From Gammaproteobacteria bacterium (GTDB taxonomy: Bacteria > Pseudomonadota > Gammaproteobacteria > SURF-13): a DNA stretch of 56,048 nucleotides. The stretch is from NCBI GenBank assembly GCA_030655395.1, contig JAURVQ010000039.1, positions 1 through 56,048 of the forward strand. The letters are read 5' to 3'. Shown one piece after another: positions 1 through 56,048 of this stretch; the first letter of the stretch is position 1, and each line of letters opens with the position of its first letter. The notes under the pieces are model-generated. The model did not search any database. It was given only the letters and a program-made list of their open reading frames with translations, and had not been told where the DNA came from. Position numbers and translations under genes: made by a program.

Positions 1-330
1 GCCAAGACGGCCCATGTGGTCTCTTGGGCGTATTTGGCGGGTCAAGACGTGATAGCGAACATCCACTTTCCAACCGATACGCTCCCAGTAGGCACCGGCA
101 CTGCCGAATTCGGTGGGTTTTGGGCATTCATAACAATAGGACTGGGAGACGCCAACCGCTCGGATAAAGGTGCCCTCGAAGGAGAGAATCAGATCGCCGG
201 GCGCAATCTCGCGCATCGACTCATAAAACGGATTCCGCCCGCCGTCCGCATTTCGCTTTGGTGACCAGAGATAACCACCGGATATCTCCTGATCAAATGT
301 CTGGTTCTGGTTAACCCACCAATATCTCAT
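1..330 (-). CDS. 5' part of a restriction/defence-type protein with PUA/EVE-like N-terminal domain (gene runs off the left edge)
   Basis: Absent from the ORF track because it has no stop in the window. Reverse complement of 328-330 is ATG and the frame stays open to base 1 (110 codons): MRYWWVNQNQTFDQEISGGYLWSPKRNADGGRNPFYESMREIAPGDLILSF... I recognise the WWVNQNQT...GYLWSPK N-terminus from proteins annotated as restriction endonuclease/HNH/McrB-like; this is from memory only. Confidence 0.5.
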   Translation of the reverse strand, partial: MRYWWVNQNQTFDQEISGGYLWSPKRNADGGRNPFYESMREIAPGDLILSFEGTFIRAVGVSQSYCYECPKPTEFGSAGAYWERIGWKVDVRYHVLTRQIRPRDHMGRLG

Positions 331-417
331 AGGGTTGCGAAGCCGTTGTTCATCAAGGTGGTTGTCACTTTTTAAAGCGGCCTTTTTTTGAGGATAAAGG
401 GTTCGGGAATTCCAAGT

Positions 418-743
418 AGAATTCCGGGGATCGGGTCTTGCATTGCAACATTCGTCGGATTCATGTCGCGCTTTACCGCCAGTGTTTCCGCTCGGACCTC
501 GCGAGTGTTTTGGGCGGCAGTTGCTGCACGCGCTTCTCGACCTCTGCGCCATGCGCAAATCATTACCGTTCAACCTATTACGCCACGCGTAATATATCAA
601 GCGAAATGATCGAGGCCCCAGCGCGTTGTCAGCATATGCGCGGCAGCGGGTCGTCTTCCAGTTCTTGCAGTATGCGGCTGCCGCCGAGCGGTGTCTCCAG
701 TACGACGTGCGGTTTGGCGCCCGTCACCTGCCCGATGATGGCG
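418..743. repeat. Left copy of direct repeat (hypE 3' end plus downstream spacer)
   Basis: 455-484 and 556-743 align almost base for base with 2975-3004 and 3012-3199. The left copy carries an extra ~70 nt (485-555). Weaker similarity extends back to ~418 versus ~2948. Confidence 0.85.
629..743 (-). pseudogene. hypE: hypE 3' fragment (last 38 codons, no 5' part)
   Basis: Reverse-strand translation gives ...IIGQVTGAKPHVVLETPLGGSRILQELEDDPLPRIC*. Intact HypE ends ...IIGQVTAAKPHVVLETPLGGSRVLQELEDDPLPRIC* at 3085. Similarity stops abruptly at 743/3199. Confidence 0.85.
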
Positions 744-798
744 CGCTTGCCATTGACGATGGCGCTCTTGACGGAAGTCGTCACCTCTCATCTCCTCC

Positions 799-1872
799 TT
801 ACACATCCTCCCGCGTCAAGATGGTGTTCAGCGCGATGTTGATGTAGTAGTTCGAGCGGCCGATTTTTTTCTTTTGTAGAAAGCCGCCCGCTGTCAGTGC
901 ATCCAGATATTTGGTGGCGGTCAGGCGCGAGACTTTGAGGTCGTGTTCGACGAATTCGATCTTGGTGTAGGGGTGGGTGAACAGGTTATTGATCAAGTCC
1001 TGGCTGTAGAACTTGTAGCCAGCACGAATGCGGTGCTTGTAGTCCATGAGCGCGGCCTTGATGTCTGCCAGGGTGGTGATGGTTTGCCGCGCCGTTTCTT
1101 CGACGGCGGTGAGCATATAGAGTACCCATTCTTCCCAGCGCTGGTCGTCTCGCACGCTTTGCAGCAGGCGGTAGTAATCGGGCTTGGTGCGCACGATGTG
1201 ACGCGACAGGTAAAGCACTGGAATATCCAGCAGGCCCTTTTGCACCAGATACAGCACGTTGATGATGCGGCCCGTGCGGCCGTTGCCGTCGTAAAACGGG
1301 TGAATGCTTTCAAACTGGTGATGGATGAGCGCCATCTTGATCAGCGGGTCGGCAGCAAACGCGCTGTCATCGTTGATGAAGCGCTCCAGGTCGCGCATCA
1401 GGGTGATGATGGTGTCCGGATTTTGCGGCGGGGTGTATACCGTATCGCCAAGGCTGTTCTTGAGCGCGGTGCCGGGCAGTTTGCGAAAACCGGCTTTATT
1501 TTTCTCGAGTTCGGCCTGGATTTCGATTATGTGGTTGGCGGTGAGCAGGCCGGTCTGCTTGACGCGCTCGTAGCCAATGCGCAGCGCCTGGATGTAGTGG
1601 CGCACTTCCTTGGCGGCGGGGTTGCCCGCCAGTTCGGGGAAGGCATTGCTTTTGAACAACTCGTCGTGGCTGGTGACGATATTTTCAATGGCCGAGCTGT
1701 CCTTGGCCTCCTGCATGGCCAAGCTGTTGATGAGGATGCCCTGATCGGGAATGGAGGCCGCCAGCCCCTTGAGCTCGGCCAGCTTGCGGCTGGCCGTGGT
1801 AGTCTTTTTGAGAATGGCTGGGGTTTCAAACTGCGCAGCCTTGAGCCTGCTGAGTGCGCTAAGCTCGCTCAT
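799..1872 (-). CDS. fic: Fic family protein (AMPylase-type, with N-terminal inhibitory helix)
   Basis: Catalytic motif HPFYDGNGRTGR. The Fic_N-like region holds the inhibitory motif SSAIEN ([ST]xxxE[GN]). Start placed at MSELSALSRL (ATG 1872) rather than the ORF-track maximum of 1896. Confidence 0.9.
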   Translation of the reverse strand: MSELSALSRLKAAQFETPAILKKTTTASRKLAELKGLAASIPDQGILINSLAMQEAKDSSAIENIVTSHDELFKSNAFPELAGNPAAKEVRHYIQALRIGYERVKQTGLLTANHIIEIQAELEKNKAGFRKLPGTALKNSLGDTVYTPPQNPDTIITLMRDLERFINDDSAFAADPLIKMALIHHQFESIHPFYDGNGRTGRIINVLYLVQKGLLDIPVLYLSRHIVRTKPDYYRLLQSVRDDQRWEEWVLYMLTAVEETARQTITTLADIKAALMDYKHRIRAGYKFYSQDLINNLFTHPYTKIEFVEHDLKVSRLTATKYLDALTAGGFLQKKKIGRSNYYINIALNTILTREDV

Positions 1873-1916
1873 AACCGCACCGCCGCAGGCGACCATGCGA
1901 GAGAAAGCAGCGATTT

Positions 1917-1987
1917 TCTATACATATCGAGCATAACGTGTATAGATAATAAGTGTTTTCTATACACATGTCACGCGACTTGTATAG
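1917..1987. promoter_or_regulatory. Four phased TCTATACA / TGTATAGA sites upstream of fic (putative operator array)
   Basis: TCTATACA at 1917-1924 and 1959-1966. Inverted TGTATAG(A) at 1939-1946 and 1981-1987. Spacings are 22/20/22 bp, 45-115 bp upstream of the fic ATG. Confidence 0.5.
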
Positions 1988-2297
1988 TTTAAGGTGATAT
2001 CTCGCAGGCATTTGCGCAATAAGCGCCTGCATAGCCCTGCTGGTTGTTCTGGTTGTGGCGCCACCGCTTTCCCCCTCATCTCCACTGGCTTTCTCATTTA
2101 CCGAGAACCGTGTTCGCTCGGGCTACTCCGTGGCCGTGCCGCGCCACGTTACTTCCTCATAACTTGTAGCGGCGATGATATATCGTAACTGCGGATGGGC
2201 CAGAAAGACAGGACGGCGAATTTGGGTAAGCCGGAACCAGCGCTGTCCGACTCTACTCATGGCTTGGGGCCTCACTCAAAAGTGCCACATATTGCTT

Positions 2298-2322
2298 GGA
2301 TAATATCCGTTGACGATATTAT
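2298..2322. promoter_or_regulatory. Inverted repeat overlapping a TTGACG -35-like element in the higBA promoter (putative HigA operator)
   Basis: GGATAATATC cgttgac GATATTATC lies 23-47 bp upstream of the higB GTG. Confidence 0.5.
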
Positions 2323-2344
2323 CTTGATGGGATAACATTCTTCC

Positions 2345-2626
2345 GTGATCAAGACCTTTAAGTGCAAGGAAACCGAGGCACTTTTTTATGGCCGCTTTTC
2401 CGCTAAATTGCCGCAGGCGATTCAGCGCAAAGCGGTGATTAAACTCAACATGCTGCATGCCGCTACCCGTCTGGACACATTGCGTGTGCCGCCGTCGAAT
2501 CATTTAGAAGTGCTGCGCGGGGACAGGAAGGGCCGGCACAGTATCCGCATCAATGAGCAATGGCGGGTTTGTTTCGTGTGGCGAGGCAACAATGCCTTTG
2601 AAGTCGAGATTGTTGATTACCATTGA
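2345..2626 (+). CDS. higB: HigB-type toxin (RelE/ParE superfamily plasmid-maintenance killer)
   Basis: MIKTFKCKETEALFYG...RINEQWRVCFVWRGNNAFEVEIVDYH is a typical HigB sequence. GTG start. The toxin precedes the antitoxin, as in hig loci. Confidence 0.85.
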   Translation: MIKTFKCKETEALFYGRFSAKLPQAIQRKAVIKLNMLHAATRLDTLRVPPSNHLEVLRGDRKGRHSIRINEQWRVCFVWRGNNAFEVEIVDYH

Positions 2627-2635
2627 GGTGAAGCT

Positions 2636-2938
2636 ATGACCAAGCGCGATTTCCCACCGATTCATCCCGGCGAAGTTCTGTTGACAGAGTTTCTTGAACC
2701 CTTGGGCGTGAGCCAGTACCGGCTTGCCAAGAGCATTAAGGTTACGCCGCGCCGCATCAATGAAATTGCACATGGCCGCCGCGCCATTACTGCGGATACC
2801 GCGCTCCGGCTCGGCCGGTTTTTCGGCATGGAGGCAGAGTTCTGGCTTAACTTACAGTCTCATTACGATATGGAAATCGCGCAAGCGGCCTTGAATGGCC
2901 GTCTTGAAAAAGACGTGCAGCCTTTAAAAGCCGCGTAG
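2636..2938 (+). CDS. higA: HigA-type antitoxin (XRE-family HTH)
   Basis: IHPGEVLLTEFLEPLGVSQYRLAKSIKVTPRRINEIAHGRRAITADTALRLGRFFG is the canonical HigA/VapI HTH. It starts 10 nt after higB. Confidence 0.9.
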   Translation: MTKRDFPPIHPGEVLLTEFLEPLGVSQYRLAKSIKVTPRRINEIAHGRRAITADTALRLGRFFGMEAEFWLNLQSHYDMEIAQAALNGRLEKDVQPLKAA

Positions 2939-2947
2939 TAGACAAAT

Positions 2948-3199
2948 AATCCGGACTCGACAACTCCGCACAATTCCGGATTCATGTTGCGCTTTACCGC
3001 CACTGGTCATTGCAGATCATTGCCGTTCAACCTATTACGCCACGCGTAACATATCAAGTGAAATAATCGAGCCCCAGCGCGTTGTCAGCAAATGCGCGGC
3101 AACGGGTCGTCTTCCAGTTCTTGCAGCACGCGGCTGCCGCCGAGCGGTGTCTCCAGTACGACGTGCGGTTTGGCGGCCGTCACCTGGCCGATGATGGCG
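2948..3199. repeat. Right copy of direct repeat (overlaps the 3' end of intact hypE)
   Basis: See the left copy at 418-743. Begins right after the higA stop. Confidence 0.85.
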
Positions 3200-4089
3200 G
3201 CTTCGTTGCCGGGCGGTAATGCGCGCCACGCGGCAAGTGCCGCGTCGGCCTGGTCGGGCGCCAGCACCGCGACCACGCGCCCTTCGCAGGCGAGATAGAG
3301 CGGGTCGTAGCCGAGGATGTCGCACACCGTGCGTACTGCGGCGCGCACCGGGATGGCGCTCTCCTTGAGGTGCAGGCCCAATCCCGTGGCGCGGCAGATG
3401 TCGTGCGCGACGGTGGCAAGCCCGCCGCGCGTCGGGTCGCGCATGAAGCGCAATCCCGGAAATGCATGCAGCGCGTGCGTGAGCGGCAGCACGCAGGCGA
3501 GGTCCGACTGGACGCTGCCGCTCAAGCCGAACTGCTCGCGCGCGAGCATCACGGCAACGGCGTGGTCGCCCACCGGGCCGCTCACCAGAATGACGTCGCC
3601 TTCCTGTATCCGGTTTATGCCCAAGCGCAATTGCGGATCGCGCACGCCGACGCCGCTGGTGGCGAGATACAATCCGCCGCCTTCGCCGCGCGGCACCACC
3701 TTGGTGTCGCCCGCCACTACACACACCCCTGTTTCCCGCGCCGCGCGCGCCAGGCTTTCGACAATGCGGGTGAGTCGCGCGATTTCGAATCCCTCCTCAA
3801 TGAAGGTGTTGAGGCTGAGATAGAGCGGTGTCGCGCCCGCGACGGCAAGATCGTTCACCGTGCCGTGCACCGCAAGCGCACCGATGTCGCCGCCGGGAAA
3901 TTCCAGCGGCTGCACGATGAAGCCATCGGTGGTCAGCATGATGTCTCCCGCAGGCAAGGTGAGCGGGACGGCATCGGCCTGGATATCGAGCGCCGGATTC
4001 GCGAGGTGGCGCGCGAACAGTTCCTCAACCAGTTCGCGCATGTAGCGTCCACCGTTGCCGTGGGCGAGGGTGATGTGGGTATCCTGCAT
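3085..4089 (-). CDS. hypE: Hydrogenase maturation protein HypE
   Basis: MQDTHITLAHGNGG... PurM-like fold sequence and the C-terminal PRIC motif. The ATGA overlaps the hypF stop. Confidence 0.95.
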   Translation of the reverse strand: MQDTHITLAHGNGGRYMRELVEELFARHLANPALDIQADAVPLTLPAGDIMLTTDGFIVQPLEFPGGDIGALAVHGTVNDLAVAGATPLYLSLNTFIEEGFEIARLTRIVESLARAARETGVCVVAGDTKVVPRGEGGGLYLATSGVGVRDPQLRLGINRIQEGDVILVSGPVGDHAVAVMLAREQFGLSGSVQSDLACVLPLTHALHAFPGLRFMRDPTRGGLATVAHDICRATGLGLHLKESAIPVRAAVRTVCDILGYDPLYLACEGRVVAVLAPDQADAALAAWRALPPGNEAAIIGQVTAAKPHVVLETPLGGSRVLQELEDDPLPRIC

Positions 4090-6383
4090 CAGCGCTGTGC
4101 CGCCTCGATGATCTGTCCGTAACTGAGCCCGCCGTCATTGCAGGGGACACGGCGCGGAAGATGGACGGCAAACCCGTCGTCCTGCAACAGCTGCAGCGCG
4201 TGTTCGGTGAGAATGCAGTTTTGAAATACGCCGCCGCTCAGGCCCACGTCGTTTACGCCGTGTTCATCGCGCAACACGCGCGCCTGTTGCAGCAGCGCGT
4301 GCGCGAGGCTCGCGTGAAAAATACTCGCGCGTTCCACGACGGGAATATGTTCATCAAGTAACAGCGGCACGAGCGGCGCCCAGTCGGTGTGCCAGAGGCC
4401 CTGCGCGTTGCGCTGCAACGGCAAGGCGACAGGTTGCGCGCCCGCACTGCTGATCGCCTCCAGAGTCATCGGCCCCTGCCCTTCAAAGCTGGCATTTTGT
4501 ACCAGGCCGAGCAGCGCGGCGGCGGCATCAAACAATCGGCCCACCGCGCTGGTTTGCGGCGCGTTGATGCGCCGTTGCCAAGCGTGCTGCAGCAGCGCGG
4601 TATCTTCCATCGGGCCGTTGAGCCATACCTGATTCGATTCCCAGCACAGGGCGAGCGCGCTGCGCCACGGTTCGCGCGCGGACTTTTCGCCGCCGGGGAG
4701 ATGAAACGGCCGTATGCTGGCCGCGCGCCGCCAGTGCCCGGCGCCGCCCAGCAAGGCCTCGCCGCCCCACAGGGTGCCGTCCTCACCCAGGCCCACACCG
4801 TCCCAGGTAAACACCAGCCAGTTTTTTATCGCGGGGAATTCGCCCGCGACGCCGGAGGCATGTGCGTGATGATGCCAGACCTGCGTCAGCGACAACCCGC
4901 TGCGCCTGTTCCAGCGCCGGGCCCAGCGTGTGCCGGCGTAATCGGGATGCGCATCACACAGGATTTTTTCGGCGCGTACGCCGTAGAGCGCTTGCATATC
5001 TTCGATCACCTGCTCGAATACTTCGAGACCGCGCGGCGTTCCGAGGTCGCCGATGTGCGGCGAGATCACCACGCGGTTGTGCCAGGCGAGCGCAACGGTA
5101 TTTTTGCTGTGACCGCCGGTCGCAAGCACGGGCCGGGACAACTCAAACGGCAGCTCCAGTTCCAGCGGCGCGCAGCCCCGACCGAGGCGCAACGGACGCG
5201 GCTGTCCGGCAATGACGCGAAACACGGCGTCGTCTGCCGGGCGCTGTATGGGGCGGTCGTGATGCAGGAAGGCATCGGCCACGTGCGCGAGGCGCGTTTG
5301 CGCATCACTGTTGTTGGTGAGCACCGGTTCGCCGCTGACATTGGCGGAGGTGGCGACGAGCGGTGCGCCAAAATCCTCGAGCAGCAGATGATGCAAGGGA
5401 CTGTAGGGCAGCAGGGTGCCGATTTCATCCAGGCCGGGCGCGATGTGTGTGGAGAGATTCGCTGCGCTGCGTTTGGTGACGAGCACAATCGGCCGCATGG
5501 GGTCGCGCAGTAGTTGCGCCGCAATCGCGTCGAGTTGTGCCGCCTCACGCACGGCATCAAGGCCGTCTGCCCCATGCATGGGAAACATCACGGCGAGCGG
5601 CTTGTGCGGACGCGGCTTGGTGGTGCGCAACCGCAGCACGGCGTCGTCGTTGCGTGCATCGCACATCAGGTGATAGCCGCCGACACCCTTCACGGCGACG
5701 ATTTTTCCCTCACGCAGTGCGGCCACGCACGCGGCAAGCGCGGCGGCACCGGTGACGGTTTCATCCGCTGCTGTTTTAAACGACAGTTGCGGGCCACACG
5801 CGGGACAGGCGAGCGGCTCGGCATGAAAGCGCCGGTTCAGTGGATTTTGATATTCTGCGCGGCACTGCGCGCACAACGCAAACCCCGCGAGCGTGGTGTT
5901 GCTGCGGTCATAGGGCAGGCGGCAGATGACGGTATAGCGCGGGCCGCATTGGGTACAGTTGATGAAGGGGTAACGGTAGCGGCGGTCGCCGGGATCATGC
6001 AGCTCGGCGAGACAGTCCGCGCAGGTGAAATAATCGGGCGCGAGGTGTATGTGTGCGGGCGCGCATTCCGCGCTCGGCAAAATGCTGAATTGCTCCAGCG
6101 GCTGCGCTGACGCGTATTCACACGACAGTACGCGCGGCTGTGCGAGTGGCGGCGCATCGCTCAACAGCCGATGGCCGAACTGTTCAAGTGATGCGCCGTC
6201 GCCCTGCGCGAATATCTCCACGTGGCCGGAACGGTTCCTCACCCAGCCGCAAAGACCGCAGTGATGTGCGAGACGGTACACGAAGGGACGGAAACCCACG
6301 CCCTGCACGCGCCCCGCCAGCACCCATCTGCGCGCGCAATGGGTAGCGACGGATGCGGGCAATGGCGCTGCGGTCATGGGCAT
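4089..6383 (-). CDS. hypF: Carbamoyltransferase HypF
   Basis: 764 aa with an acylphosphatase-like N-terminus (GRVQGVGFRPFV), two CxxC...CxxC zinc fingers, and YrdC and Kae1-like parts. Confidence 0.95.
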   Translation of the reverse strand: MPMTAAPLPASVATHCARRWVLAGRVQGVGFRPFVYRLAHHCGLCGWVRNRSGHVEIFAQGDGASLEQFGHRLLSDAPPLAQPRVLSCEYASAQPLEQFSILPSAECAPAHIHLAPDYFTCADCLAELHDPGDRRYRYPFINCTQCGPRYTVICRLPYDRSNTTLAGFALCAQCRAEYQNPLNRRFHAEPLACPACGPQLSFKTAADETVTGAAALAACVAALREGKIVAVKGVGGYHLMCDARNDDAVLRLRTTKPRPHKPLAVMFPMHGADGLDAVREAAQLDAIAAQLLRDPMRPIVLVTKRSAANLSTHIAPGLDEIGTLLPYSPLHHLLLEDFGAPLVATSANVSGEPVLTNNSDAQTRLAHVADAFLHHDRPIQRPADDAVFRVIAGQPRPLRLGRGCAPLELELPFELSRPVLATGGHSKNTVALAWHNRVVISPHIGDLGTPRGLEVFEQVIEDMQALYGVRAEKILCDAHPDYAGTRWARRWNRRSGLSLTQVWHHHAHASGVAGEFPAIKNWLVFTWDGVGLGEDGTLWGGEALLGGAGHWRRAASIRPFHLPGGEKSAREPWRSALALCWESNQVWLNGPMEDTALLQHAWQRRINAPQTSAVGRLFDAAAALLGLVQNASFEGQGPMTLEAISSAGAQPVALPLQRNAQGLWHTDWAPLVPLLLDEHIPVVERASIFHASLAHALLQQARVLRDEHGVNDVGLSGGVFQNCILTEHALQLLQDDGFAVHLPRRVPCNDGGLSYGQIIEAAQR

Positions 6384-6454
6384 AGCCTGAGAGATGTAAA
6401 CGCTTTCAAACTAGCATAAGCTTAATCCCATAACCATATAACGCGAGTGATTCG

Positions 6455-6889
6455 ATGAGTAAAAAAACCCGCACCAGAAACGGGCCGTCGAGCGTGCTCG
6501 ATGGCGTGGAGGCATCCCTGCCCGCGCTCGCGCACGCTATGGAGTTTCAGCGCCGCGTCGCCGCCGTCGGCTTCGATTGGCCGCAGGTGAGTCAGGTGCT
6601 GGAAAAGATCGAGGAGGAGCTGCAGGAAATCCGCCACGAAATCAGGGAGGCCGCGGGCCACGACAGGCTGGAGGATGAAATCGGCGATCTGCTGTTCGTG
6701 TGCGTCAACCTTGCGCGCCACATGAAAGTGAATCCGGAGCACGCGTTGCAGCGGGCCAACGCGAAGTTCGAGCGCCGCTTTCGCCGCATCGAGGAGATGC
6801 TCGCGCAGAGCGGGCGTGGGCCGCACGATTCCACCCTGGAAGAAATGGACGACCTGTGGAATCAGGTGAAGTCCGAGGAAAGAGCCTGA
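6455..6889 (+). CDS. MazG-family nucleoside triphosphate pyrophosphohydrolase (single domain)
   Basis: EEELQEIRHEI...EDEIGDLLFVCVNLARHMKVNPEHALQRANAKFERRF. Confidence 0.8.
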   Translation: MSKKTRTRNGPSSVLDGVEASLPALAHAMEFQRRVAAVGFDWPQVSQVLEKIEEELQEIRHEIREAAGHDRLEDEIGDLLFVCVNLARHMKVNPEHALQRANAKFERRFRRIEEMLAQSGRGPHDSTLEEMDDLWNQVKSEERA

Positions 6890-6915
6890 GCGCGCCGGTA
6901 TTTCCGCGTGATGGA

Positions 6916-9396
6916 TCACATCTCCCGCATTATGGCCTGTAGTCTGTCGGTGACCTCCACGATGGAATCGCGGCGGCTGAATTTGACGGGTGCGCCGAAG
7001 CGTACCGTGACCACGCCGCGTCTTCTGGGCATGATCCTGGCGCAAGGCACAATGGTGTTTGTGCCGCTGATTTTCAGCGGCACGACACAGGTATCCGCTG
7101 CGATGGCGATGAGGCCGGCGCCGCGCTGTAGCGGAAGCAGGGCGCCGCTTTCGCTCATCCTTCCCTCCGGGTAAACGACCACGCACCAGCCCCGGTCCAG
7201 CAGCCTGCCCGCATAATCGAGGCCGTGTTGGATGTGCTCGTGTTCGTGGCGCGGGAAGGGAAAGGTATTGAAGGCAAACTCCAGCAGCCAGGCGACATGT
7301 CTGAATTCCCCATAGACCACGTCCTGCGCCGCGGCGAAGGCCAGTCGTTTCCGGATGCGATAGGGCAAGGCCATCAACACGGCGAGGGAGTCGAGATAGC
7401 TCGTGTGATTGGGCATGAAGACGGCGGGCAGCTGAAGCGTATCGAGATGCTCAAGTCCCTCAATCTTGAGTTTCATGAAGATGCGCACCAACGGAAACAC
7501 CAGCAGGGATTGCAGCGCAGTTCTCAGCCAGGACACCCAGCGCGTCAGCAGCCAGCCCTTGAAGCGCTGCCTTGCCCGTGGCGCGCTTGCCGCGCGGATC
7601 ATCGCATCGAGTTGCGCAACCGTGGTGGTGTGGGTGATCTCCGTTTCATCAACGACAACGCCGAAACGTTCCTCGATGCGCGTCACCAGTTCGATGCGCA
7701 GCAGTGAATCCAGATTAAGTTCCGCCACCAGTTGCGTGGCGTCAGTGATGCGCGCAAGCGGCTGGCCGGTGAGCGAAGCCAGCAGGCGCATGAGTGCGGT
7801 TTTCTCGCCGTGAGCGGCAGCCTCGACGCCTGTGTTGTGCGTTATAAGGTGGGCCATCACCGGTTCGCGCTTTATCTTGTGCGTGGCGGAGCGCGGAAAG
7901 TCGTCGTGCGGCCAGAGTGACCAGCTCGTGATGCGCTGATACGATGCAAGCCGCTGGTTGGCGGCGGCGATAATGTCGGCCATGTGCGCGTCTGGCGCCG
8001 AAGAATCGATCAACACCACGGCGTGGATATCGACGTGGCCGCCCGGCTTGTCTAGCCCCAGTACGCAGCTATCCTTTACGCCGGAAATTTTATTGAGCTC
8101 GCCCTCGATGTCTTCGGGATAGACGTTCTGGGCGCCGGGGCCCTTGATCATGTATTTCTTTCTGCCCTTGATATACAAAAATCCGTCCTGATCCAGTGCC
8201 CCGATATCGCCGGTGAGAAACCATCCCTCCGCGTCGAACGCCGCGCACGTCTTTTGCTCGTTGTTAAAGTAGCCGAGGAATACATTCGGCCCCTTGACCA
8301 GTATCTCCCCGTCGGCGGCGATCTTGACGGCAACGCCCGGCAAGGCGCGCCCCACTGTGCCGGTGCGATGATGCTGGCGGGAGTTGTTGGCCACCACGGG
8401 CGAGGTCTCGGTGAGGCCGTAACCCTGTAACAGGGTGATGCCCAGCGCTTCCCATTTTTGTTCCAGCTCCACGTCGAGCGGCGCGCCGCCGCAGGCGATG
8501 GTGTCCAGCCTGCCGCCCAATGTTTTGTGTACCGGAAAAAACAACAGGCGTTGCAGCGGCTTGAGGGAGAGGCGCTGCGACATACGCCGCCAAGCCGCGA
8601 GCGGAAAATGGCTTGCCGCCGCACGCTCCTCGATTTTACTCATCATCACCTTGAGGAACTCGGGTACGGCGACCATTTTTGTGATGCGGTGCTGCGCGAG
8701 CAGACCGGCAATCGCCGCGGGCGTGGGGGCAAACACGATGCACGCGCCGGCGGTGAACGGCAGCAGAAACCCGGCCGTCTGCTCCAGGATATGGCTCAAG
8801 GGGAGAATGGAGAGCAGGCGGTCTTGGGTCGAGAGCGGGATGCTTGCGGCGAGCGCGCTCACGTTGGAGTACAGATTGGCATGCGTGAGCATCACCCCCT
8901 TCGGCTCGCCCGTGGTGCCGGAGGTGTACATGATTTCGATCAGATCATGTTCCAACGCCTGCACCTTTTTGAACGCAGCAGCGTTAATGCCGGAAACCTC
9001 TTCCTTGATGAGTTCGATGTCGTAAACCGGCACACCACCGGGCAGTGCTTCTTTGAGGTACCGGTATTTGAAAATGATCTTCGCGCCGGTGTGGTTGACG
9101 ATATCAGCGATCATCTGCGCGGTGCTCTGGATATTAAGCGGCACCACCACCGCGCCGCACAGCAGCGTGGCCCAGAACACGCAAATCCAGTAAGGCGAGT
9201 TGGGGGCCAGCACGATCACGCGGTCGCCCCGCGTTACGCCGCGCTGCTGGAGCAGGCAGGCGATTTTGCGCGCGAGCTCATGCGCCTCGCGGTAATTCAG
9301 CGTCACGGTGCGGTAGCCCATGCGCATGACCAGTGCGGTACGCTCAGGGAATTCCTGCGCGCTTCGTTCCAGAATGTGCGTCAGCAGCATCGTCAA
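6916..9396 (-). CDS. Tri-domain fusion: AMP-dependent acyl ligase + carrier (PP-binding) domain + PlsC-type acyltransferase
   Basis: Adenylation motif YTSGTTGEPKGVMLTH. Carrier motif ELNLDSLLRIELV. Acyltransferase motifs NHTSYLD (HX4D) and VYPEGRMS. Confidence 0.85.
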   Translation of the reverse strand: MTMLLTHILERSAQEFPERTALVMRMGYRTVTLNYREAHELARKIACLLQQRGVTRGDRVIVLAPNSPYWICVFWATLLCGAVVVPLNIQSTAQMIADIVNHTGAKIIFKYRYLKEALPGGVPVYDIELIKEEVSGINAAAFKKVQALEHDLIEIMYTSGTTGEPKGVMLTHANLYSNVSALAASIPLSTQDRLLSILPLSHILEQTAGFLLPFTAGACIVFAPTPAAIAGLLAQHRITKMVAVPEFLKVMMSKIEERAAASHFPLAAWRRMSQRLSLKPLQRLLFFPVHKTLGGRLDTIACGGAPLDVELEQKWEALGITLLQGYGLTETSPVVANNSRQHHRTGTVGRALPGVAVKIAADGEILVKGPNVFLGYFNNEQKTCAAFDAEGWFLTGDIGALDQDGFLYIKGRKKYMIKGPGAQNVYPEDIEGELNKISGVKDSCVLGLDKPGGHVDIHAVVLIDSSAPDAHMADIIAAANQRLASYQRITSWSLWPHDDFPRSATHKIKREPVMAHLITHNTGVEAAAHGEKTALMRLLASLTGQPLARITDATQLVAELNLDSLLRIELVTRIEERFGVVVDETEITHTTTVAQLDAMIRAASAPRARQRFKGWLLTRWVSWLRTALQSLLVFPLVRIFMKLKIEGLEHLDTLQLPAVFMPNHTSYLDSLAVLMALPYRIRKRLAFAAAQDVVYGEFRHVAWLLEFAFNTFPFPRHEHEHIQHGLDYAGRLLDRGWCVVVYPEGRMSESGALLPLQRGAGLIAIAADTCVVPLKISGTNTIVPCARIMPRRRGVVTVRFGAPVKFSRRDSIVEVTDRLQAIMREM

Positions 9397-9462
9397 CTCC
9401 GAGTTCTCTTATAGTTTAAATTGAGCCATTCTCGCGCCGGTTTCCTTGATCTGCGACAAGAT

Positions 9463-10344
9463 TCAGGCTGGGCGCGCCGCCGAGAATTCCGCCAGCGCCT
9501 GATATATCCCCTGGGTGACGCGGGTGAACGCGGCGTAATTGATCTTGTCCGCCGTGTCTCCGGCGGTGTGATAGAAGGGATTACGGTGAAACGCGGTGTC
9601 CGTGATCATCAGCGCGCGGTAGCCCTGGCGCCAGAAGGAAAAGTGATCGCTCAATGCGACGCCGGGGACAAGAAAGGAGGTGGCCAGCTGCTGCGCGGGA
9701 AAATCGGAGTGGGCGCGGAACAGGGAGGTGAACAGGCGCAGCAGGGAGCGTGAGCGCAAATCGGAAACAAAGGCGATGAAGTCGCCCTTGCCGGGGTAAA
9801 AATATTTGAGCAGTGGCGGGTAGCTCTGACTGCCCTCCGTTGTACTGTAATAGCCGAGCATTTCGAGCGCGATCATGAGTTGGATGTCGTCGCCGCGCCT
9901 GCGTGCCGCGCGTGCGTAGACCAGGCTGCCCATGGTATTCCAGAAGAAGAAAGGCGACTCTTCATTCACAAAGGCGACAAAGCGCACCGTACGCTCCGGC
10001 GTGAGCGCGGCGAAGAGACGGGAAATTTCCAACAGCGCTGCGACGCCGCTGGCGTTGTCATCGGCGCCCGGGCTGCCCGCGACGGTATCGTAATGCGCGC
10101 CGATGAGTATGATTTCATCGGGCTTGACGCTGCCGTGGCGCGTGACCTCGAGATTGGAGCAGGCCACGCCGGAGACGGAATAGGTTTGCGGGTTCACCGT
10201 ATAGCCCTGCTGCTGCCACTCCTGCGTGATGTAAGCGGCGGCGGCATGCAGCGCCTGCGGGCGAAATACATTGCGCTCGCCGATGACATCGGAAAGCTCC
10301 CGCACATGGGCCGTAAGGCGCGCCGCCGTGATTTCAGTAGTCAC
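9463..10344 (-). CDS. M28-family metallopeptidase (no signal peptide seen)
   Basis: GAHYDTV, DDNASGVAALLE, FVAFVNEE. Start placed at GTG 10344, which overlaps the hypD stop (GTGA). The upstream part of the 418-aa ORF overlaps hypD and looks non-coding (Arg/Cys-rich). Confidence 0.75.
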   Translation of the reverse strand: MTTEITAARLTAHVRELSDVIGERNVFRPQALHAAAAYITQEWQQQGYTVNPQTYSVSGVACSNLEVTRHGSVKPDEIILIGAHYDTVAGSPGADDNASGVAALLEISRLFAALTPERTVRFVAFVNEESPFFFWNTMGSLVYARAARRRGDDIQLMIALEMLGYYSTTEGSQSYPPLLKYFYPGKGDFIAFVSDLRSRSLLRLFTSLFRAHSDFPAQQLATSFLVPGVALSDHFSFWRQGYRALMITDTAFHRNPFYHTAGDTADKINYAAFTRVTQGIYQALAEFSAARPA

Positions 10345-11438
10345 GCCGCGTCGGCGCGCACGCCGCCGGACCACCAGATGCGGCAGGCGCCTTCGTCCGA
10401 TACCATGCAGGGGCCGATCGGGGTGCGCGGTGTGCAGGCGCGGCCGTAGAGTTTGCACGCGTCGGGATAGATCTGGCCGAGCACCACGCGCGCGCAGTCG
10501 CAGCCCGGCGGCATTTCGCCGCTGCGTTTGCGCGCCGTCTCCAAGGCAACAGGAAACTGGCGTCGCGCATCGTGCGCCTGCAGCGCAGGTTTCAATGCAA
10601 AGCCCGAGGCGGGGATGGTGCCGATGCCGCGCCATGCGGCATCTTCCACATCCATCGTGGCGGCGAGCAGTTTTTGCGCGCGTGGATTCCCCTGCGGCTG
10701 CACCGCTTCCGGGTAGCAATTATCCAGAAAGAATTCATTTTCGCTCAACTGGCGCAGCGTGGAATAGGTGGCCGCCAGCAGTGACTCGGGCGTGAAGCCC
10801 GCCACCGCAGCGGGGATGTGATGTTGCTCCACCACAAAGCGCCACTGCTCCGGCCCCATCACCGTGGCGACATGGCCCGGCGCGATGAGCGCGTCGAAGC
10901 CGGGCGCGCCGGAGTCGAGCAGCATGGCGACCGCGGGCCAGGTCAGCCGTCCGGAGAGCAGGATGAACAGATTCTGCGGCAGACCCTGTGCCAGCAGGGC
11001 GGCAATGGGCGCCATCGTGGTTTCGAATCCGGCCGCGAAAAACACTACCGCCTTTGCGCTGTTCTGCTGCGCGATGGCCACCGCCTCGCCCGGCGTTGCG
11101 AGCGCGCGGATGTCGGCGCCTGCCGCCCTGGCCTGTTCGAGCGAACGGATTTCGCCCTTGGCAACATTCACCGGCACGCGCAGCATGTCGCCGAAGGCGG
11201 TGAGGATAATATCCTCGTGCAGCGCGAGCTGGATGGCGTGCAAGATGTCCTGCTCGGGGCAGATGCACACCGGGCAGCCGGGGCCGGGAATCAGCTCGAT
11301 GTTGCGCGGCAGCGCCGTGCGCAGACCGGCGTGCGTGATGGTGCGCTCATGTCCGCCGCACACATTCATGATGCGCACCTTGCGCGGCAACGGCAGGGCG
11401 CGAATCTTTTCCAGCCACGCTGCCGCGGAGAGCGTCAT
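10341..11438 (-). CDS. hypD: Hydrogenase maturation protein HypD
   Basis: MNVCGGHE...PGPGCPVCICP motifs. Confidence 0.95.
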   Translation of the reverse strand: MTLSAAAWLEKIRALPLPRKVRIMNVCGGHERTITHAGLRTALPRNIELIPGPGCPVCICPEQDILHAIQLALHEDIILTAFGDMLRVPVNVAKGEIRSLEQARAAGADIRALATPGEAVAIAQQNSAKAVVFFAAGFETTMAPIAALLAQGLPQNLFILLSGRLTWPAVAMLLDSGAPGFDALIAPGHVATVMGPEQWRFVVEQHHIPAAVAGFTPESLLAATYSTLRQLSENEFFLDNCYPEAVQPQGNPRAQKLLAATMDVEDAAWRGIGTIPASGFALKPALQAHDARRQFPVALETARKRSGEMPPGCDCARVVLGQIYPDACKLYGRACTPRTPIGPCMVSDEGACRIWWSGGVRADAA

Positions 11439-11444
11439 CGTTAT

Positions 11445-12254
11445 TCAGCCCGCCGCATGCGCGTGCGCAACAACAGCAGCCGGAGTATGGGCGCGCCGCG
11501 CGGCGACCTGCATGCGCAGCCAGTCCAGCCAGCCTTCGAGACCAGCCCCGGTTTTGGCTGAGAGCCGGAACAGCGGCGCAGGGTTGGCCAGTTGGCGCAG
11601 ACAGTGCTCCGCTTTTTCGGGATCGAAATCGTCCAGCACCGGCAACAGGTCGGTCTTGGTAAGCAGGACCAGTCCCGCCGCGCGGAACATGACGGGATAT
11701 TTGGCGGGCTTGTCGTCGCCTTCGGTCACTGAAAGCAGTGTGACGTTGTGATGCTGGCCCAGATCAAAACTCGCCGGGCACACCAGATTGCCGACGTTTT
11801 CGATGAACACGATGTCGAGGCCGTCGAGCCGGATGTGATGCAGGGCGTCGTGCACCATGTGCGCATCGAGGTGGCATGCGGTGCCGGTGGTGATCTGCAC
11901 GGCGGGCACGCCTTTGGCGCGAATGCGCGCGGCGTCATTTTCGGTTTCGAGATCACCTTCGATCACGGCTAGGCTGAATTCATGCTTGAGCGCGTCGATG
12001 GTCGCCTCCAGCAGCGCGGTCTTGCCCGCGCCCGGCGCAGACATCAGGTTGACGGCGAGCACGCCGTGGCTGTCGAAGTGCGCGCGGTTGTGCGCCGCCT
12101 GGCGGTCGTTCTCGGCCAGCAGGTTGCCGAGCACCATCACCGCATTCGTGCCGGCGAACGGTTTGTAGATCAGATGCCGGTTGCCCGGCGTGATGTTGCA
12201 GCCGCAGGTGTTACACACAGGCCACCTCTGTTTCTGTTGTGGGTGGATCGGCAA
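11445..12254 (-). CDS. hypB: Hydrogenase nickel-incorporation GTPase HypB
   Basis: CNTCGC metal-binding N-terminus and P-loop SAPGAGKTALL. The true start may be GTG 12218 (VCNTCGC), which would leave only an 8-nt overlap with hypA. Confidence 0.9.
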   Translation of the reverse strand: MPIHPQQKQRWPVCNTCGCNITPGNRHLIYKPFAGTNAVMVLGNLLAENDRQAAHNRAHFDSHGVLAVNLMSAPGAGKTALLEATIDALKHEFSLAVIEGDLETENDAARIRAKGVPAVQITTGTACHLDAHMVHDALHHIRLDGLDIVFIENVGNLVCPASFDLGQHHNVTLLSVTEGDDKPAKYPVMFRAAGLVLLTKTDLLPVLDDFDPEKAEHCLRQLANPAPLFRLSAKTGAGLEGWLDWLRMQVAARRAHTPAAVVAHAHAAG

Positions 12255-12594
12255 TAATCAAGCCGACGCTTTCCAATATCATCTCGTTGCCGCTCACCAG
12301 CCGCGTGCGCCAGTTGCCGCACTGCGCGCACACCAGGCAATTGATCGTGGCCTCTGTCTCGCTGTCGCACTGCGCGCAATGTACGCGCACCGGCGCGCGC
12401 CGGATCACCAGCCGAGCCTCGCTCGCCAGCGTGCCGCGGCTGGCGAGCGGAAACACCTGCTCCAGCAGCGCGGCCTCCACGCCCGAGAGCGGGCCGATGT
12501 GCACGCGGATGACGTCGATGGCGCGCGCCTGCCGCTGCCGCGCGACGGCCTCGGCCTGCTTCAGCAGTGCGCGGCAAATGGAGAGTTCATGCAT
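12211..12594 (-). CDS. hypA: Hydrogenase nickel-insertion protein HypA
   Basis: MHELSICRALL... with CAQC...CAQC zinc motif. Start at ATG 12594, not the ORF-track maximum. Confidence 0.85.
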   Translation of the reverse strand: MHELSICRALLKQAEAVARQRQARAIDVIRVHIGPLSGVEAALLEQVFPLASRGTLASEARLVIRRAPVRVHCAQCDSETEATINCLVCAQCGNWRTRLVSGNEMILESVGLIIADPPTTETEVACV

Positions 12595-12817
12595 GGGGAG
12601 TGTGCGCCTGCATCTGGTCGTGGAGTTCCCATGCCGAGCGCGCGTGCGGCGCGGAAATTTTCTGGATGGCGTAACCCACGTGCACCAGCACAAACTCGCC
12701 CGCCGCAAGCGGGGCATCCAGCAAAAACAGATTGACCGTGCGCTCCACGCCGTTGGCGTTGCAGCGCGCGGTAACTCCGTCCAGTTCTATCACCTGCATG
12801 GGAACGGCGAGGCACAT
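12587..12817 (-). CDS. hypC: Hydrogenase assembly chaperone HypC
   Basis: MCLAVPMQVIEL... is the canonical N-terminal Cys. Start at ATG 12817. Confidence 0.9.
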   Translation of the reverse strand: MCLAVPMQVIELDGVTARCNANGVERTVNLFLLDAPLAAGEFVLVHVGYAIQKISAPHARSAWELHDQMQAHTPHA

Positions 12818-12910
12818 GACGCCCTCCATCGGGCCGGAGTACTCGATGGCTTCATATTACGCCGCCCGGGGGCAAGATCAAGCATGGACGTCCGCAGAAA
12901 GACGCATATC

Positions 12911-12924
12911 TTGCGCTAGATCAA
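12911..12924. promoter_or_regulatory. FNR/CRP-family box (TTGCG-CTAG-ATCAA) in the hypC / archease divergent region
   Basis: 8/10 match to TTGAT-N4-ATCAA. Shares CTAGATCAAA with the perfect site at 23302. Confidence 0.5.
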
Positions 12925-12959
12925 ATGGCCGCCCCGGTTCCTGTGTTAGCCTTGAACCG

Positions 12960-13370
12960 ATGATGAGTTACAGCTATTTCGATCACGATGCCGACACCGG
13001 CGTCATCGGCCGCGGCAACACACCGGAGGAGGCCTTTATCTCCGCCGCCGAGGCCATGTTCGCCATCATGGTAAATATCACGATGGTGCACGAAGTGCAG
13101 CATGTGCAATTCGATTTTGAGGAGGAGGACGTGGAGTTTGCGCTCGTGATCTGGCTGAACCGCCTGCTCACCGAGGCGCGCATGCACGGACTCGTCTTCG
13201 GGCGTTTTCATCTGCACCGCAGCGGCGCGCGCTGGGAAGGCGGTGCGTGGGGCGAGTCGTGGCGCGATGCGCTGGAGAAGGGCGTGGAGGTGAAGGGCGC
13301 CACGCTTACCCTGTTGTCCGTGCAGTCCAGCCCCGCAGGGTGGGAGGCGCGCTGTGTGGTTGATGTGTGA
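12960..13370 (+). CDS. Archease (RtcB activator)
   Basis: MMSYSYFDHDADTGVIGRGNTPEEAF...KGATLTLLSV...; start at ATG 12960. Confidence 0.85.
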   Translation: MMSYSYFDHDADTGVIGRGNTPEEAFISAAEAMFAIMVNITMVHEVQHVQFDFEEEDVEFALVIWLNRLLTEARMHGLVFGRFHLHRSGARWEGGAWGESWRDALEKGVEVKGATLTLLSVQSSPAGWEARCVVDV

Positions 13371-13388
13371 GAGCGGCGGAAACCTGAC

Positions 13389-14822
13389 ATGGACATGAGT
13401 CGTCTTGAGAGGCTGGATGAGTACCGCTGGAGCGTGCCGCTCGCTGCGAGCGAAACGCGCGCGCCGGTCTGTCTCTACGGCAGCGAACCGCTGCTTGCCA
13501 GCATGGATGACAAGGTGCTGGAACAGATTACCAATGTAGCGCGGCTCCCCGGCCTGGTCGGCGCCGCGATGACCATGCCCGACGCGCACTGGGGCTACGG
13601 CTTTCCCATCGGCGGTGTCGCCGCCTTCGATGCCGAGCAGGGCGGCATCATCTCCGCGGGCGGCGTGGGGTTCGACATCTCCTGCGGCATCCGCTGCCTG
13701 CGCACCAATCTTGTGATCACCGACATCCTGCCGCAGATGAAAATGCTGGCCGACATCCTGTTTCACACCATCCCCGCCGGCGTGGGCGAAGAAGGCGAGC
13801 TCAAGCTTGCGCCCGCGGAACTCGACCGGGTGCTGGCGGGCGGCGCGCAGTGGGCGGTGAAGCACGGTTACGGTGTGGCGGAAGACCTGGACTATATCGA
13901 GGAGCGCGGCCAGGTGGCGGGCGCGGTGCCGGAGAACGTCTCCGATCATGCCAAGAAACGCCAGCGCGGCGAAATGGGCACGCTGGGTTCCGGCAACCAT
14001 TATCTCGAAGTGCAGGTGGTGGATCGCATTTATGATACGGAGGCGGCGCAGGCCTTTGGCCTGTACGAGGGGCAGGTGGTCGTCTCCATCCACTGCGGCT
14101 CGCGCGGGCTCGGCCATCAGATCGGCACCGAATATCTCATCACGCTCGCCAAGGCCGCGAGCCGTCTGGGCGTCGCACTGCCCGACCGCGAGCTTGCCTG
14201 CGCGCCGATCAATTCACCCGAAGGTCAGCAGTATATCGGCGCGATGAACGCGGCGATCAACTGCGCGCTGGCCAATCGCCAGATACTCGCGCACCTCACG
14301 CGCGAGGCGTTCGCGCGCATCGTGCCCGACGCGCGGCTGGAAACGCTGTTCGATGTTTCGCACAACACCTGCAAGGTGGAGCAGCACAAGGTGGACGGCA
14401 GGCAACGCACGCTCCACGTGCACCGCAAGGGCGCGACGCGCGCCTTCGGCCCCGGTCACCCCGCGCTGCCGGAGCGTTACCGCGCGGTGGGCCAGCCGGT
14501 CATCATCGGCGGCAGCATGGGGACGGGTTCGTATGTGCTGGCCGGCACGCGCGAGAGCGAAACCCGCGCCTGGTCTTCGGCGAGCCACGGCGCGGGCCGC
14601 GCCATGAGCCGCCATCAGGCGCTGCGCCGCTGGAGCGGGCGGCAACTGGTGGATGAACTCGCGGAGCGCGGCATTCTCATCCGCACCCGCTCCATGCGCG
14701 GCGCAGCGGAAGAGGCGCCGGGCGCCTACAAGGATGTGGATCAGGTGGCAGAGGTAACGGAGCAGTCCGGGCTTGCACGCCGCGTGGCCTTTCTGCGCCC
14801 GAAGGCGTGCATCAAGGGTTAA
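13389..14822 (+). CDS. rtcB: RNA 3'-phosphate ligase RtcB
   Basis: GGVGFDISCG, GSGNHYLEVQ, HCGSRGLGHQ, SHGAGR. Confidence 0.95.
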   Translation: MDMSRLERLDEYRWSVPLAASETRAPVCLYGSEPLLASMDDKVLEQITNVARLPGLVGAAMTMPDAHWGYGFPIGGVAAFDAEQGGIISAGGVGFDISCGIRCLRTNLVITDILPQMKMLADILFHTIPAGVGEEGELKLAPAELDRVLAGGAQWAVKHGYGVAEDLDYIEERGQVAGAVPENVSDHAKKRQRGEMGTLGSGNHYLEVQVVDRIYDTEAAQAFGLYEGQVVVSIHCGSRGLGHQIGTEYLITLAKAASRLGVALPDRELACAPINSPEGQQYIGAMNAAINCALANRQILAHLTREAFARIVPDARLETLFDVSHNTCKVEQHKVDGRQRTLHVHRKGATRAFGPGHPALPERYRAVGQPVIIGGSMGTGSYVLAGTRESETRAWSSASHGAGRAMSRHQALRRWSGRQLVDELAERGILIRTRSMRGAAEEAPGAYKDVDQVAEVTEQSGLARRVAFLRPKACIKG

Positions 14823-14838
14823 CGTAGGAGGGAGAGCC

Positions 14839-15486
14839 ATGCTGTTTCAAAACCGCAAGGAAGCCGCACGGCTTCTGGCCGAAAAACTCAAACCGTATCG
14901 CAACAAGAATCCGCTGATACTGGCCATCCCGCGCGGCGCGGTGCCGATGGCGAAAGACATCGCCGCAGCATTACAGGGCGAGATGGACGTCGTGCTGGTG
15001 CGGAAGTTGCGCGCACCGGGCAATCCGGAATTCGCCGTCGGCTCGGTGGACGAGAGCGGCTGGACCTACGTGGCGGACCACGCCGCCGCCGCAGGCGCGA
15101 CGCCGGAGTATATCGAGCAGGAGAAACAGGAGCAGCTTGCGACCATGCGACGCCGCCGCGCGCAGTACACGCCGGTGCATCCGCCCAGTGAGGTGGAAGG
15201 CCGTATCGTCATCGTGGTGGACGATGGCCTGGCCACCGGCGCCACCATGATTTCGGCGCTGCATGCGCTGCGCGCCAAGCAGCCGCAAAAGCTGATTGCG
15301 GCCGTGCCGGTATCGCCGCCGGAAACGCTGCAGAAGGTGACGCAGTACGCCGATGAGGTAGTGTGCCTGCACGCGCCGGAGTATTTTCAGGCCGTGGGCC
15401 AGTTTTACGCCGACTTCCCCCAGGTGGACGATGAAGAAGTGATCGCCCTGCTGCGCGAGAGCAAAACAAGCGCACCGCATGGCTGA
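14839..15486 (+). CDS. Phosphoribosyltransferase-family protein
   Basis: RBS AGGAGGGAG precedes ATG 14839. PRPP-binding loop IVIVVDDGLATGATM. Confidence 0.8.
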   Translation: MLFQNRKEAARLLAEKLKPYRNKNPLILAIPRGAVPMAKDIAAALQGEMDVVLVRKLRAPGNPEFAVGSVDESGWTYVADHAAAAGATPEYIEQEKQEQLATMRRRRAQYTPVHPPSEVEGRIVIVVDDGLATGATMISALHALRAKQPQKLIAAVPVSPPETLQKVTQYADEVVCLHAPEYFQAVGQFYADFPQVDDEEVIALLRESKTSAPHG

Positions 15487-15534
15487 GAAGGAGCAACCGT
15501 CCGAAATCGGCCAATAGCGGACGTTCACATTCGC

Positions 15535-15801
15535 ATGTTGCTTCCGACCTTAGGCGAAGCCGAAGAGGACTGGAAAACTCAGATAACCGTGCGGATAACC
15601 TCTGGCGTCCGATTAAGCACGAGCAGAATTGCGGTATTGCTTTGGCATGAGCTCGAGGGTAGGCTATTTAAACTGGTATACGCCAATGGAAGTGAGTCGC
15701 GCCGAGCAGCCGCATCTCAAATCATCGCAATCTTCCATCCCGCACATTCCCGATCTCATGTATTGATGCCAGTGCACAAGAGCCAGCGGTTGAAATCCTA
15801 G
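15535..15801 (+). CDS. Hypothetical protein (weak call)
   Basis: 88-aa ORF in the island with no recognisable motif and no clear RBS. Confidence 0.2.
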   Translation: MLLPTLGEAEEDWKTQITVRITSGVRLSTSRIAVLLWHELEGRLFKLVYANGSESRRAAASQIIAIFHPAHSRSHVLMPVHKSQRLKS

Positions 15802-15814
15802 GGGAGCAAGAGTC

Positions 15815-16009
15815 ATGGCTAAAGCCCACGAGAACAAGGTACGAGAGCAGATCCGCGTCGAATTCGCTAAACATCGCCGTAAAGAGTGTTCAGTTGTGGA
15901 GTCCAGCAAACTCGCCGGGATTTCGCCTTCCACTTACTACGCTTGGAATAAAGGCGATGCGTGGTCGAAGGCGAGCGGCTGGTCAAAAGGGGACGGCTGG
16001 TCAAAATAG
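15815..16009 (+). CDS. Small HTH protein with repetitive C-terminal tail
   Basis: RBS GGGGAG 8 nt upstream. SSKLAGISPSTYYAWNKG resembles transposase-OrfA/Xis-type HTHs. The tail is DAWSK-ASGWSK-GDGWSK. Confidence 0.5.
   Translation: MAKAHENKVREQIRVEFAKHRRKECSVVESSKLAGISPSTYYAWNKGDAWSKASGWSKGDGWSK
15953..16006 (+). repeat. 3 x 18-bp imperfect tandem repeat
   Basis: ggcgatgcgtggtcgaag / gcgagcggctggtcaaaa / ggggacggctggtcaaaa, ending at the ORF stop, 48 nt upstream of the lipoprotein ATG. Confidence 0.8.
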
Positions 16010-16053
16010 TAACTCTTCGGTGCGGTTTCGCAGCGGAATATACGGGGGTACGT

Positions 16054-17373
16054 ATGCGCACATGGCTATGGGTTGGATTTGTCCTCTTGCTTCAGGGCTG
16101 CACAATTTCGCCAAGTACGACGCTACTAAAGGAAAGCTTACCCAATCACAACTTCATCGCCACAGATTCAAGATTGCGCGTCATTTCAACTTCGGAGCAG
16201 TCGATTTTCTCAACGACCGGATCGGTCGATCCGAAGAACATCATCTGCACGGAACCAAGCCCTGATGTAGCGACCACAATCGCCAATTCATTCGGGGTCG
16301 GCGCAAGCATATTGGGCCAAGGCGCGGCCTCGCTCTCCGCGCAGCAGGTTGAAGGGCTTGTCCAACTTGGCGAGCGCACGGCAGCGATTCAATTGCTCAG
16401 AGACAAGATGTATCAAACGTGCGTTGCCTACGCAAATGGGGCGATTTCAGGTACGACCTACAGTCTGCTCATGAGCCGGCTCGATGATTCCATCGTCACC
16501 CTATCCCTTGGTGACGGGGCAGCGGGCGCATTTGGGCGCAAGCTGGCCAGTATCGGAGGGGAGGCATCTGCTAATGCAGACGCCAGCCTAACTGGGTTGC
16601 CCAATGCCCTGTCGACAATCGACGATCAAGCCAAGAAGCTAGCTGCCGCCAACAAGAAAGTGGACGATGCGGCGAGCGATCTCCAATCCCATAATGCGTT
16701 GCAACCCAATGCAGGAAAGGAAAATGACTACAGGGCGGAGACAGCAAAGTTAGAGGCTGCCTTGGTGACAGCCAAGGCCGAACGAGACGCCCTGGTGCAG
16801 CTCATGCAAGGCACGGCAAAATCGGCGTCAGAGGCTTCAGGAAAAATTTCACAATTGCAGGCAGGGGGTGACCTTTCGCCTAAGCCCAATGCGGAAATCT
16901 TGCGCGACATGCAAGCAGATTTTCTCGTGGCCGATATCGGTCGCGAAGTCACGCACGTGTGCATGATCGAATTGGGCTTACGCGGCGATAGTGATACCAA
17001 GAAGGAGATGACGACGCTAACTAGCTTTTTCGAACGGCTCTTTACGGCAGACCCGAATGCAACGTCAGGCGCAAACTACGCGGGTGCAGTTCTCAGGGGC
17101 CGGGATACGGTTTTGACAGACTTTTGCAAGGAGAATTTGTCTTCTTTAGTTACCAAGACCGCAGAGCAATCGCATGAGTATCGTAAGCGCCGCGCACAAC
17201 TCAGTACCGAGGTAGCGACCGCTCGCTACAGTGCCGACACCGCGAAGGCTTCCGCGCAGGATAGAAAGCTTTTTATCGACTCCATCAATCTATGCAAGAG
17301 CGAATTCAAGAACGACGCAAATCGCCAAAATGCGTGTCTTGACCAAGTTATTCCAATTAAAGCTGGTGAATAG
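16054..17373 (+). CDS. Orphan lipoprotein with Ala-rich coiled-coil middle region
   Basis: MRTWLWVGFVLLLQGC is a signal peptide plus lipobox (L-Q-G-C, Cys16). I recognise no family for the mature part. Confidence 0.7.
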   Translation: MRTWLWVGFVLLLQGCTISPSTTLLKESLPNHNFIATDSRLRVISTSEQSIFSTTGSVDPKNIICTEPSPDVATTIANSFGVGASILGQGAASLSAQQVEGLVQLGERTAAIQLLRDKMYQTCVAYANGAISGTTYSLLMSRLDDSIVTLSLGDGAAGAFGRKLASIGGEASANADASLTGLPNALSTIDDQAKKLAAANKKVDDAASDLQSHNALQPNAGKENDYRAETAKLEAALVTAKAERDALVQLMQGTAKSASEASGKISQLQAGGDLSPKPNAEILRDMQADFLVADIGREVTHVCMIELGLRGDSDTKKEMTTLTSFFERLFTADPNATSGANYAGAVLRGRDTVLTDFCKENLSSLVTKTAEQSHEYRKRRAQLSTEVATARYSADTAKASAQDRKLFIDSINLCKSEFKNDANRQNACLDQVIPIKAGE

Positions 17374-17618
17374 GCTCAAGCGCTAGCTAAGCCACCGGCA
17401 AGGCAAAAATAGCGCGTCGCCACTTGAAGGCACGTCGCGACATGCGGCCAGATGAAGATGGTCGAGCATTTCCCCCATAGCAGTCAACCGACCCGTGTTA
17501 GCATTGCATATGCGGACAGATAATCTCAGAGCACTCACACAATGAATCAAGCAGTTATTGTGCATCGGCATGTTCTCAGAACTTCAATAGTCCTGACCGG
17601 CCGGTCTGGTGAATAACT

Positions 17619-17625
17619 GTTAGGC
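17619..17625 (+). repeat. Isolated integron core site GTTAGGC (cassette 5' boundary or degenerate attC end)
   Basis: Perfect GTTRRRY 20 nt upstream of ATG 17645. The upstream sequence does not fold into a symmetric attC. Confidence 0.35.
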
Positions 17626-17644
17626 GTCGCAAGGTTCTCTAACA

Positions 17645-18961
17645 ATGTCCCTTGATCTCCATCCGAACTGTCAAGCTCAGTTACGAACATCGCTTGGCGA
17701 CCAGTTGGCGCACGCCGGCGCTCGCCACGGGATGTTTCTGACGAAAGAGACGTTGCTGTACCTTTTCCTGGCTCAAGCCGCGCTGCCAACGACGGGAAAG
17801 ATTCGCGCCAAGATGTTGAAGCTGGTTGGTGAGGCACCTCTCGTCGACTTTGTCAGCGGAACTCTCGCTCGTGAACTATTCGAGACTCAGGAGTACCAAG
17901 CTGAGGAGGGTCCGGCACCGCTAACTTCCATCCCCGCGTATGTGAATCTTGCAGCGCTAGCTGACCGTCTCGTAGACGACTTCAACTCGCTGCCCTGGAA
18001 ATACACAGTTACAGCCCCTCTTCCAAGCGTCTTCAGTGACGTATTTTGTCCAAACATCGGCAGAGTCACACTCTCCGACACTGTCTCGATATGCCGTGGC
18101 GACGAAGCGTTCGCCAATGAATACCCATTGGCCTCAGGGATCGAGAAACGTGATCAAACAATTGCCGGTGGAGGACTGCTTTCTGGCCTGCTTATTGGAA
18201 ACAAACCCGCTTGGGCGGCCGATCGAGCGTACCTCCAGGTATCTGTCGAGGGCTTCATTGGCAAGTACACGAGCACAGAACCTCTGCTCGATGCAATCGG
18301 AGTTCTCCGAGCTTTCTTTGGCCTCGGTCTCGCTCTGCGCCTTTTCAAGCCTGGGTCTACATATCAGCCGTATCCACAGCGCGAGAAGCTATACATTCAC
18401 CGCAGAGTCAGTGACGCGTGGGTCATTGAGGAGGTGCATGAACTCGAATCGAGGCACTCCGAAACGATCCGTGACTTGAAGCTGCACGATCTCGACGGAG
18501 CGCTCGACACTGACGCCAAGCGCGTGGTATGGATGAACGAGAGACTGTCAGCCATCTCGGCTGTGTTTCGCGCTGGAGAACATGCCCGAAATATTGTACT
18601 AGGCGCCCAATGGCTTCTCGATAGCCATTGCGGAAGTGACGAGCTGCTGCAGTTCGTCCAGGCGGCGGTAGTTGTTGAGATTCTCCTTGGAGGCAAGGCC
18701 TCTTCCGACCTCACCGGGCTTGGTGAGCTCCTATCAAACCGCTGTGCGTACCTTATTGCGACCTCACATGCACAACGAAACGAACTCCTGCAGGACTTTA
18801 GGGATATCTATGAAGTACGATCCAAGATCGTTCACCGTGGGAAAAGTCGTTTGGATCTTGGTGAGCGCACTCTCTTTAACAAGCTACGCTGGATGTGCCG
18901 GCGCATCATTCAAGAAGAAGTCGAACTCCTGGGAAAGGATGGTGCTGGCAGCGATGCCTAA
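17645..18961 (+). CDS. Hypothetical protein with C-terminal HEPN-like domain (Rx4H)
   Basis: The C-terminal ~130 aa is predicted helical, with AVVVEILLG ... IYEVRSKIVHRGK (R392-x4-H397, nt 18818-18835). The N-terminal ~300 aa shows no motif I recognise. The stop codon lies inside the attC inverse core. Confidence 0.7.
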   Translation: MSLDLHPNCQAQLRTSLGDQLAHAGARHGMFLTKETLLYLFLAQAALPTTGKIRAKMLKLVGEAPLVDFVSGTLARELFETQEYQAEEGPAPLTSIPAYVNLAALADRLVDDFNSLPWKYTVTAPLPSVFSDVFCPNIGRVTLSDTVSICRGDEAFANEYPLASGIEKRDQTIAGGGLLSGLLIGNKPAWAADRAYLQVSVEGFIGKYTSTEPLLDAIGVLRAFFGLGLALRLFKPGSTYQPYPQREKLYIHRRVSDAWVIEEVHELESRHSETIRDLKLHDLDGALDTDAKRVVWMNERLSAISAVFRAGEHARNIVLGAQWLLDSHCGSDELLQFVQAAVVVEILLGGKASSDLTGLGELLSNRCAYLIATSHAQRNELLQDFRDIYEVRSKIVHRGKSRLDLGERTLFNKLRWMCRRIIQEEVELLGKDGAGSDA

Positions 18962-19033
18962 CCCTTCTATCGAGCGAACATCCAACAACGGGCTTCGCAC
19001 ACTGTTGGCTGCCGCTCATGTCAAACGTTAGGG
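18956..19033 (+). repeat. Integron attC site (78 nt)
   Basis: GCCTAAC (RYYYAAC) ... GTTAGGG. Inner imperfect pairing is CGAGCG/CGCTC and CCAACA/TGTTGG, with unpaired bases. Confidence 0.7.
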
Positions 19034-19057
19034 CACAAAAAATCAGAGATCAAGAAT

Positions 19058-19747
19058 ATGGAATGGATTTACGTAATATCAGCGATCGCTAGCTCTATCG
19101 CCGCAGTATTAGCTTGGGCTGCAAAGTTGTGGTGGAGCAAGGAGTATGGTGCAGCGAAAGATGAAATTATAAAGGCAAAAGAAGCACAAATAGAGGCGTT
19201 AAAGGGAGAGATTGAAAGCCTTAAAGAAATGACGCCGATGAAGATTCGAGAGTATTTCTTAAGTGTTAGACAGCAGCTTGAAGAGTATAACGATGCCTTG
19301 AATGGTGAGCTGGATGAAGCACGAAAAGAGATTGAAGGAAAAAACGCCGAAATTAAAAAACTTCAGTCGGAAGGGGCGCAAAAGAGCAATGAGGTAGCTA
19401 AATTAGTAAGCGAGAGAGATAAGATAGAGAGCGCTGCTAAAAATCTTGAAACCCAGTTATCTGGGCTTAAAGAAAAACATGAGAGAAAGGATGTGCTCGT
19501 TATGAAACTACAAAAATTTGACACTGAAGCACTAAACAACATGATAAGTAATTACCAGAATTTAAGAAATTCGTTAGCACATTCATCATTGGCCATAGAT
19601 ACAGAAAAATTCTCTAACTTTTACAAAGATTATTTTGAAGCAAGTGCAACTGCTTCCTCCGTGGCAAAAACTTGGTTAGCTATTGAAAAAGCTCACGAAA
19701 CGAAAAACAAAAAAAACAATGACCAAGAAGATGATGACAATAAATAG
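19058..19747 (+). CDS. Membrane-anchored coiled-coil protein (hypothetical)
   Basis: N-terminal TM helix WIYVISAIASSIAAVLAWAAKLWW, followed by heptad-rich Lys/Glu sequence and an acidic tail. Strongly AT-rich codon usage. Confidence 0.65.
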   Translation: MEWIYVISAIASSIAAVLAWAAKLWWSKEYGAAKDEIIKAKEAQIEALKGEIESLKEMTPMKIREYFLSVRQQLEEYNDALNGELDEARKEIEGKNAEIKKLQSEGAQKSNEVAKLVSERDKIESAAKNLETQLSGLKEKHERKDVLVMKLQKFDTEALNNMISNYQNLRNSLAHSSLAIDTEKFSNFYKDYFEASATASSVAKTWLAIEKAHETKNKKNNDQEDDDNK

Positions 19748-19805
19748 CCCTAACACGTCGCTCCACCCGACCTCCTTCGTCGGCGGGTGAGCTTAAACGT
19801 TGAAT
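19748..19805 (+). repeat. Integron attC site (58 nt, aadA-like short type)
   Basis: CCCTAAC acGTCGCTCCACCCGAC ctccttc GTCGGCGGGTGAGC ttaaac GTTGAAT. GTTGAAT fits GTTRRRY. Confidence 0.75.
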
Positions 19806-19944
19806 GTCTCCTTCGGGTCGAAACCGGCTATGCGCCCAAGGCCATTCGACTTGTTTCAATACCGATCAGCCAGCCATCGAGTAAGACTAGTGCACACGCT
19901 TCTCACACTAGATTCCGGATACCCTTTTTATTCGATGCCCGTCA

Positions 19945-20148
19945 CTAATCGAGCAGGAAGGTTATACTGGCGTTGATGCGGTACTTAGTGATCTTGTTGC
20001 CTTCTACCTTGGCCTCAAAATTCTTGATATAGATCGACTTGATACCATGCAGAGACTTGGAGGCGCGCGCGACGGCCTGTGCCGCTGCGTCTTCCCAGCT
20101 TTTTTCAGACTCTGCGAGCACCTCGATTACTTTCAGAACGTCCGGCAT
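19945..20148 (-). CDS. Dodecin-family flavin-binding protein
   Basis: MPDVLKVIEVLAESEKSWEDAAAQAVARASKSLHGIKSIYIKNFEAKVEGNKITKYRINASITF; start at ATG 20148. Confidence 0.8.
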   Translation of the reverse strand: MPDVLKVIEVLAESEKSWEDAAAQAVARASKSLHGIKSIYIKNFEAKVEGNKITKYRINASITFLLD

Positions 20149-20214
20149 GATGCGCTCCCGTGGCTGTGCTTCATACGTTAGTTGTAAACATAGCTGACGA
20201 AGGATGGAGGGAAA

Positions 20215-20228
20215 TTGATCTATATCAA
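20215..20228. promoter_or_regulatory. Perfect FNR box TTGAT-CTAT-ATCAA between dodecin and the dksA-like gene
   Basis: 10/10 consensus. TATCTT (20252-20257) and the reverse-strand TATGTT (20187-20192) lie ~32-33 bp from the box centre on either side. Confidence 0.65.
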
Positions 20229-20292
20229 ACTTGCGCGGAGAATATCTGGAGTATCTTAAGTAAAAATATCTTCGAACCAAGGAGCAGCGCCC

Positions 20293-20688
20293 ATGTCCAC
20301 CCTGACCAATGCCCAATTAAAGCAACTCCGGCAACTGCTGAACAGCCGCCTCACCGAACTGCTCGAGGAGGTGCGCCAGGAGATGATCGCCTCGGGCGAT
20401 CAGCACTATATCGACCTCGCCGCGGGCGTGATGGACGTCGGCGATGAATCCGTGGCGGACATGCTGACCGACATGAATGCCGCCCTTTTCGACCGTCATA
20501 TTCAGGAGATACGCGATGTCGAAGCGGCACAACTGCGCATGGCCGGCCTGAGCTATGGTGCCTGCAGCGACTGCGGGGGCACGATTGAATACGACCGGCT
20601 CGCGGCGTATCCGACCGCGAAACGCTGCTACGAATGCCAGAGCCAGCACGAAAAGAGCTATGCCCACGAGGCGACGCCGCGCCTTTAG
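20293..20688 (+). CDS. DksA/TraR-family C4 zinc-finger protein
   Basis: CSDCGGTIEYDRLAAYPTAKRCYEC. RBS AAGGAG. Confidence 0.85.
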   Translation: MSTLTNAQLKQLRQLLNSRLTELLEEVRQEMIASGDQHYIDLAAGVMDVGDESVADMLTDMNAALFDRHIQEIRDVEAAQLRMAGLSYGACSDCGGTIEYDRLAAYPTAKRCYECQSQHEKSYAHEATPRL

Positions 20689-20837
20689 CGCCGCCGCTCC
20701 CTGTCACAAAAAACCGCCAAGGCCTACATCCTCTGCCGCGCGCAGACGCCGTGCAGCCGTTTGTGGCACACTGTAGCGTGCGTTGAGGCAAGCGCCGTCA
20801 TGAATCCGCAGATGGCCTGTTATTCAAGGAGGTACGC

Positions 20838-21521
20838 GTGGATATCGATATGATCCAGAAGGTCTACCGGCGTTATGCGCGCGGCTATGATTTCTATTTC
20901 GGCGCGCTGTTTCAGCCCGGGCGCATGGCGGTGATCAAGGCCATGAACTGCCGCCCCGGGGAGCATATCCTTGAAGTGGGTGTCGGCACCGGGCTTTCCC
21001 TGCCGCTCTACCCGTGCCATGTGCAGATCACCGGGATTGATGTATCGCACGATATGCTGGAGCGCGCCGCACTGCGCAAGGAGCGCGACGAGTTGCATCA
21101 TGTGGTCGCGCTGCAGGTGATGGATGCCGAGCAGATGCAGTTTGCGGACAACACCTTCGACAAGGTGGTGGCGATGTATGTCGCCTCCGTGGTACCCGAC
21201 CCGGTGCGCCTAGTGAACGAGATGCGCCGCGTGTGCAAACCGGAGGGCGAGCTGATTATCGTCAATCACTTTCTGCACGCCCACCCCGTGGTGAGTGCCG
21301 GCGAACGCTTGATCGCGCCCCTGTCCCGGCTGCTGGGGTTTCACCCGGATTTTTCGCTGCCGGGCTTTATCGACGATACCGGGCTCGAGGTGGTGGAACA
21401 GACGCCGGTCAATCTGCTGGGATACTGGACACTCCTGCGAGCGCGCAATAACAAATCCGTGGCGTACGCTGCAGCGCCGCTGGCAGAGGTGATCGCCTAC
21501 GAGGCCGGCTACAACGGCTGA
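20838..21521 (+). CDS. Class I SAM-dependent methyltransferase (PmtA/UbiE-like)
   Basis: ILEVGVGTGLSL and FDKVVAMYVASVVPDP. GTG start. Confidence 0.8.
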   Translation: MDIDMIQKVYRRYARGYDFYFGALFQPGRMAVIKAMNCRPGEHILEVGVGTGLSLPLYPCHVQITGIDVSHDMLERAALRKERDELHHVVALQVMDAEQMQFADNTFDKVVAMYVASVVPDPVRLVNEMRRVCKPEGELIIVNHFLHAHPVVSAGERLIAPLSRLLGFHPDFSLPGFIDDTGLEVVEQTPVNLLGYWTLLRARNNKSVAYAAAPLAEVIAYEAGYNG

Positions 21522-22792
21522 TCGGAGTGTTCGCCGCCTTCAGCAGATTGATAGATATGCGCGCGCGACCAGGGGAGTTTGTTATTAGTACCGCGCGTGA
21601 AGACCACCTGAAAAAGCTGTAACGAGCCGCTGTTGAAGGCCGCGAGCGAGCCGGCGAGATAAAGGCGCCAGGCGCGCACAAAATTGCGGTCGAACATCGC
21701 CTCCACCGTGCTCGCGTGCTGCTCGAAGCGCGCGAGCCAGTGCTCCATCGTTTTGGCGTAATGCAGGCGCAGGTTCTCGACGTCGAGCACGGAAAATTCA
21801 CGCGGCTCGAAGATATCCATCATCTCGCGCAGCGTGGGCGGATGGGCGCCGGGAAAGATGCGCCTTTCGATCCAGGCATTCAGCGGTGCAGACCGGTTAC
21901 GGCCTAGGGTATGAATCAGGCCGCGTCCTTCCGGCGTGAGTGCGCGGTGCATGACCTCGCCGAGCTCGCGGTAATGTTCCACGCCCACGTGCTCCAGCAT
22001 GCCGATCGAGACAAAGGCGTCGTATTGTCCCGTGATGTTGCGGTAGTCATCCTGGATGTATTCCACGTTGTCCACGCCCTCGCTGTGCGCGCGCGCGTAG
22101 AGAATCTGTTCGTGCGATATGTTGTACGAGCTCACGTGCACGCCGTAGCGGCGCGCCATGTGACGCGCAAGCCCGCCCCAGCCGCAGCCCGCTTCCACCA
22201 CACGCTCGCCGGGGCGCAGTTGCAGCTTGCGGCAGACAAGGTCCATCTTGGCAATCTGCGCGGCTTCCAGCGTCATGGCCGGCGCGGGGAAATAGGCGCA
22301 GGTGTATTGCATTTCCCTGTCGAGCCAGAGCGCATAAAAGTCGTTGCTGAGATCGTAGTGATGGTGGATGTTGCCGGAAGCGTCATCAAGGCCATTGCTG
22401 CGCGGGCGGGTGAAGATACGCGACTGCCAATGCTTGATCGCCGCCGATCCCTCTGCCGACCGGGAGCTGTGATAGAGGCTGTCGAGAAGCTCGCCCAACT
22501 CGCCCTCCACCTCAATGCCGCCGGTGCTGTAAAGATCGCCAAAGTGCAGGTCCGGATGAGCGATAAGCTGGTACAGCGCGGCGCGGTTGCGCAGAACGAT
22601 GCGTGCGACGGGCGTGCCCTGCGTGGCCGCGATCTCCTCGCCGTTCCACAGCACCAGGCTGACCGGAGGCCGCCCGAGCAGGGCCAGTATTTGGTGCGCG
22701 AGCCAGCGTTCCCACGCAAAGACCTGTTGCGATGCGGGGTGATGGATGCCGATGTCCGGGATATTAAGCGCGACGGCCCTGGCCTTTTTCAT
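21509..22792 (-). CDS. cfa: Cyclopropane-fatty-acyl-phospholipid synthase family protein
   Basis: HYDLSNDFYALWLD, VVEAGCGWGGLARHMA. Start at MKKARAV (22792). Confidence 0.85.
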   Translation of the reverse strand: MKKARAVALNIPDIGIHHPASQQVFAWERWLAHQILALLGRPPVSLVLWNGEEIAATQGTPVARIVLRNRAALYQLIAHPDLHFGDLYSTGGIEVEGELGELLDSLYHSSRSAEGSAAIKHWQSRIFTRPRSNGLDDASGNIHHHYDLSNDFYALWLDREMQYTCAYFPAPAMTLEAAQIAKMDLVCRKLQLRPGERVVEAGCGWGGLARHMARRYGVHVSSYNISHEQILYARAHSEGVDNVEYIQDDYRNITGQYDAFVSIGMLEHVGVEHYRELGEVMHRALTPEGRGLIHTLGRNRSAPLNAWIERRIFPGAHPPTLREMMDIFEPREFSVLDVENLRLHYAKTMEHWLARFEQHASTVEAMFDRNFVRAWRLYLAGSLAAFNSGSLQLFQVVFTRGTNNKLPWSRAHIYQSAEGGEHSDQPL

Positions 22793-22909
22793 ATCCTGTC
22801 CTCCTTGAATAACATCTCGCAGATGACATTTGACCTCCAGTAAGGAGCATGGCAAAGTCCAAGTTCAGAAGATGGAAGTATGCCCGCAGACAGCGAAGGA
22901 GAAGTCATC

Positions 22910-23269
22910 ATGCAGTTACCGCTCCAGATTACATTTCGTGACATCCCCCACTCGCCCGCAGTGGAAGACCGTATCCGCAAGAAGGTAGAGAAGCTGGAAC
23001 TGCTCTATGAGCGGATCATGGGATGCCGTGTGGTGGTGGAGTCGGTGCAGAAGCATCAGCATCAGGGCAAACTTTTCAATGTGCGCATCGATATCACGGT
23101 GCCGGGCGCGGAGCTGGTGGTGAATCGTCATCCCCATGAAGATGTTTATGTGTCCATGCGCGACGCCTTTGACGCCGCGGGCCGGCAACTGGAGGACTAT
23201 GCAAGGCAGCAGCGCGGCGACGTCAAGACGCATGGCAACACCTCGAAGGGTGACACAGAGATAACTTGA
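22910..23269 (+). CDS. HPF/RaiA-family ribosome-associated protein
   Basis: MQLPLQITFRDIPHSPAVEDRIRKKVEKLELLYERIMGCRVVVE. Confidence 0.75.
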   Translation: MQLPLQITFRDIPHSPAVEDRIRKKVEKLELLYERIMGCRVVVESVQKHQHQGKLFNVRIDITVPGAELVVNRHPHEDVYVSMRDAFDAAGRQLEDYARQQRGDVKTHGNTSKGDTEIT

Positions 23270-23301
23270 GGGGATTTTCGGGGCTTTTCCGGGAAATTTC
23301 T

Positions 23302-23315
23302 TTGATCTAGATCAA
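23302..23315. promoter_or_regulatory. Perfect FNR box TTGAT-CTAG-ATCAA (16-bp palindrome 23301-23316) between convergent genes
   Basis: 10/10 consensus. GAAAAT on the minus strand (23274-23279) lies 32 bp from the box centre. Confidence 0.6.
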
Positions 23316-23402
23316 ATCTACTGCCTGCGGTACGCGCAGTGCGAAAGTCTGATTGATTGCTACCGTTGAGGCAGCTAAAGCCGGCTGCGGGGTTTGCCGG
23401 TG

Positions 23403-24557
23403 TCAGCTCCGCGCGGATGCTGGCGCGGCGCTGACGGCAAGCATGCGTTCCACCGCGCGGCGCGCGGCGTGGACGACCTTCTCATCCACTTCCACCTGCG
23501 GTGACAGCGTTTCCAGTGCGGCGGCTATCTTCGCCAGCGTGATGCGCTGCATGTGCGGGCACAGCACGCACGGGCGCACGAAGTCCACCTCCGGATTTTC
23601 CGCCGCGACGTTGTCCGCCATGGCGCACTCCGTCACCATGACCACCTTGGCCGCACCGGAGGTCTGCACGTCACGGATCATGCCGGAGGTGGAGCCGACA
23701 AAATCGGCCTCGGCGCAGACTTCCGGCGGGCACTCCGGGTGCGCGAGCACACGCACACCGGGGAATTGCGCACGCAAGGCGCGGATCTGTTCGGGTGTGA
23801 AGCGCTCGTGCACCATACAGGCGCCGTGCCAGGCGATGATTTCAACGGAGGTTTGTCTGGCCACGTTGGCGGCGAGATAGCGGTCGGGCAGAAAGATTAC
23901 GCGCGGACTGCCGAATTCACGCGCCGCCGCTTCGACCACGCGCGCGGCGTTGCTTGAGGTGCAGCAGTAGTCCGATTCCGCCTTCACTTCAGCGGAGGTG
24001 TTCACGTAACTTACCACCGGCGCGCCGGGATAATGCTGTTTGAGCAGGCGCACATCGGCGCCGGTGATGGATTCGGCGAGCGAGCAGCCCGCCGCAGCGT
24101 CGGGGATCAGCACGGTACGTTCCGGTGCCAGCACCTTCACCGTCTCGGCCATGAAGTGCACGCCGCACATCACGACGACCGGCGCATCGTCTTTGTTGAG
24201 CGCGGCGGCGTACTGCGCGAGTTGCAGCGAGTCGCCCACCCTGTCCGCCACACCGTAGGCGATTTCCGGCAACTGATAATTGTGCGCCAGGATGAGCGCG
24301 CGTTTTTCTTTTTTGAGTCTCTGGATGCGGTGGATCAGCGGCGCCTTGAGCAGCCAGTCCACATCGCTGATGAGGCCGTGCAGTTGCTCCCACATCGGCT
24401 GCGTCGCCTGCGCGACTGCATCGGTGAATTGCTCGTCACGGTAGGTCAGCAGGGGTGCTGCGCCGCGCGCACCGGGCGTCACGCGTGTGGTGATGGCGTC
24501 GCTCATTGCGTGCTGTGAAGTTGCTGTGTGCGCCATCGCTTGCGTTCTCAGAGTCAC
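23403..24557 (-). CDS. nadA: Quinolinate synthase NadA
   Basis: LILAHNYQLPEI, VVMCGVHFMAET, VSYVNTSAEVKA. The exact start is uncertain. Confidence 0.9.
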   Translation of the reverse strand: MTLRTQAMAHTATSQHAMSDAITTRVTPGARGAAPLLTYRDEQFTDAVAQATQPMWEQLHGLISDVDWLLKAPLIHRIQRLKKEKRALILAHNYQLPEIAYGVADRVGDSLQLAQYAAALNKDDAPVVVMCGVHFMAETVKVLAPERTVLIPDAAAGCSLAESITGADVRLLKQHYPGAPVVSYVNTSAEVKAESDYCCTSSNAARVVEAAAREFGSPRVIFLPDRYLAANVARQTSVEIIAWHGACMVHERFTPEQIRALRAQFPGVRVLAHPECPPEVCAEADFVGSTSGMIRDVQTSGAAKVVMVTECAMADNVAAENPEVDFVRPCVLCPHMQRITLAKIAAALETLSPQVEVDEKVVHAARRAVERMLAVSAAPASARS

Positions 24558-24602
24558 GGTGATTTGACTCGTCAGATACGGTATCAGTTCAAGTCAAGGC
24601 GG

Positions 24603-26387
24603 CTATGGAGTGGCGGGGTTCGCCTGCTGGCGAAGTCGGATGGAAAGCTCACGCAACTGCATCTCCGACGCCGGCGACGGCGCGCCGGTGAGCGGACAGG
24701 CCGCGGTCTGCGTCTTGGGGAAGGCCATCACCTCGCGGATCGAACCCGCTCCGGTCATGAGCATGGTGAGGCGGTCGAGACCGAATGCGATGCCGCCGTG
24801 CGGCGGGCAGCCGTACTTGAGCGCGTCGAGCAGAAAGCCGAATTTTTCCTGCGCCTGCTCATCGTTGATGCCGAGCAGACGGAATACCGCGCTCTGCATC
24901 TCGGGGCGGTGGATACGGATCGAGCCGCCGCCGAGTTCGGTGCCGTTCAGCACCAAGTCGTAGGCGCGCGACAGGCACGCGCCGGGGTCGCGCTCCAGCG
25001 CGGCTATGTCATCCACCGCAGGCGCAGTGAACGGATGGTGCAGCGCCGCCCAGCGGCCGTTCGCGGCGTCATGCTCGAACATCGGGAAGTCCACCACCCA
25101 GAGCGGCTGCCAGCCATGCTGCACCAGACCACGGTCGTGGCCGAGCTTGATACGCAAGGCGCCGAGTGCGTCGCACACGATCTTGGCCTTGTCGGCGCCG
25201 AAGAAGATGAGGTCGCCGTCGGCGGCGTCGGTCCGCTGCATGATTTCCGCGATGACTTCGTCCGCCATGAACTTGAGTATCGGCGACTGCAGGCCCTCGC
25301 GCCCTTTCGCACGCTCGTTCACCTTGATGTAGGCGAGCCCCTTGGCGCCGTAGATGGCGACGAACTGGGTGTAGTCGTCGATCTCCTTGCGCGTGAGCGC
25401 GCCGCCGCCCGGCAGGCACAGCGCCGCGACACGCCCGGCGGGGTCGTTGGCGGGCGCGGAGAACACCTTGAACTCCACGTTGCGCATCAGGTCGCCGACA
25501 TCCACCAGCTCGAGCGGAATGCGCAGATCGGGCTTGTCCACGCCGTAGCGCGTCATCGCTTCATGGTAGGTCATGCGCGGAAACGGTTTCGGCAGCGGTG
25601 TCTCCACGGTCTTGGCGAACAACTCGCGCATCATGTCCTCCATCAGGAGCATGATGGCATTCTCATCCATAAACGAGGTCTCGATGTCGAGCTGGGTGAA
25701 TTCCGGCTGGCGGTCGGCGCGCAGGTCCTCGTCGCGGAAGCAGCGCGCAAACTGGTAATAGCGGTCGAGGCCCGACATCATCAGAAGTTGCTTGAACAGT
25801 TGTGGTGATTGCGGCAGCGCGAAAAAATCGCCCGGGTGCGTGCGCGACGGTACCAGATAGTCACGCGCGCCTTCGGGTGTGGCCTTGGTGAGCATCGGTG
25901 TTTCGACATCAAGAAACCCGTGCGTATCGAGAAAGCCGCGCAGCGTGTGCGTGATGCGCGCACGCAGACGCAGGCGCTCCAGCATCTCCGCGCGGCGCAG
26001 ATCGATATAGCGGTAGCGCAGGCGTGTTTCTTCGTTCACGCCTTCCTCGTCGAGCTGAAACGGCAGCGGCTGTGCGGCGTTGAGTATTTCAACATTCTCG
26101 CCAAGCACCTCGATCATGCCGGTCGGCAGCCCGGAGTTTTCCGTACCCGGCGGGCGCCGGCGCACACACCCTTTGATGCGCAGCACGTATTCGTTGCGCA
26201 CGCGCTCCGCCAGCATAAAGGCCTCGACCTGCTCGGGGTCAAACACGATCTGTACCAGGCCCTCGCGGTCGCGCAGGTCAACGAAGATCACGCCGCCGTG
26301 GTCGCGCCGCCGGTGAGCCCAGCCGCAAAGGGTGATGTTCTGGTCGAGCAATGTTTCGTTGACATGCCCGCAATAATGGCTGCGCAT
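24603..26387 (-). CDS. aspS: Aspartate--tRNA ligase
   Basis: [43 protein letters not shown]; class II motifs. Start at ATG 26387. Confidence 0.95.
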
Positions 26388-26418
26388 GACGGCTATCCTG
26401 AAAAATGAAGGCTGATGT

Positions 26419-27066
26419 TTAAGTGTGAGGTGGTTCGGGCGGTGCACTGCCGATGGCGGGCCTGCCGCGCCACACCGGTACCACCGCGCCCATGGAGATG
26501 ATCATCTTGAGGCCCTCGTCCACGCTCATGTCGAGCTCGATCGCGTCGCGCCTGGGCACCATGATAAAAAAGCCGGAGGTCGGGTTGGGCGTGGTCGGCA
26601 CATACACATTGATGATGTCCTCGCCGGTCTTGGTCTGTGCCTCGCCGGCGGCAACACCGGTCTGGAGTGCCACTGTCCACAATCCGCGGCGCGGATATTC
26701 AATCAGCAGCACCTTGCGGAAGGATTGGCCGCCGGGCGCAAACAGCGTTTCCGAGACCTGTTTCGCGCCGGCGTAAATGGAGCGTACCAGCGGGATGCGT
26801 GCGAGCAGGCGTTCCCACGCCTCTACCAACTGGCGTCCGAAAAAATTGGCCACCACGATACCAGTGGTAAGGACCACGGTGGCGGACAGCAACACGCCGA
26901 GACCAGGGATGTGGATCCCAAGCAGTACATCGGGATGGTAGGCGGCGGGCAGCAGCAGCAGGGTGCGATCCATGATGTCCACCAGCAGCTTGATGACCAG
27001 CACGGTGACGCCGAGCGGCACCCAGATCAGCAGGCCGGCAATGACATAACGACGCAGGTGTGACAT
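26419..27066 (-). CDS. DUF502-family membrane protein
   Basis: [29 protein letters not shown]... is a typical DUF502 N-terminus. Confidence 0.75.
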
Positions 27067-27091
27067 ACGTTGTGCGCTTTAGAGTGCTGGC

Positions 27092-27436
27092 TTAGGCGGC
27101 ATCGGTACCGCTCGCCGCCGCTGGTTTTGGCGCAGTGACGGCGGTAGCGGCGGGTGCGGGGACAGCGGCGTCTTTGGTGCCCGCAGTGCTGTCGCTGGCC
27201 TTGGCTTCACCTGTTGCTTCTGTCTGCGTTGTCTCGGCGAGCTTTTTCTTGCCGCCCTCCTTGAAGTCGGTCTGGTACCAGCCGCTGCCTTTCAGGTGAA
27301 ACGACGGCGCCGAAAGCAGTTTGTGCAGGGCGGATTTGCCGCACGCCGGACATTCCGCGAGCGGCGCGTCACTGAATTTCTGGATGACCTCCAGACGGTG
27401 CCCGCAGGCAGTGCATTCATATTCGTAAATAGGCAT
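27092..27436 (-). CDS. FmdB-family zinc-ribbon protein
   Basis: MPIYEYECTACGHRLEVIQKFSDAPLAECPACG. Confidence 0.85.
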   Translation of the reverse strand: MPIYEYECTACGHRLEVIQKFSDAPLAECPACGKSALHKLLSAPSFHLKGSGWYQTDFKEGGKKKLAETTQTEATGEAKASDSTAGTKDAAVPAPAATAVTAPKPAAASGTDAA

Positions 27437-27579
27437 CGGGGCAAGTCGAAAAGTGTGTGACCGGATAAATCAGTGTGTGCGCAAAATCGATACCGTATTA
27501 TACTCCAAAAGCAGCCTTGAATAGCGCTCAGCGCAAAACCGGAGGCTGCCACGCCCCCTTCTGTTGCGATTAGCAAAAT

Positions 27580-29403
27580 ATGCACGGTCACACCACCACC
27601 ATACCCACCCATCATCGCTCCGACTGGAGGGCGGTGCGCAGCCTGTTGCCCCACCTGTGGGAGTTTCGCGGCCGCGTGCTGATTGCCATGGCCTGCCTGG
27701 TGCTGGCCAAGCTCGCCAATGTCGGCGTGCCGTTCATGCTCAAGGAGATTGTGGACCAGCTCGACGCGGCACAGCACCCGCTGCTGGTATTGCCACTCAT
27801 ATTTGTACTGGGCTACGGCCTGCTGCGCCTGTGCTCGGCGCTGTTTGGCGAGCTGCGCGATGCGGTGTTCGCCAAGGTGACGCAGCGCGCCATCCGCCGC
27901 ATCGCGCTCAAGGTGTTCCGCCACCTGCACGCGCTGGCGTTGCGCTTCCATCTCGAGCGCCAGACCGGCGGGCTGTCGCGCGACATCGAGCGTGGCACAC
28001 GCGGCATCAGCTTTCTAATGAGCTTCATGCTGTTCAATATCCTGCCGACGCTGCTTGAGATCACTCTGGTCGCGGCCATACTGCTCAACAAGTATTCCGC
28101 CTGGTATGCGATCATCACCTTCGTCACGCTGCTGGTATATGTCGCCTTCACGCTCGCCGTCACCGAGTGGCGCATGGGTTTCGTGCGCGCCAAGAACGAG
28201 ATGGACTCCAAGGCCAACACGCGCGCGATCGACAGCCTGATCAATTACGAAACGGTGAAATACTTCGGCAACGAAGACTACGAGGCGCGGCGTTACGATG
28301 AAAACCTCACCGTGCTCGAACGCGTATCGGTCAAGAACCAGACCTCGCTTGCGGCGCTCAATTTCGGCCAGAGCGCCATCATCGCGGTCGGCGTCACGCT
28401 GCTCATGTGGCTCGCGAGCGCGGAGGTGGTCAGCGGCACCCTGACGCTGGGCGATCTGGTGCTCATCAACGCCTTTCTCATCCAGATGTTCATCCCGCTC
28501 AATTTTCTCGGTTTCGTCTACCGCGAAATCAAGAACTCGCTCGCCGACATCGAGCGCATGTTCAGCCTGCTTGCGGTGGAAACCGACGTCAAGGACAAAC
28601 CCGGCGCGGCAGCGCTGGCGGTGGGCGAGGGGCGCGTGCGCTTCGAGCACGTCGATTTCGGCTACGACCCCGAGCGCGAAATTTTATTCGATGTGGACTT
28701 CGAGATCGCGCCCGGCCACAAGGTCGCCGTGGTGGGGCCGAGCGGTGCGGGCAAGTCGACACTCGCACGCCTGTTGTTCCGCTTCTACGACGTGAGCGGC
28801 GGGCGCATCACCATCAACGGTCAGGACATCCGCGATGTCGCCCAGACGGGCCTGCGCGCCGCCATCGGCATCGTGCCGCAGGACACCGTGCTGTTCAACG
28901 ACACCATTTACTACAACATCGCCTACGCGAAGCCCGAGGCCACGCGCGAAGACGTGTTGCGTGCGGCGCAGCTCGCGCACATCCACGAATTCATCGAATC
29001 GCTGCCCAAGGGTTACGACACTCTGGTGGGCGAGCGCGGCCTCAAGCTTTCCGGCGGCGAGAAGCAGCGCGTGGCGATTGCGCGCACCGTTTTAAAAGGG
29101 CCGAAGATTCTGATTTTCGACGAGGCCACCTCGGCGCTCGATTCCAAATCTGAACAAGCGATACTCTCCGCGCTGGCCGAGGTCGCGGCGAACCACACCA
29201 CGCTCGTGATCGCGCACCGTTTGTCCACGGTGATCGACGCCGACCAGATACTGGTGCTGGATCATGGCCGCATCGTGGAACGCGGCACGCATCGCGAACT
29301 GCTCGCGCAGGCTGGGCACTATGCGCAGATGTGGGCGTTGCAACAGGAGGAGCGGCGCAGGCAGGGCGAGTTGCTGGTGGTCTCCGGCACGGGGACGTCG
29401 TGA
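27580..29403 (+). CDS. ABC transporter, fused permease/ATPase (Atm1/ABCB-type exporter)
   Basis: Six-TM N-terminal half. Walker A GPSGAGKST, signature LSGGEKQR, Walker B ILIFDEATS. Confidence 0.9.
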   Translation: MHGHTTTIPTHHRSDWRAVRSLLPHLWEFRGRVLIAMACLVLAKLANVGVPFMLKEIVDQLDAAQHPLLVLPLIFVLGYGLLRLCSALFGELRDAVFAKVTQRAIRRIALKVFRHLHALALRFHLERQTGGLSRDIERGTRGISFLMSFMLFNILPTLLEITLVAAILLNKYSAWYAIITFVTLLVYVAFTLAVTEWRMGFVRAKNEMDSKANTRAIDSLINYETVKYFGNEDYEARRYDENLTVLERVSVKNQTSLAALNFGQSAIIAVGVTLLMWLASAEVVSGTLTLGDLVLINAFLIQMFIPLNFLGFVYREIKNSLADIERMFSLLAVETDVKDKPGAAALAVGEGRVRFEHVDFGYDPEREILFDVDFEIAPGHKVAVVGPSGAGKSTLARLLFRFYDVSGGRITINGQDIRDVAQTGLRAAIGIVPQDTVLFNDTIYYNIAYAKPEATREDVLRAAQLAHIHEFIESLPKGYDTLVGERGLKLSGGEKQRVAIARTVLKGPKILIFDEATSALDSKSEQAILSALAEVAANHTTLVIAHRLSTVIDADQILVLDHGRIVERGTHRELLAQAGHYAQMWALQQEERRRQGELLVVSGTGTS

Positions 29404-30242
29404 AGCAAGTCATATTGATTACCGGCTGCTCCAGCGGTATCGGTCTGTGTCTGGCGGAAAATCTGCATACGCTGGGCCATCGCGTGTTTGCCACCGCGCG
29501 CAAACCGGACGATGTCGCACGATTGGCCGCGCGGGGCATGGAAAGCCTGCACCTCGATCTGGATGACCCGGCCTCGATACACGCTGCGGTGGATGAAGTC
29601 GTGCGCCGCACACAGGGGCGCATCGACGTGCTCATCAACAACGGCGCCTACGGCCAGCCCGGCGCAGTGGAGGACTTGCGGCGCGAGGTGCTGCGGGCGC
29701 AGTTTGAAACCAATCTGTTCGGCACCGCTGAACTCATCAACCGTGTCATTCCGCTCATGCGCGCGCAGCAGCACGGGCGCATCATCAATATCGGCTCGCT
29801 GCTGGGGTTTGTCGCGCTGCCGTATCGCGGCGCGTACAACGCGACCAAATACGCCCTCGAAGGACTCACCGATACCTTGCGTCTGGAGCTGGCGGATACC
29901 GGCATCTTCGTTTCCCTGATTGAGCCAGGCCCGATCAAGAGTAAATTCCGCGCCAACGGCTTTGTGGTCTACAGGAAAAACATCGACGCCGCACACAGCG
30001 CGCACCGCGAGCGTTACGCGGCACTCGAACGGCGGCTCGCCAAGCCGGGCCCGGCGGCGCCGTTCACCCTGCCGCCCGAGGCGGTGCTGTGCAAGGTGCT
30101 GCGGGCGCTGGCAAGCCGGCGTCCGCGCGCACGTTACTACGTTACGTTTCCGAGTTATTTATTCGCCGTGCTGCGCAGGCTGCTGCCCACGCGCGCACTC
30201 GACTGGATTTTGTCGCGCATCTCGCGCGGTGAGATGCGCTAA
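29400..30242 (+). CDS. SDR-family oxidoreductase
   Basis: GTG 29400 overlaps the ABC stop (GTGA). ILITGCSSGIG and YNATKYAL motifs. Confidence 0.85.
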   Translation: MKQVILITGCSSGIGLCLAENLHTLGHRVFATARKPDDVARLAARGMESLHLDLDDPASIHAAVDEVVRRTQGRIDVLINNGAYGQPGAVEDLRREVLRAQFETNLFGTAELINRVIPLMRAQQHGRIINIGSLLGFVALPYRGAYNATKYALEGLTDTLRLELADTGIFVSLIEPGPIKSKFRANGFVVYRKNIDAAHSAHRERYAALERRLAKPGPAAPFTLPPEAVLCKVLRALASRRPRARYYVTFPSYLFAVLRRLLPTRALDWILSRISRGEMR

Positions 30243-30246
30243 AAAA

Positions 30247-30266
30247 AGCCCTCCCGCAGGAGGGCT
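30247..30266 (-). terminator. Intrinsic terminator of the P460 gene
   Basis: AGCCCTCC cgca GGAGGGCT hairpin, followed on the minus strand by a T7 run. Confidence 0.7.
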
Positions 30267-30297
30267 GAAGTACAGGTGTGCAGTGCCCAATATCCTA

Positions 30298-30780
30298 TTA
30301 ATCGCGCAGCTTGCTGAAGACATAGGAAGATTTTTCTTCCGGGGCGTGGCAGGCGAAGCACGACTTTCCGCCGTCGCTCACCAGCCGCTTGTCGTGACTG
30401 TCACCGGCGAAGCCTTCAAAACCCCAGCCGCCGGTATCCTTGAAGCGCTTGGCGTCGCGCTGCATCACACCGACCAGCTTGCGCTCGCCTTCCTGCAATG
30501 CGCTGCCGCCTTCGTTATATTTCAGCAGATCGAACACCAGCACTGCGCCGTCGGGATATTTGCCGCTCTTTAATCCCTGCACGGCCTTTTTGTTGGCGTA
30601 CACGTGGTGCATGCCGCCGAACGGATTTTCCAGCGGGTGGCCAGGCTGGATCACCATGCTCTTGACGTGATGCCAGTCACGGTAGCCGTCGGGATAGCCC
30701 ACTTTGCCATCCGCGGCCCACGCGGCAGTGCATGAGAGACCAGAAATCAACACCAAAATACCCACAAAACGATGTTTCAT
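30298..30780 (-). CDS. Cytochrome P460-family protein
   Basis: Signal peptide, YPDGYRDWHHV, C-terminal haem motif CFACH. Confidence 0.8.
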   Translation of the reverse strand: MKHRFVGILVLISGLSCTAAWAADGKVGYPDGYRDWHHVKSMVIQPGHPLENPFGGMHHVYANKKAVQGLKSGKYPDGAVLVFDLLKYNEGGSALQEGERKLVGVMQRDAKRFKDTGGWGFEGFAGDSHDKRLVSDGGKSCFACHAPEEKSSYVFSKLRD

Positions 30781-30797
30781 GTGATGCCCTCCTTTAT

Positions 30798-30820
30798 TAT
30801 AGTATCGAGTCGATACTATA
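30798..30820. promoter_or_regulatory. 23-bp palindrome, putative MarR operator
   Basis: TATAGTATCGA g TCGATACTATA (11-bp perfect arms) lies between the divergent P460 and marR genes. A third half-site, CTACTATAG, is at ~30857. Confidence 0.65.
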
Positions 30821-30872
30821 ATGCACGGGGCGGCTGTTTGTCAAGATGGTATTGAGGCGCTACTATAGGGCC

Positions 30873-31445
30873 ATGAGCAGGCAACATGGCTATGATCTGA
30901 TTGAGCGTATCGGCAACCTGCTGCGCGCCGAGGCGCGGCAGGCGGGTGCCGGGCACGGCCTGCAACCGGTGCAGTTGCAGGCGCTGGCCTACTTCGCGCG
31001 CGCCAACCGCTACAGCGATACGCCCGCGGCGCTGGCCGAGTATCTGGGCGTAACCAAAGGTACGGCGTCACAAACCCTGATGGTGCTGGAAGCCCTTGGC
31101 CTGGTGAGCAAGCGCGAGGACAAGGATGATCGCCGCGTAACCCGCGTGCAGGTGACCGCCAAGGGGCATCAGCTGCTGGACAAGCTGTTGCCGCCCGCGC
31201 TCTGGCGCAACGCGAGCGCTGAGCTCAGCGCGGCGGCGGCACAGCGTATTGAAGATGAACTGGTGAGGCTGCTGCGCGTCCTGCAGCAGGTCAATCAGTC
31301 GCGCACGTTCGGTGTGTGTAATACCTGTGAGCACTTTTTGCGTGAGGGCGGCAGGAAATTCCGCTGCGGTCTGACAGCGGAACCGCTCAGCATAGAGGAA
31401 TCACGGCTGATCTGCCGTGAGCATGAACTGAAAACCGGAACCTGA
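30873..31445 (+). CDS. MarR-family regulator with Cys-rich C-terminal extension
   Basis: Winged-HTH region LAEYLGVTKGTASQTLMVLEALGLVSKREDKDDRRV. C-terminus is CNTCEHF...FRCG...LICREHE. Confidence 0.8.
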   Translation: MSRQHGYDLIERIGNLLRAEARQAGAGHGLQPVQLQALAYFARANRYSDTPAALAEYLGVTKGTASQTLMVLEALGLVSKREDKDDRRVTRVQVTAKGHQLLDKLLPPALWRNASAELSAAAAQRIEDELVRLLRVLQQVNQSRTFGVCNTCEHFLREGGRKFRCGLTAEPLSIEESRLICREHELKTGT

Positions 31446-31448
31446 AAG

Positions 31449-31477
31449 CCGTCAGGCTGCGCGAGGCAGCCTGACGG
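31449..31477. terminator. GC-rich hairpin between convergent marR and the His-rich gene
   Basis: CCGTCAGGCTGC gcgag GCAGCCTGACGG (12-bp perfect stem); no U-run. Confidence 0.5.
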
Positions 31478-31499
31478 GTGGGAATAGATCGGGGAGGTG

Positions 31500-31781
31500 T
31501 TATTCCTTGCTCTTGTGTTCTTCCTTGTCTTTATCCTTGTCCGCGTCTGTGTGCTTCTCCGCTTTCTCCTTGTGCTTGGCGTCCTTCTTCTCCGCGTGGC
31601 CTTCTTTCATCGACTCTTTGTGCTTCTTCATCACGCCATGATGCTTTTCCATGGCATCATGATGCTCGTGCATCATTTCCTGATGTTCCTTTTTCATGTC
31701 ATCGTGCGCGTCCTTTTTGTCATCGGCGAAGGCGGCAGTGGAAAGCAGGCTCAGGGTTGCAACAGCGAGTAAACTTTTCAT
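31500..31781 (-). CDS. Secreted His/Lys/Asp/Glu/Met-rich low-complexity protein (MXKDX-repeat-like)
   Basis: Signal peptide MKSLLAVATLSLLSTAAFA, then DDMKKEHQEMMHEHHDAMEKHHGVMKKHKESMKEGH... Confidence 0.7.
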   Translation of the reverse strand: MKSLLAVATLSLLSTAAFADDKKDAHDDMKKEHQEMMHEHHDAMEKHHGVMKKHKESMKEGHAEKKDAKHKEKAEKHTDADKDKDKEEHKSKE

Positions 31782-31901
31782 AAAGATTTCCTTTGTGTGA
31801 TTTGATTTCAAGGTGGAATGAGAATACAAAGCCGCACGATAATAGGGCTTTGTCGGGGAGTAGACAGACAATTACAGCCAAGGTTCATTAGGGGAGGCGA
31901 C

Positions 31902-32732
31902 ATGGCGGTTTACGCCATTGGTGACGTGCAGGGTTGTTACGATGAGCTGCTTGCGCTGCTGGAGCGCATCGCGTTTGATCCCGCCACAGACCGGCTCTGG
32001 TTCGTCGGCGACCTGGTCAACCGCGGGCCACAGTCGTTGCAGGCGTTGCGTTTTGTAAGGGGCCTCGGCCACTCGGCGCAGTGTGTGCTCGGTAATCATG
32101 ACCTGCACCTGCTGGCGGTGGCCGCAGGCCATGAACGCTACGGGCGCCACGATACGTTTCAGGATGTGCTCATGGCGCCGGATCGCGATGAACTGCTCGA
32201 CTGGCTGCGCCGGTTGCCGCTGCTGCATCACGACACTGCAACGGGATTCACCATGATCCACGCCGGGTTGCCGCCGCAGTGGGATCTGGCGCAGGCGCGC
32301 GCCTGCGCCGCCGAGGTCGAGGCCGTGTTGCGTGGCCCGGCGTATGCCGGATTTTTAGGACAAATGTACGGTGATGAACCGCTCGCCTGGTCCGACACGC
32401 TGCGCGGTATGGCGCGGCTGCGCTTTATCACCAATTGCCTTACCCGCTTGAGATTTTGCGATGCAGAGGGGCGGCTCGCGCTGCACGAAAAGGGCCCGCC
32501 GGGCAGCCAGCCCGCGCCTTACCTGCCGTGGTTCGAGGTACCGGACAGGAAGAGCCGCGATTTAAACATCGTCTTCGGCCACTGGTCGGCGTTGCGCGAG
32601 TATGCGGCGCAAGGCGTCTATGCGCTGGACACCGGTTGCGTGTGGGGCGGCAGCCTGAGTGCGCTACGTCTCGACGCAGAGGAACACACGCAGACACACG
32701 TCGCTTGCCGGGCGCACTGCTCCCGATTCTAG
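31902..32732 (+). CDS. apaH: Bis(5'-nucleosyl)-tetraphosphatase, symmetrical (ApaH)
   Basis: MAVYAIGDVQGCYDELLALL...FVGDLVNRGP...GNHD. Confidence 0.9.
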   Translation: MAVYAIGDVQGCYDELLALLERIAFDPATDRLWFVGDLVNRGPQSLQALRFVRGLGHSAQCVLGNHDLHLLAVAAGHERYGRHDTFQDVLMAPDRDELLDWLRRLPLLHHDTATGFTMIHAGLPPQWDLAQARACAAEVEAVLRGPAYAGFLGQMYGDEPLAWSDTLRGMARLRFITNCLTRLRFCDAEGRLALHEKGPPGSQPAPYLPWFEVPDRKSRDLNIVFGHWSALREYAAQGVYALDTGCVWGGSLSALRLDAEEHTQTHVACRAHCSRF

Positions 32733-34201
32733 TGCCGGGATTCCTGGGGCGGGCTCAACTCCGCCAGCGGTGAAGCGGGTACCGCGTTGCCTTCACGCAA
32801 GTCGTGCGCGACGAGGTAGGCCTTGTCGTTTTTGAATGCGACGTAGCGCAGGCTGTCGTCGCCGTCGAATTTGACCGTATTGAGAATGAGGTCGTAAGGC
32901 GGGCCTTCCACGCCGTCCACGACAACGTGCATGGTGGCGCCGGTGAGTGCGCGGTAGACGATGTGCTTTCCGCCCGGGCTGAAGGACGGGCCTTCGGTGC
33001 CGATGGTGTCGTACGGTTTCTGCTCCTGGCCGTCCACTACCGCAAACAGCTTGTCACCGCGGCCCGCCCGGTAGGCGAGACGCGATCCGTCGGGGCTGAA
33101 GGGTTCGACCAGCGGGCCGATGTAGTCGTGCGCGGCGTACTCCTGGCCATCCATCACCAGCACATATTTACCGTGGCCCCGTCCCACATAGGCACTGTGC
33201 TTGCTGTCTTGGCTGAAGACCGGCTCGGTGAGGCTGATGTCTTCGTATTTCTTTCCCGCATGGCCATCCACGACGATATACTGCTGCTCGTGCAGTTCGG
33301 CGACAAAGCCGATGTGCCGGCTGTCGGGGCTGAAGCGTGGGACGCTGAGGATTTTAGCGTGATGTGCGCTTTCCTTGCCGTTGACCACCAGGAATTGCCG
33401 CTCCTGCCGTTCGGCGACGTAGGCCACGTGCTGACTGTCCGGGCTGAACACCGGCATGATGGTGCCGATGCCATCATAGCGCGGGCCTTCGACACCACCC
33501 ACCACCGCAAACTCCCTGTCTTCTTGCATGGCGCGGTAGGCAACACGCTGTCCGTCCGGGCTGAAGCTGAGCGTGGCTTCGCCGATGCCGTCATAGGGCC
33601 TGCCTTCCTTGCCGTCGAGCACGACGAACTCCACGCTGTGCCCGCCCGGCATGATTTTGCTGGCAACGTAAGCAAAACGCTGGCTGTTGGAACTGAAAAC
33701 GAGCGAGCGTCGCTCGACTCCATCGTGGGTCCGGATGGCCTCGCCATTCACAACCACGACGGTTGTGCCATTGAGTTGCTTGGCCTTGTAGGCCACTTGC
33801 TTGCTGTCCGGGCTGAAGACGGGATTTATCAGGGCGTCGTAAGGGCCTTCTTCGTTGCCGTCAATCACGGCGTACCATTGCTCACCCTGTTGCGCGATGT
33901 AGGCGATGCGCCTGCTGTCCGGACTGAAGAAGCCGGTGCGCATGCCGATGCCGTCATACGGCTTGCCTTTTACGCCGTCCACCACCACGCGTTGCTGTTC
34001 GCCTTCCTGCAGCACATAGGCAATGTGTTTGCTGTCTGGGCTTACGTTAAATGAGCTGTCCTTCCAGGCCAGGATGTCGATGCTGTCGACCAGGGTTTCC
34101 GACGCTGCGCCTGTTGCGGGCGCAGCGGGAGAGATGTCCTGGGCGGCAACGACGGATGCGAGCACGGATAAAAACACGATCAGAGAAATTCTGCTTAACA
34201 C
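32729..34201 (-). CDS. Secreted beta-propeller protein with ~10 PD40-like repeats
   Basis: Signal peptide, then ~39-aa units FSPDSxxxAYxAxxxxxxxxVVDGxEGxxYDxI repeated about 10 times. Confidence 0.75.
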   Translation of the reverse strand: MLSRISLIVFLSVLASVVAAQDISPAAPATGAASETLVDSIDILAWKDSSFNVSPDSKHIAYVLQEGEQQRVVVDGVKGKPYDGIGMRTGFFSPDSRRIAYIAQQGEQWYAVIDGNEEGPYDALINPVFSPDSKQVAYKAKQLNGTTVVVVNGEAIRTHDGVERRSLVFSSNSQRFAYVASKIMPGGHSVEFVVLDGKEGRPYDGIGEATLSFSPDGQRVAYRAMQEDREFAVVGGVEGPRYDGIGTIMPVFSPDSQHVAYVAERQERQFLVVNGKESAHHAKILSVPRFSPDSRHIGFVAELHEQQYIVVDGHAGKKYEDISLTEPVFSQDSKHSAYVGRGHGKYVLVMDGQEYAAHDYIGPLVEPFSPDGSRLAYRAGRGDKLFAVVDGQEQKPYDTIGTEGPSFSPGGKHIVYRALTGATMHVVVDGVEGPPYDLILNTVKFDGDDSLRYVAFKNDKAYLVAHDLREGNAVPASPLAELSPPQESRH

Positions 34202-34257
34202 AACAAACCCTCCACCGCTGCTAAAGCGGCGTTAAAAACCACCTCACGCATCACGCT

Positions 34258-34464
34258 CTAATGAGGGCGCTGCTCCGCCGCACAAGTATTGATGCCGAAC
34301 AGGGCCGAGAGTGGACACCAGCGGATGCCGGCAGTGGCCAGCGGTATGAGGCCGAGCAACCCCCAGTAACTCGCATTGTCCTTCAGGATAAACAGGAGCG
34401 AAAGCAGCGCAAGGCCGATGATGACGCGGATAACTCTTTCAGTGTCGCCGATATTAGCCTTCAT
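34258..34464 (-). CDS. DUF2892 (YgaP-like) small membrane protein
   Basis: MKANIGDTERVIRVIIGLALLSL...GLIPLATAGIRWCPLSALFGINTC. Confidence 0.75.
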   Translation of the reverse strand: MKANIGDTERVIRVIIGLALLSLLFILKDNASYWGLLGLIPLATAGIRWCPLSALFGINTCAAEQRPH

Positions 34465-34589
34465 GAGACCATCTCCCCATAAATGAGTGTGTAACAGAAG
34501 GGTCGCGCCTGACGAGGCACGCCAGAATACAGTACAAGCATAACCGTAGCCGCCAGCCCAGGCAATCAGCCCAGGCAATGGCCGGCGGC

Positions 34590-35072
34590 TTAAGCCCGCT
34601 CCAGCGTCACAAAGCTGCAGGCATGCGGATTCTCGGCATCCGCCGCGTGCTCGGTGCGTTCTGTCTCCACCCAGGCGCCAGCGTCAAACGCGGGGAAAAA
34701 GGCGTCGCCGTCGAAATCGCCGTGCACATAGGTGAGGTACATGCGCGCCGCGTGCGGCAGAAACTGGGCAAAGATATCGGCCCCGCCCAGCACCATGATC
34801 TCGGTGCCGGCACCCGCAGCCGCGAGTGCCTCGGCGACGGAGTGCACCACGCGGCAGCCGGGCGCGCGGTAAGCGGGGTCATGGGTGATGATGATGTTGG
34901 CGCGGCCCGCCAGAGGCTTGCCGAGCGACTCGAAGGTCTTGCGCCCCATCAGCACCGGCTTGCCCATCGTGACGCGACGAAAGTGGCGCATATCGGCAGG
35001 CAGCCGCCACGGCAGGGTATTGTTCCTGCCGATGACGCGATTGCGCCCCATGGCGGCGATGAGCGAGATCAT
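34590..35072 (-). CDS. folA: Dihydrofolate reductase
   Basis: MISLIAAMGRNRVIGRNNTLPWRLPADMRHFRRVTMGKPVLMGRKTFESLG. Confidence 0.95.
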   Translation of the reverse strand: MISLIAAMGRNRVIGRNNTLPWRLPADMRHFRRVTMGKPVLMGRKTFESLGKPLAGRANIIITHDPAYRAPGCRVVHSVAEALAAAGAGTEIMVLGGADIFAQFLPHAARMYLTYVHGDFDGDAFFPAFDAGAWVETERTEHAADAENPHACSFVTLERA

Positions 35073-35078
35073 GGGGCG

Positions 35079-35227
35079 TTAAGGGTGCCTCTAAAAATGA
35101 TGGATTTTGCTTCAAGACAAGGCGCAGCGCCGTCGAGCAGCGCAGCATACACGCCAGTATGTGAGCAGCGGAGACAAGCTGCAACGCAGTATTGGAGCAA
35201 AAGACGCATTTTTAGAGGTGCCCTTAA
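35079..35227. repeat. ~149-bp long imperfect palindrome / MITE-like element with 21-bp terminal inverted repeats
   Basis: TTAAGGGTGCCTCTAAAAATG (35079-35099) versus CATTTTTAGAGGTGCCCTTAA (35207-35227), 19/21 complementary. Inner arms also partly pair (TTTTGCTTCAAGAC / reverse complement TTTTGCTCCAATAC). The right end overlaps the thyA stop. Confidence 0.75.
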
Positions 35228-36018
35228 ATCGCCACTGGCGCCTTGATGGAAGGGTGCGCCTCGTAGTTTACGATCTCGAAGTCTTCAAACGCGTAATCGA
35301 AAATCGACGGCGGTTTGCGTTTGATGACGAGTTGCGGCAGCGGATAGGGTGCGCGCGTCAGTTGCAGGTCCACCTGTTCGAGGTGGTTGAGGTAGATGTG
35401 ACAGTCGCCGCCGCTCCAGACGAAGTCGCCCACTGCGAGATCGCACTGCTGCGCGATCATGTGGGTGAGCAGCGCGTACTCCGCGATGTTGAACGGCACG
35501 CCGAGAAACGCATCACACGAGCGTTGCGTAAGCTGGCAGGAAAGTTTTCCCGCAGCGACGTAAAACTGAAAAAAGGCGTGGCACGGCGGCAGCGCCATCT
35601 TGTTCAGTTCGCCCACATTCCACGCGCTCACAATCAGGCGCCGCGAGTCGGGGTTGGTCTTGAGCTGCCGCATGAGTTCGCTGATCTGGTCGATGCTGCC
35701 GCCTTCCGTTGTTTTCCATTGACGCCATTGCGCGCCGTACACCGGGCCGAGATCACCGTTAGCATCGGCCCACTCGTTCCAGATGCGCACGCCGTTGTCG
35801 TTGAGATATCTGATGTTCGTGTCACCGCTCAGGAACCACAGCATTTCATGAATCACGGACTTGAGATGCAGCTTTTTGGTGGTGACGAGCGGGAAGCCCG
35901 CAGCGAGCGGGAAGCGCATCTGGTAGCCGAATACGCTGAGCGTGCCGGTGCCGGTGCGGTCGTCCTTGCGTACGCCGTGCTTGCGGATGTGTTGCAGGAA
36001 TTGCAGATATTGTTGCAT
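35224..36018 (-). CDS. thyA: Thymidylate synthase
   Basis: [31 protein letters not shown]... ends KAPVAI. Confidence 0.97.
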
Positions 36019-36020
36019 GG

Positions 36021-36245
36021 TTAAGCGGCATAGCGAAAGATTTCAACTTCCGCACCATTTTTTACCGCTTCTTCTCCCTTCGCGAGCAATCGCTCGGTAA
36101 CGGTATCGGAGAGATAATATTCTCCGCAATTTTCACATACGTCAGCAGGTACGTCTTTAATGATTACGGTTGTTTCGCCACGCTGTAGCGTTACCGTGAC
36201 ACGTCCAGGCCGGGCTTCACCTTGCTTGCACAATAAGCATTTCAT
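36021..36245 (-). CDS. YgiT/MqsA-type zinc-finger antitoxin
   Basis: [10 protein letters not shown]...[12 protein letters not shown] (CxxC...CxxC). Confidence 0.75.
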
Positions 36246-36247
36246 AG

Positions 36248-36493
36248 CTATTTCCTCGTTTCAAAATCAGCGCTCCAGAGCAAAGGATCCGGAGGGTAGG
36301 CGGTTGCGACATAACACGTGTAATTTTCCCGGTCATATCCTATGACGACGTGAATGGCCCTGTTGCGTATGAAGCTCAGCATCAGGCAGCTCGGGAAAGG
36401 TGCGTCATCAGGATAGCGGGTGATAATCTTACCCGAAGCGATCACGGCGAGTACATCGGCTCGGCTGATGCTGCGCTCGAACATGCGCCGCAC
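36248..36493 (-). CDS. DUF4258-family toxin
   Basis: 81 aa: RRMFERSISRADVLAVIASGKIITRYPDDAPFPSCLML...AIHVVIGYD. Sits 2 nt upstream of the zinc-finger partner. Confidence 0.65.
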   Translation of the reverse strand: MRRMFERSISRADVLAVIASGKIITRYPDDAPFPSCLMLSFIRNRAIHVVIGYDRENYTCYVATAYPPDPLLWSADFETRK

Positions 36494-36503
36494 CGCGTGT
36501 CCG

Positions 36504-37316
36504 CTATTGCCCGGACGGCTTGCGATAAGCCCACCACATCAGCCCAAGGCCTGCGCAGATCATTGGCAACGACAGCACCTGGCCCATCGTCACCCAGCCG
36601 AACGCGAGATAACCGAGCTGTGCATCGGGCACGCGCGCGAATTCCACCATAAAACGGAACAGGCCGTAGAATAATAGAAACATGCCCGACACCGCCATCC
36701 TGGGGCGCGGTTTGGCGGAGTAACTCCACAGGATAATAAACAGCAGTGCGCCCTCCAGCGCCGCCTGGTACAACTGCGACGGATGGCGTGCCAGCGGCCC
36801 GCCGCCGGGAAAGATCATGGCCCACGGCACGTCGCTCACCTTGCCCCACAGCTCGCCGTTGATGAAGTTGCCGATACGCCCGGCGCCGAGGCCGATGGGC
36901 ACGAGTGGCGCGAGGAAGTCCGTCAGCTCGAAAAAGCGTACGTGCAGCTTGCGCGCATACAGCGCCATGGCGAGCAGCACGCCGATCAGCCCGCCATGAA
37001 ACGACATGCCGCCCTGCCACAGCTTGAAGATATTGAGCGGCTCGGCCAGGTAGGCCACCAGGTCATAAAACAGGATGTAGCCGAGACGCCCGCCCAGCAC
37101 CACGCCGAACGCGCCATACACCACCAGATCGCTGACCTGCTCCGGCGTGAGGATGGCCCCCGGGCGCCGCGCGCGTCGCACCCCGAGCCACCAGACGGCG
37201 GCGAAACCGGTGAGATACATCAGGCCATACCAGTGCACCTGGAGCGGGCCAAGGTGCAGTGCGACGGGGTCAATGGCGGGATAAGTCAGCATGGAACTGG
37301 AATTATGTACCAGCAC
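36504..37316 (-). CDS. lgt: Prolipoprotein diacylglyceryl transferase
   Basis: [31 protein letters not shown]. Confidence 0.95.
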
Positions 37317-37343
37317 GTGTGCGACGTGAAGCGGAACCGCACG

Positions 37344-38537
37344 TCAATCGCGGGAAACATGCGCAAAAAATGCCTTGAGGTAGTCGGTTTCGGGAATCGC
37401 CGGATGCACGGGGTGGTCGGGGCCCTGATGGCCCTGGGCGATGATTTGCAGCGTGCAATCGTGTTCGCGCCCGACCTGCAGCATCACATTGAGCAGCGCT
37501 GCGCGCTCCAGGTGATACGAGCACGAGGCCGAGACGAGAATGCCGTCGGGGGCGAGCAGTGCGAGCGCCATCTGGTTCAGACGGCGATAGGCCTGCAGCC
37601 CCTGGGCGTGATCCTTTTTGCGTTTGATAAACGCAGGCGGATCGAGCACGATCAGATCGAAGGTTGCGCCATCGTCATGCAGTGATTTAAGTGCATCGAA
37701 GGCATCGGCCTTAAGTGTGCCTACACGCGATGTGACCTGGTTCAGCGCGGCGTTGCGGCGTACGAATTCGAGCGCCTGCTCCGAGGCGTCAATGCACAGC
37801 ACTTCGGATGCACCCGCCACCGCCGCCTGCACACCGAAAGCGCCGAGGTAGCTGAATACATCCAGTACGCGCCCGCCGCGCGCATGGTGCTGGGTGAGGG
37901 CGCGATTGATGCGGTGGTCGTAGAACCAGCCGGTCTTCTGGCCGTGCAGCAGCGGTGCCTCGAAGCATACGCCGTTTTCTTCCAGCAGCAGGCACTCGGC
38001 GGCGGTGCCGTGTGCGGTTTCCACATAGCTCGGCAAACCTTCCAGTGCGCGCATGGTGCTGTCGTTGCGCAACAGAATGACATCAGGATTGAGTACGTTG
38101 TGCAGCGCGCTCAAAATTTCGGTTTTTGCGCGTTCCATGCCGGCGGTGGTGATTTGCACCACGACCGTTGCGCCATAGCGGTCGACGACGAGGCCCGGCA
38201 GACCGTCGCCCTCGCCGAACACGAGGCGGTAGTAGGGTTTGTCGAACAACCGCGTGCGCAGCGCGAGCGCGTGCGTGAGGCGCTGGGTCAGCAGTGCTGC
38301 ACCCAGCACGCGCTGCGGCGCACGGCTGATGAGGCGCGCGCAGATGAGTGAATGCGGATTGACGTAACCGCTGCCGATGATTTTTCCGCGGCTGTCCTCA
38401 ACACTGACCGCATCGCCTGGCTCGAACGCATCGAGCGGTGTGCGCCCGACATCGACCTCGTTGCTGAATACCCACAGATGGCCCGCGCGCAGACGGCGGT
38501 CTTCATTTTTTTTCAGGCGCAGCGGCGCAAGCAGCAT
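37344..38537 (-). CDS. rlmI: SAM-dependent 23S rRNA m5C methyltransferase (RlmI-like, PUA + MTase)
   Basis: LRLKKNEDRRLRAGHLWVFSNEV ... VLDVFSYLGAFG ... DLIVLDPPAF. Confidence 0.85.
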   Translation of the reverse strand: MLLAPLRLKKNEDRRLRAGHLWVFSNEVDVGRTPLDAFEPGDAVSVEDSRGKIIGSGYVNPHSLICARLISRAPQRVLGAALLTQRLTHALALRTRLFDKPYYRLVFGEGDGLPGLVVDRYGATVVVQITTAGMERAKTEILSALHNVLNPDVILLRNDSTMRALEGLPSYVETAHGTAAECLLLEENGVCFEAPLLHGQKTGWFYDHRINRALTQHHARGGRVLDVFSYLGAFGVQAAVAGASEVLCIDASEQALEFVRRNAALNQVTSRVGTLKADAFDALKSLHDDGATFDLIVLDPPAFIKRKKDHAQGLQAYRRLNQMALALLAPDGILVSASCSYHLERAALLNVMLQVGREHDCTLQIIAQGHQGPDHPVHPAIPETDYLKAFFAHVSRD

Positions 38538-38552
38538 GGCGTATGTCCAGCG

Positions 38553-39779
38553 TCAGGCGGGTATTGTGGTGGAGGGTGCCGCGCCGAACGACAACTGCAC
38601 ACGGGTGCCCGCACCCGGCTTGCTGGCGATGTCGATGCGCCAGCCGTAACGGTCGCAGATACGCTTGACGAGCGAGAGCCCGAGTCCCATGCCCGCGGTC
38701 ACGCTCGGCGCGAGGCTGCCGCGATAATGGCGCTCGTATACGTGTGGCAGATCGTGCGGCGGGATGCCGATACCGGTGTCCTCAATGCTGACGCTGTCGT
38801 GTCCAAGGCGCAGAATGATGCGCCCGCTGGTGGTGTAGTTGAAGGCATTGCGCACCAGGTTGCCGAGCACGATGTGCAGCACCGGTGGCGCCGCCGTTAT
38901 GTACGGTTCCGCCTCTGTTTCCATCACCAGCTCGATGGGTTTGCCGGCGAGCAGGTAACGGTGCTGCTCGACGGCCTCGTGCAGCACCGGCGCCACGGCA
39001 TAGCGCGTGGCGGTGGCCGGCTGCGATCCCGGTTCGTGCGACAGTAACAACAGGCCGGTGACTGCATCCGAGATCGCGGTCACGTTGCGTTCGATGCGTT
39101 GCAGGCATTTTTGCGTCTGCGCGGACAGACCCGGCTCCGTGAGCAACAGCTCGACCGCACCTTTCAGTGCCGCGAGCGGCGTGCCCAGCTCGTGGCTGGC
39201 GTCATTGGCGAAATCGCGCTCGCGTTGAATAAAGGCCTGGATGCGGCCAGTGTCGTGATCGATGGCGGTGGCGAGTGCGCCGAGTTCGTTATCAGCGTCG
39301 ATGCCGGGCAAGAGCGCGTAGCGTGACAGCCACCGACCGGCAAGAACCGACAGCACCAGCCCGGCCAGCAGGAATAAAACAAGATAAAGATGGTCCGACG
39401 CCTCCGCTGCAAGATCATAGGTGGCGAAAAAGTACATATCATCAACTTGCTTTACGGCGACACGATATTCGCGCCCCTGATATTCGATGGTATGAGTGCC
39501 GGGCGAAAGTGCGGCGAGGTAGGGGGGAATGCCAAAGTTGTTTGCGCCGCGTGTCATGTAACCGCGTATCTGCGGCGTGCTGTCCGGCGGCAGGGTATGT
39601 GTGTTGCGGAAGTAGGCGATGCGGTAGTCCATCTGCGCAGCCAGAATCTGGTCAATCAGCCGCGTCTCCATGCGCTCGGAGATGAAATAGATGCCATAGG
39701 TAAATGCGCCGCTGAGCAGGGTGCCGAACAACAGAAACGACAAAATGATGCGAGCGCGCAGCGTACTGCTAAAGTGCAT
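38553..39779 (-). CDS. Sensor histidine kinase
   Basis: H-box ASHELGTPLAAL; N and G boxes LGNLVRNAFNY and GMGLGLSLV; two TM segments. The start could be 39803 or 39779. Confidence 0.85.
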   Translation of the reverse strand: MHFSSTLRARIILSFLLFGTLLSGAFTYGIYFISERMETRLIDQILAAQMDYRIAYFRNTHTLPPDSTPQIRGYMTRGANNFGIPPYLAALSPGTHTIEYQGREYRVAVKQVDDMYFFATYDLAAEASDHLYLVLFLLAGLVLSVLAGRWLSRYALLPGIDADNELGALATAIDHDTGRIQAFIQRERDFANDASHELGTPLAALKGAVELLLTEPGLSAQTQKCLQRIERNVTAISDAVTGLLLLSHEPGSQPATATRYAVAPVLHEAVEQHRYLLAGKPIELVMETEAEPYITAAPPVLHIVLGNLVRNAFNYTTSGRIILRLGHDSVSIEDTGIGIPPHDLPHVYERHYRGSLAPSVTAGMGLGLSLVKRICDRYGWRIDIASKPGAGTRVQLSFGAAPSTTIPA

Positions 39780-40452
39780 TCGGGTCCACCAGGCGGTAGC
39801 CAATGCCCCGGATGTTGTGCAGCAGCGGCACTGAAAACGGCTGATCGATGGCGCTGCGCAGGATATGCATGTGGGCGCGCAATGAGTCGCTGTCCGGCGG
39901 CGAGCCGTGCCAGATTTCCGCAGCGAGCTCGCGATGTGTCACAACGCGGTGCGTCTCGCGCATCAGCAGCGTGAGCACGCGCAGCCCGATGGGCGAGAGG
40001 CCGATCGATTGCCCCCCGCGCGCGCAACGCAAGGTTTGCGGATTGAGTTCGAGGTCTGCCACGCGCAGCACGTCGTGCGGATTATCTCCCGTGCTGCGGC
40101 GCGCGAGCACCAGCAGGCGTGCTTCCAGTTCCTGCAGCGCGAAGGGCTTGACCAGGTAGTCATCTGTGCCGCTGTCGAAGCCGCTGAGTTTGTCGCTCAG
40201 CGTATCGCGCACGGTGAGCATCAGTACCGGCGTGGTCTTGCGCCCGTCGTGGCGCAGCTTGCGGCACACCTCGATGCCGTCCATCCCCGGCAGCATGAGG
40301 TCGAGTACGATCACGTCGTAATTGTTGGTGACGGCGAGATGCAGGCCGGTAACGCCGTCGCCGGCACTATCTACCACGTGCCCTCGACCAGTGAGGAAAT
40401 CACTCACGTTGGCGGAGATATCGGGGTTGTCTTCTATGATGAGGACGCGCAT
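39769..40452 (-). CDS. OmpR-family response regulator
   Basis: MRVLIIEDNPD...VIVLDLMLPGMDG plus a winged-helix C-terminus (IRGIGYRL). Confidence 0.9.
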   Translation of the reverse strand: MRVLIIEDNPDISANVSDFLTGRGHVVDSAGDGVTGLHLAVTNNYDVIVLDLMLPGMDGIEVCRKLRHDGRKTTPVLMLTVRDTLSDKLSGFDSGTDDYLVKPFALQELEARLLVLARRSTGDNPHDVLRVADLELNPQTLRCARGGQSIGLSPIGLRVLTLLMRETHRVVTHRELAAEIWHGSPPDSDSLRAHMHILRSAIDQPFSVPLLHNIRGIGYRLVDPNAL

Positions 40453-40513
40453 GTTTAACCCCGCAAGTTGTCGTCCGGTGGCCGCGAGACAAACGCCCCG
40501 GGCCCAGCGTATA

Positions 40514-40570
40514 GTTACTCAGGAGACACCAAGCCAAGAATATACTACAGCCGGGTGTCTCCTGAGTAAC
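40514..40570. repeat. Perfect 17-bp inverted repeat with 23-nt spacer
   Basis: GTTACTCAGGAGACACC ... GGTGTCTCCTGAGTAAC, followed by a second GC hairpin (~40589-40621), in the divergent spacer between the response regulator and the thioredoxin-domain gene. Confidence 0.8.
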
Positions 40571-40686
40571 AACCCGGTTTACTCTACCCCCACCCTGTCC
40601 CGCCACCTCAACCAGGGGCGGGGACGTGTAGGAGAGTGTAGCCTGAAGACTGATTGATGAGTAGCTATGCCACTATGGAAAGGTCA

Positions 40687-42759
40687 ATGACCGCGGCAAA
40701 TTGCCACACCAACCGGCTGAGTCACGAGACCAGCCCCTATCTGCAACAGCACGCCCATAATCCGGTGGACTGGTATCCGTGGGGGCCGGAGGCGCTGGAA
40801 CGCGCCCGGCGCGAGGACAAGCCGATCCTGCTTTCCATCGGCTACTCCGCGTGCCACTGGTGCCACGTCATGGCGCACGAGTCGTTCGAGGACCCGGCCA
40901 CCGCCGAGGTGATGAACGCGCTGTTCGTGAACATCAAGGTTGACCGCGAAGAGCGCCCCGATCTCGACCGCATTTATCAAACGGCGCACCACCTGCTCAC
41001 CCGGCGCAGTGGCGGCTGGCCGCTCACCATGATGCTGGCGCCGGACAGCCACGCCCCGTATTTCGGTGGCACCTATTTTCCGCGTGAGGCGCGTTACGGC
41101 CTGCCGGCGTTTACCGACCTGCTGCAGCGCATCGCCCGCGCCTGGCACGAGCAGCGCAGCGATATCGAAGCGCAAAACCAGACCTTGGTCGCGGCGCTGG
41201 CGCCCGCCCCGCCCGCGGCTGCCAAACCCGCACTCAATGCCGTGCCGCTCGCCGCCGCACGCCATCAACTGGAATCCAGTTTTGATGCGCACCACGGCGG
41301 TTTCGGCTCTGCACCAAAATTCCCGCACCCGCCGCATATCGAACGCTTGCTGCGCCACTATGCGCACAGTCTGATGGGTGAGCCCGATGCTGAGGCGTTG
41401 CGCATGGCCACCGCCACGCTGCGCGCGATGGCGCAAGGCGGCATCTACGACCAGATCGGCGGCGGCTTCTGCCGTTACGCGGTGGACGAGCGCTGGCTGA
41501 TCCCGCACTTTGAAAAAATGCTGTACGACAACGGCCTGCTGCTCGGCCTCTACGCGCAGGCGTACGCGCTCACGCGCGAAGCACTGTTCAAAGACATCGC
41601 GCTGGAAACCGCGCGCTGGGCCATGCGCGAGATGCAGTCATCGGAGGGCGGCTATTACTCCGCGCTCGACGCCGACTCGGAAGGCCACGAAGGAAAGTTT
41701 TACGTGTGGTCGCGGGACGAAATACGCACCGTTCTCGATACGCAGGAATACGATATTGCCGCGCGCCGCTTCGGCCTGACGCAGGCCGCCAATTTTGAAG
41801 ACAGCGCATGGCACTTATATGCGGCGGCGGATAGCGCAACCATCGCGCACGAATTGAATTTAACCGAGGCGCGAGCCGCGGAAATTATCGATTCCGCGCG
41901 CCGCAAATTATTCACTGTGCGTGAAGCGCGCGTAAGACCCGGCCGCGATGAAAAAATCCTCACCTCGTGGAACGCGCTCATGATCAAAGGCATGGCGCTG
42001 GCCGGGCGCCTGCTGGACGCCCCCGAGTGCACCGCCTCCGCCGAACGCGCGCTCGACTTCATCCGAGCCACACTGTGGACAAACAAACGGCTGCTCGCCA
42101 CGTATAAAGACGGCCGGGCGCATCTGCCGGCCTATCTCGACGACCATGCGTTTCTGCTCGATGCGCTGCTCGAAATGCTGCAAACGCGCTGGCGCACCGG
42201 CGACTTGCAATTCGCCGTTGAAATCGCCGACGTCATGCTCGAACACTTTGAGGACAAACAGAACGGCGGCTTCTTCTTTACTGCGGATGATCACGAGCAA
42301 CTCATTCAGCGCCCCAGGCCGCTCTCCGATGACGCCACACCCTCGGGCAACGGCATTGCGGCATTGGCGCTGGGCAGGCTCGGCCATCTGCTGGGTGAGC
42401 CGCGCTATCTCGACGCCGCCACGCGCACGCTGGAGGCCGCGTGGAGCGAAGTGGCGCGCATGCCATACGCCCACGGCACGCTGCTCAGCGCGCTCGAAGA
42501 GCAGTTGCATCCGCCGCAGATCATCGTCCTGCGCGGCGATGCCGCCGTGCTGCAACCGTGGCGCGATCTGTGTAACAAATATTATGCCCCACGTCGCCTT
42601 GCGTTCGCCATTCCCGCGGCTGAACAAAATCTCCCCGGCGTGCTCGCGCAGCAGAGTCCGGCAACAGGCGTCACGGCCTATGTGTGCGAGGGAGTGTCCT
42701 GCTCCGCACCCATCACGGACCTTTCCGCGCTCGAAGCAAGACTCGCAGCGCGCAAATAA
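40687..42759 (+). CDS. Thioredoxin-domain protein (DUF255/YyaL family)
   Basis: [25 protein letters not shown]...[11 protein letters not shown]. The ORF could start as early as 40654. Confidence 0.9.
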
Positions 42760-42764
42760 CGCTG

Positions 42765-43697
42765 CTACAGCGCGTAACCGAAACTCTCTTTAAACCGCGC
42801 ATCAAATTCATCACGCGTAAAGCTGTGGTTCTGCGTGCCTGCCTGTTCCACTTTGAGCGCGCCCATGAGCGCTGCTACGCGTCCGGTGGTGCCCCAGTCC
42901 AAGCTGTTCATCAGGCCGTAGAGCAGGCCGGCACGGTAGGCGTCGCCGCAGCCGGTGGGGTCTAATACTTTATCTACCTTCGCCACCGGAATTTCCAGGT
43001 GCTTGCCGTCGGCGTAGATGCTGGAGCCTTTGACGCCGTGCGTGACGATGAGGGCATCGACGAGTTTTGCAAGTTCGTGCAGCGACTTTCCGGTGCACTG
43101 CTGCATGAGCTGGAGTTCGTAGTCGTTGAACGCGGCCCAGGTGGCCTGTTTCATGAACGTCATGAGGTCGTCGCCGCTGAACATGGGCATGCCCTGGCCG
43201 GGGTCGAAGATGAATGGAATGCCGGCGGCGTGAAATTGCGTGGCGTGCTCCACCATGCCGTCGCGACCGTCGGGGGCGATAATGCCAATGCTTACGCCTT
43301 GCGCGTCGCTCACGCGGTTGGCGTGGGCGAAGTTCATCGCGCCCGGATGGAATGCGGTGATCTGATTGTCGTCCAGGTCGGTGGTGATGAATGCCTGCGC
43401 AGTGTAGCTTTTATCGATGAGCTTGACGTGCGTGCGATTGATGCCGCAGCGGTCCATCCAGTCCGTGTAAGGGCCGAAGTCGTTGCCCACCGTACCCATC
43501 GGCAGCGCCTTGCCGCCCAGCAGGTGGAGGTTGTAGGCGATGTTACCCGCGCAGCCGCCGAATTCGCGGCGCAGGTCGGGCACCAGAAACGAGACGCTCA
43601 GAATGTGCACCTGGCTGGGGATGATGTGATTCTTGAAGCGGTCATGAAACACCATGATGGTGTCGTAGGCGAACGAACCGCAGATCAGTGCAGACAT
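42765..43697 (-). CDS. PfkB-family carbohydrate/adenosine kinase
   Basis: GGCAGNIAYNL ... DPTGCGDAYRAGLLYG. Confidence 0.85.
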   Translation of the reverse strand: MSALICGSFAYDTIMVFHDRFKNHIIPSQVHILSVSFLVPDLRREFGGCAGNIAYNLHLLGGKALPMGTVGNDFGPYTDWMDRCGINRTHVKLIDKSYTAQAFITTDLDDNQITAFHPGAMNFAHANRVSDAQGVSIGIIAPDGRDGMVEHATQFHAAGIPFIFDPGQGMPMFSGDDLMTFMKQATWAAFNDYELQLMQQCTGKSLHELAKLVDALIVTHGVKGSSIYADGKHLEIPVAKVDKVLDPTGCGDAYRAGLLYGLMNSLDWGTTGRVAALMGALKVEQAGTQNHSFTRDEFDARFKESFGYAL

Positions 43698-43748
43698 TGC
43701 AGGACTCCTTGATTTAAAAAGTCAGTAGCCCATGACGCCGCAAGGCGA

Positions 43749-45203
43749 TCAGGGCGCTTTATGCCAGGTCAGGTCGAGCTCGCGCGCCGCCTTGACGTCA
43801 TCCAGGCGCCGCACCGGCGTGGTGTAAGGCGCGCCCTTGAGTTTTGCAGCGTCGGCGCGTGCCTCGGCCAGTATCTTTTGCATCGCGTCGATAAAGCCGT
43901 CCAGCTCTTCCTTGGTCTCGGTCTCGGTCGGCTCGATCAGCAAACACTCCGGCACCAGCAAGGGAAAATACGTCGTCGGCGCGTGGTAGCCGTAGTCGAG
44001 CAAACGCTTGGCGACATCCATCGCAATCACGCCGGTTTCGTCCCTGAGCTTCTTCAGGGTGAGAATGAATTCATGCGTCGCGCGGCGCTTGGGGAAGGCG
44101 GCGACGTAGCCCGCCTGGGTGAGGCGCGCCATCAGATAGTTGGCGTTGAGCGTCGCATAGTGCGCCACGCGCGGCATGCCCTCGCGCCCGAGCAGGCGCG
44201 CGTAGACGTAAGCGCGCAGCAGCACGCCCGCGTTGCCCATGTGCGCGGACAAACGCCCGATGGATTGCGGGCAATCTTTTTCCGTGAGCCAGCGGTAACT
44301 GCCGTCGTTTTCCCTGCCCACAATGGGGATGGGCAGAAACGGTTGCAGTCTTTCGTTCACACCTACCGGACCCGCGCCGGGGCCGCCGCCGCCGTGCGGC
44401 GTGGAGAAGGTCTTGTGCAGATTCATGTGTATCACGTCGAAGCCCATGTCGCCCGGCTTGACCAGGCCGAGAATGGCGTTGAGATTGGCGCCATCGTAAT
44501 ACAGCAGGCCGCCTGCGTCGTGCACGATGGTGCGTACCTCCAGAATATCTTTTTCGAACACGCCGAGCGTTGAGGGATTGGTGAGCATCAGGCCTGCGGT
44601 ATGCGGCCCCACCGCAGCGCGCAACAGTTCAAGGTCGATGTCGCCGTCGGCGTCGGTCGGAATCTCGCGCACCGTGTAGCCGCACATCGCGGCGGTGGCG
44701 GGATTGGTGCCGTGCGCGGCATCGGGCACCAGGATTTCCGTGCGCGCACTGTCGCCGCGCGCGTCGTGATAGGCGCGGATCATGGCCACGCCGGCGAACT
44801 CGCCTTGCGCCCCCGCCATCGGGGTGAGTGACACCGCCTGCATGCCGGTGACGTCTTTCAGGATTTCCTGCAATTCATGCATGCAGGCGAGAAAGCCCTG
44901 GCTGAAGGTTTCCGGGGCCTGCGGATGACGGCCCGCAAAGCCCGGCAGCAGCGCGAGCTTGTTGCACGCGCGCGGGTTGTACTTCATGGTGCAGGAGCCG
45001 AGCGGATAGAACTGGGTGTCGATGGAAAAGTTCTTCTGCGACAATCTTGTGTAGTGCCGCACCACCTGCATCTCGGACACCTCGGGCAACACAGGGCGCC
45101 GTGCGCGCCGAAGATGCGAGGGAATGCCGCTAGTTTCCGCCCTGTCGAGCGGAGACTGCGAGGAATTGGTGCGGCCCGGTTGCGAATGTTCAAAAATCAG
45201 CAT
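43749..45203 (-). CDS. gcvPB: Glycine dehydrogenase (decarboxylating) subunit 2
   Basis: [10 protein letters not shown] ... [17 protein letters not shown]. Confidence 0.95.
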
Positions 45204-45274
45204 GGTGTTCTCGTAGGTGGCTTGATCTCAATCGTCGCCACGCGTAATGTGGTCATTCAACGGAGGTATATGTT

Positions 45275-45484
45275 ATGACGATGACCACAGACCGCATAGT
45301 GCTCGCCTTTGCCGGCAGCGTTATTCTCATCAGCCTGGTTCTGTCGCAGCTTCATTCGCCTTATTGGCTTTGGGTGACGGCCTTTGTCGGCGCCAATCTG
45401 CTGCAAACCGCATTCACCGGCTTTTGTCCCCTGGCCAGAATCCTGGTCGCGTGCGGCGCCAAGCCCGGACCGGGCTGCATGTAA
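45275..45484 (+). CDS. DUF2892 (YgaP-like) small membrane protein
   Basis: [20 protein letters not shown]; paralogous in type to 34258-34464. Confidence 0.7.
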
Positions 45485-45487
45485 AGC

Positions 45488-45988
45488 CTATTGTAACGCC
45501 GCAAGTGCCTTGTCGTAATCTGGTTCCTGCCCGATTTCGGGCACCATCTCCGTGTATTTCACCTTGTCGTTTTCATCAATCACGACCACCGCACGCGCGG
45601 TGATGCCGGCGAGCGGGCCGTCTTCGATCAGCACGCCGTAGTCCTTGGCGAAATGGCGATCGCGCATCATCGACAGCGTGATGACGTTTTTGGTGTTCTC
45701 CGCAGTGCAGAAGCGGTTCATGGCGAAGGGCAGATCGGCGGAGATCATCAGCATCACGGTGTCGGCGCTGGCCTTGGCGTGCTCGTTGAATTTTTTCGTA
45801 CTCAGCGCGCACACCGGCGTGTCGAGGCTGGGCACGATGTTGAGCAATTTTTTCTTGCCGCGAAAATCGGCCAGTGTCTTGTTGGCGAGATTGGCATCGG
45901 CCAGATTGAAATCGGGGGCCTTGCTGCCGACTTTCGGCAGGTCGCCGTTAGTGTGTATGGAGTTGCCTTTGAGTGTGATGGTGGCCAT
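45488..45988 (-). CDS. tpx: Thiol peroxidase
   Basis: KAPDFNLADANL...LNIVPSLDTPVCALS. Confidence 0.92.
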   Translation of the reverse strand: MATITLKGNSIHTNGDLPKVGSKAPDFNLADANLANKTLADFRGKKKLLNIVPSLDTPVCALSTKKFNEHAKASADTVMLMISADLPFAMNRFCTAENTKNVITLSMMRDRHFAKDYGVLIEDGPLAGITARAVVVIDENDKVKYTEMVPEIGQEPDYDKALAALQ

Positions 45989-46015
45989 GGTGTTCTCCTT
46001 CTTCGTTGAGCGGAA

Positions 46016-47371
46016 CTACTGTGTCAGTATACGCCGCAGACTGGCAGCATAGGCGTCCAGATCGGCGTCGCGTTTGGTTTCGGTGGCGCACACCAGAATC
46101 GCATCGCCCAGTTCCGGATAGTGCGCGCTCAAATCATAACCGCCGAGGATACTATCTGCGGCGAGTGCCTTGAGCACGTCGCGCGCCGGTTTATTCACAC
46201 GCAGCACCGCCTCATGAAACAACGGGCGGCTGAACACCCGGCTCACGCCCGGAATCGCGCAGAGTTTCTCCACCAGCCGTTGGGTGTTGGCATGGCACGC
46301 CGACGCGACGCGCTCCAGACCCTCCGGCCCCAGCAGCGCCATGTGTATCGTCGCGGCGGTCACCAGCAAACCCTGATTGGTGCAGATGTTGGACGTGGCC
46401 TTGGAGCGGCGGATGTGCTGTTCGCGCGCCTGCAGCGTGAGCGCAAAACCCGGTTTGCCGTCGAGGTCCACGGTGCGTCCGATGATGCGCCCCGGCATCT
46501 GGCGCACGTATTGTTTTTTGCAGCACATGAAACCAAAATACGGCCCGCCGGAAGACAGCGGCGCGCCGAGCGGCTGACCTTCACCGCACACGATGTCGGC
46601 GCCCGTCCCGCCCCATTCTCCCGGCGGCTTGAGCAGTGCGAGCGAGACCGGGTTCACCACCGCAATCACCAGCAGGCCGTTCGCATGCGCCCAGTCGGTG
46701 AGCGCATCGACTTCTTCCAGCACGCCGAAGAAATTCGGCTGCGGGATTACGAGTGCGGCGAAGTCGCCGGACTTGAATTGTTGCAGCGCTTCAGGAACCG
46801 TGTGCCCTTCCCCGGCACAATAAGGAATCTCGACCAGCTCGATGTGCTGGTGGTGCACGATGCTATGCACCACCGCGCGATAGACCGGATGCACCGTGGC
46901 GGGCATCAGCACGCGGCGTGATTTGCCGTGCGTGCGCACCGCCATGAGCACGGCCTCGGCCAGCGCCGAGGCGCCGTCATAGAGCGAGGCGTTGGAGACC
47001 TCCATGCCGGTGAGGTTCGCCATCATGGTCTGGAATTCATACAACAATTGCAGCGTGCCCTGGCTCGCCTCGGCTTGATACGGCGTGTAGGCGGAATAAA
47101 ATTCGCCACGCGTGGTGATCTCCCATACCGCGGCGGGGATGTGGTGCTCGTACGCGCCCGCACCGATGAAGCACAACGGCGCCCCGTCCTGTGCGGCGTA
47201 TTCGCTCATCAGGCGCGTGACCTCCATTTCGGAGAGGCGCGTGGGCACCGCGCTCAATTGCGTCTCGCGCAGTTGCGGCGGAATCTCTTCGAACAGGTCG
47301 TCGATGCTGTTTGCGCCGATGGCGGCGAGCATCGCGGCGACATCGGCTTGGGTGTGCGGGATAAACGGCAT
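46016..47371 (-). CDS. gcvPA: Glycine dehydrogenase (decarboxylating) subunit 1
   Basis: [19 protein letters not shown]...[15 protein letters not shown]...[14 protein letters not shown]. Confidence 0.95.
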
Positions 47372-47389
47372 GGTATTATTTAATGGCTA

Positions 47390-47785
47390 CTAATGTGTTT
47401 CGGAGGCGATAAATGTTTCATAGCTTTTGGCATCCAGCAGGTTATTCAATTCCGCCGGATTGGAAGGCTTTAGACGCAGCATCCAGGCCTTGCCGTAGGC
47501 GTCCTTGTTCACCAGCTCCGGCTGGCCGGTGAGCGCGGGGTTGGCCTCGATCACGTCCCCCGCGATGGGGCTGTAGATGTCGGAGGCGGCCTTCACGGAT
47601 TCCACTACGGCGCAGGCTTCCCCTGCTTTCAGCGTGCGTCCGGCCTGCGGCACGTCGATGAACACCACGTCGCCCAGCAAATCCTGCGCGTGATCGGTGA
47701 TGCCCATGGTCACCGTGCCGTCCTTTTGCACATCCACCCATTCGTGGGTTTTGGTGTACTTGAGATGTTTTGGGATATTGCTCAT
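47390..47785 (-). CDS. gcvH: Glycine cleavage system H protein
   Basis: YTKTHEWV...VESVKAASDIYSP (lipoyl-Lys motif). Confidence 0.95.
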   Translation of the reverse strand: MSNIPKHLKYTKTHEWVDVQKDGTVTMGITDHAQDLLGDVVFIDVPQAGRTLKAGEACAVVESVKAASDIYSPIAGDVIEANPALTGQPELVNKDAYGKAWMLRLKPSNPAELNNLLDAKSYETFIASETH

Positions 47786-47806
47786 GCCCTGAGTCCTCTC
47801 AGAATT

Positions 47807-48910
47807 TCAGATTAAAGATTTGCCGTTGCGTACAAACGGCGGTTTCACGACGCGTGCCGGGTGCAGTGTGCCGCGGATATCCACCGCCACGCGCGCGCCG
47901 GTCGCCGTGGGCACGCGCGCCAGCGCGATGGCCAGGCCGAGTGTGGGTGCGAAACTGCCGCTGGTGATTTCGCCAGAACCAGCGTCGGCGCCCACACCTT
48001 CGACGATCACTTTTTGATGATTGCGCAGCACGCCCTTGTCTTCCAGCACCAACCCCACCAGTTTGCGCGTGACGCCTTGCGCCTTTTGTTTTTCCAGTGC
48101 GTCGCGCCCGATGAAGTTGCGCGCGGCGGGTTCCCACGCCACCGTCCACTCCAGTCCGCATTCCAGCGGAGAAATGGTTTCATCCATGTCCGTGCCGTAG
48201 AGGTTCATGCCCGCTTCGAGCCGCAGCGTGTCGCGCGCGCCGAGGCCGATGGGTTTGACGCCTTGGCCCAGCAACGCGCGCCACATTGCGGCGGCGTCTT
48301 TGCCCGGCAGCAATATCTCAAAGCCATCTTCGCCGGTGTAGCCGGTGCGGCCGATGAAGATGTCGCCCGCGTGTGCGGCGTAAAAAGGTTTGAGTTGCGC
48401 GGCCTGCTCACGCAGGGCGTCGTTGACACCGGCCAGCACGCCATACACCCGTTCACGCGCATTGGGGCCCTGCACGGCGATCATGGCGAGCTCAGGCCGT
48501 TCGGTAACGGTGATGTTATACGCCGCCGCTTGGGTGTTGATCCAGGCCATATCTTTCTCGCGCGTGGCGGCGTTTACCACTATGCGGAACCACTGTTCAT
48601 CCATGAAGTAGACAATGAGGTCGTCAATCACGCCGCCCTGCGCATTCAGCATGCAGGTGTAGAGCGCCTGATTTTGCTTGAGCTTGTCTACATTGTTGGC
48701 GATGAGGTATTGCAGAAACGCGCGCACCTGGGCACCGTGCAAGTCCACGATGGTCATGTGCGAGACGTCGAACATGCCGGCGTCGCGCCGCACCTGATGA
48801 TGCTCTTCGACCTGCGAGCCGTAATGGATGGGCATGTCCCAACCGGCGAAATCGACAATCTTCGCGTGCAGCGCCAGGTGTTCCTGATAGAGCGGTGTTT
48901 GGCGGCCCAT
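47807..48910 (-). CDS. gcvT: Aminomethyltransferase (glycine cleavage T protein)
   Basis: [48 protein letters not shown]. Confidence 0.95.
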
Positions 48911-48925
48911 GATGTTCTCGCGTAA

Positions 48926-48979
48926 AAATCAAAAAGAAAAGGGCGAGAGCAACGCATTCACGGTGCGCTGCTCTCGCCC
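48926..48979 (-). terminator. Riboswitch expression-platform terminator
   Basis: Minus strand reads GGGCGAGAGCA ...17 nt... TGCTCTCGCCC, followed by TTTTCTTTTTGATTTTT. Confidence 0.7.
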
Positions 48980-49157
48980 CTCTGTCCTGTGACCTGAGAG
49001 ATTGAACCCCTTCGGTGCCTGACCACGGATATCAGCGGTCAGAACTCTCCAGAATATAGTGCTGTCTACGCGGTCCTTTTGCCTGAGCGTTTCCGGGCGG
49101 TTTGCGCCGTCGGCGTCCGGCACCGGTGCGACGGTGTCAGATCTCTCCCGCGAAGAT
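48980..49157 (-). ncRNA. Tandem glycine riboswitch (two aptamers) leading gcvT
   Basis: The minus strand contains GGGAGAG...CTCAGGCAAAAGGAC (aptamer 1) and CTGGAGAG...CACCGAAGGGG...CTCTCAGG..ACAGGACAG (aptamer 2). These are hallmark conserved segments in the expected position. Confidence 0.85.
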
Positions 49158-49303
49158 CAAGCCTACTATACCGTGCGCGTGCGGTGAATCCAAGCCAAAT
49201 TGCTCAACCCGGTGCGACAAAAAATCCGCCGTAACTGCTATCCACAGTTGACAGATGTTGCGCCGCTGTTGAAGATGTAGGCAATCTGACCCCGGGAGGC
49301 CCC

Positions 49304-49702
49304 ATGAAAGAAATGCCGCAGCAGACCAACCGCGTCGTAATACGCTCCCTGCACATCATTGAATGGGTGGGCCTGTCGCTGATCACCGTCGCTACCATGG
49401 TGGCAGTGGGGCAGGAAATTGGGCTGATGGTGGCGAACCGGGTGGTGTTGTTGCAGGATATCCTGCTGCTGTTTATCTATCTTGAAATCTTCACCATGGT
49501 CGGTCTCTATTTCAAGAGCGGCAAGCTGCCGGTGCGTTATCCGATTTATATCGCCATGGTGGCGATAGCGCGTTACATCATTATTGGTCTAAAGGACCTG
49601 GATGGCTGGTCCATGGTTGCGTTTTCCATCGCCATTCTGGTGCTGGCGGTCGCGGTGCTGGCCATACGCTACGGCCACCTGCGTTTTCCTTACGAGGAAT
49701 AG
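49304..49702 (+). CDS. psiE: Phosphate-starvation-inducible protein PsiE
   Basis: LLFIYLEIFTMVGLYFKSGKLPVRYPIYIAMVAIARYIIIG. Confidence 0.8.
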   Translation: MKEMPQQTNRVVIRSLHIIEWVGLSLITVATMVAVGQEIGLMVANRVVLLQDILLLFIYLEIFTMVGLYFKSGKLPVRYPIYIAMVAIARYIIIGLKDLDGWSMVAFSIAILVLAVAVLAIRYGHLRFPYEE

Positions 49703-49703
49703 G

Positions 49704-51371
49704 TCACGCTTGTGTGCTGGTGGAGCGCATCAGCAGCCGCACCGGGATCAGTCCCACCAGGATCAGCACCAGCGCGGGTAGCGCCGCGCGCTGCCATTCG
49801 CCCTCCGAGGTCATTTCGAAGATGCGGATGGCAAGCGTATCCCAGCCAAACGGGCGCAGCAGCAGCGTCGCCGGCATCTCCTTCATGACCTCGACAAAGA
49901 CCAGCAGGGTGGCGGAGAGCAGGCCGGGCCGCAGCATGGGCAGATACACCCGCCACAGGATTTCCCTTTGCCCCGCGCCCAGGCTGCGCGCGGCCTGCGT
50001 GATCGACGGCGTGATGCGCTCCAGGCCGCTCTCCACCGGGCCATGCGCGACGGCGAGAAAACGCACCAGATAGGCAAACAGCAATGCCGTGAGCGAGCCT
50101 GCAAGTGCGAACCCAGCGGGTGTGCCGAGCCACGTCTCGCTGAAGGTGTCGATCCCCCTGTCCAGCCACGTCAGCACCAGCATGATGCCCACCGCGAGTA
50201 CCGTGCCCGGCAGCGCGTAGCCCAGCGTGGCAAGGCGGATCAGGGCGTGGGTCAGGTTATCGCGGGAGCCGCGCCGCGCTGCGGAGAGCAGCAAGGCCGC
50301 GGACACGGTAATGAGCGCGGCGAATGCGCCGAGTGCCAGCGTATGCAGCGTAAATTCGATATAGCGCGTATCCAGACCGCTGAGCGCCGTGTCCGCGGCC
50401 CAGACCAGCAGTTGCGCCAGCGGCACGAGAAAGGCGGCGGACAGCACCACGCCAGCGGCGGCGGTCGCGCCCCAGGCACGCGCACCCGTGAGGCGAAAGC
50501 GGCGTTCGTGCGCGAGCTTGCCGCCGCTGTGAAAACGCGCCGCGCCCCGGAAGTGGTGCTCCAGATAGAAGGCGAACGCCACGAACAGCAGCAGCAGTGT
50601 GGAGAGCTGTGCCGCCGCGTCGATACTGAACAACCCGAACCAGGCCTTGTAGATCGCGGTGGTGAAGGTGTCGTAGTTGAAAATGTATACCGCGCCGAAG
50701 TCGGCGAGCGTCTCCATGAGTGCGAGTGCTACGCCTGCCGCGAGCGCCGGGCGCGCGGTGGGCAGCGCCACGCGCAGAAACGCCTGCCATGGCGTGAGGC
50801 CCAGCATGCGCCCGCACTCCAGCAGGGTGCGCCCCTGCGAGAGGAACGCCGCGCGCGCGAGCATGTAAACGTAAGGATAGAGCGCAAGCACCATCACCAC
50901 AATGATACCGCCTGTGGAGCGGATGGCCGGCAGCCGCAGATCCGCGCCGAACACCGTACGCAGCGCCGTTTGCAGCGGGCCGCTGAAGTCCAGCAGGCCA
51001 ATGGCGACGAAGGCGAGTACGTAAGTGGGCACGGCAAGCGGCAGCATCAGCGCCCACTCGAACATGCGCCGGCCGGGAAACTCGCACATCGCAGTGAGCC
51101 ATGCGAGCCCCGCGCCCAGCACCAGCACGCCCACTCCGACGCCCGCCGTCAACACCAGCGTGTTGCGTACCAGTTCGCCCAGCACGGTATGCGCCAGATG
51201 GCGCCATACCTCGCCCTCCGGGTGTAGCCAGGAGAGGAACGGCACCAGGATGGGAAGCGCGACCAGCGCGGCGATGAGCAGCGTGACCATATGCCAGCCG
51301 CTGTTCATGCGGCGCGCGCGAACCCCCAGATGGCCTGGGGCCATGGCGCCGGTGCCGGGGTGTGCGCTCAC
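49704..51371 (-). CDS. Fe(3+) ABC transporter permease (double-domain FbpB type)
   Basis: 555 aa, ~12 TM segments, two EAA-like loops (ECGRMLGLTPWQAF / QAARSLGAGQREIL). Confidence 0.85.
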   Translation of the reverse strand: MSAHPGTGAMAPGHLGVRARRMNSGWHMVTLLIAALVALPILVPFLSWLHPEGEVWRHLAHTVLGELVRNTLVLTAGVGVGVLVLGAGLAWLTAMCEFPGRRMFEWALMLPLAVPTYVLAFVAIGLLDFSGPLQTALRTVFGADLRLPAIRSTGGIIVVMVLALYPYVYMLARAAFLSQGRTLLECGRMLGLTPWQAFLRVALPTARPALAAGVALALMETLADFGAVYIFNYDTFTTAIYKAWFGLFSIDAAAQLSTLLLLFVAFAFYLEHHFRGAARFHSGGKLAHERRFRLTGARAWGATAAAGVVLSAAFLVPLAQLLVWAADTALSGLDTRYIEFTLHTLALGAFAALITVSAALLLSAARRGSRDNLTHALIRLATLGYALPGTVLAVGIMLVLTWLDRGIDTFSETWLGTPAGFALAGSLTALLFAYLVRFLAVAHGPVESGLERITPSITQAARSLGAGQREILWRVYLPMLRPGLLSATLLVFVEVMKEMPATLLLRPFGWDTLAIRIFEMTSEGEWQRAALPALVLILVGLIPVRLLMRSTSTQA

Positions 51372-51377
51372 GTGGGC

Positions 51378-52385
51378 TTATTTATATCCCGCGCGATCCA
51401 TCAGCATCACCGCCCGGGCTTGTAGTTTACCGGCCTCGGCGACATTGATGGTGTCCTGTTTGAATGCGCCCCACGAGGCCACCAGCGGATCGGGTTGCAC
51501 CTGCGGGTTGGCGGGAAACTCCAGGTTGGAGTCAGCGAACAGATGTTGCGCCTTGTCGCCGGAGAGCCATTCAAGGAATTTCAGCGCCGCCTGCGCATGC
51601 CTGGCGTGCTTGGTAACGCCGGCGCCGGAGATGTTCACGTGCACGCCACGGTCGTTCTGGTTCGGCCAGTAGAGCGCGAGCGGCAGTTCCGGCTTGCTCT
51701 TCATGAGTCGCCCGTAGTAATAGGTGTTGACGATGCCCACGTCGCACTGACCGGCGGCGATAGCCTCCATCTCCTTGGTATCGTCCGAGTGCGGTTCGGT
51801 GGCGAGGTTCGTGACCCAGCCGCGCACGATCTCCTCGGTCTTCTGCTCGCCCAGGCGCGCGATCATCATCGCCACCAGCGACTGGTTGTAGACCTTCTTC
51901 GAGGAACGCAGGCACAACCGGCCCTTCCATTGCGCCGCGCCCAGGCCTTCATAGGAAGCGAGGTCGGCGGGCTTCACCTTTTGGGTGTTGTAGACAATGG
52001 TGCGCGCCCGTACCGAGAGACCGTACCAGTAGCCGTCCGGGTCGCGCAGATGGGCGGGAATATTGTCGTGCAGTGTTTTGGACTCGACCTTGGCCAACAC
52101 GCCCTCCTGTGCCGCCTGCCACAGGTTGCCGGCATCTACCGTGATCAGAAGATCGGCCGGTGTGTTCTTGCCCTCGGCCTTGAGGCGTGCGAGCAGCGGG
52201 CCCTCCTGGCCGGTGACGAACTGGATATTGACACCGGTTTCCTTGGTATAGGCATCAAACAAGGGCTTGATCAGTTGTTCGTTGCGTGCCGAGTAAACCA
52301 CAATCTCATCCGCCGCCTGGACAGGCGCAAAGGCGAGGGGCAGCAGGGCAAGCAGCGACAGCAAGGCATAACGTAAGGGTTTCAT
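51378..52385 (-). CDS. Fe(3+) ABC transporter substrate-binding protein (FbpA/AfuA type)
   Basis: Signal peptide [24 protein letters not shown], then [26 protein letters not shown]. Confidence 0.85.
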
Positions 52386-52416
52386 TACAGGCTCCATGAA
52401 AGTAAGGTCACCATGT

Positions 52417-52435
52417 AATGATAATTATTATCATT
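52417..52435. promoter_or_regulatory. Fur box
   Basis: AATGATAATTATTATCATT is a 19-bp near-perfect palindrome matching GATAATGATAATCATTATC-type Fur sites, ~30 bp upstream of the iron-binding-protein gene. Confidence 0.8.
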
Positions 52436-52473
52436 TACCAATGCAAGTGTCTGTAGGGTCACCTTGATCGCGC

Positions 52474-53226
52474 CTAGCCAAGGGCGCTGTTCAGCAGCTT
52501 GAAGGCCGCGAACAGCAGCACCAAGGCCAGTAAACGCTGCAAAACCACGGGCGGGAGCCGGAAAGCACCCGTGTGAGAGCCGAGGCCGCCGCCGAGGATG
52601 ACGGCGGCGGCGAGCAGGCCGGTCAGTGTCCAGTCAGGCGGCGCTTGCGCAGTCTTCGCCAGCAGTCCGGCGCAGGAGTTGAGGAAAATAAAGGCGGCGG
52701 ACACGGCGGCGGTTTTTTTGGCGTCCGCCCAGCCGAGCGCCAGCAGCAAGGGGCTCAGGAAAATACCGCCCCCTATACCGAGCAGGCCGGCGAGAAAGCC
52801 CAGCAACAGTCCGACGGGCAGGCCGATGAGGTAGAGACGTTGTGGCGTGAGATCGTCCCTGGCCGTCAGCGGACGGGAAAAAATCATGAAGCGCACGGCG
52901 GCGGCCAGCAAGGTGACGCCCAGCAAAATGGAAAAAGCGTCCGGCGACAGGTGCAGCGCACCGCCCACATAGGCGGCCGGGATGGAGGTAATGACGAACG
53001 GCGCCAGCAGGCGCGGATCGAAATGCCCGGCGCGCTGATAGTGGAAAAATGCCAGCCCGCTGACCAGCAGATTCAGCGCCAGCACCGTCGGCACGATGTC
53101 CGCACGCGCAAAGCCGAACAGCGCGAAGAGGGCGAGGTAAGTCGAGGCCCCGCCGTGGCCCACCGAGCTGTACACCAGCGCGGTAACGAAGAACAGCGGA
53201 ACCAGCCAAAGCAGGTCAGCATCCAT
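52474..53226 (-). CDS. TauE/SafE-family sulfite/anion exporter
   Basis: 250 aa, ~8 TM segments, GGASTYLALF and GIGGGIFLSPLL motifs. Confidence 0.8.
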   Translation of the reverse strand: MDADLLWLVPLFFVTALVYSSVGHGGASTYLALFALFGFARADIVPTVLALNLLVSGLAFFHYQRAGHFDPRLLAPFVITSIPAAYVGGALHLSPDAFSILLGVTLLAAAVRFMIFSRPLTARDDLTPQRLYLIGLPVGLLLGFLAGLLGIGGGIFLSPLLLALGWADAKKTAAVSAAFIFLNSCAGLLAKTAQAPPDWTLTGLLAAAVILGGGLGSHTGAFRLPPVVLQRLLALVLLFAAFKLLNSALG

Positions 53227-53380
53227 GTGTGATATTTACCACGGCGGCATGGTCGCTCCTGCGCATCCATGCGACGTGCAGGGACGCACTAGTGTCACGG
53301 GAGGCAGGACGCCGGGAGTGACCGCCCGCGACATTCGCAGAACCCTTCGCTTGCGCTCTTCCCTGTGCAGCACAAAAAAA

Positions 53381-53401
53381 AGCCAGCGGGTTAGGCTGGC
53401 T
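53381..53401 (-). terminator. Intrinsic terminator of the cytochrome c gene (bidirectional shape)
   Basis: AGCCAGC gggttag GCTGGCT flanked by A8 (53373-53380) and T4. On the minus strand the hairpin is followed by T8. Confidence 0.8.
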
Positions 53402-53426
53402 TTTAGTAAGGCAAAGTCGAAAATGA

Positions 53427-53762
53427 TTATTTTTTCAGGGATACGATAAAGTCCGCGAGCTGCTCGATGTCGGCATCCGACACGCGCGGCGAGTAGGCGG
53501 GCATCACGCCCATCTGCCAGCGGCCCGTGCCGCCTTTCTTGATCCACTCGACCAAGGCTGCCTTGGCGCCGGCGTCGGCCTTGTACTTGGTGCTTATATC
53601 GTTCCAGGACGGCCCAACACGCTTCTGCTCAACGTTATGGCAGGCGAAGCAGCCGCTTTTCTTGGCCAGATCCGAGCCGGCAGCCATGTCCAGTGCGGCG
53701 CTTGCTTGACCAGCGAACAGCAGGGTGGCGGCGGCGGAAGCAATTAACCAATGTGACTTCAT
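53427..53762 (-). CDS. Class I c-type cytochrome (c551/c552-like)
   Basis: Signal peptide, CFACH haem motif, distal Met in GVMPAY. Confidence 0.85.
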   Translation of the reverse strand: MKSHWLIASAAATLLFAGQASAALDMAAGSDLAKKSGCFACHNVEQKRVGPSWNDISTKYKADAGAKAALVEWIKKGGTGRWQMGVMPAYSPRVSDADIEQLADFIVSLKK

Positions 53763-53945
53763 GAATCTTCTCCTTAAAGTGTGATGAATTAAACAAATGT
53801 AGGGGTTCTATTTACAGGACCAAGGCCCTCGGCAAGCACCCGACGCCGTATTATCTCATTCATTGGCACAAAAATAGCAAGCGCGCTGCAAAAAATCACA
53901 GCGCGTCCCGTATACCCTGCAACCAACGCGCCACTATGCGTCCAG

Positions 53946-56048
53946 TTAGCCCGTTTGTAGGTTGGCGTAGGCCACCATCAACCATTTGCTGCCGGTGCGT
54001 ATGAAGTTGACCTGCACACGCGCCTGCTCGCCACGTCCTTCGTAGTTCAGTACCACACCGTCGCCGAAGGTGGCGTGACGCACGTGCTGGCCCAGACGCA
54101 GGCCGGCACGTGTAGTCTCTTTATCGGATGCCGCGGGCGATTCTTTAGCGAAAGAGACCGGCGCCGGTGCCACGGTGCCGTGCAGACGCACCTCGCGCAC
54201 CAGCTCGGCGGGGATTTCGCTGACGAAACGCGAGGGGCTGGGGTAGGTGTCGTTGCCGTGCAGGCGGCGGCGTTCGGCGTGCGTGACGTACAACTGCCGT
54301 TTGGCGCGCGTCAGCCCGACATAGCACAGGCGGCGCTCTTCTTCGAGGCGGCGGTCGTCCTGAGCGGAAAGCCGGTGTGGAAACAAGTCCTCTTCCATGC
54401 CGCACAGAAACACGAGCGGGAACTCCAGGCCCTTGGCCGAGTGCAGTGTCATGAGCTGCACGCAGTCATCCCACGCGCTGCCCTGGCTTTCGCCCGCCTC
54501 CAGCGCGGCATGGGAGAGAAAGGCCGAGAGCGGATCGAGGCCCTCCTCCGGCTCGTAGTTGAACTGGCGCGCGGCGCTGGAAAGCTCTTCCAGATTTTCC
54601 ACGCGCGCCTGGCCCTTCTCGCCCTTGTCCTTGCGGTGATGGTCGAGCAGGCCGCTGTGTTGCACTACATGTTCGGTCAGCTCGTGCAGCGCAAAGCCCG
54701 CCGTGTCGTGCGTGAGCGTTTCGATCAACTTGAGAAAGGCCGCCAGCGCCGCGCTTGCACGCGGGTTCGGCTTGCCTTGTGCGGTGATGGCCTGCGCAGC
54801 GCGCCACAGCGAGAGCTGCTCGCTACGCGCATGTGCGCGCAGCACCTCCAGCGTGGTGTCGCCGATGCCGCGCGTCGGCATGTTCACCACGCGCTCGAAC
54901 GAGGCATCGTCGTCGCGGTTGGCGATGAGGCGCAGATAGGCGAGCGCGTCCTTGATCTCGGCGCGCTCGAAGAAGCGCAGGCCGCCGTAGACGCGGTACG
55001 GCATCCCCGCCTGCAGCAGGGCCTCCTCGAAATTGCGCGACTGTGCGTTGGAGCGGTACAGGATGGCGGCCTCGGCGCGTTGCCCGCCCTGGGCCACCCA
55101 CTGGCGGATGCGCTCGACCACGAAGCGCGCCTCGTCCAGATCGTTAAACGCCGCATAGCGCAGGATCGGCTCGCCGTCGGCGCCGCTGGTCCACAGGTTT
55201 TTGCCGAGGCGCCCGCTGTTGTGCGCGATGAGCGCGTTGGCGGCCTTGAGGATGGTGCCGGTGGAGCGGTAATTCTGTTCCAGCCGCAGCGTGCGCGTGC
55301 CGGTGAAGTCGCGCGCGAACTGCTGGATGTTTTCGATGCGCGCGCCGCGCCAGCCGTAGATGGACTGGTCGTCGTCGCCCACCGCGAACATCCGCCCGTG
55401 TGCGCTTGCCAGCATGCGCAGCCAGGCGTATTGAATCGCGTTGGTGTCCTGGAACTCGTCCACCAGGATGTGCTGGAAGCGGCCTTGATAATGCGCCAGC
55501 ACCTGCGGCTGCTTGAGCCACAGCTCGTGTGCGCGCAACAACAGCTCGGCAAAATCGACCAGACCCGAGCGCTCGCACAGTGCTTCATAGGCCTGATAGA
55601 TGCGGATCATCTGGCGCGCATGCGGGTCGCCGCGGTCGTCGATGTGCTGCGGGCGCACGCCCTCGTCCTTGCGCCCGTTGATGAACCACTGCGCCTGACG
55701 CGGCGGCCACTTCGCCTCGTCGAGGTCGAGCGCCTTCATGACGCGGCGCAGCGTACGGTATTGATCGTCGCTGTCGAGAATCTGAAACGTCTGCGGCAGG
55801 CGCGCCTCTTGCCAGTGTGCGCGCAACAAACGATGCGCGAGGCCGTGAAACGTGCCCACCCACATGCCGCCCGTAGGGCGCTGCAACAACTCCTCAATGC
55901 GCCCGCGCATCTCGGCGGCGGCCTTGTTGGTGAAGGTGACGGCGAGAATGGAAAATGGCGAGGCGTGCTCGACCTCCATCAGCCACGCAATGCGGTGCGT
56001 GAGCACACGCGTCTTGCCGCTGCCCGCGCCCGCCAGTATCAGCAGCGG
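53946..56048 (-). CDS. uvrD: DNA helicase II UvrD (N-terminus beyond right edge)
   Basis: The frame stays open to 56048. Upstream of the listed Met the translation reads PLLILAGAGSGKTRVLTHRIAWL (Walker A). Also DEFQDT, VGDDDQSIYGWRGA, and a typical UvrD C-terminus. Confidence 0.93.
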   Translation of the reverse strand, partial: PLLILAGAGSGKTRVLTHRIAWLMEVEHASPFSILAVTFTNKAAAEMRGRIEELLQRPTGGMWVGTFHGLAHRLLRAHWQEARLPQTFQILDSDDQYRTLRRVMKALDLDEAKWPPRQAQWFINGRKDEGVRPQHIDDRGDPHARQMIRIYQAYEALCERSGLVDFAELLLRAHELWLKQPQVLAHYQGRFQHILVDEFQDTNAIQYAWLRMLASAHGRMFAVGDDDQSIYGWRGARIENIQQFARDFTGTRTLRLEQNYRSTGTILKAANALIAHNSGRLGKNLWTSGADGEPILRYAAFNDLDEARFVVERIRQWVAQGGQRAEAAILYRSNAQSRNFEEALLQAGMPYRVYGGLRFFERAEIKDALAYLRLIANRDDDASFERVVNMPTRGIGDTTLEVLRAHARSEQLSLWRAAQAITAQGKPNPRASAALAAFLKLIETLTHDTAGFALHELTEHVVQHSGLLDHHRKDKGEKGQARVENLEELSSAARQFNYEPEEGLDPLSAFLSHAALEAGESQGSAWDDCVQLMTLHSAKGLEFPLVFLCGMEEDLFPHRLSAQDDRRLEEERRLCYVGLTRAKRQLYVTHAERRRLHGNDTYPSPSRFVSEIPAELVREVRLHGTVAPAPVSFAKESPAASDKETTRAGLRLGQHVRHATFGDGVVLNYEGRGEQARVQVNFIRTGSKWLMVAYANLQTG

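Follow-up and report, generated by a model that had tools for sequence, protein, structure and literature searches.

The stretch of DNA analysed here, 56,048 nucleotides long and referred to as the window, spans the whole NCBI contig, and the contig end at its left is therefore an assembly end. Upstream of the hydrogenase-maturation gene hypE lies the backbone gene hypF. Read away from hypE in the other direction, the window carries a decayed toxin-antitoxin (TA) module (higB2A2, copy 1), a higBA cassette in inverted orientation, a filler, a SoFic cassette and, beyond SoFic, a scrap of higA2 joined to a displaced hypE 3' end (hypE'), a second decayed higB2A2 copy and an HNH endonuclease gene (Table 1). 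GC content is 51-58% in the region starting at the hypE 3' end, compared with 63-71% in hypE and hypF, and this drop supports a foreign origin of the DNA that starts there. The left 3 kb of the window are probably best explained as the hypE-proximal portion of a small defence/TA islet. Below, L-numbers designate the loci of relatives and X-numbers the metagenome runs whose contigs were examined.

Table 1. Features at the left end of the window, with positions, strand and supporting details.
Feature	Position	Strand	Details
HNH_2 restriction-like endonuclease, N-terminus	1-330	minus	first 110 codons, by translation; runs off contig end
F2, conserved 3' flank of higB2A2	413-505	minus	27-nt core 427-453, GGGGATCGGGTCTTGCATTGCAACATTC on + strand
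higB2A2 copy 2 wreck	506-563	minus	by alignment with intact higB2-higA2 of L163, L002
P2, putative higB2A2 promoter/operator	555-607	minus	-35-like TTGATA; palindrome TTACGC-CAC-GCGTAA 578-592
Displaced hypE 3' end (hypE')	608-743	minus	38 codons + stop 629-743; 21-nt hypE-P spacer 608-628
higA2 internal fragment, 31 nt	736-766	minus	codons for SAIVNGKRAI; between fic flank and hypE'
SoFic cassette	767-1997	minus	truncated 3' flank 767-798, fic 799-1896, promoter/operator 1897-1997
Filler X, non-coding	1998-2238		between fic and higBA cassettes; absent from L280, L002; present in L283, X4, X9
higBA cassette	2239-2938	plus	promoter-like site 2310-2338, higB 2345-2626, higA 2636-2938; converges on hypE
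F1 + higB2A2 copy 1 wreck	2939-3011	minus	2977-3005 matches F2 456-484
P1 + spacer to hypE stop codon	3012-3084	minus	P1 3012-3066, palindrome 3035-3049; 58/64 identical to P2
Right-hand repeat part of hypE	3085-3199	minus	last 115 nt of intact hypE
hypE	3085-4089	minus	intact; TIGR02124, 377 bits
hypF	4089-6383	minus	TIGR00143, 727 bits

SoFic-type Fic AMPylases combine Fic_N, a Fic core with the motif HPFxxGNGR, a SoFic-like C-terminal domain and an N-terminal inhibitory (S/T)xxxE(G/N) motif. The fic product belongs to this type by its Pfam domains (Fic_N, Fic and SoFic-like_C) and by the motifs HPFYDGNGRTGR and SSAIEN in its translation, and it matches the PADLOC SoFic model over its full length (E 2.7e-116). 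Since its NCBIfam equivalog score of 350 bits lies below the cutoff of 550, we consider it a member of the family and not an equivalog; by family, it would act as an AMPylating abortive-infection toxin. The cassette recurs with 95-96% identity and the same ends (767 and 1994-1997) in unrelated contexts in L275, L277, L279 and L280, and in other defence islands it accompanies RM, ParE and BrnT systems. Its promoter/operator, with TATACA-type inverted repeats and a promoter-like site at 1974-1946, is conserved in distant fic loci, and the 3' flank known from relatives is truncated in the window 32 nt past the stop codon.

In type II HigBA systems, a gene for a RelE-fold HigB-like toxin is followed directly by one for an HTH (HigA) antitoxin. 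The same arrangement, with a gap of 9 nt, was found for higB (PF05015, E 1.8e-16) and higA (HTH_3 and TIGR02607, the latter with 113 bits against a cutoff of 47.7), whose products are predicted from their families to be an mRNA-interferase toxin and its antitoxin. The cassette is approximately 96% identical to its counterpart in L002, with the left boundary at 2239, and an 89%-identical copy with unrelated flanks was found in X12/X13. The first-pass annotation had treated fic and higBA as one module; both are found separately elsewhere, and sequence comparison indicates that they are independent cassettes with a promoter each. Filler X contains a 75-nt piece (2144-2220) that adjoins a PRK-family gene in other islands and matches L275 10247-10322, L277 5062-5114 and L165 2152-2185. 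The restriction-like gene noted at the left edge proved to be the start of an HNH_2 endonuclease, full-length in relatives at 327 aa: its residues 1-110 are identical to the N-terminus of the 327-aa L163 protein bearing PF13391, it matches the PADLOC HNH model (E 6.6e-21), and its family suggests the role of a restriction-like nuclease. Together with SoFic, HigB/HigA and the HNH nuclease, a further Fic/Doc remnant belongs to the defence cluster adjoining the core gene.

The annotated duplication of the hypE 3' end was confirmed: 456-743 repeats 2977-3199 in three direct-repeat blocks, namely 456-484 and 2977-3005 (27/29 identical), 555-618 and 3012-3075 (58/64) and 615-743 and 3071-3199 (123/129). 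This similarity is far above chance, other repeat families within 6 kb reaching no more than 32 nt at 72-89% identity. As annotated, fic, higB and higA all lie between the two copies, 56 nt separate the fic stop codon from the repeat edge, and the two HypE C-termini share the PRIC* end and are alike except for 2 residues (TAAK/TGAK, SRVL/SRIL). The higA stop codon, however, precedes the start of clear similarity by 37-39 nt and not by about 10 nt. The left copy indeed has 70 extra nucleotides (485-554), but these are no insertion: they are the higA2 3' end, which is less deleted there than in the right copy. The displaced hypE tail forms a chimeric ORF of 51 codons (629-784).

The spacer repeated together with the hypE tail is not an empty att site. 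By alignment with related strains, in which the module is intact, it corresponds to the putative promoter/operator (P) and the 3' flank (F) of a third TA module, higB2A2, and this decayed module makes up most of the repeat. Intact P-higB2-higA2-F occupies the same position in L163 and L283; P directly precedes the higB2 ATG in L163, L283 and L164, and higA2 in L002 and L280, where this antitoxin gene is orphaned, and F2 shares 88-99% identity with the stretch that follows higA2 in L163, L164, L165 and L002. By analogy with TA autoregulation, P may serve as an operator. While higB2A2 is intact only in relatives, the two copies in the window align to the intact module with different internal microhomology deletions in each. 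Copy 2 joins the higB2 start (ATGATTTG, 556-563) to approximately the last 17 codons of higA2 (520-555), and an additional 16-nt deletion lies between GGCGCAGAG repeats; the stop codon is lost. In copy 1, the junction reads ATGATCTGCA/ATGACCAGTGGCGG/TAAAGCG at 2990-3020, and F1 has lost the 27-nt core, part of which is retained in its L002 orthologue. These alignments indicate that later microhomology or slippage deletions removed both higB2 genes and most of higA2, leaving P and F remnants that mimic a repeated spacer. The rest of the 56-kb contig contains no third copy of P or F.

On its inner side, the repeat ends in an 8-nt microhomology, CGCCATCA, which occurs at 736-743 and, in hypE, at 3192-3199, and which fuses the 31-nt higA2 fragment to hypE'; the fragment is 94-97% identical to L163 1182-1215, L165 and L002. 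This microhomology, the higA2 scrap and the 16-nt deletion between 9-nt repeats mark the repeat junctions as evidently illegitimate. Repeats of 225-290 nt could in turn permit RecA-dependent loss of the cargo.

Comparison of the window with L002 revealed approximately 96% identity from 2239 to about 3125 and 70-80% beyond, about the last 40 nt of the window's hypE falling within the common block. The annotated replacement of the hypE 3' end thus holds in that the block common to the L002 lineage includes a piece of it. The hypE gene of L280 is of the L002 type (134/147) up to about -135 and of the window type afterwards (63/70, 45/45); crossover points within hypE accordingly differ by lineage (about -40 and about -135). 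The left hypE tail carries CATACTGCAAG, common to the distal hypE' of L002 and absent from the window's own hypE, and with these derived bases the two tails are different alleles and not a fresh copy. Architectures differ as well: fic and higBA occur without hypE' in L283, L163, X4 and the major form in X2, the minor form in X2 has the architecture of the window, L002 has higBA and hypE' (to -180, with an internal deletion) without fic, and L280-282, X12 and X13 have hypE-P-higA2'-F'-fic without higBA. The reach of hypE' is -115 in the window and -180 in L002, L283 and L163 having none, and repeat extent and junctions thus vary among related strains. The first-pass annotation had held that the same duplication in relatives without the module would speak against an integrated island. 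This applies in part: some relatives have the duplication but lack part of the module, and others have the module but no duplication; across them, duplication and cargo are separable.

We consider it probable that the locus is a SoFic/HigBA/HNH islet at a hypE-linked hotspot that was remodelled by homologous and illegitimate recombination, with toxin-gene decay thereafter. The direct repeat would then be the scar of a "3'-end displacement". DNA from a related strain would have brought in a hypE 3' end of its own together with higB2A2, the usual downstream neighbour of hypE, and would have recombined homologously within the conserved hypE end. Its far end would have been attached by an illegitimate joint, through a short microhomology that lies upstream of the stop codon of the resident hypE. 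Because the far end joined there, the resident hypE tail and the downstream higB2A2 would have been displaced downstream and not replaced. Homology-facilitated illegitimate recombination (HFIR) is recognized by a homologous anchor on one side, a microhomology joint of 3-10 nt on the other, and resident sequence downstream; the locus displays an anchor in hypE (identity steps), the 8-nt joint, and a retained hypE tail with a higB2A2 copy. More than one order of events would fit, at least one duplication or insertion and at least three deletions being required. Against displacement, the presence of the islet after hypE in genomes with 20-25% hypE difference could also mean targeted integration, and homologous recombination is inefficient at such divergence; the crossovers do fall in the best-conserved last 45-135 nt of hypE.

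Orphan immunity-gene arrays and orphaned 3' regions provide a published precedent, for which HFIR is the proposed mechanism (PMC5361080). As in Rhs/CDI/T6SS displacement arrays, the cargo at hypE would arrive anchored by homology to a conserved gene upstream, the former 3' end would be pushed downstream and kept together with a protective partner (here higA2), and junctions are illegitimate, with no integrase and with differences between close strains. In contrast to these arrays, the anchor is the housekeeping maturation gene hypE in place of a polymorphic toxin, no toxin function resides in the displaced tail, and the cargo consists of TA/defence cassettes; in both cases the mechanism is deduced. 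The clustering of SoFic, HigBA and HNH by a core gene also resembles defence-island hotspots without mobility genes of their own. If displacement applies, a direct repeat with a gene 3' end can also arise at a defence/TA hotspot by homologous and illegitimate recombination, enlarged here by a decayed, portable TA module, and island finders and annotators that call att sites would mislabel the hypE locus. Outside polymorphic-toxin loci, portable homology could then be supplied by TA modules and retained "immunity" by orphan antitoxins. In practical terms, the value is confined to the correct annotation of one SoFic/HigBA/HNH islet; only the F element has broader potential.

F is a sequence of approximately 65 nt with a 27-nt core (written ...GAATGTTGCAATGCAAGACCYGAYCCC / ...GAATGTTGCAATGCAAGACCTGACCCC) that is the same, base for base, in Proteobacteria, Actinomycetota, Omnitrophota, Nitrospirota and Chloroflexota. 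A 19-nt core matches exactly in 30 GTDB genome stretches, spread over many phyla, where about 4 would be expected by chance, and among these 30 conservation ends at CCCC. Some copies of the core form inverted-repeat mini-elements of 53-212 nt, and some F copies form 53-63-nt hairpins. F is located at the higB2A2 3' end in five contexts, with differing DNA beginning within approximately 10-30 nt of the CCCC terminus, the fic cassette of L163, L275, L277 and L283 closes with a second F-type copy, three direct F copies punctuate the L275 island, and in L257 and L268 the F terminus recurs in tandem. Cassette junctions cluster just past F, which pure homologous and illegitimate recombination does not predict and which counts against displacement; the F core at these junctions remains without explanation in the displacement model.

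These properties of F would suit an unrecognized mobile-cassette system acting in trans, with F as its end or recombination site, with higB2A2-F, fic-F' and the neighbours of these two as cassettes inserted beside F termini, and with hypE' as a by-product. We regard such shuffling as unlikely: it leaves the hypE' fragment and the microhomology junctions unaccounted for, some junctions lie within F and not at its end (L280), and L275 and L277 are homologous straight across an F copy. Neither a transposase or recombinase consistently adjacent to F nor target-site duplications flanking paired copies were found. Single-strand folds of F, P and the L002 candidate sites were no better than shuffled sequence (z -1.5 to +0.8), and RNAalifold gave 9 pairs for F, 0 of them compensatory. 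No match to F was found in plasmid collections, viral collections, Rfam or the literature, and no copy in 53 kb of window backbone. That F is the recombination site or terminus of an undescribed in-trans system moving small TA/defence cassettes, with the hypE-linked islet as one array, is quite unlikely.

A local event appears improbable as well. Within one chromosome, CGCCATCA in hypE and its counterpart in a downstream higA2 would have served for an unequal crossover or for slipped replication. Such an event would require no recombinase and would produce a tandem duplication of approximately 3.5 kb that deletions trimmed later. The microhomology does lie exactly at the repeat edge, and in relatives such as L163 and L283 fic is followed by a higA2 whose orientation would suit a partner. 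It would, however, require at least two more large deletions to remove the second higBA and fic copy, and the left tail is a different allele with derived bases common to the L002 distal copy. Moreover, the L280 tail is at least as close to the left tail as the window's own hypE is, and the L002 junction, in which -180 is joined to the higBA boundary, looks independent.

A direct repeat including the 3' end of a gene is the textbook signature of an integrase island. A site-specific island or tandem array integrated at the hypE 3' end, with the repeats as attL/attR and a recombinase beyond the window, would resemble islands at tRNA, tmRNA and protein gene 3' ends in that the replacement end keeps the gene intact and foreign GC starts at the stop codon. 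The laterally shared block that includes the last ~40 nt of hypE and the linkage of the islet to hypE in divergent backbones (window, L002, L280, L283) would also fit. In contrast to such islands, the repeat measures 225-290 nt, consists mostly of a decayed TA module plus the hypE tail, ends at a higA2 microhomology, and is diverged between copies (91-95% identity), whose ends share no exact core, while the cassettes occur independently elsewhere. Repeat boundaries also vary by strain, some strains hold the cargo without hypE', and the hypE crossover points differ between lineages. The absence of a recombinase-domain ORF between the copies had been annotated correctly, but the integrase expected just past the window was found neither in the 1.85 kb by which L163 extends beyond its left end nor in the complete 7-kb L283 island, which ends at E1-dehydrogenase backbone genes; this leftward search rests on these two relatives, as the window contig stops at position 1. 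Neither excision joints nor empty-site joints turned up in the contigs of eight runs (X1, X2, X4, X6, X9, X12, X13 and X17), a search of assembled contigs, which drop rare variants, with approximately 9x depth for the source-like run X1. From the proposed tandem accretion at one att site, the accretion of several cassettes stands and the site-specific att repeats do not; an integrase island is very unlikely.

Integron arrays carry an intI integrase with attI beside the array, and their attC sites consist of an R''(RYYYAAC)...R'(GTTRRRY) pair folding into an imperfect hairpin. The islet resembles integron arrays and CALINs in its series of short promoter-bearing TA/defence cassettes, with the ~65-nt F in one orientation near 3' ends. 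It differs from them in that intI is missing, hypE occupies its position, and L283 has no integrase, and in that F has no R''/R' pair, attC-type hairpin or covariation. The inverted repeats of the Tn3 family and of TIME-type MITEs are approximately 38 bp long, start with GGGG, end with ...ACGYTAAG and are flanked by a 5-bp target duplication. F was rejected as a member of this group: it has the GGGG, but its core is only about 27 nt with no TAAG end, paired copies have no target duplications around them, and there are no plasmid matches. REP/RAYT elements are short palindromes with many copies per genome and a cognate Y1 transposase. Other F loci have no such gene, whereas in L269 a Y1-type gene fragment lies 45 nt from the F core.

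A repeat search combined with direct counting of identical positions revealed three collinear direct-repeat blocks at the hypE end of the window, confirming the duplication of the hypE 3' end described in the first-pass annotation. The left copy contains 70 extra nt (485-554). Translation likewise bore out that the two HypE tails differ at 2 residues and that both keep the PRIC end. GC content was 51-58% up to about position 3000, versus 63-71% in hypE and hypF. No tRNA was found in the window, and the 56-kb contig has no third repeat copy; the window is the full NCBI record. At this locus hypE directly follows hypF, with overlapping stop and start codons (ATGA, 4086-4092) and neither hypC nor hypD between them.

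Repeat blocks and genes at the hypE end of the window
Feature	Position	Strand	Identity or match
Repeat block 1	456-484 / 2977-3005		27/29 identical
Repeat block 2	555-618 / 3012-3075		58/64 identical
Repeat block 3	615-743 / 3071-3199		123/129 identical
fic	799-1896	minus	Fic_N, Fic, SoFic-like_C; PADLOC SoFic E 2.7e-116
higB	2345-2626		PF05015
higA	2636-2938		TIGR02607
hypE	3085-4089	minus	TIGR02124
hypF	4089-6383	minus	TIGR00143

Related loci were obtained from a GTDB MAG (L002), from Logan, ENA and JGI contigs (L163-165 and L275-284, reached via HigA2 homologues and members of the Fic 90% cluster), and from contigs of eight metagenome runs (X-numbers) aligned to the window. What is repeated in the window corresponds, in L163 and L283, to both ends of an intact third toxin-antitoxin (TA) module, consisting in order of a promoter/operator (P), higB2 (92 aa, start ATGATC), higA2 (101 aa) and a conserved 3' flank of about 90 nt (F). 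P contains a -35-like TTGAYA and the palindrome TTACGC-N3-GCGTAA. Alignment of all copies showed that window 3012-2977 comprises P and the first three codons of higB2, joined to F via two deletions (right copy, P1 and F1), and that window 607-413 comprises P and ATGATTTG, joined to the last ~17 codons of higA2 and then F (left copy, P2 and F2); 16 nt more are deleted between GGCGCAGAG repeats before F. Since the higA2 tail is fused in the left copy, the 70 extra nt, although real, represent the surviving higA2 3' end and not an insertion as first supposed. Aligned in this way, the two copies read as the same module, wrecked differently; the toxin gene higB2 is gone from both. A TAAT insertion within the P1 palindrome (window 3046) was observed in the strains of runs X2 and X4.

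The arrangement of these elements, read here in the direction of hypE, varied among relatives. Form S1 (L280-282, runs X12/13) has the order hypE, P, 5' half of higA2, F fragment and fic; higBA and the displaced hypE 3' end (hypE') are both absent from these contigs, and a higBA homologue lies elsewhere. Form S2 (L283, L163, X4 and X2-major) has the order hypE, P1F1, higBA, the non-coding filler X (window 1998-2238), fic, its flank, F', an intact higB2A2 and F; past the final F follows an HNH gene in L163 and a 655-aa protein in L283, with no hypE'. In form S3 (the window, X1 and X2-minor), higBA and fic lie between the hypE' and hypE copies; in run X2 this form (depth ~6) occurs alongside the one without hypE' (depth ~50). 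Form S4 (L002) has the order hypE, P1F1, higBA, hypE', P, an orphan higA2, F and an IS3 remnant; fic is absent, and hypE' reaches to -180 with a 63-nt internal deletion. In a related strain of run X6, higB is short of 248 nt (window 2279-2526), inactivating the toxin gene.

The fic cassette (window 767-1997) was also found, with the same ends and 95-96% identity, in the unrelated defence islands L275 and L277, which hold PLD, PRK, ParE, BrnT, and type III or MmeI-like restriction-modification genes; distant fic loci have only the gene and its operator in common. As the fic cassette recurs alone with its own ends, fic and higBA are separate cassettes, contrary to the single Fic + HigBA module first proposed, and a plasmid search with the whole module matched fic only. 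Judged by these arrangements, the cargo is separable from the duplication. Half-sites of the type TTTTCTATACA / TGTATAG recur upstream of fic (window 1904-1997), where they overlap a promoter-like site. They are also conserved in front of distant fic homologues (L006, L027, L062) and probably make up an operator to which SoFic would bind through its winged-helix C-terminal domain. In L275, L277 and L165, fic is followed by a PRK-family (uridine-kinase-like) gene, and 75 nt of the filler between higBA and fic (window 2144-2220) match the DNA next to it, which suggests that the piece is a permuted remnant of another cassette.

Comparison of hypE alleles revealed varied switch points. Identity between the window and L002 is ~96% over 2239 to about 3125 and falls to 70-80% past that; hypE of L280 is L002-type to about -135 (134/147 identical to L002) and then window-type (63/70, 45/45); and in L002 itself the distal hypE' follows the window type instead of the L002 type, and has derived bases in common with the left tail of the window. 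Hence crossovers at differing positions transferred the islet, together with hypE 3' ends of varying length, from lineage to lineage. Differing crossovers in the conserved end of hypE are what homologous recombination predicts and would not result from a fixed att core.

Where the duplication ends, a 31-nt stretch from inside higA2 (736-766) is fused in frame to the left hypE tail (629-743). The 8-mer CGCCATCA belongs to both and is also present at hypE 3192-3199, and the higA2 scrap directly meets the fic 3' flank at 767. These joints are illegitimate and of the microhomology type, not a recombinase core. From the compared anatomy, strain variability, hypE breakpoints and joint microhomologies we infer that donor DNA would have anchored homologously in hypE, and that its far end would have been joined illegitimately upstream of the resident hypE stop codon, so that the hypE tail of the resident, along with the higB2A2 copy behind it, would have been pushed downstream. 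Redundant TA copies would then decay, presumably toxin gene first; higB2 is gone from both window copies, and the primary higB is partially deleted in X6. A purely local unequal crossover at the repeated 8-mer is a possible alternative that fits the hypE allele data less well. Displacement from a donor resembles the pattern reported for Rhs, CDI and T6SS loci, where C-terminal or 3'-end displacement is accompanied by orphan immunity genes (PMC5361080). The locus is best regarded as a defence/TA hotspot of a familiar sort that bears a displacement scar.

Of the original interpretation, the replacement 3' end and the accretion are supported, and the att sites and the integrase are not. L163, which runs 1.85 kb past the left end of the window, encodes a 327-aa HNH protein (N-terminus identical to window 1-330) followed by a frameshifted Fic/Doc gene, and L283 covers the whole island to the backbone with TA/defence genes and unknowns only; neither the L163 extension nor the complete L283 island contains a recombinase. 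None of the contigs from the eight runs carried a joint of the deletion or circle type between the repeats. The left flank is known from these two relatives only, as the source-like Logan contig stops 20 nt beyond the window, and an exact-protein look-up for HypE returned no record. Among JGI data, the closest HNH relative (L166) has a different TA/REase context again. The L283 island is bordered on its far side by a long palindrome with perfect arms, GGAACCGTTGATTAATTC...GAATTAATCAACGGTTCC (7990-8230), adjacent to E1-dehydrogenase backbone genes.

The joint also creates a chimeric 51-codon ORF (window 629-784, minus strand; GTG start, ...SAIVNGKRAI joined to IGQVT...PRIC), which begins 14 nt past the fic stop and is preceded by a GGAGG motif. 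If translated, it is predicted to yield a free HypE C-terminal tail with the catalytic cysteine. The fic 3' flank extends 32 nt past the stop in the window (767-798) and ~200 nt more in relatives, where the ~240 nt (L163 468-710, L283 3110-3350) include a 47-codon ORF equal in position and size to AS1 of E. coli SoFic, a reported anti-SoFic gene (PMC12249575). A role of F as a small-protein gene was rejected: the ORF had only 3 relatives among 5.8 billion proteins, and frameshifts and variable stops indicate that it is not a conserved protein. It had no Pfam or NCBIfam match, and there was no E. coli nucleotide match.

Within F lies a 27-nt core, GGGGTCAGGTCTTGCATTGCAACATTC, whose terminus is GGGG/CCCC (window 427-453); this core recurs in L002 (3508-3534), L163 (678-704, 1415-1441), L275 (6372/9123/12365) and L246-L274. 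The core is base-identical across many phyla, alone or, at times, as tiny inverted-repeat elements of 53-212 nt, and here lies at cassette junctions. Its 19-nt centre was found exactly in 30 GTDB genome stretches of very different phyla (~4 expected by chance), where conservation ends at the CCCC terminus. Members of the island family have a 65-nt form past higA2 and a ~175-nt form past fic; the copies are directly oriented, and the DNA usually becomes unrelated within 10-30 nt of the terminus. Searches revealed no known family, associated enzyme, target duplications, significant fold, conserved ORF, Rfam match on the region, viral-contig match to the core or literature match to the sequence; the P pattern had 0 matches in JGI metagenomes. 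An integron/attC origin, considered because of attC-looking ends in L002, was rejected, since the ends fold no better than shuffled sequence, covariation is absent and there is no intI. F was likewise rejected as a Tn3-type inverted repeat or MITE: it has the GGGG terminus, but target duplications, a TAAG end and plasmid matches are missing. A RAYT/Y1 association, also rejected, was seen at only 1 of ~30 loci. The very deep L002 3634-3730, also considered as an attC family, is instead an IS3-family remnant end: L002 3535-3730, straight after F2, carries a transposase C-terminus remnant (rve_2) and the IS end, at word depths of 832-6822 (runs X9 and X6). One possibility is that F is a selfish mini-element carried along with the TA module, another that it is a recombination site; it is the only part of the locus with real novelty potential, a side observation worth a separate look.

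Follow-up and report, generated by a model that had tools for sequence, protein, structure and literature searches.

Setting of the low-GC island

The window (the whole stretch of DNA that was analyzed, 56 kb) carries a low-GC island between a PRTase gene and a dodecin gene. A two-gene module occupies the left part of this island, and a predicted attI site followed by two gene cassettes occupies the right part (Table 1). In the composition profile the GC content is 0.38–0.58 over positions 15400–19999 and 0.60–0.72 in the flanks; together with the Pfam assignments of the flanking genes, this agrees with an earlier note on this DNA, which had described an AT-rich insertion between the two genes with a GC content below that of its surroundings. 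The same note had proposed an alignment with related genomes to find the empty site, and such a site was indeed present in four relatives (L003, L005, L006 and L007), where the PRTase stop codon is about 30 nt away from the dodecin stop codon. The two closest relatives (L001 and L002) contain other DNA at this spot. The island was searched for terminal repeats and target duplications and showed neither, and no Rfam family matched in the region, including at either attC.

Table 1. Features assigned or predicted in the island and at its borders.
Feature	Position	Strand	Description	Basis
PRTase gene	14836-15486	+	left flank of island	Pfam assignment
Low-GC island	15487..19944	.	4.46 kb, between PRTase and dodecin genes	composition, Pfam flanks, empty site in relatives
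Two-gene module	15709..17383	+	not part of integron; occupies place expected for intI	
Small ORF of module	15815-16009	+	64 aa	
Lipoprotein-like ORF of module	16054-17373	+	439 aa	
Micro-ORF MGEMLDHLHLAAC...	17383-17478	-	31 codons, starts in conserved motif	
Conserved motif	17441..17490	.	about 50-60 nt; far side of intI deletion	
attI region	17489..17619 (about)	+	crossover between G17619 and T17620	homology
Cassette 1	17620..19027	+	ORF 17645-18961 (438 aa, HEPN-like) with its own attC	
attC1	18956..19033	+	78 nt; R'' GCCTAAC, R' GTTAGGG; TAA stop codon of cassette 1 ORF inside R''	
Cassette 2	19028..19799	+	ORF 19058-19747 (229 aa, N-terminal hydrophobic segment and coiled coil) with its own attC	
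attC2	19748..19805	+	58 nt; R'' CCCTAAC, R' GTTGAAT; R' is a hybrid with the downstream flank	
Stretch after last crossover	19800..19944	.	145 nt up to dodecin stop codon; no assignment	
Dodecin gene	19945-20151	-	right flank of island	Pfam assignment

The two-gene module shows 76–78% nucleotide identity to other loci (L129–L134). No attC lies beside the module copies there, so the module was rejected as a cassette. Searches for Pfam, NCBIfam or PADLOC families gave nothing above threshold for it. At the other end of the island, the stretch after the last crossover did not significantly match any of the loci that were retrieved. A motif after the last attC, GTCYSCTTNGGGTCG, was considered as a conserved array end since it is loosely common to two loci (L082 and L083), but its frequency in the window is at chance level; one further match falls in a ribosome-binding-site region, and the likeness is not distinguishable from chance.

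Two attC sites

The coordinates and sequences of the two attC-shaped elements are as the earlier note had given them, each directly 3' of one of two consecutive ORFs on the same strand, with the stop codons in or beside R''. Both elements have the attC layout of R'' and R' (57–141 nt apart), and in each of them only the outermost base is off the consensus. Because of these outermost bases, the strict pattern RYYYAAC/GTTRRRY gave no match, while a relaxed scan (YYYAAC...GTTRRR, spacing of 50–150 nt) returned 4 places in 56 kb, among which attC1 and attC2 have the best inner stems. This heuristic was too noisy in other loci, and covariance models were therefore used instead.

The first model (R1) was home-made and rests on 13 class 1 integron attCs. 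It scored attC1 at 48.3 bits (E 2e-10) and attC2 at 40.2 bits (E 3e-8), far above the noise, as the next best place in the window reached 12.2 bits; over 1.25 Mb of relatives' DNA from around the PRTase gene it found no match. A leave-out model (R2) was built without the two closest relatives and from trimmed attC ends; a full-length MAFFT alignment had misplaced the aadA group. With R2, attC2 was the sole match (36.6 bits, E 8e-7) and attC1, whose aacA4 counterpart and variable centre are lacking in this model, was missed.

Among the attCs compared, the nearest to attC1 is that of the aac(6')-Ib (aacA4) cassette, with matches at 78% identity in more than 3300 plasmids, and the nearest to attC2 is that of dfrB1. 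The likeness of attC1 extends over the full length of the aacA4 attC (about 78% identity along the whole 72 nt) and includes the stop codon in R'', whereas the central region is longer in attC1. The dfrB1 attC (57 nt) shares with attC2 the same layout and many identical bases. When the bottom strands were folded, attC2 showed bulges at T36 and G42, where the corresponding bases of the aadA1 reference are T38 and G45; in attC1, T56 is bulged and G63 is in register with the extrahelical G57 of aacA4 but is paired in the minimum-energy fold. Thus the extrahelical T and G of the R''/L'' arm are placed as in reference attCs, with G63 of attC1 in register only. The earlier note had likened the second element to the aadA-type attC. 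Its extrahelical-base geometry is indeed like that of aadA1, but the element is closest to dfrB1 and not specifically of aadA type.

Both elements are imperfect palindromes after ORFs, and their folding z-scores (-2.9 and -2.0) are modest; generic palindromic repeats of REP kind, or terminators that merely look like attCs, could share these properties. We regard this explanation as hardly credible, since the window holds only two copies and the 1.25 Mb from relatives hold none, neither element is listed by an intrinsic-terminator scan, attC1 matches a known attC over its full length, and the homology to two other loci (L082 and L181) breaks exactly at G/TT. The earlier note had named two outcomes that would speak against it. 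Neither occurred: the covariance scores are not below the noise, and over the window and the 1.25 Mb from relatives the elements are not REP repeats scattered without relation to ORF ends. Judged by their sequences, the two elements are attC sites.

The cargo genes of the class 1 aacA4 and dfrB1 cassettes differ from those in the window, whose context is environmental and chromosomal. An attC of aacA4 type on an environmental cassette would be one data point on the source pool of clinical resistance cassettes.

Cassette boundaries

Cassette 1 starts with TTAGGC, complementary to GCCTAA in its own R'', and cassette 2 starts with TTAGGG, complementary to CCCTAA in its own R''. A copy of cassette 1 in another locus (L082) has 89.6% identity and aligns exactly with 17619–19027. 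A copy of cassette 2 (in L181) has 82% identity over 19026–19801, with another attC upstream and other DNA downstream; there is also an identical contig (L081). Moreover, in 8 genome loci a homologue of cassette 1 is immediately adjoined by a same-strand attC. In the independent copies of L082 and L181 the homology begins and ends at the predicted G/TT crossovers, and each cassette is accordingly a predicted discrete mobile unit bounded at G/TT and found in other arrays.

A predicted attI site heading the array

The sequence GTTAGGC is present at 17619–17625, where the earlier note had seen a further perfect core. It is not merely a core and is better described as the attI crossover. About 130–180 nt to the left of this crossover recur in 32 distinct metagenome or genome loci, always at the head of cassette arrays, and the 21-mer at 17599–17619 is matched exactly 26 + 13 times in contigs from metagenomes and genomes. 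Among the 32 loci the sequence is conserved to the left of G, whereas the pairwise identity to the right of G/TT is 0.27, which is chance level. Most of the junctions at these heads read GTTRRRY, and the attCs lie downstream only and on the same strand. The earlier note had seen no attI in the window; this has to be corrected, because the region at about 17489–17619 is conserved in 32 loci, and in one of them (L167) it stands beside an integron integrase gene. By homology, this region is the attI at the array head.

An 8-bp inverted repeat, CAGTTATT/AATAACTG, upstream of 17619 was examined as a possible third attC. It had no covariance-model match and no consensus structure in 23 copies, its left arm being variable and its right arm not. 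The repeat was rejected as an attC in favour of the attI reading; the attI region as a whole has no consensus hairpin. A tblastx search for a shared gene upstream of the attI heads found nothing in common, and a literature search with the attI sequence string gave no relevant result. A simple and crude sigma-70 promoter scan of 17380–17650 detected no consensus promoter, including for Pc, which leaves cassette expression without support.

Probable loss of the integrase gene

We searched the window by tblastn with IntI1 (a sequence 100% identical to plasmid intI1) and with the IntI of L167, and found neither an integron integrase gene nor a recognizable fragment of one, in line with the earlier note, which had seen no intI. 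A point of comparison is L167 itself, a chromosomal integron in a Betaproteobacteria MAG (JBDTRK010000104.1). It has the same attI region, with the array downstream in the same orientation as in the window, and an intact divergent intI of 325 codons, which lies on the opposite strand and begins about 170–210 nt away from the crossover; five attCs follow the attI, and mutS lies on the far side. The encoded protein scores 354.6 bits with TIGR02249 (cut-off 265) and is 46% identical to IntI1. The attI region in the window is 73% identical over 135 nt to that beside the L167 IntI gene, and the crossover 21-mer is identical. The window differs from L167 in that intI is missing, an unrelated two-gene module is found in its place and no cassette is shared.

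Two other loci (L137 and L170) retain only 35–40 N-terminal codons of IntI, and these stubs point to nested deletions of intI. On the far side of the deletion, the conserved motif is found again in many loci, at distances of 66–371 nt to the attI crossover, and a genome scan added further copies. The micro-ORF that starts in this motif occurs once in the window and is conserved over 12–37 aa only. It was also considered as the end of IntI (MEEILDRLLLAG), and this was ruled out because L137 and L170 carry the true N-terminus of IntI in addition to the motif.

Classification as a CALIN and its probable origin

A CALIN is defined by two or more attC sites that share a strand and are spaced by less than 4 kb, in a neighbourhood that lacks an integron integrase (PMC4889954). 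The array in the window has two attCs 715 nt apart on one strand and no integron integrase in 56 kb, and so is a CALIN in the sense of Cury et al. (2016), as the earlier note had maintained when it spoke of an integrase-less cassette array. It is not a complete integron: an attI stands at the array head, as judged by homology, and the intI that should adjoin it is absent. Like the published CALINs (PMC4889954), it has same-strand attCs after same-strand ORFs and no integrase; its cassettes also resemble those of CALINs in having no antibiotic-resistance function and a GC content unlike that of the host.

As for its origin, the earlier note had left two possibilities side by side, namely cassettes inserted at a secondary site and the remnant of a chromosomal integron. 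Of these, the second is upheld. Most probably a degenerate integron makes up the right half of the island, with intI lost and attI and two cassettes retained (ΔintI-attI-cassette-cassette), and we chose this reading because the DNA to the left of G17619 is the conserved attI region of array heads, which stands beside intI in L167. Since no intI fragment is left in the window, the loss of intI is deduced from the homology of the attI region and not seen directly. The first possibility, that a trans-acting integrase put the cassettes into an ordinary secondary (attG-type) GTT site which never was an integron platform, would fit a window with neither intI nor an intI pseudogene, and CALINs are documented to arise by insertion of this kind (Cury 2016, PMC4889954), as described also in a preprint (bioRxiv 10.1101/2022.09.11.507474). 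As in attG insertions, the cassettes here are not part of a complete integron, and with no integrase at the locus they are fixed. However, attG insertions use arbitrary genomic GTT triplets, whereas the crossover in the window belongs to a conserved attI. Relatives of this kind would not be expected for a random secondary site, and the 130–180 nt to the left of the crossover are kept in 32 array-heading loci, beside intI in L167; we therefore consider a secondary site very improbable.

For a degenerate integron, the history may be pictured as follows. An integron integrase would have captured each cassette as a circle, by recombination of the folded bottom strand of attC with the double-stranded attI at G/TT. 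Cassette 1 adjoins attI and would thus be the more recent arrival. The intI gene would then have been deleted, and the unrelated two-gene module now stands in its place. The array should now be unable to rearrange alone, but attI and both attCs look intact, so that cassettes could still be excised or added by an IntI supplied in trans.

Integrons without an integrase are a well-known kind of element; here the lost intI can probably be read from the surviving attI. Cury et al. (2016, PMC4889954) report no recognizable intI pseudogene for 95% of CALINs, and for want of one the origin of a CALIN usually cannot be read. While a typical CALIN is thus of open origin, the one in the window has an attI homologous to that of L167, and this match to a complete integron reveals its probable descent from an integron platform that lost intI. 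The same search for attI homology is applicable to other CALINs.

Heads without intI in other loci

Among about 40 related attI heads, intI is found at 1 (L167). The head may consequently have spread after the deletion, in which case intI was not lost at the locus in the window. Going further, one could suppose that the intI-less head, i.e. motif plus attI, acts as a dispersed platform: having no integrase of its own, it would persist and perhaps move while being served in trans by an IntI encoded at another place in the genome. The head is kept in about 40 loci whose left flanks are unrelated, the far-side motif forms a recurring boundary, the attI and attCs look intact, and in a Sulfuriferula MAG (SMAG_U14120) the head (L171) and the PRTase locus (L065) are on different contigs, all of which would suit such a platform. 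On the other hand, the search was seeded with an intI-less copy, so that the sample is biased to its own descendants; L137 and L170 display plain nested deletions of intI; the conservation of the micro-ORF ends at 12–37 aa; and terminal repeats or target duplications were not found in our search. For the array in the window we judge this explanation quite improbable, and a degenerate integron remains the preferred reading.

As a statement about the heads themselves, that motif plus attI without intI makes a self-standing recruitment platform, used in trans in about 40 unrelated betaproteobacterial contexts as against one with intI, the proposal is tentative and rather unlikely. If it were true, many CALINs would form a large class of satellite arrays, each equipped with an attI of its own, instead of being dead remnants or secondary-site insertions. 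An environmental family of betaproteobacterial arrays, nearly all of them without intI, in any case raises the question of service in trans.

Products of the cassette genes

The protein of cassette 1 contains the sequence R392-S-K-I-V-H397 (Rx4H), which is invariant in 29 homologues, and some of the homologues are named HEPN or Apea-like HEPN by their sources. Its AF2 model (pLDDT 89) gave a weak match to the HEPN entry 4nqf (probability 0.54, E 2.8), and the Pfam, NCBIfam and PADLOC profiles gave no match. On the basis of the Rx4H motif, the homologue names and one weak fold match, we refer to the protein as HEPN-like; with such a C-terminal domain it is a candidate RNase of toxin or defence type. 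The product of cassette 2 is a predicted membrane-anchored coiled-coil protein. For genome annotation, the outcome is a pair of cassette genes gained by horizontal transfer, of which one is HEPN-like, at a hotspot that conserved genes flank.

Insertion downstream of the PRTase gene

The DNA between the PRTase and dodecin genes reads as an integron remnant of the structure ΔintI-attI-cassette 1-cassette 2, which places it among the CALINs (integrase-less cassette arrays) as defined by Cury et al. 2016 (PMC4889954) and bears out the name given to it in the earlier note. Its GC content is indeed lower than that of its surroundings (0.38–0.58 from about 15400 to 20000 vs 0.60–0.72 in the flanks in a composition profile).

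For comparison we fetched 80 loci, each encoding a relative of the PRTase. The empty site that had been proposed for a search in relatives was present in L003, L005, L006 and L007 (70–78% nucleotide identity), where the PRTase and dodecin stop codons lie about 30 nt apart, and the intervening DNA is therefore a 4.46-kb insertion relative to them. Synteny continues on either side of it, an argument against an assembly chimera. In L001 and L002, the two closest relatives (about 94% identity), the match to the window ends near the end of the PRTase gene (at the stop codon in L002 and about 50 nt before it in L001), and different DNA follows. The spot is an insertion hotspot. The DNA of L001 includes a small inverted-repeat element (AAACCTATAG.../...GGGTAGCGTCCCC; 3389–4492) that truncates the PRTase C-terminus; in L002 (5969–9433) an 803-aa GspE-like ATPase replaces dodecin, DksA and methyltransferases.

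Features of the insertion and its neighbourhood
Feature	Coordinates	Strand	Basis or remark
RtcB	13389–14822		Pfam
PRTase (phosphoribosyltransferase)	ends 15486		Pfam
Insertion	15487–19944		empty site in relatives
Two-gene module	15709–17383		64-aa ORF and 439-aa lipoprotein-like ORF; identity to L129–L134
Conserved motif, about 50–60 nt	17441–17490		between two-gene module and attI
attI region	17489–17619	+	putative crossover at G17619
Cassette 1	17620–19027	+
attC1	18956–19033	+	R1, 48.3 bits, E 2e-10
Cassette 2	19028–19799	+
attC2	19748–19805	+	R1, 40.2 bits, E 3e-8
Dodecin	19945–20151	-	Pfam
DksA/TraR protein	20293–20688		Pfam
Glycine riboswitch aptamer	49061–49160	-	RF00504, 64 bits
Palindrome, 73 nt	49202–49274		heuristic scan

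Two attC sites

On re-reading, the sequences of both attC elements agree with their earlier description. A relaxed core/inverse-core scan of the window gave four candidate places, among which attC1 and attC2 own the best inner stems. Since Rfam gave no match at either attC, we built an attC model from eleven class 1 integron arrays. The IntI1 query protein proved on checking 100% identical to plasmid intI1 genes. From the DNA following annotated cassette genes 14 attCs were curated by eye, and 13 were aligned (A4), with the arr-3 attC (113 nt) excluded. In this alignment 82% of the cells in the R and L helices are paired and 25 double-sided changes occur; shuffled alignments did not attain these values. 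The resulting covariance model, R1, run on the window with filters off, upheld both elements, the next best match scoring only 12.2 bits; over 1.25 Mb of PRTase-neighbourhood loci it found nothing. A control model, R2, made from the ends of eleven attCs with the two most similar ones omitted, had attC2 as its sole significant match (36.6 bits) and does not detect attC1. Moreover, folding the bottom strand as DNA revealed the extrahelical bases that had been suggested as a check: single-base bulges T36 and G42 in attC2, matched by T38 and G45 in the aadA1 reference, and T56 in attC1, whose G63 is in register with the extrahelical G57 of aacA4.

attC1 resembles the aac(6')-Ib cassette attC, which is carried by over 3300 plasmids, with about 78% identity along its full length (E 2e-8). 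Here an attC so close to that of clinical aacA4 sits on an environmental, non-resistance cassette, a likeness that may say something about the pool from which aacA4 came. A further relative of attC1 lies in L139 (1266–1335). The attC-shaped palindrome GCTCAAC...GTTGAAG, which adjoins the glycine riboswitch (the sole Rfam family in the window), is supported by neither R1 nor R2 and is probably unrelated.

Cassettes and their cargo

The first six bases of each cassette are complementary to its own R'' (TTAGGC at 17620 to GCCTAA at 18956; TTAGGG at 19028 to CCCTAA at 19748), the expected look of a circular cassette opened at G|TT. Independent copies confirm the boundaries. In L082 a copy of cassette 1 (89.6% identity) aligns over exactly 17619–19027 and is preceded by another cassette's attC; in L181 a copy of cassette 2 (82% identity over 19026–19801) is preceded by an attC (35.9 bits) and followed by DNA that both differ from those in the window. 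In eight genome loci of diverse phyla (nine attC matches), the gene for a cassette 1 protein homologue has an R1-detected attC beside it, within about 700 nt and always on the same strand. Both cassettes are discrete, mobile units. In L082 the attC of the cassette 1 copy itself (3051–3120) is degraded (R'' GCATAAT, R' GATGAAC) and missed by R1; it looks like the decaying last attC of another integrase-less array, beside a yjdM gene.

Homologues of the cassette 1 protein number in the hundreds, some of them named HEPN or Apea-like HEPN by their sources, and R-S-K-I-V-H (residues 392–397) is invariant across all 29 aligned ones. The protein had no match among Pfam, NCBIfam and PADLOC profiles; its AlphaFold model is confident (pLDDT 89) and matched the HEPN structure 4nqf weakly (probability 0.54). 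The cassette 2 protein has a hydrophobic N-terminal segment and a coiled coil, and matches generic coiled coils only.

The attI region

The earlier note had recorded GTTAGGC at 17619 as a further core and had seen no attI. The heptamer is present, and the comparisons point to its being an attI crossover. The 21-mer that ends at the crossover G (17599–17619) occurs unchanged 26 times in JGI metagenome contigs and 13 times in GTDB genomes; the copies in L157 (353–373) and L164 (7161–7181) were rejected as attI sites, being chance matches inside a coding region that, in our reading, suggests a helicase-like gene. In 32 distinct loci about 130–180 nt are conserved left of the crossover G; right of it the sequences are unrelated, with a pairwise identity of 0.27, and most start TTRRRY. 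R1 attCs occur only downstream of this element, even where 8–9 kb of upstream DNA was available, and almost all on the same strand, with one marginal opposite-strand match (L149, E 0.036). No consensus secondary structure was found for the element, as fits a double-stranded attI and not an attC. A consensus promoter sought in the attI region was not found.

An integron captures a cassette when the folded bottom strand of the cassette's attC recombines with attI at G|TT, and the cassettes of the window would have been captured likewise.

Six heads (L146, L161, L163, L174, L178 and L180) share the same first cassette start right of the crossover (GTCAAGAAGGAGGCGGACGTGAAGCTG...TCATCTG..GCGTACTGCGC), which encodes a tiny ORF only and could represent a conserved first cassette of an ORF-less or leader-like kind.

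Probable loss of the integrase gene

Among the loci only L167 holds a complete integron. Its divergent 325-codon ORF shares 46% identity with IntI1, exceeds the cut-off of TIGR02249 "integron integrase" (354.6 vs 265 bits) and starts about 170–210 nt from the shared crossover, which five attCs follow; its attI region is 73% identical to 17489–17623 of the window. L137 and L170 retain just 35–40 N-terminal IntI codons, and the window and most other loci none. According to Cury et al. 2016 (PMC4889954), 95% of CALINs are without recognisable intI pseudogenes, and both insertion at a secondary site and intI loss are possible origins. The earlier note had left the choice between secondary-site cassettes and a remnant; the surviving attI decides for intI loss, hence a remnant, over secondary-site insertion. 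intI may have been lost at this locus, or the head may have reached it already without intI. About 40 related heads include one with intI (L167), a count biased by a seed sequence from an intI-less copy.

The motif next to attI recurs in many loci, 66–371 nt from the crossover, where it marks the distal edge of the intI deletion (copies are in L137, L160, L163, L170, L172 and L174–L180). It is present in five further intI-less heads, and also in two Gallionella loci (L175, L179) that lack attI. Flanks to its left are unrelated between loci. A minus-strand micro-ORF (MEEILDRLLLAG...) starts in it, with conservation limited to 12–37 residues.

Left of the motif, in the place expected for intI, stands the two-gene module, to which no family could be assigned. 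It is 76–78% identical to metagenome copies (L129–L134) that lie without flanking attCs among unrelated genes, with phage lysozyme, rve transposase and gasdermin-protease genes as neighbours. Its small ORF has a weak helix-turn-helix-like match; the lipoprotein-like partner is 440–500 aa across copies, and the window copy stops about 50 codons before its homologues.
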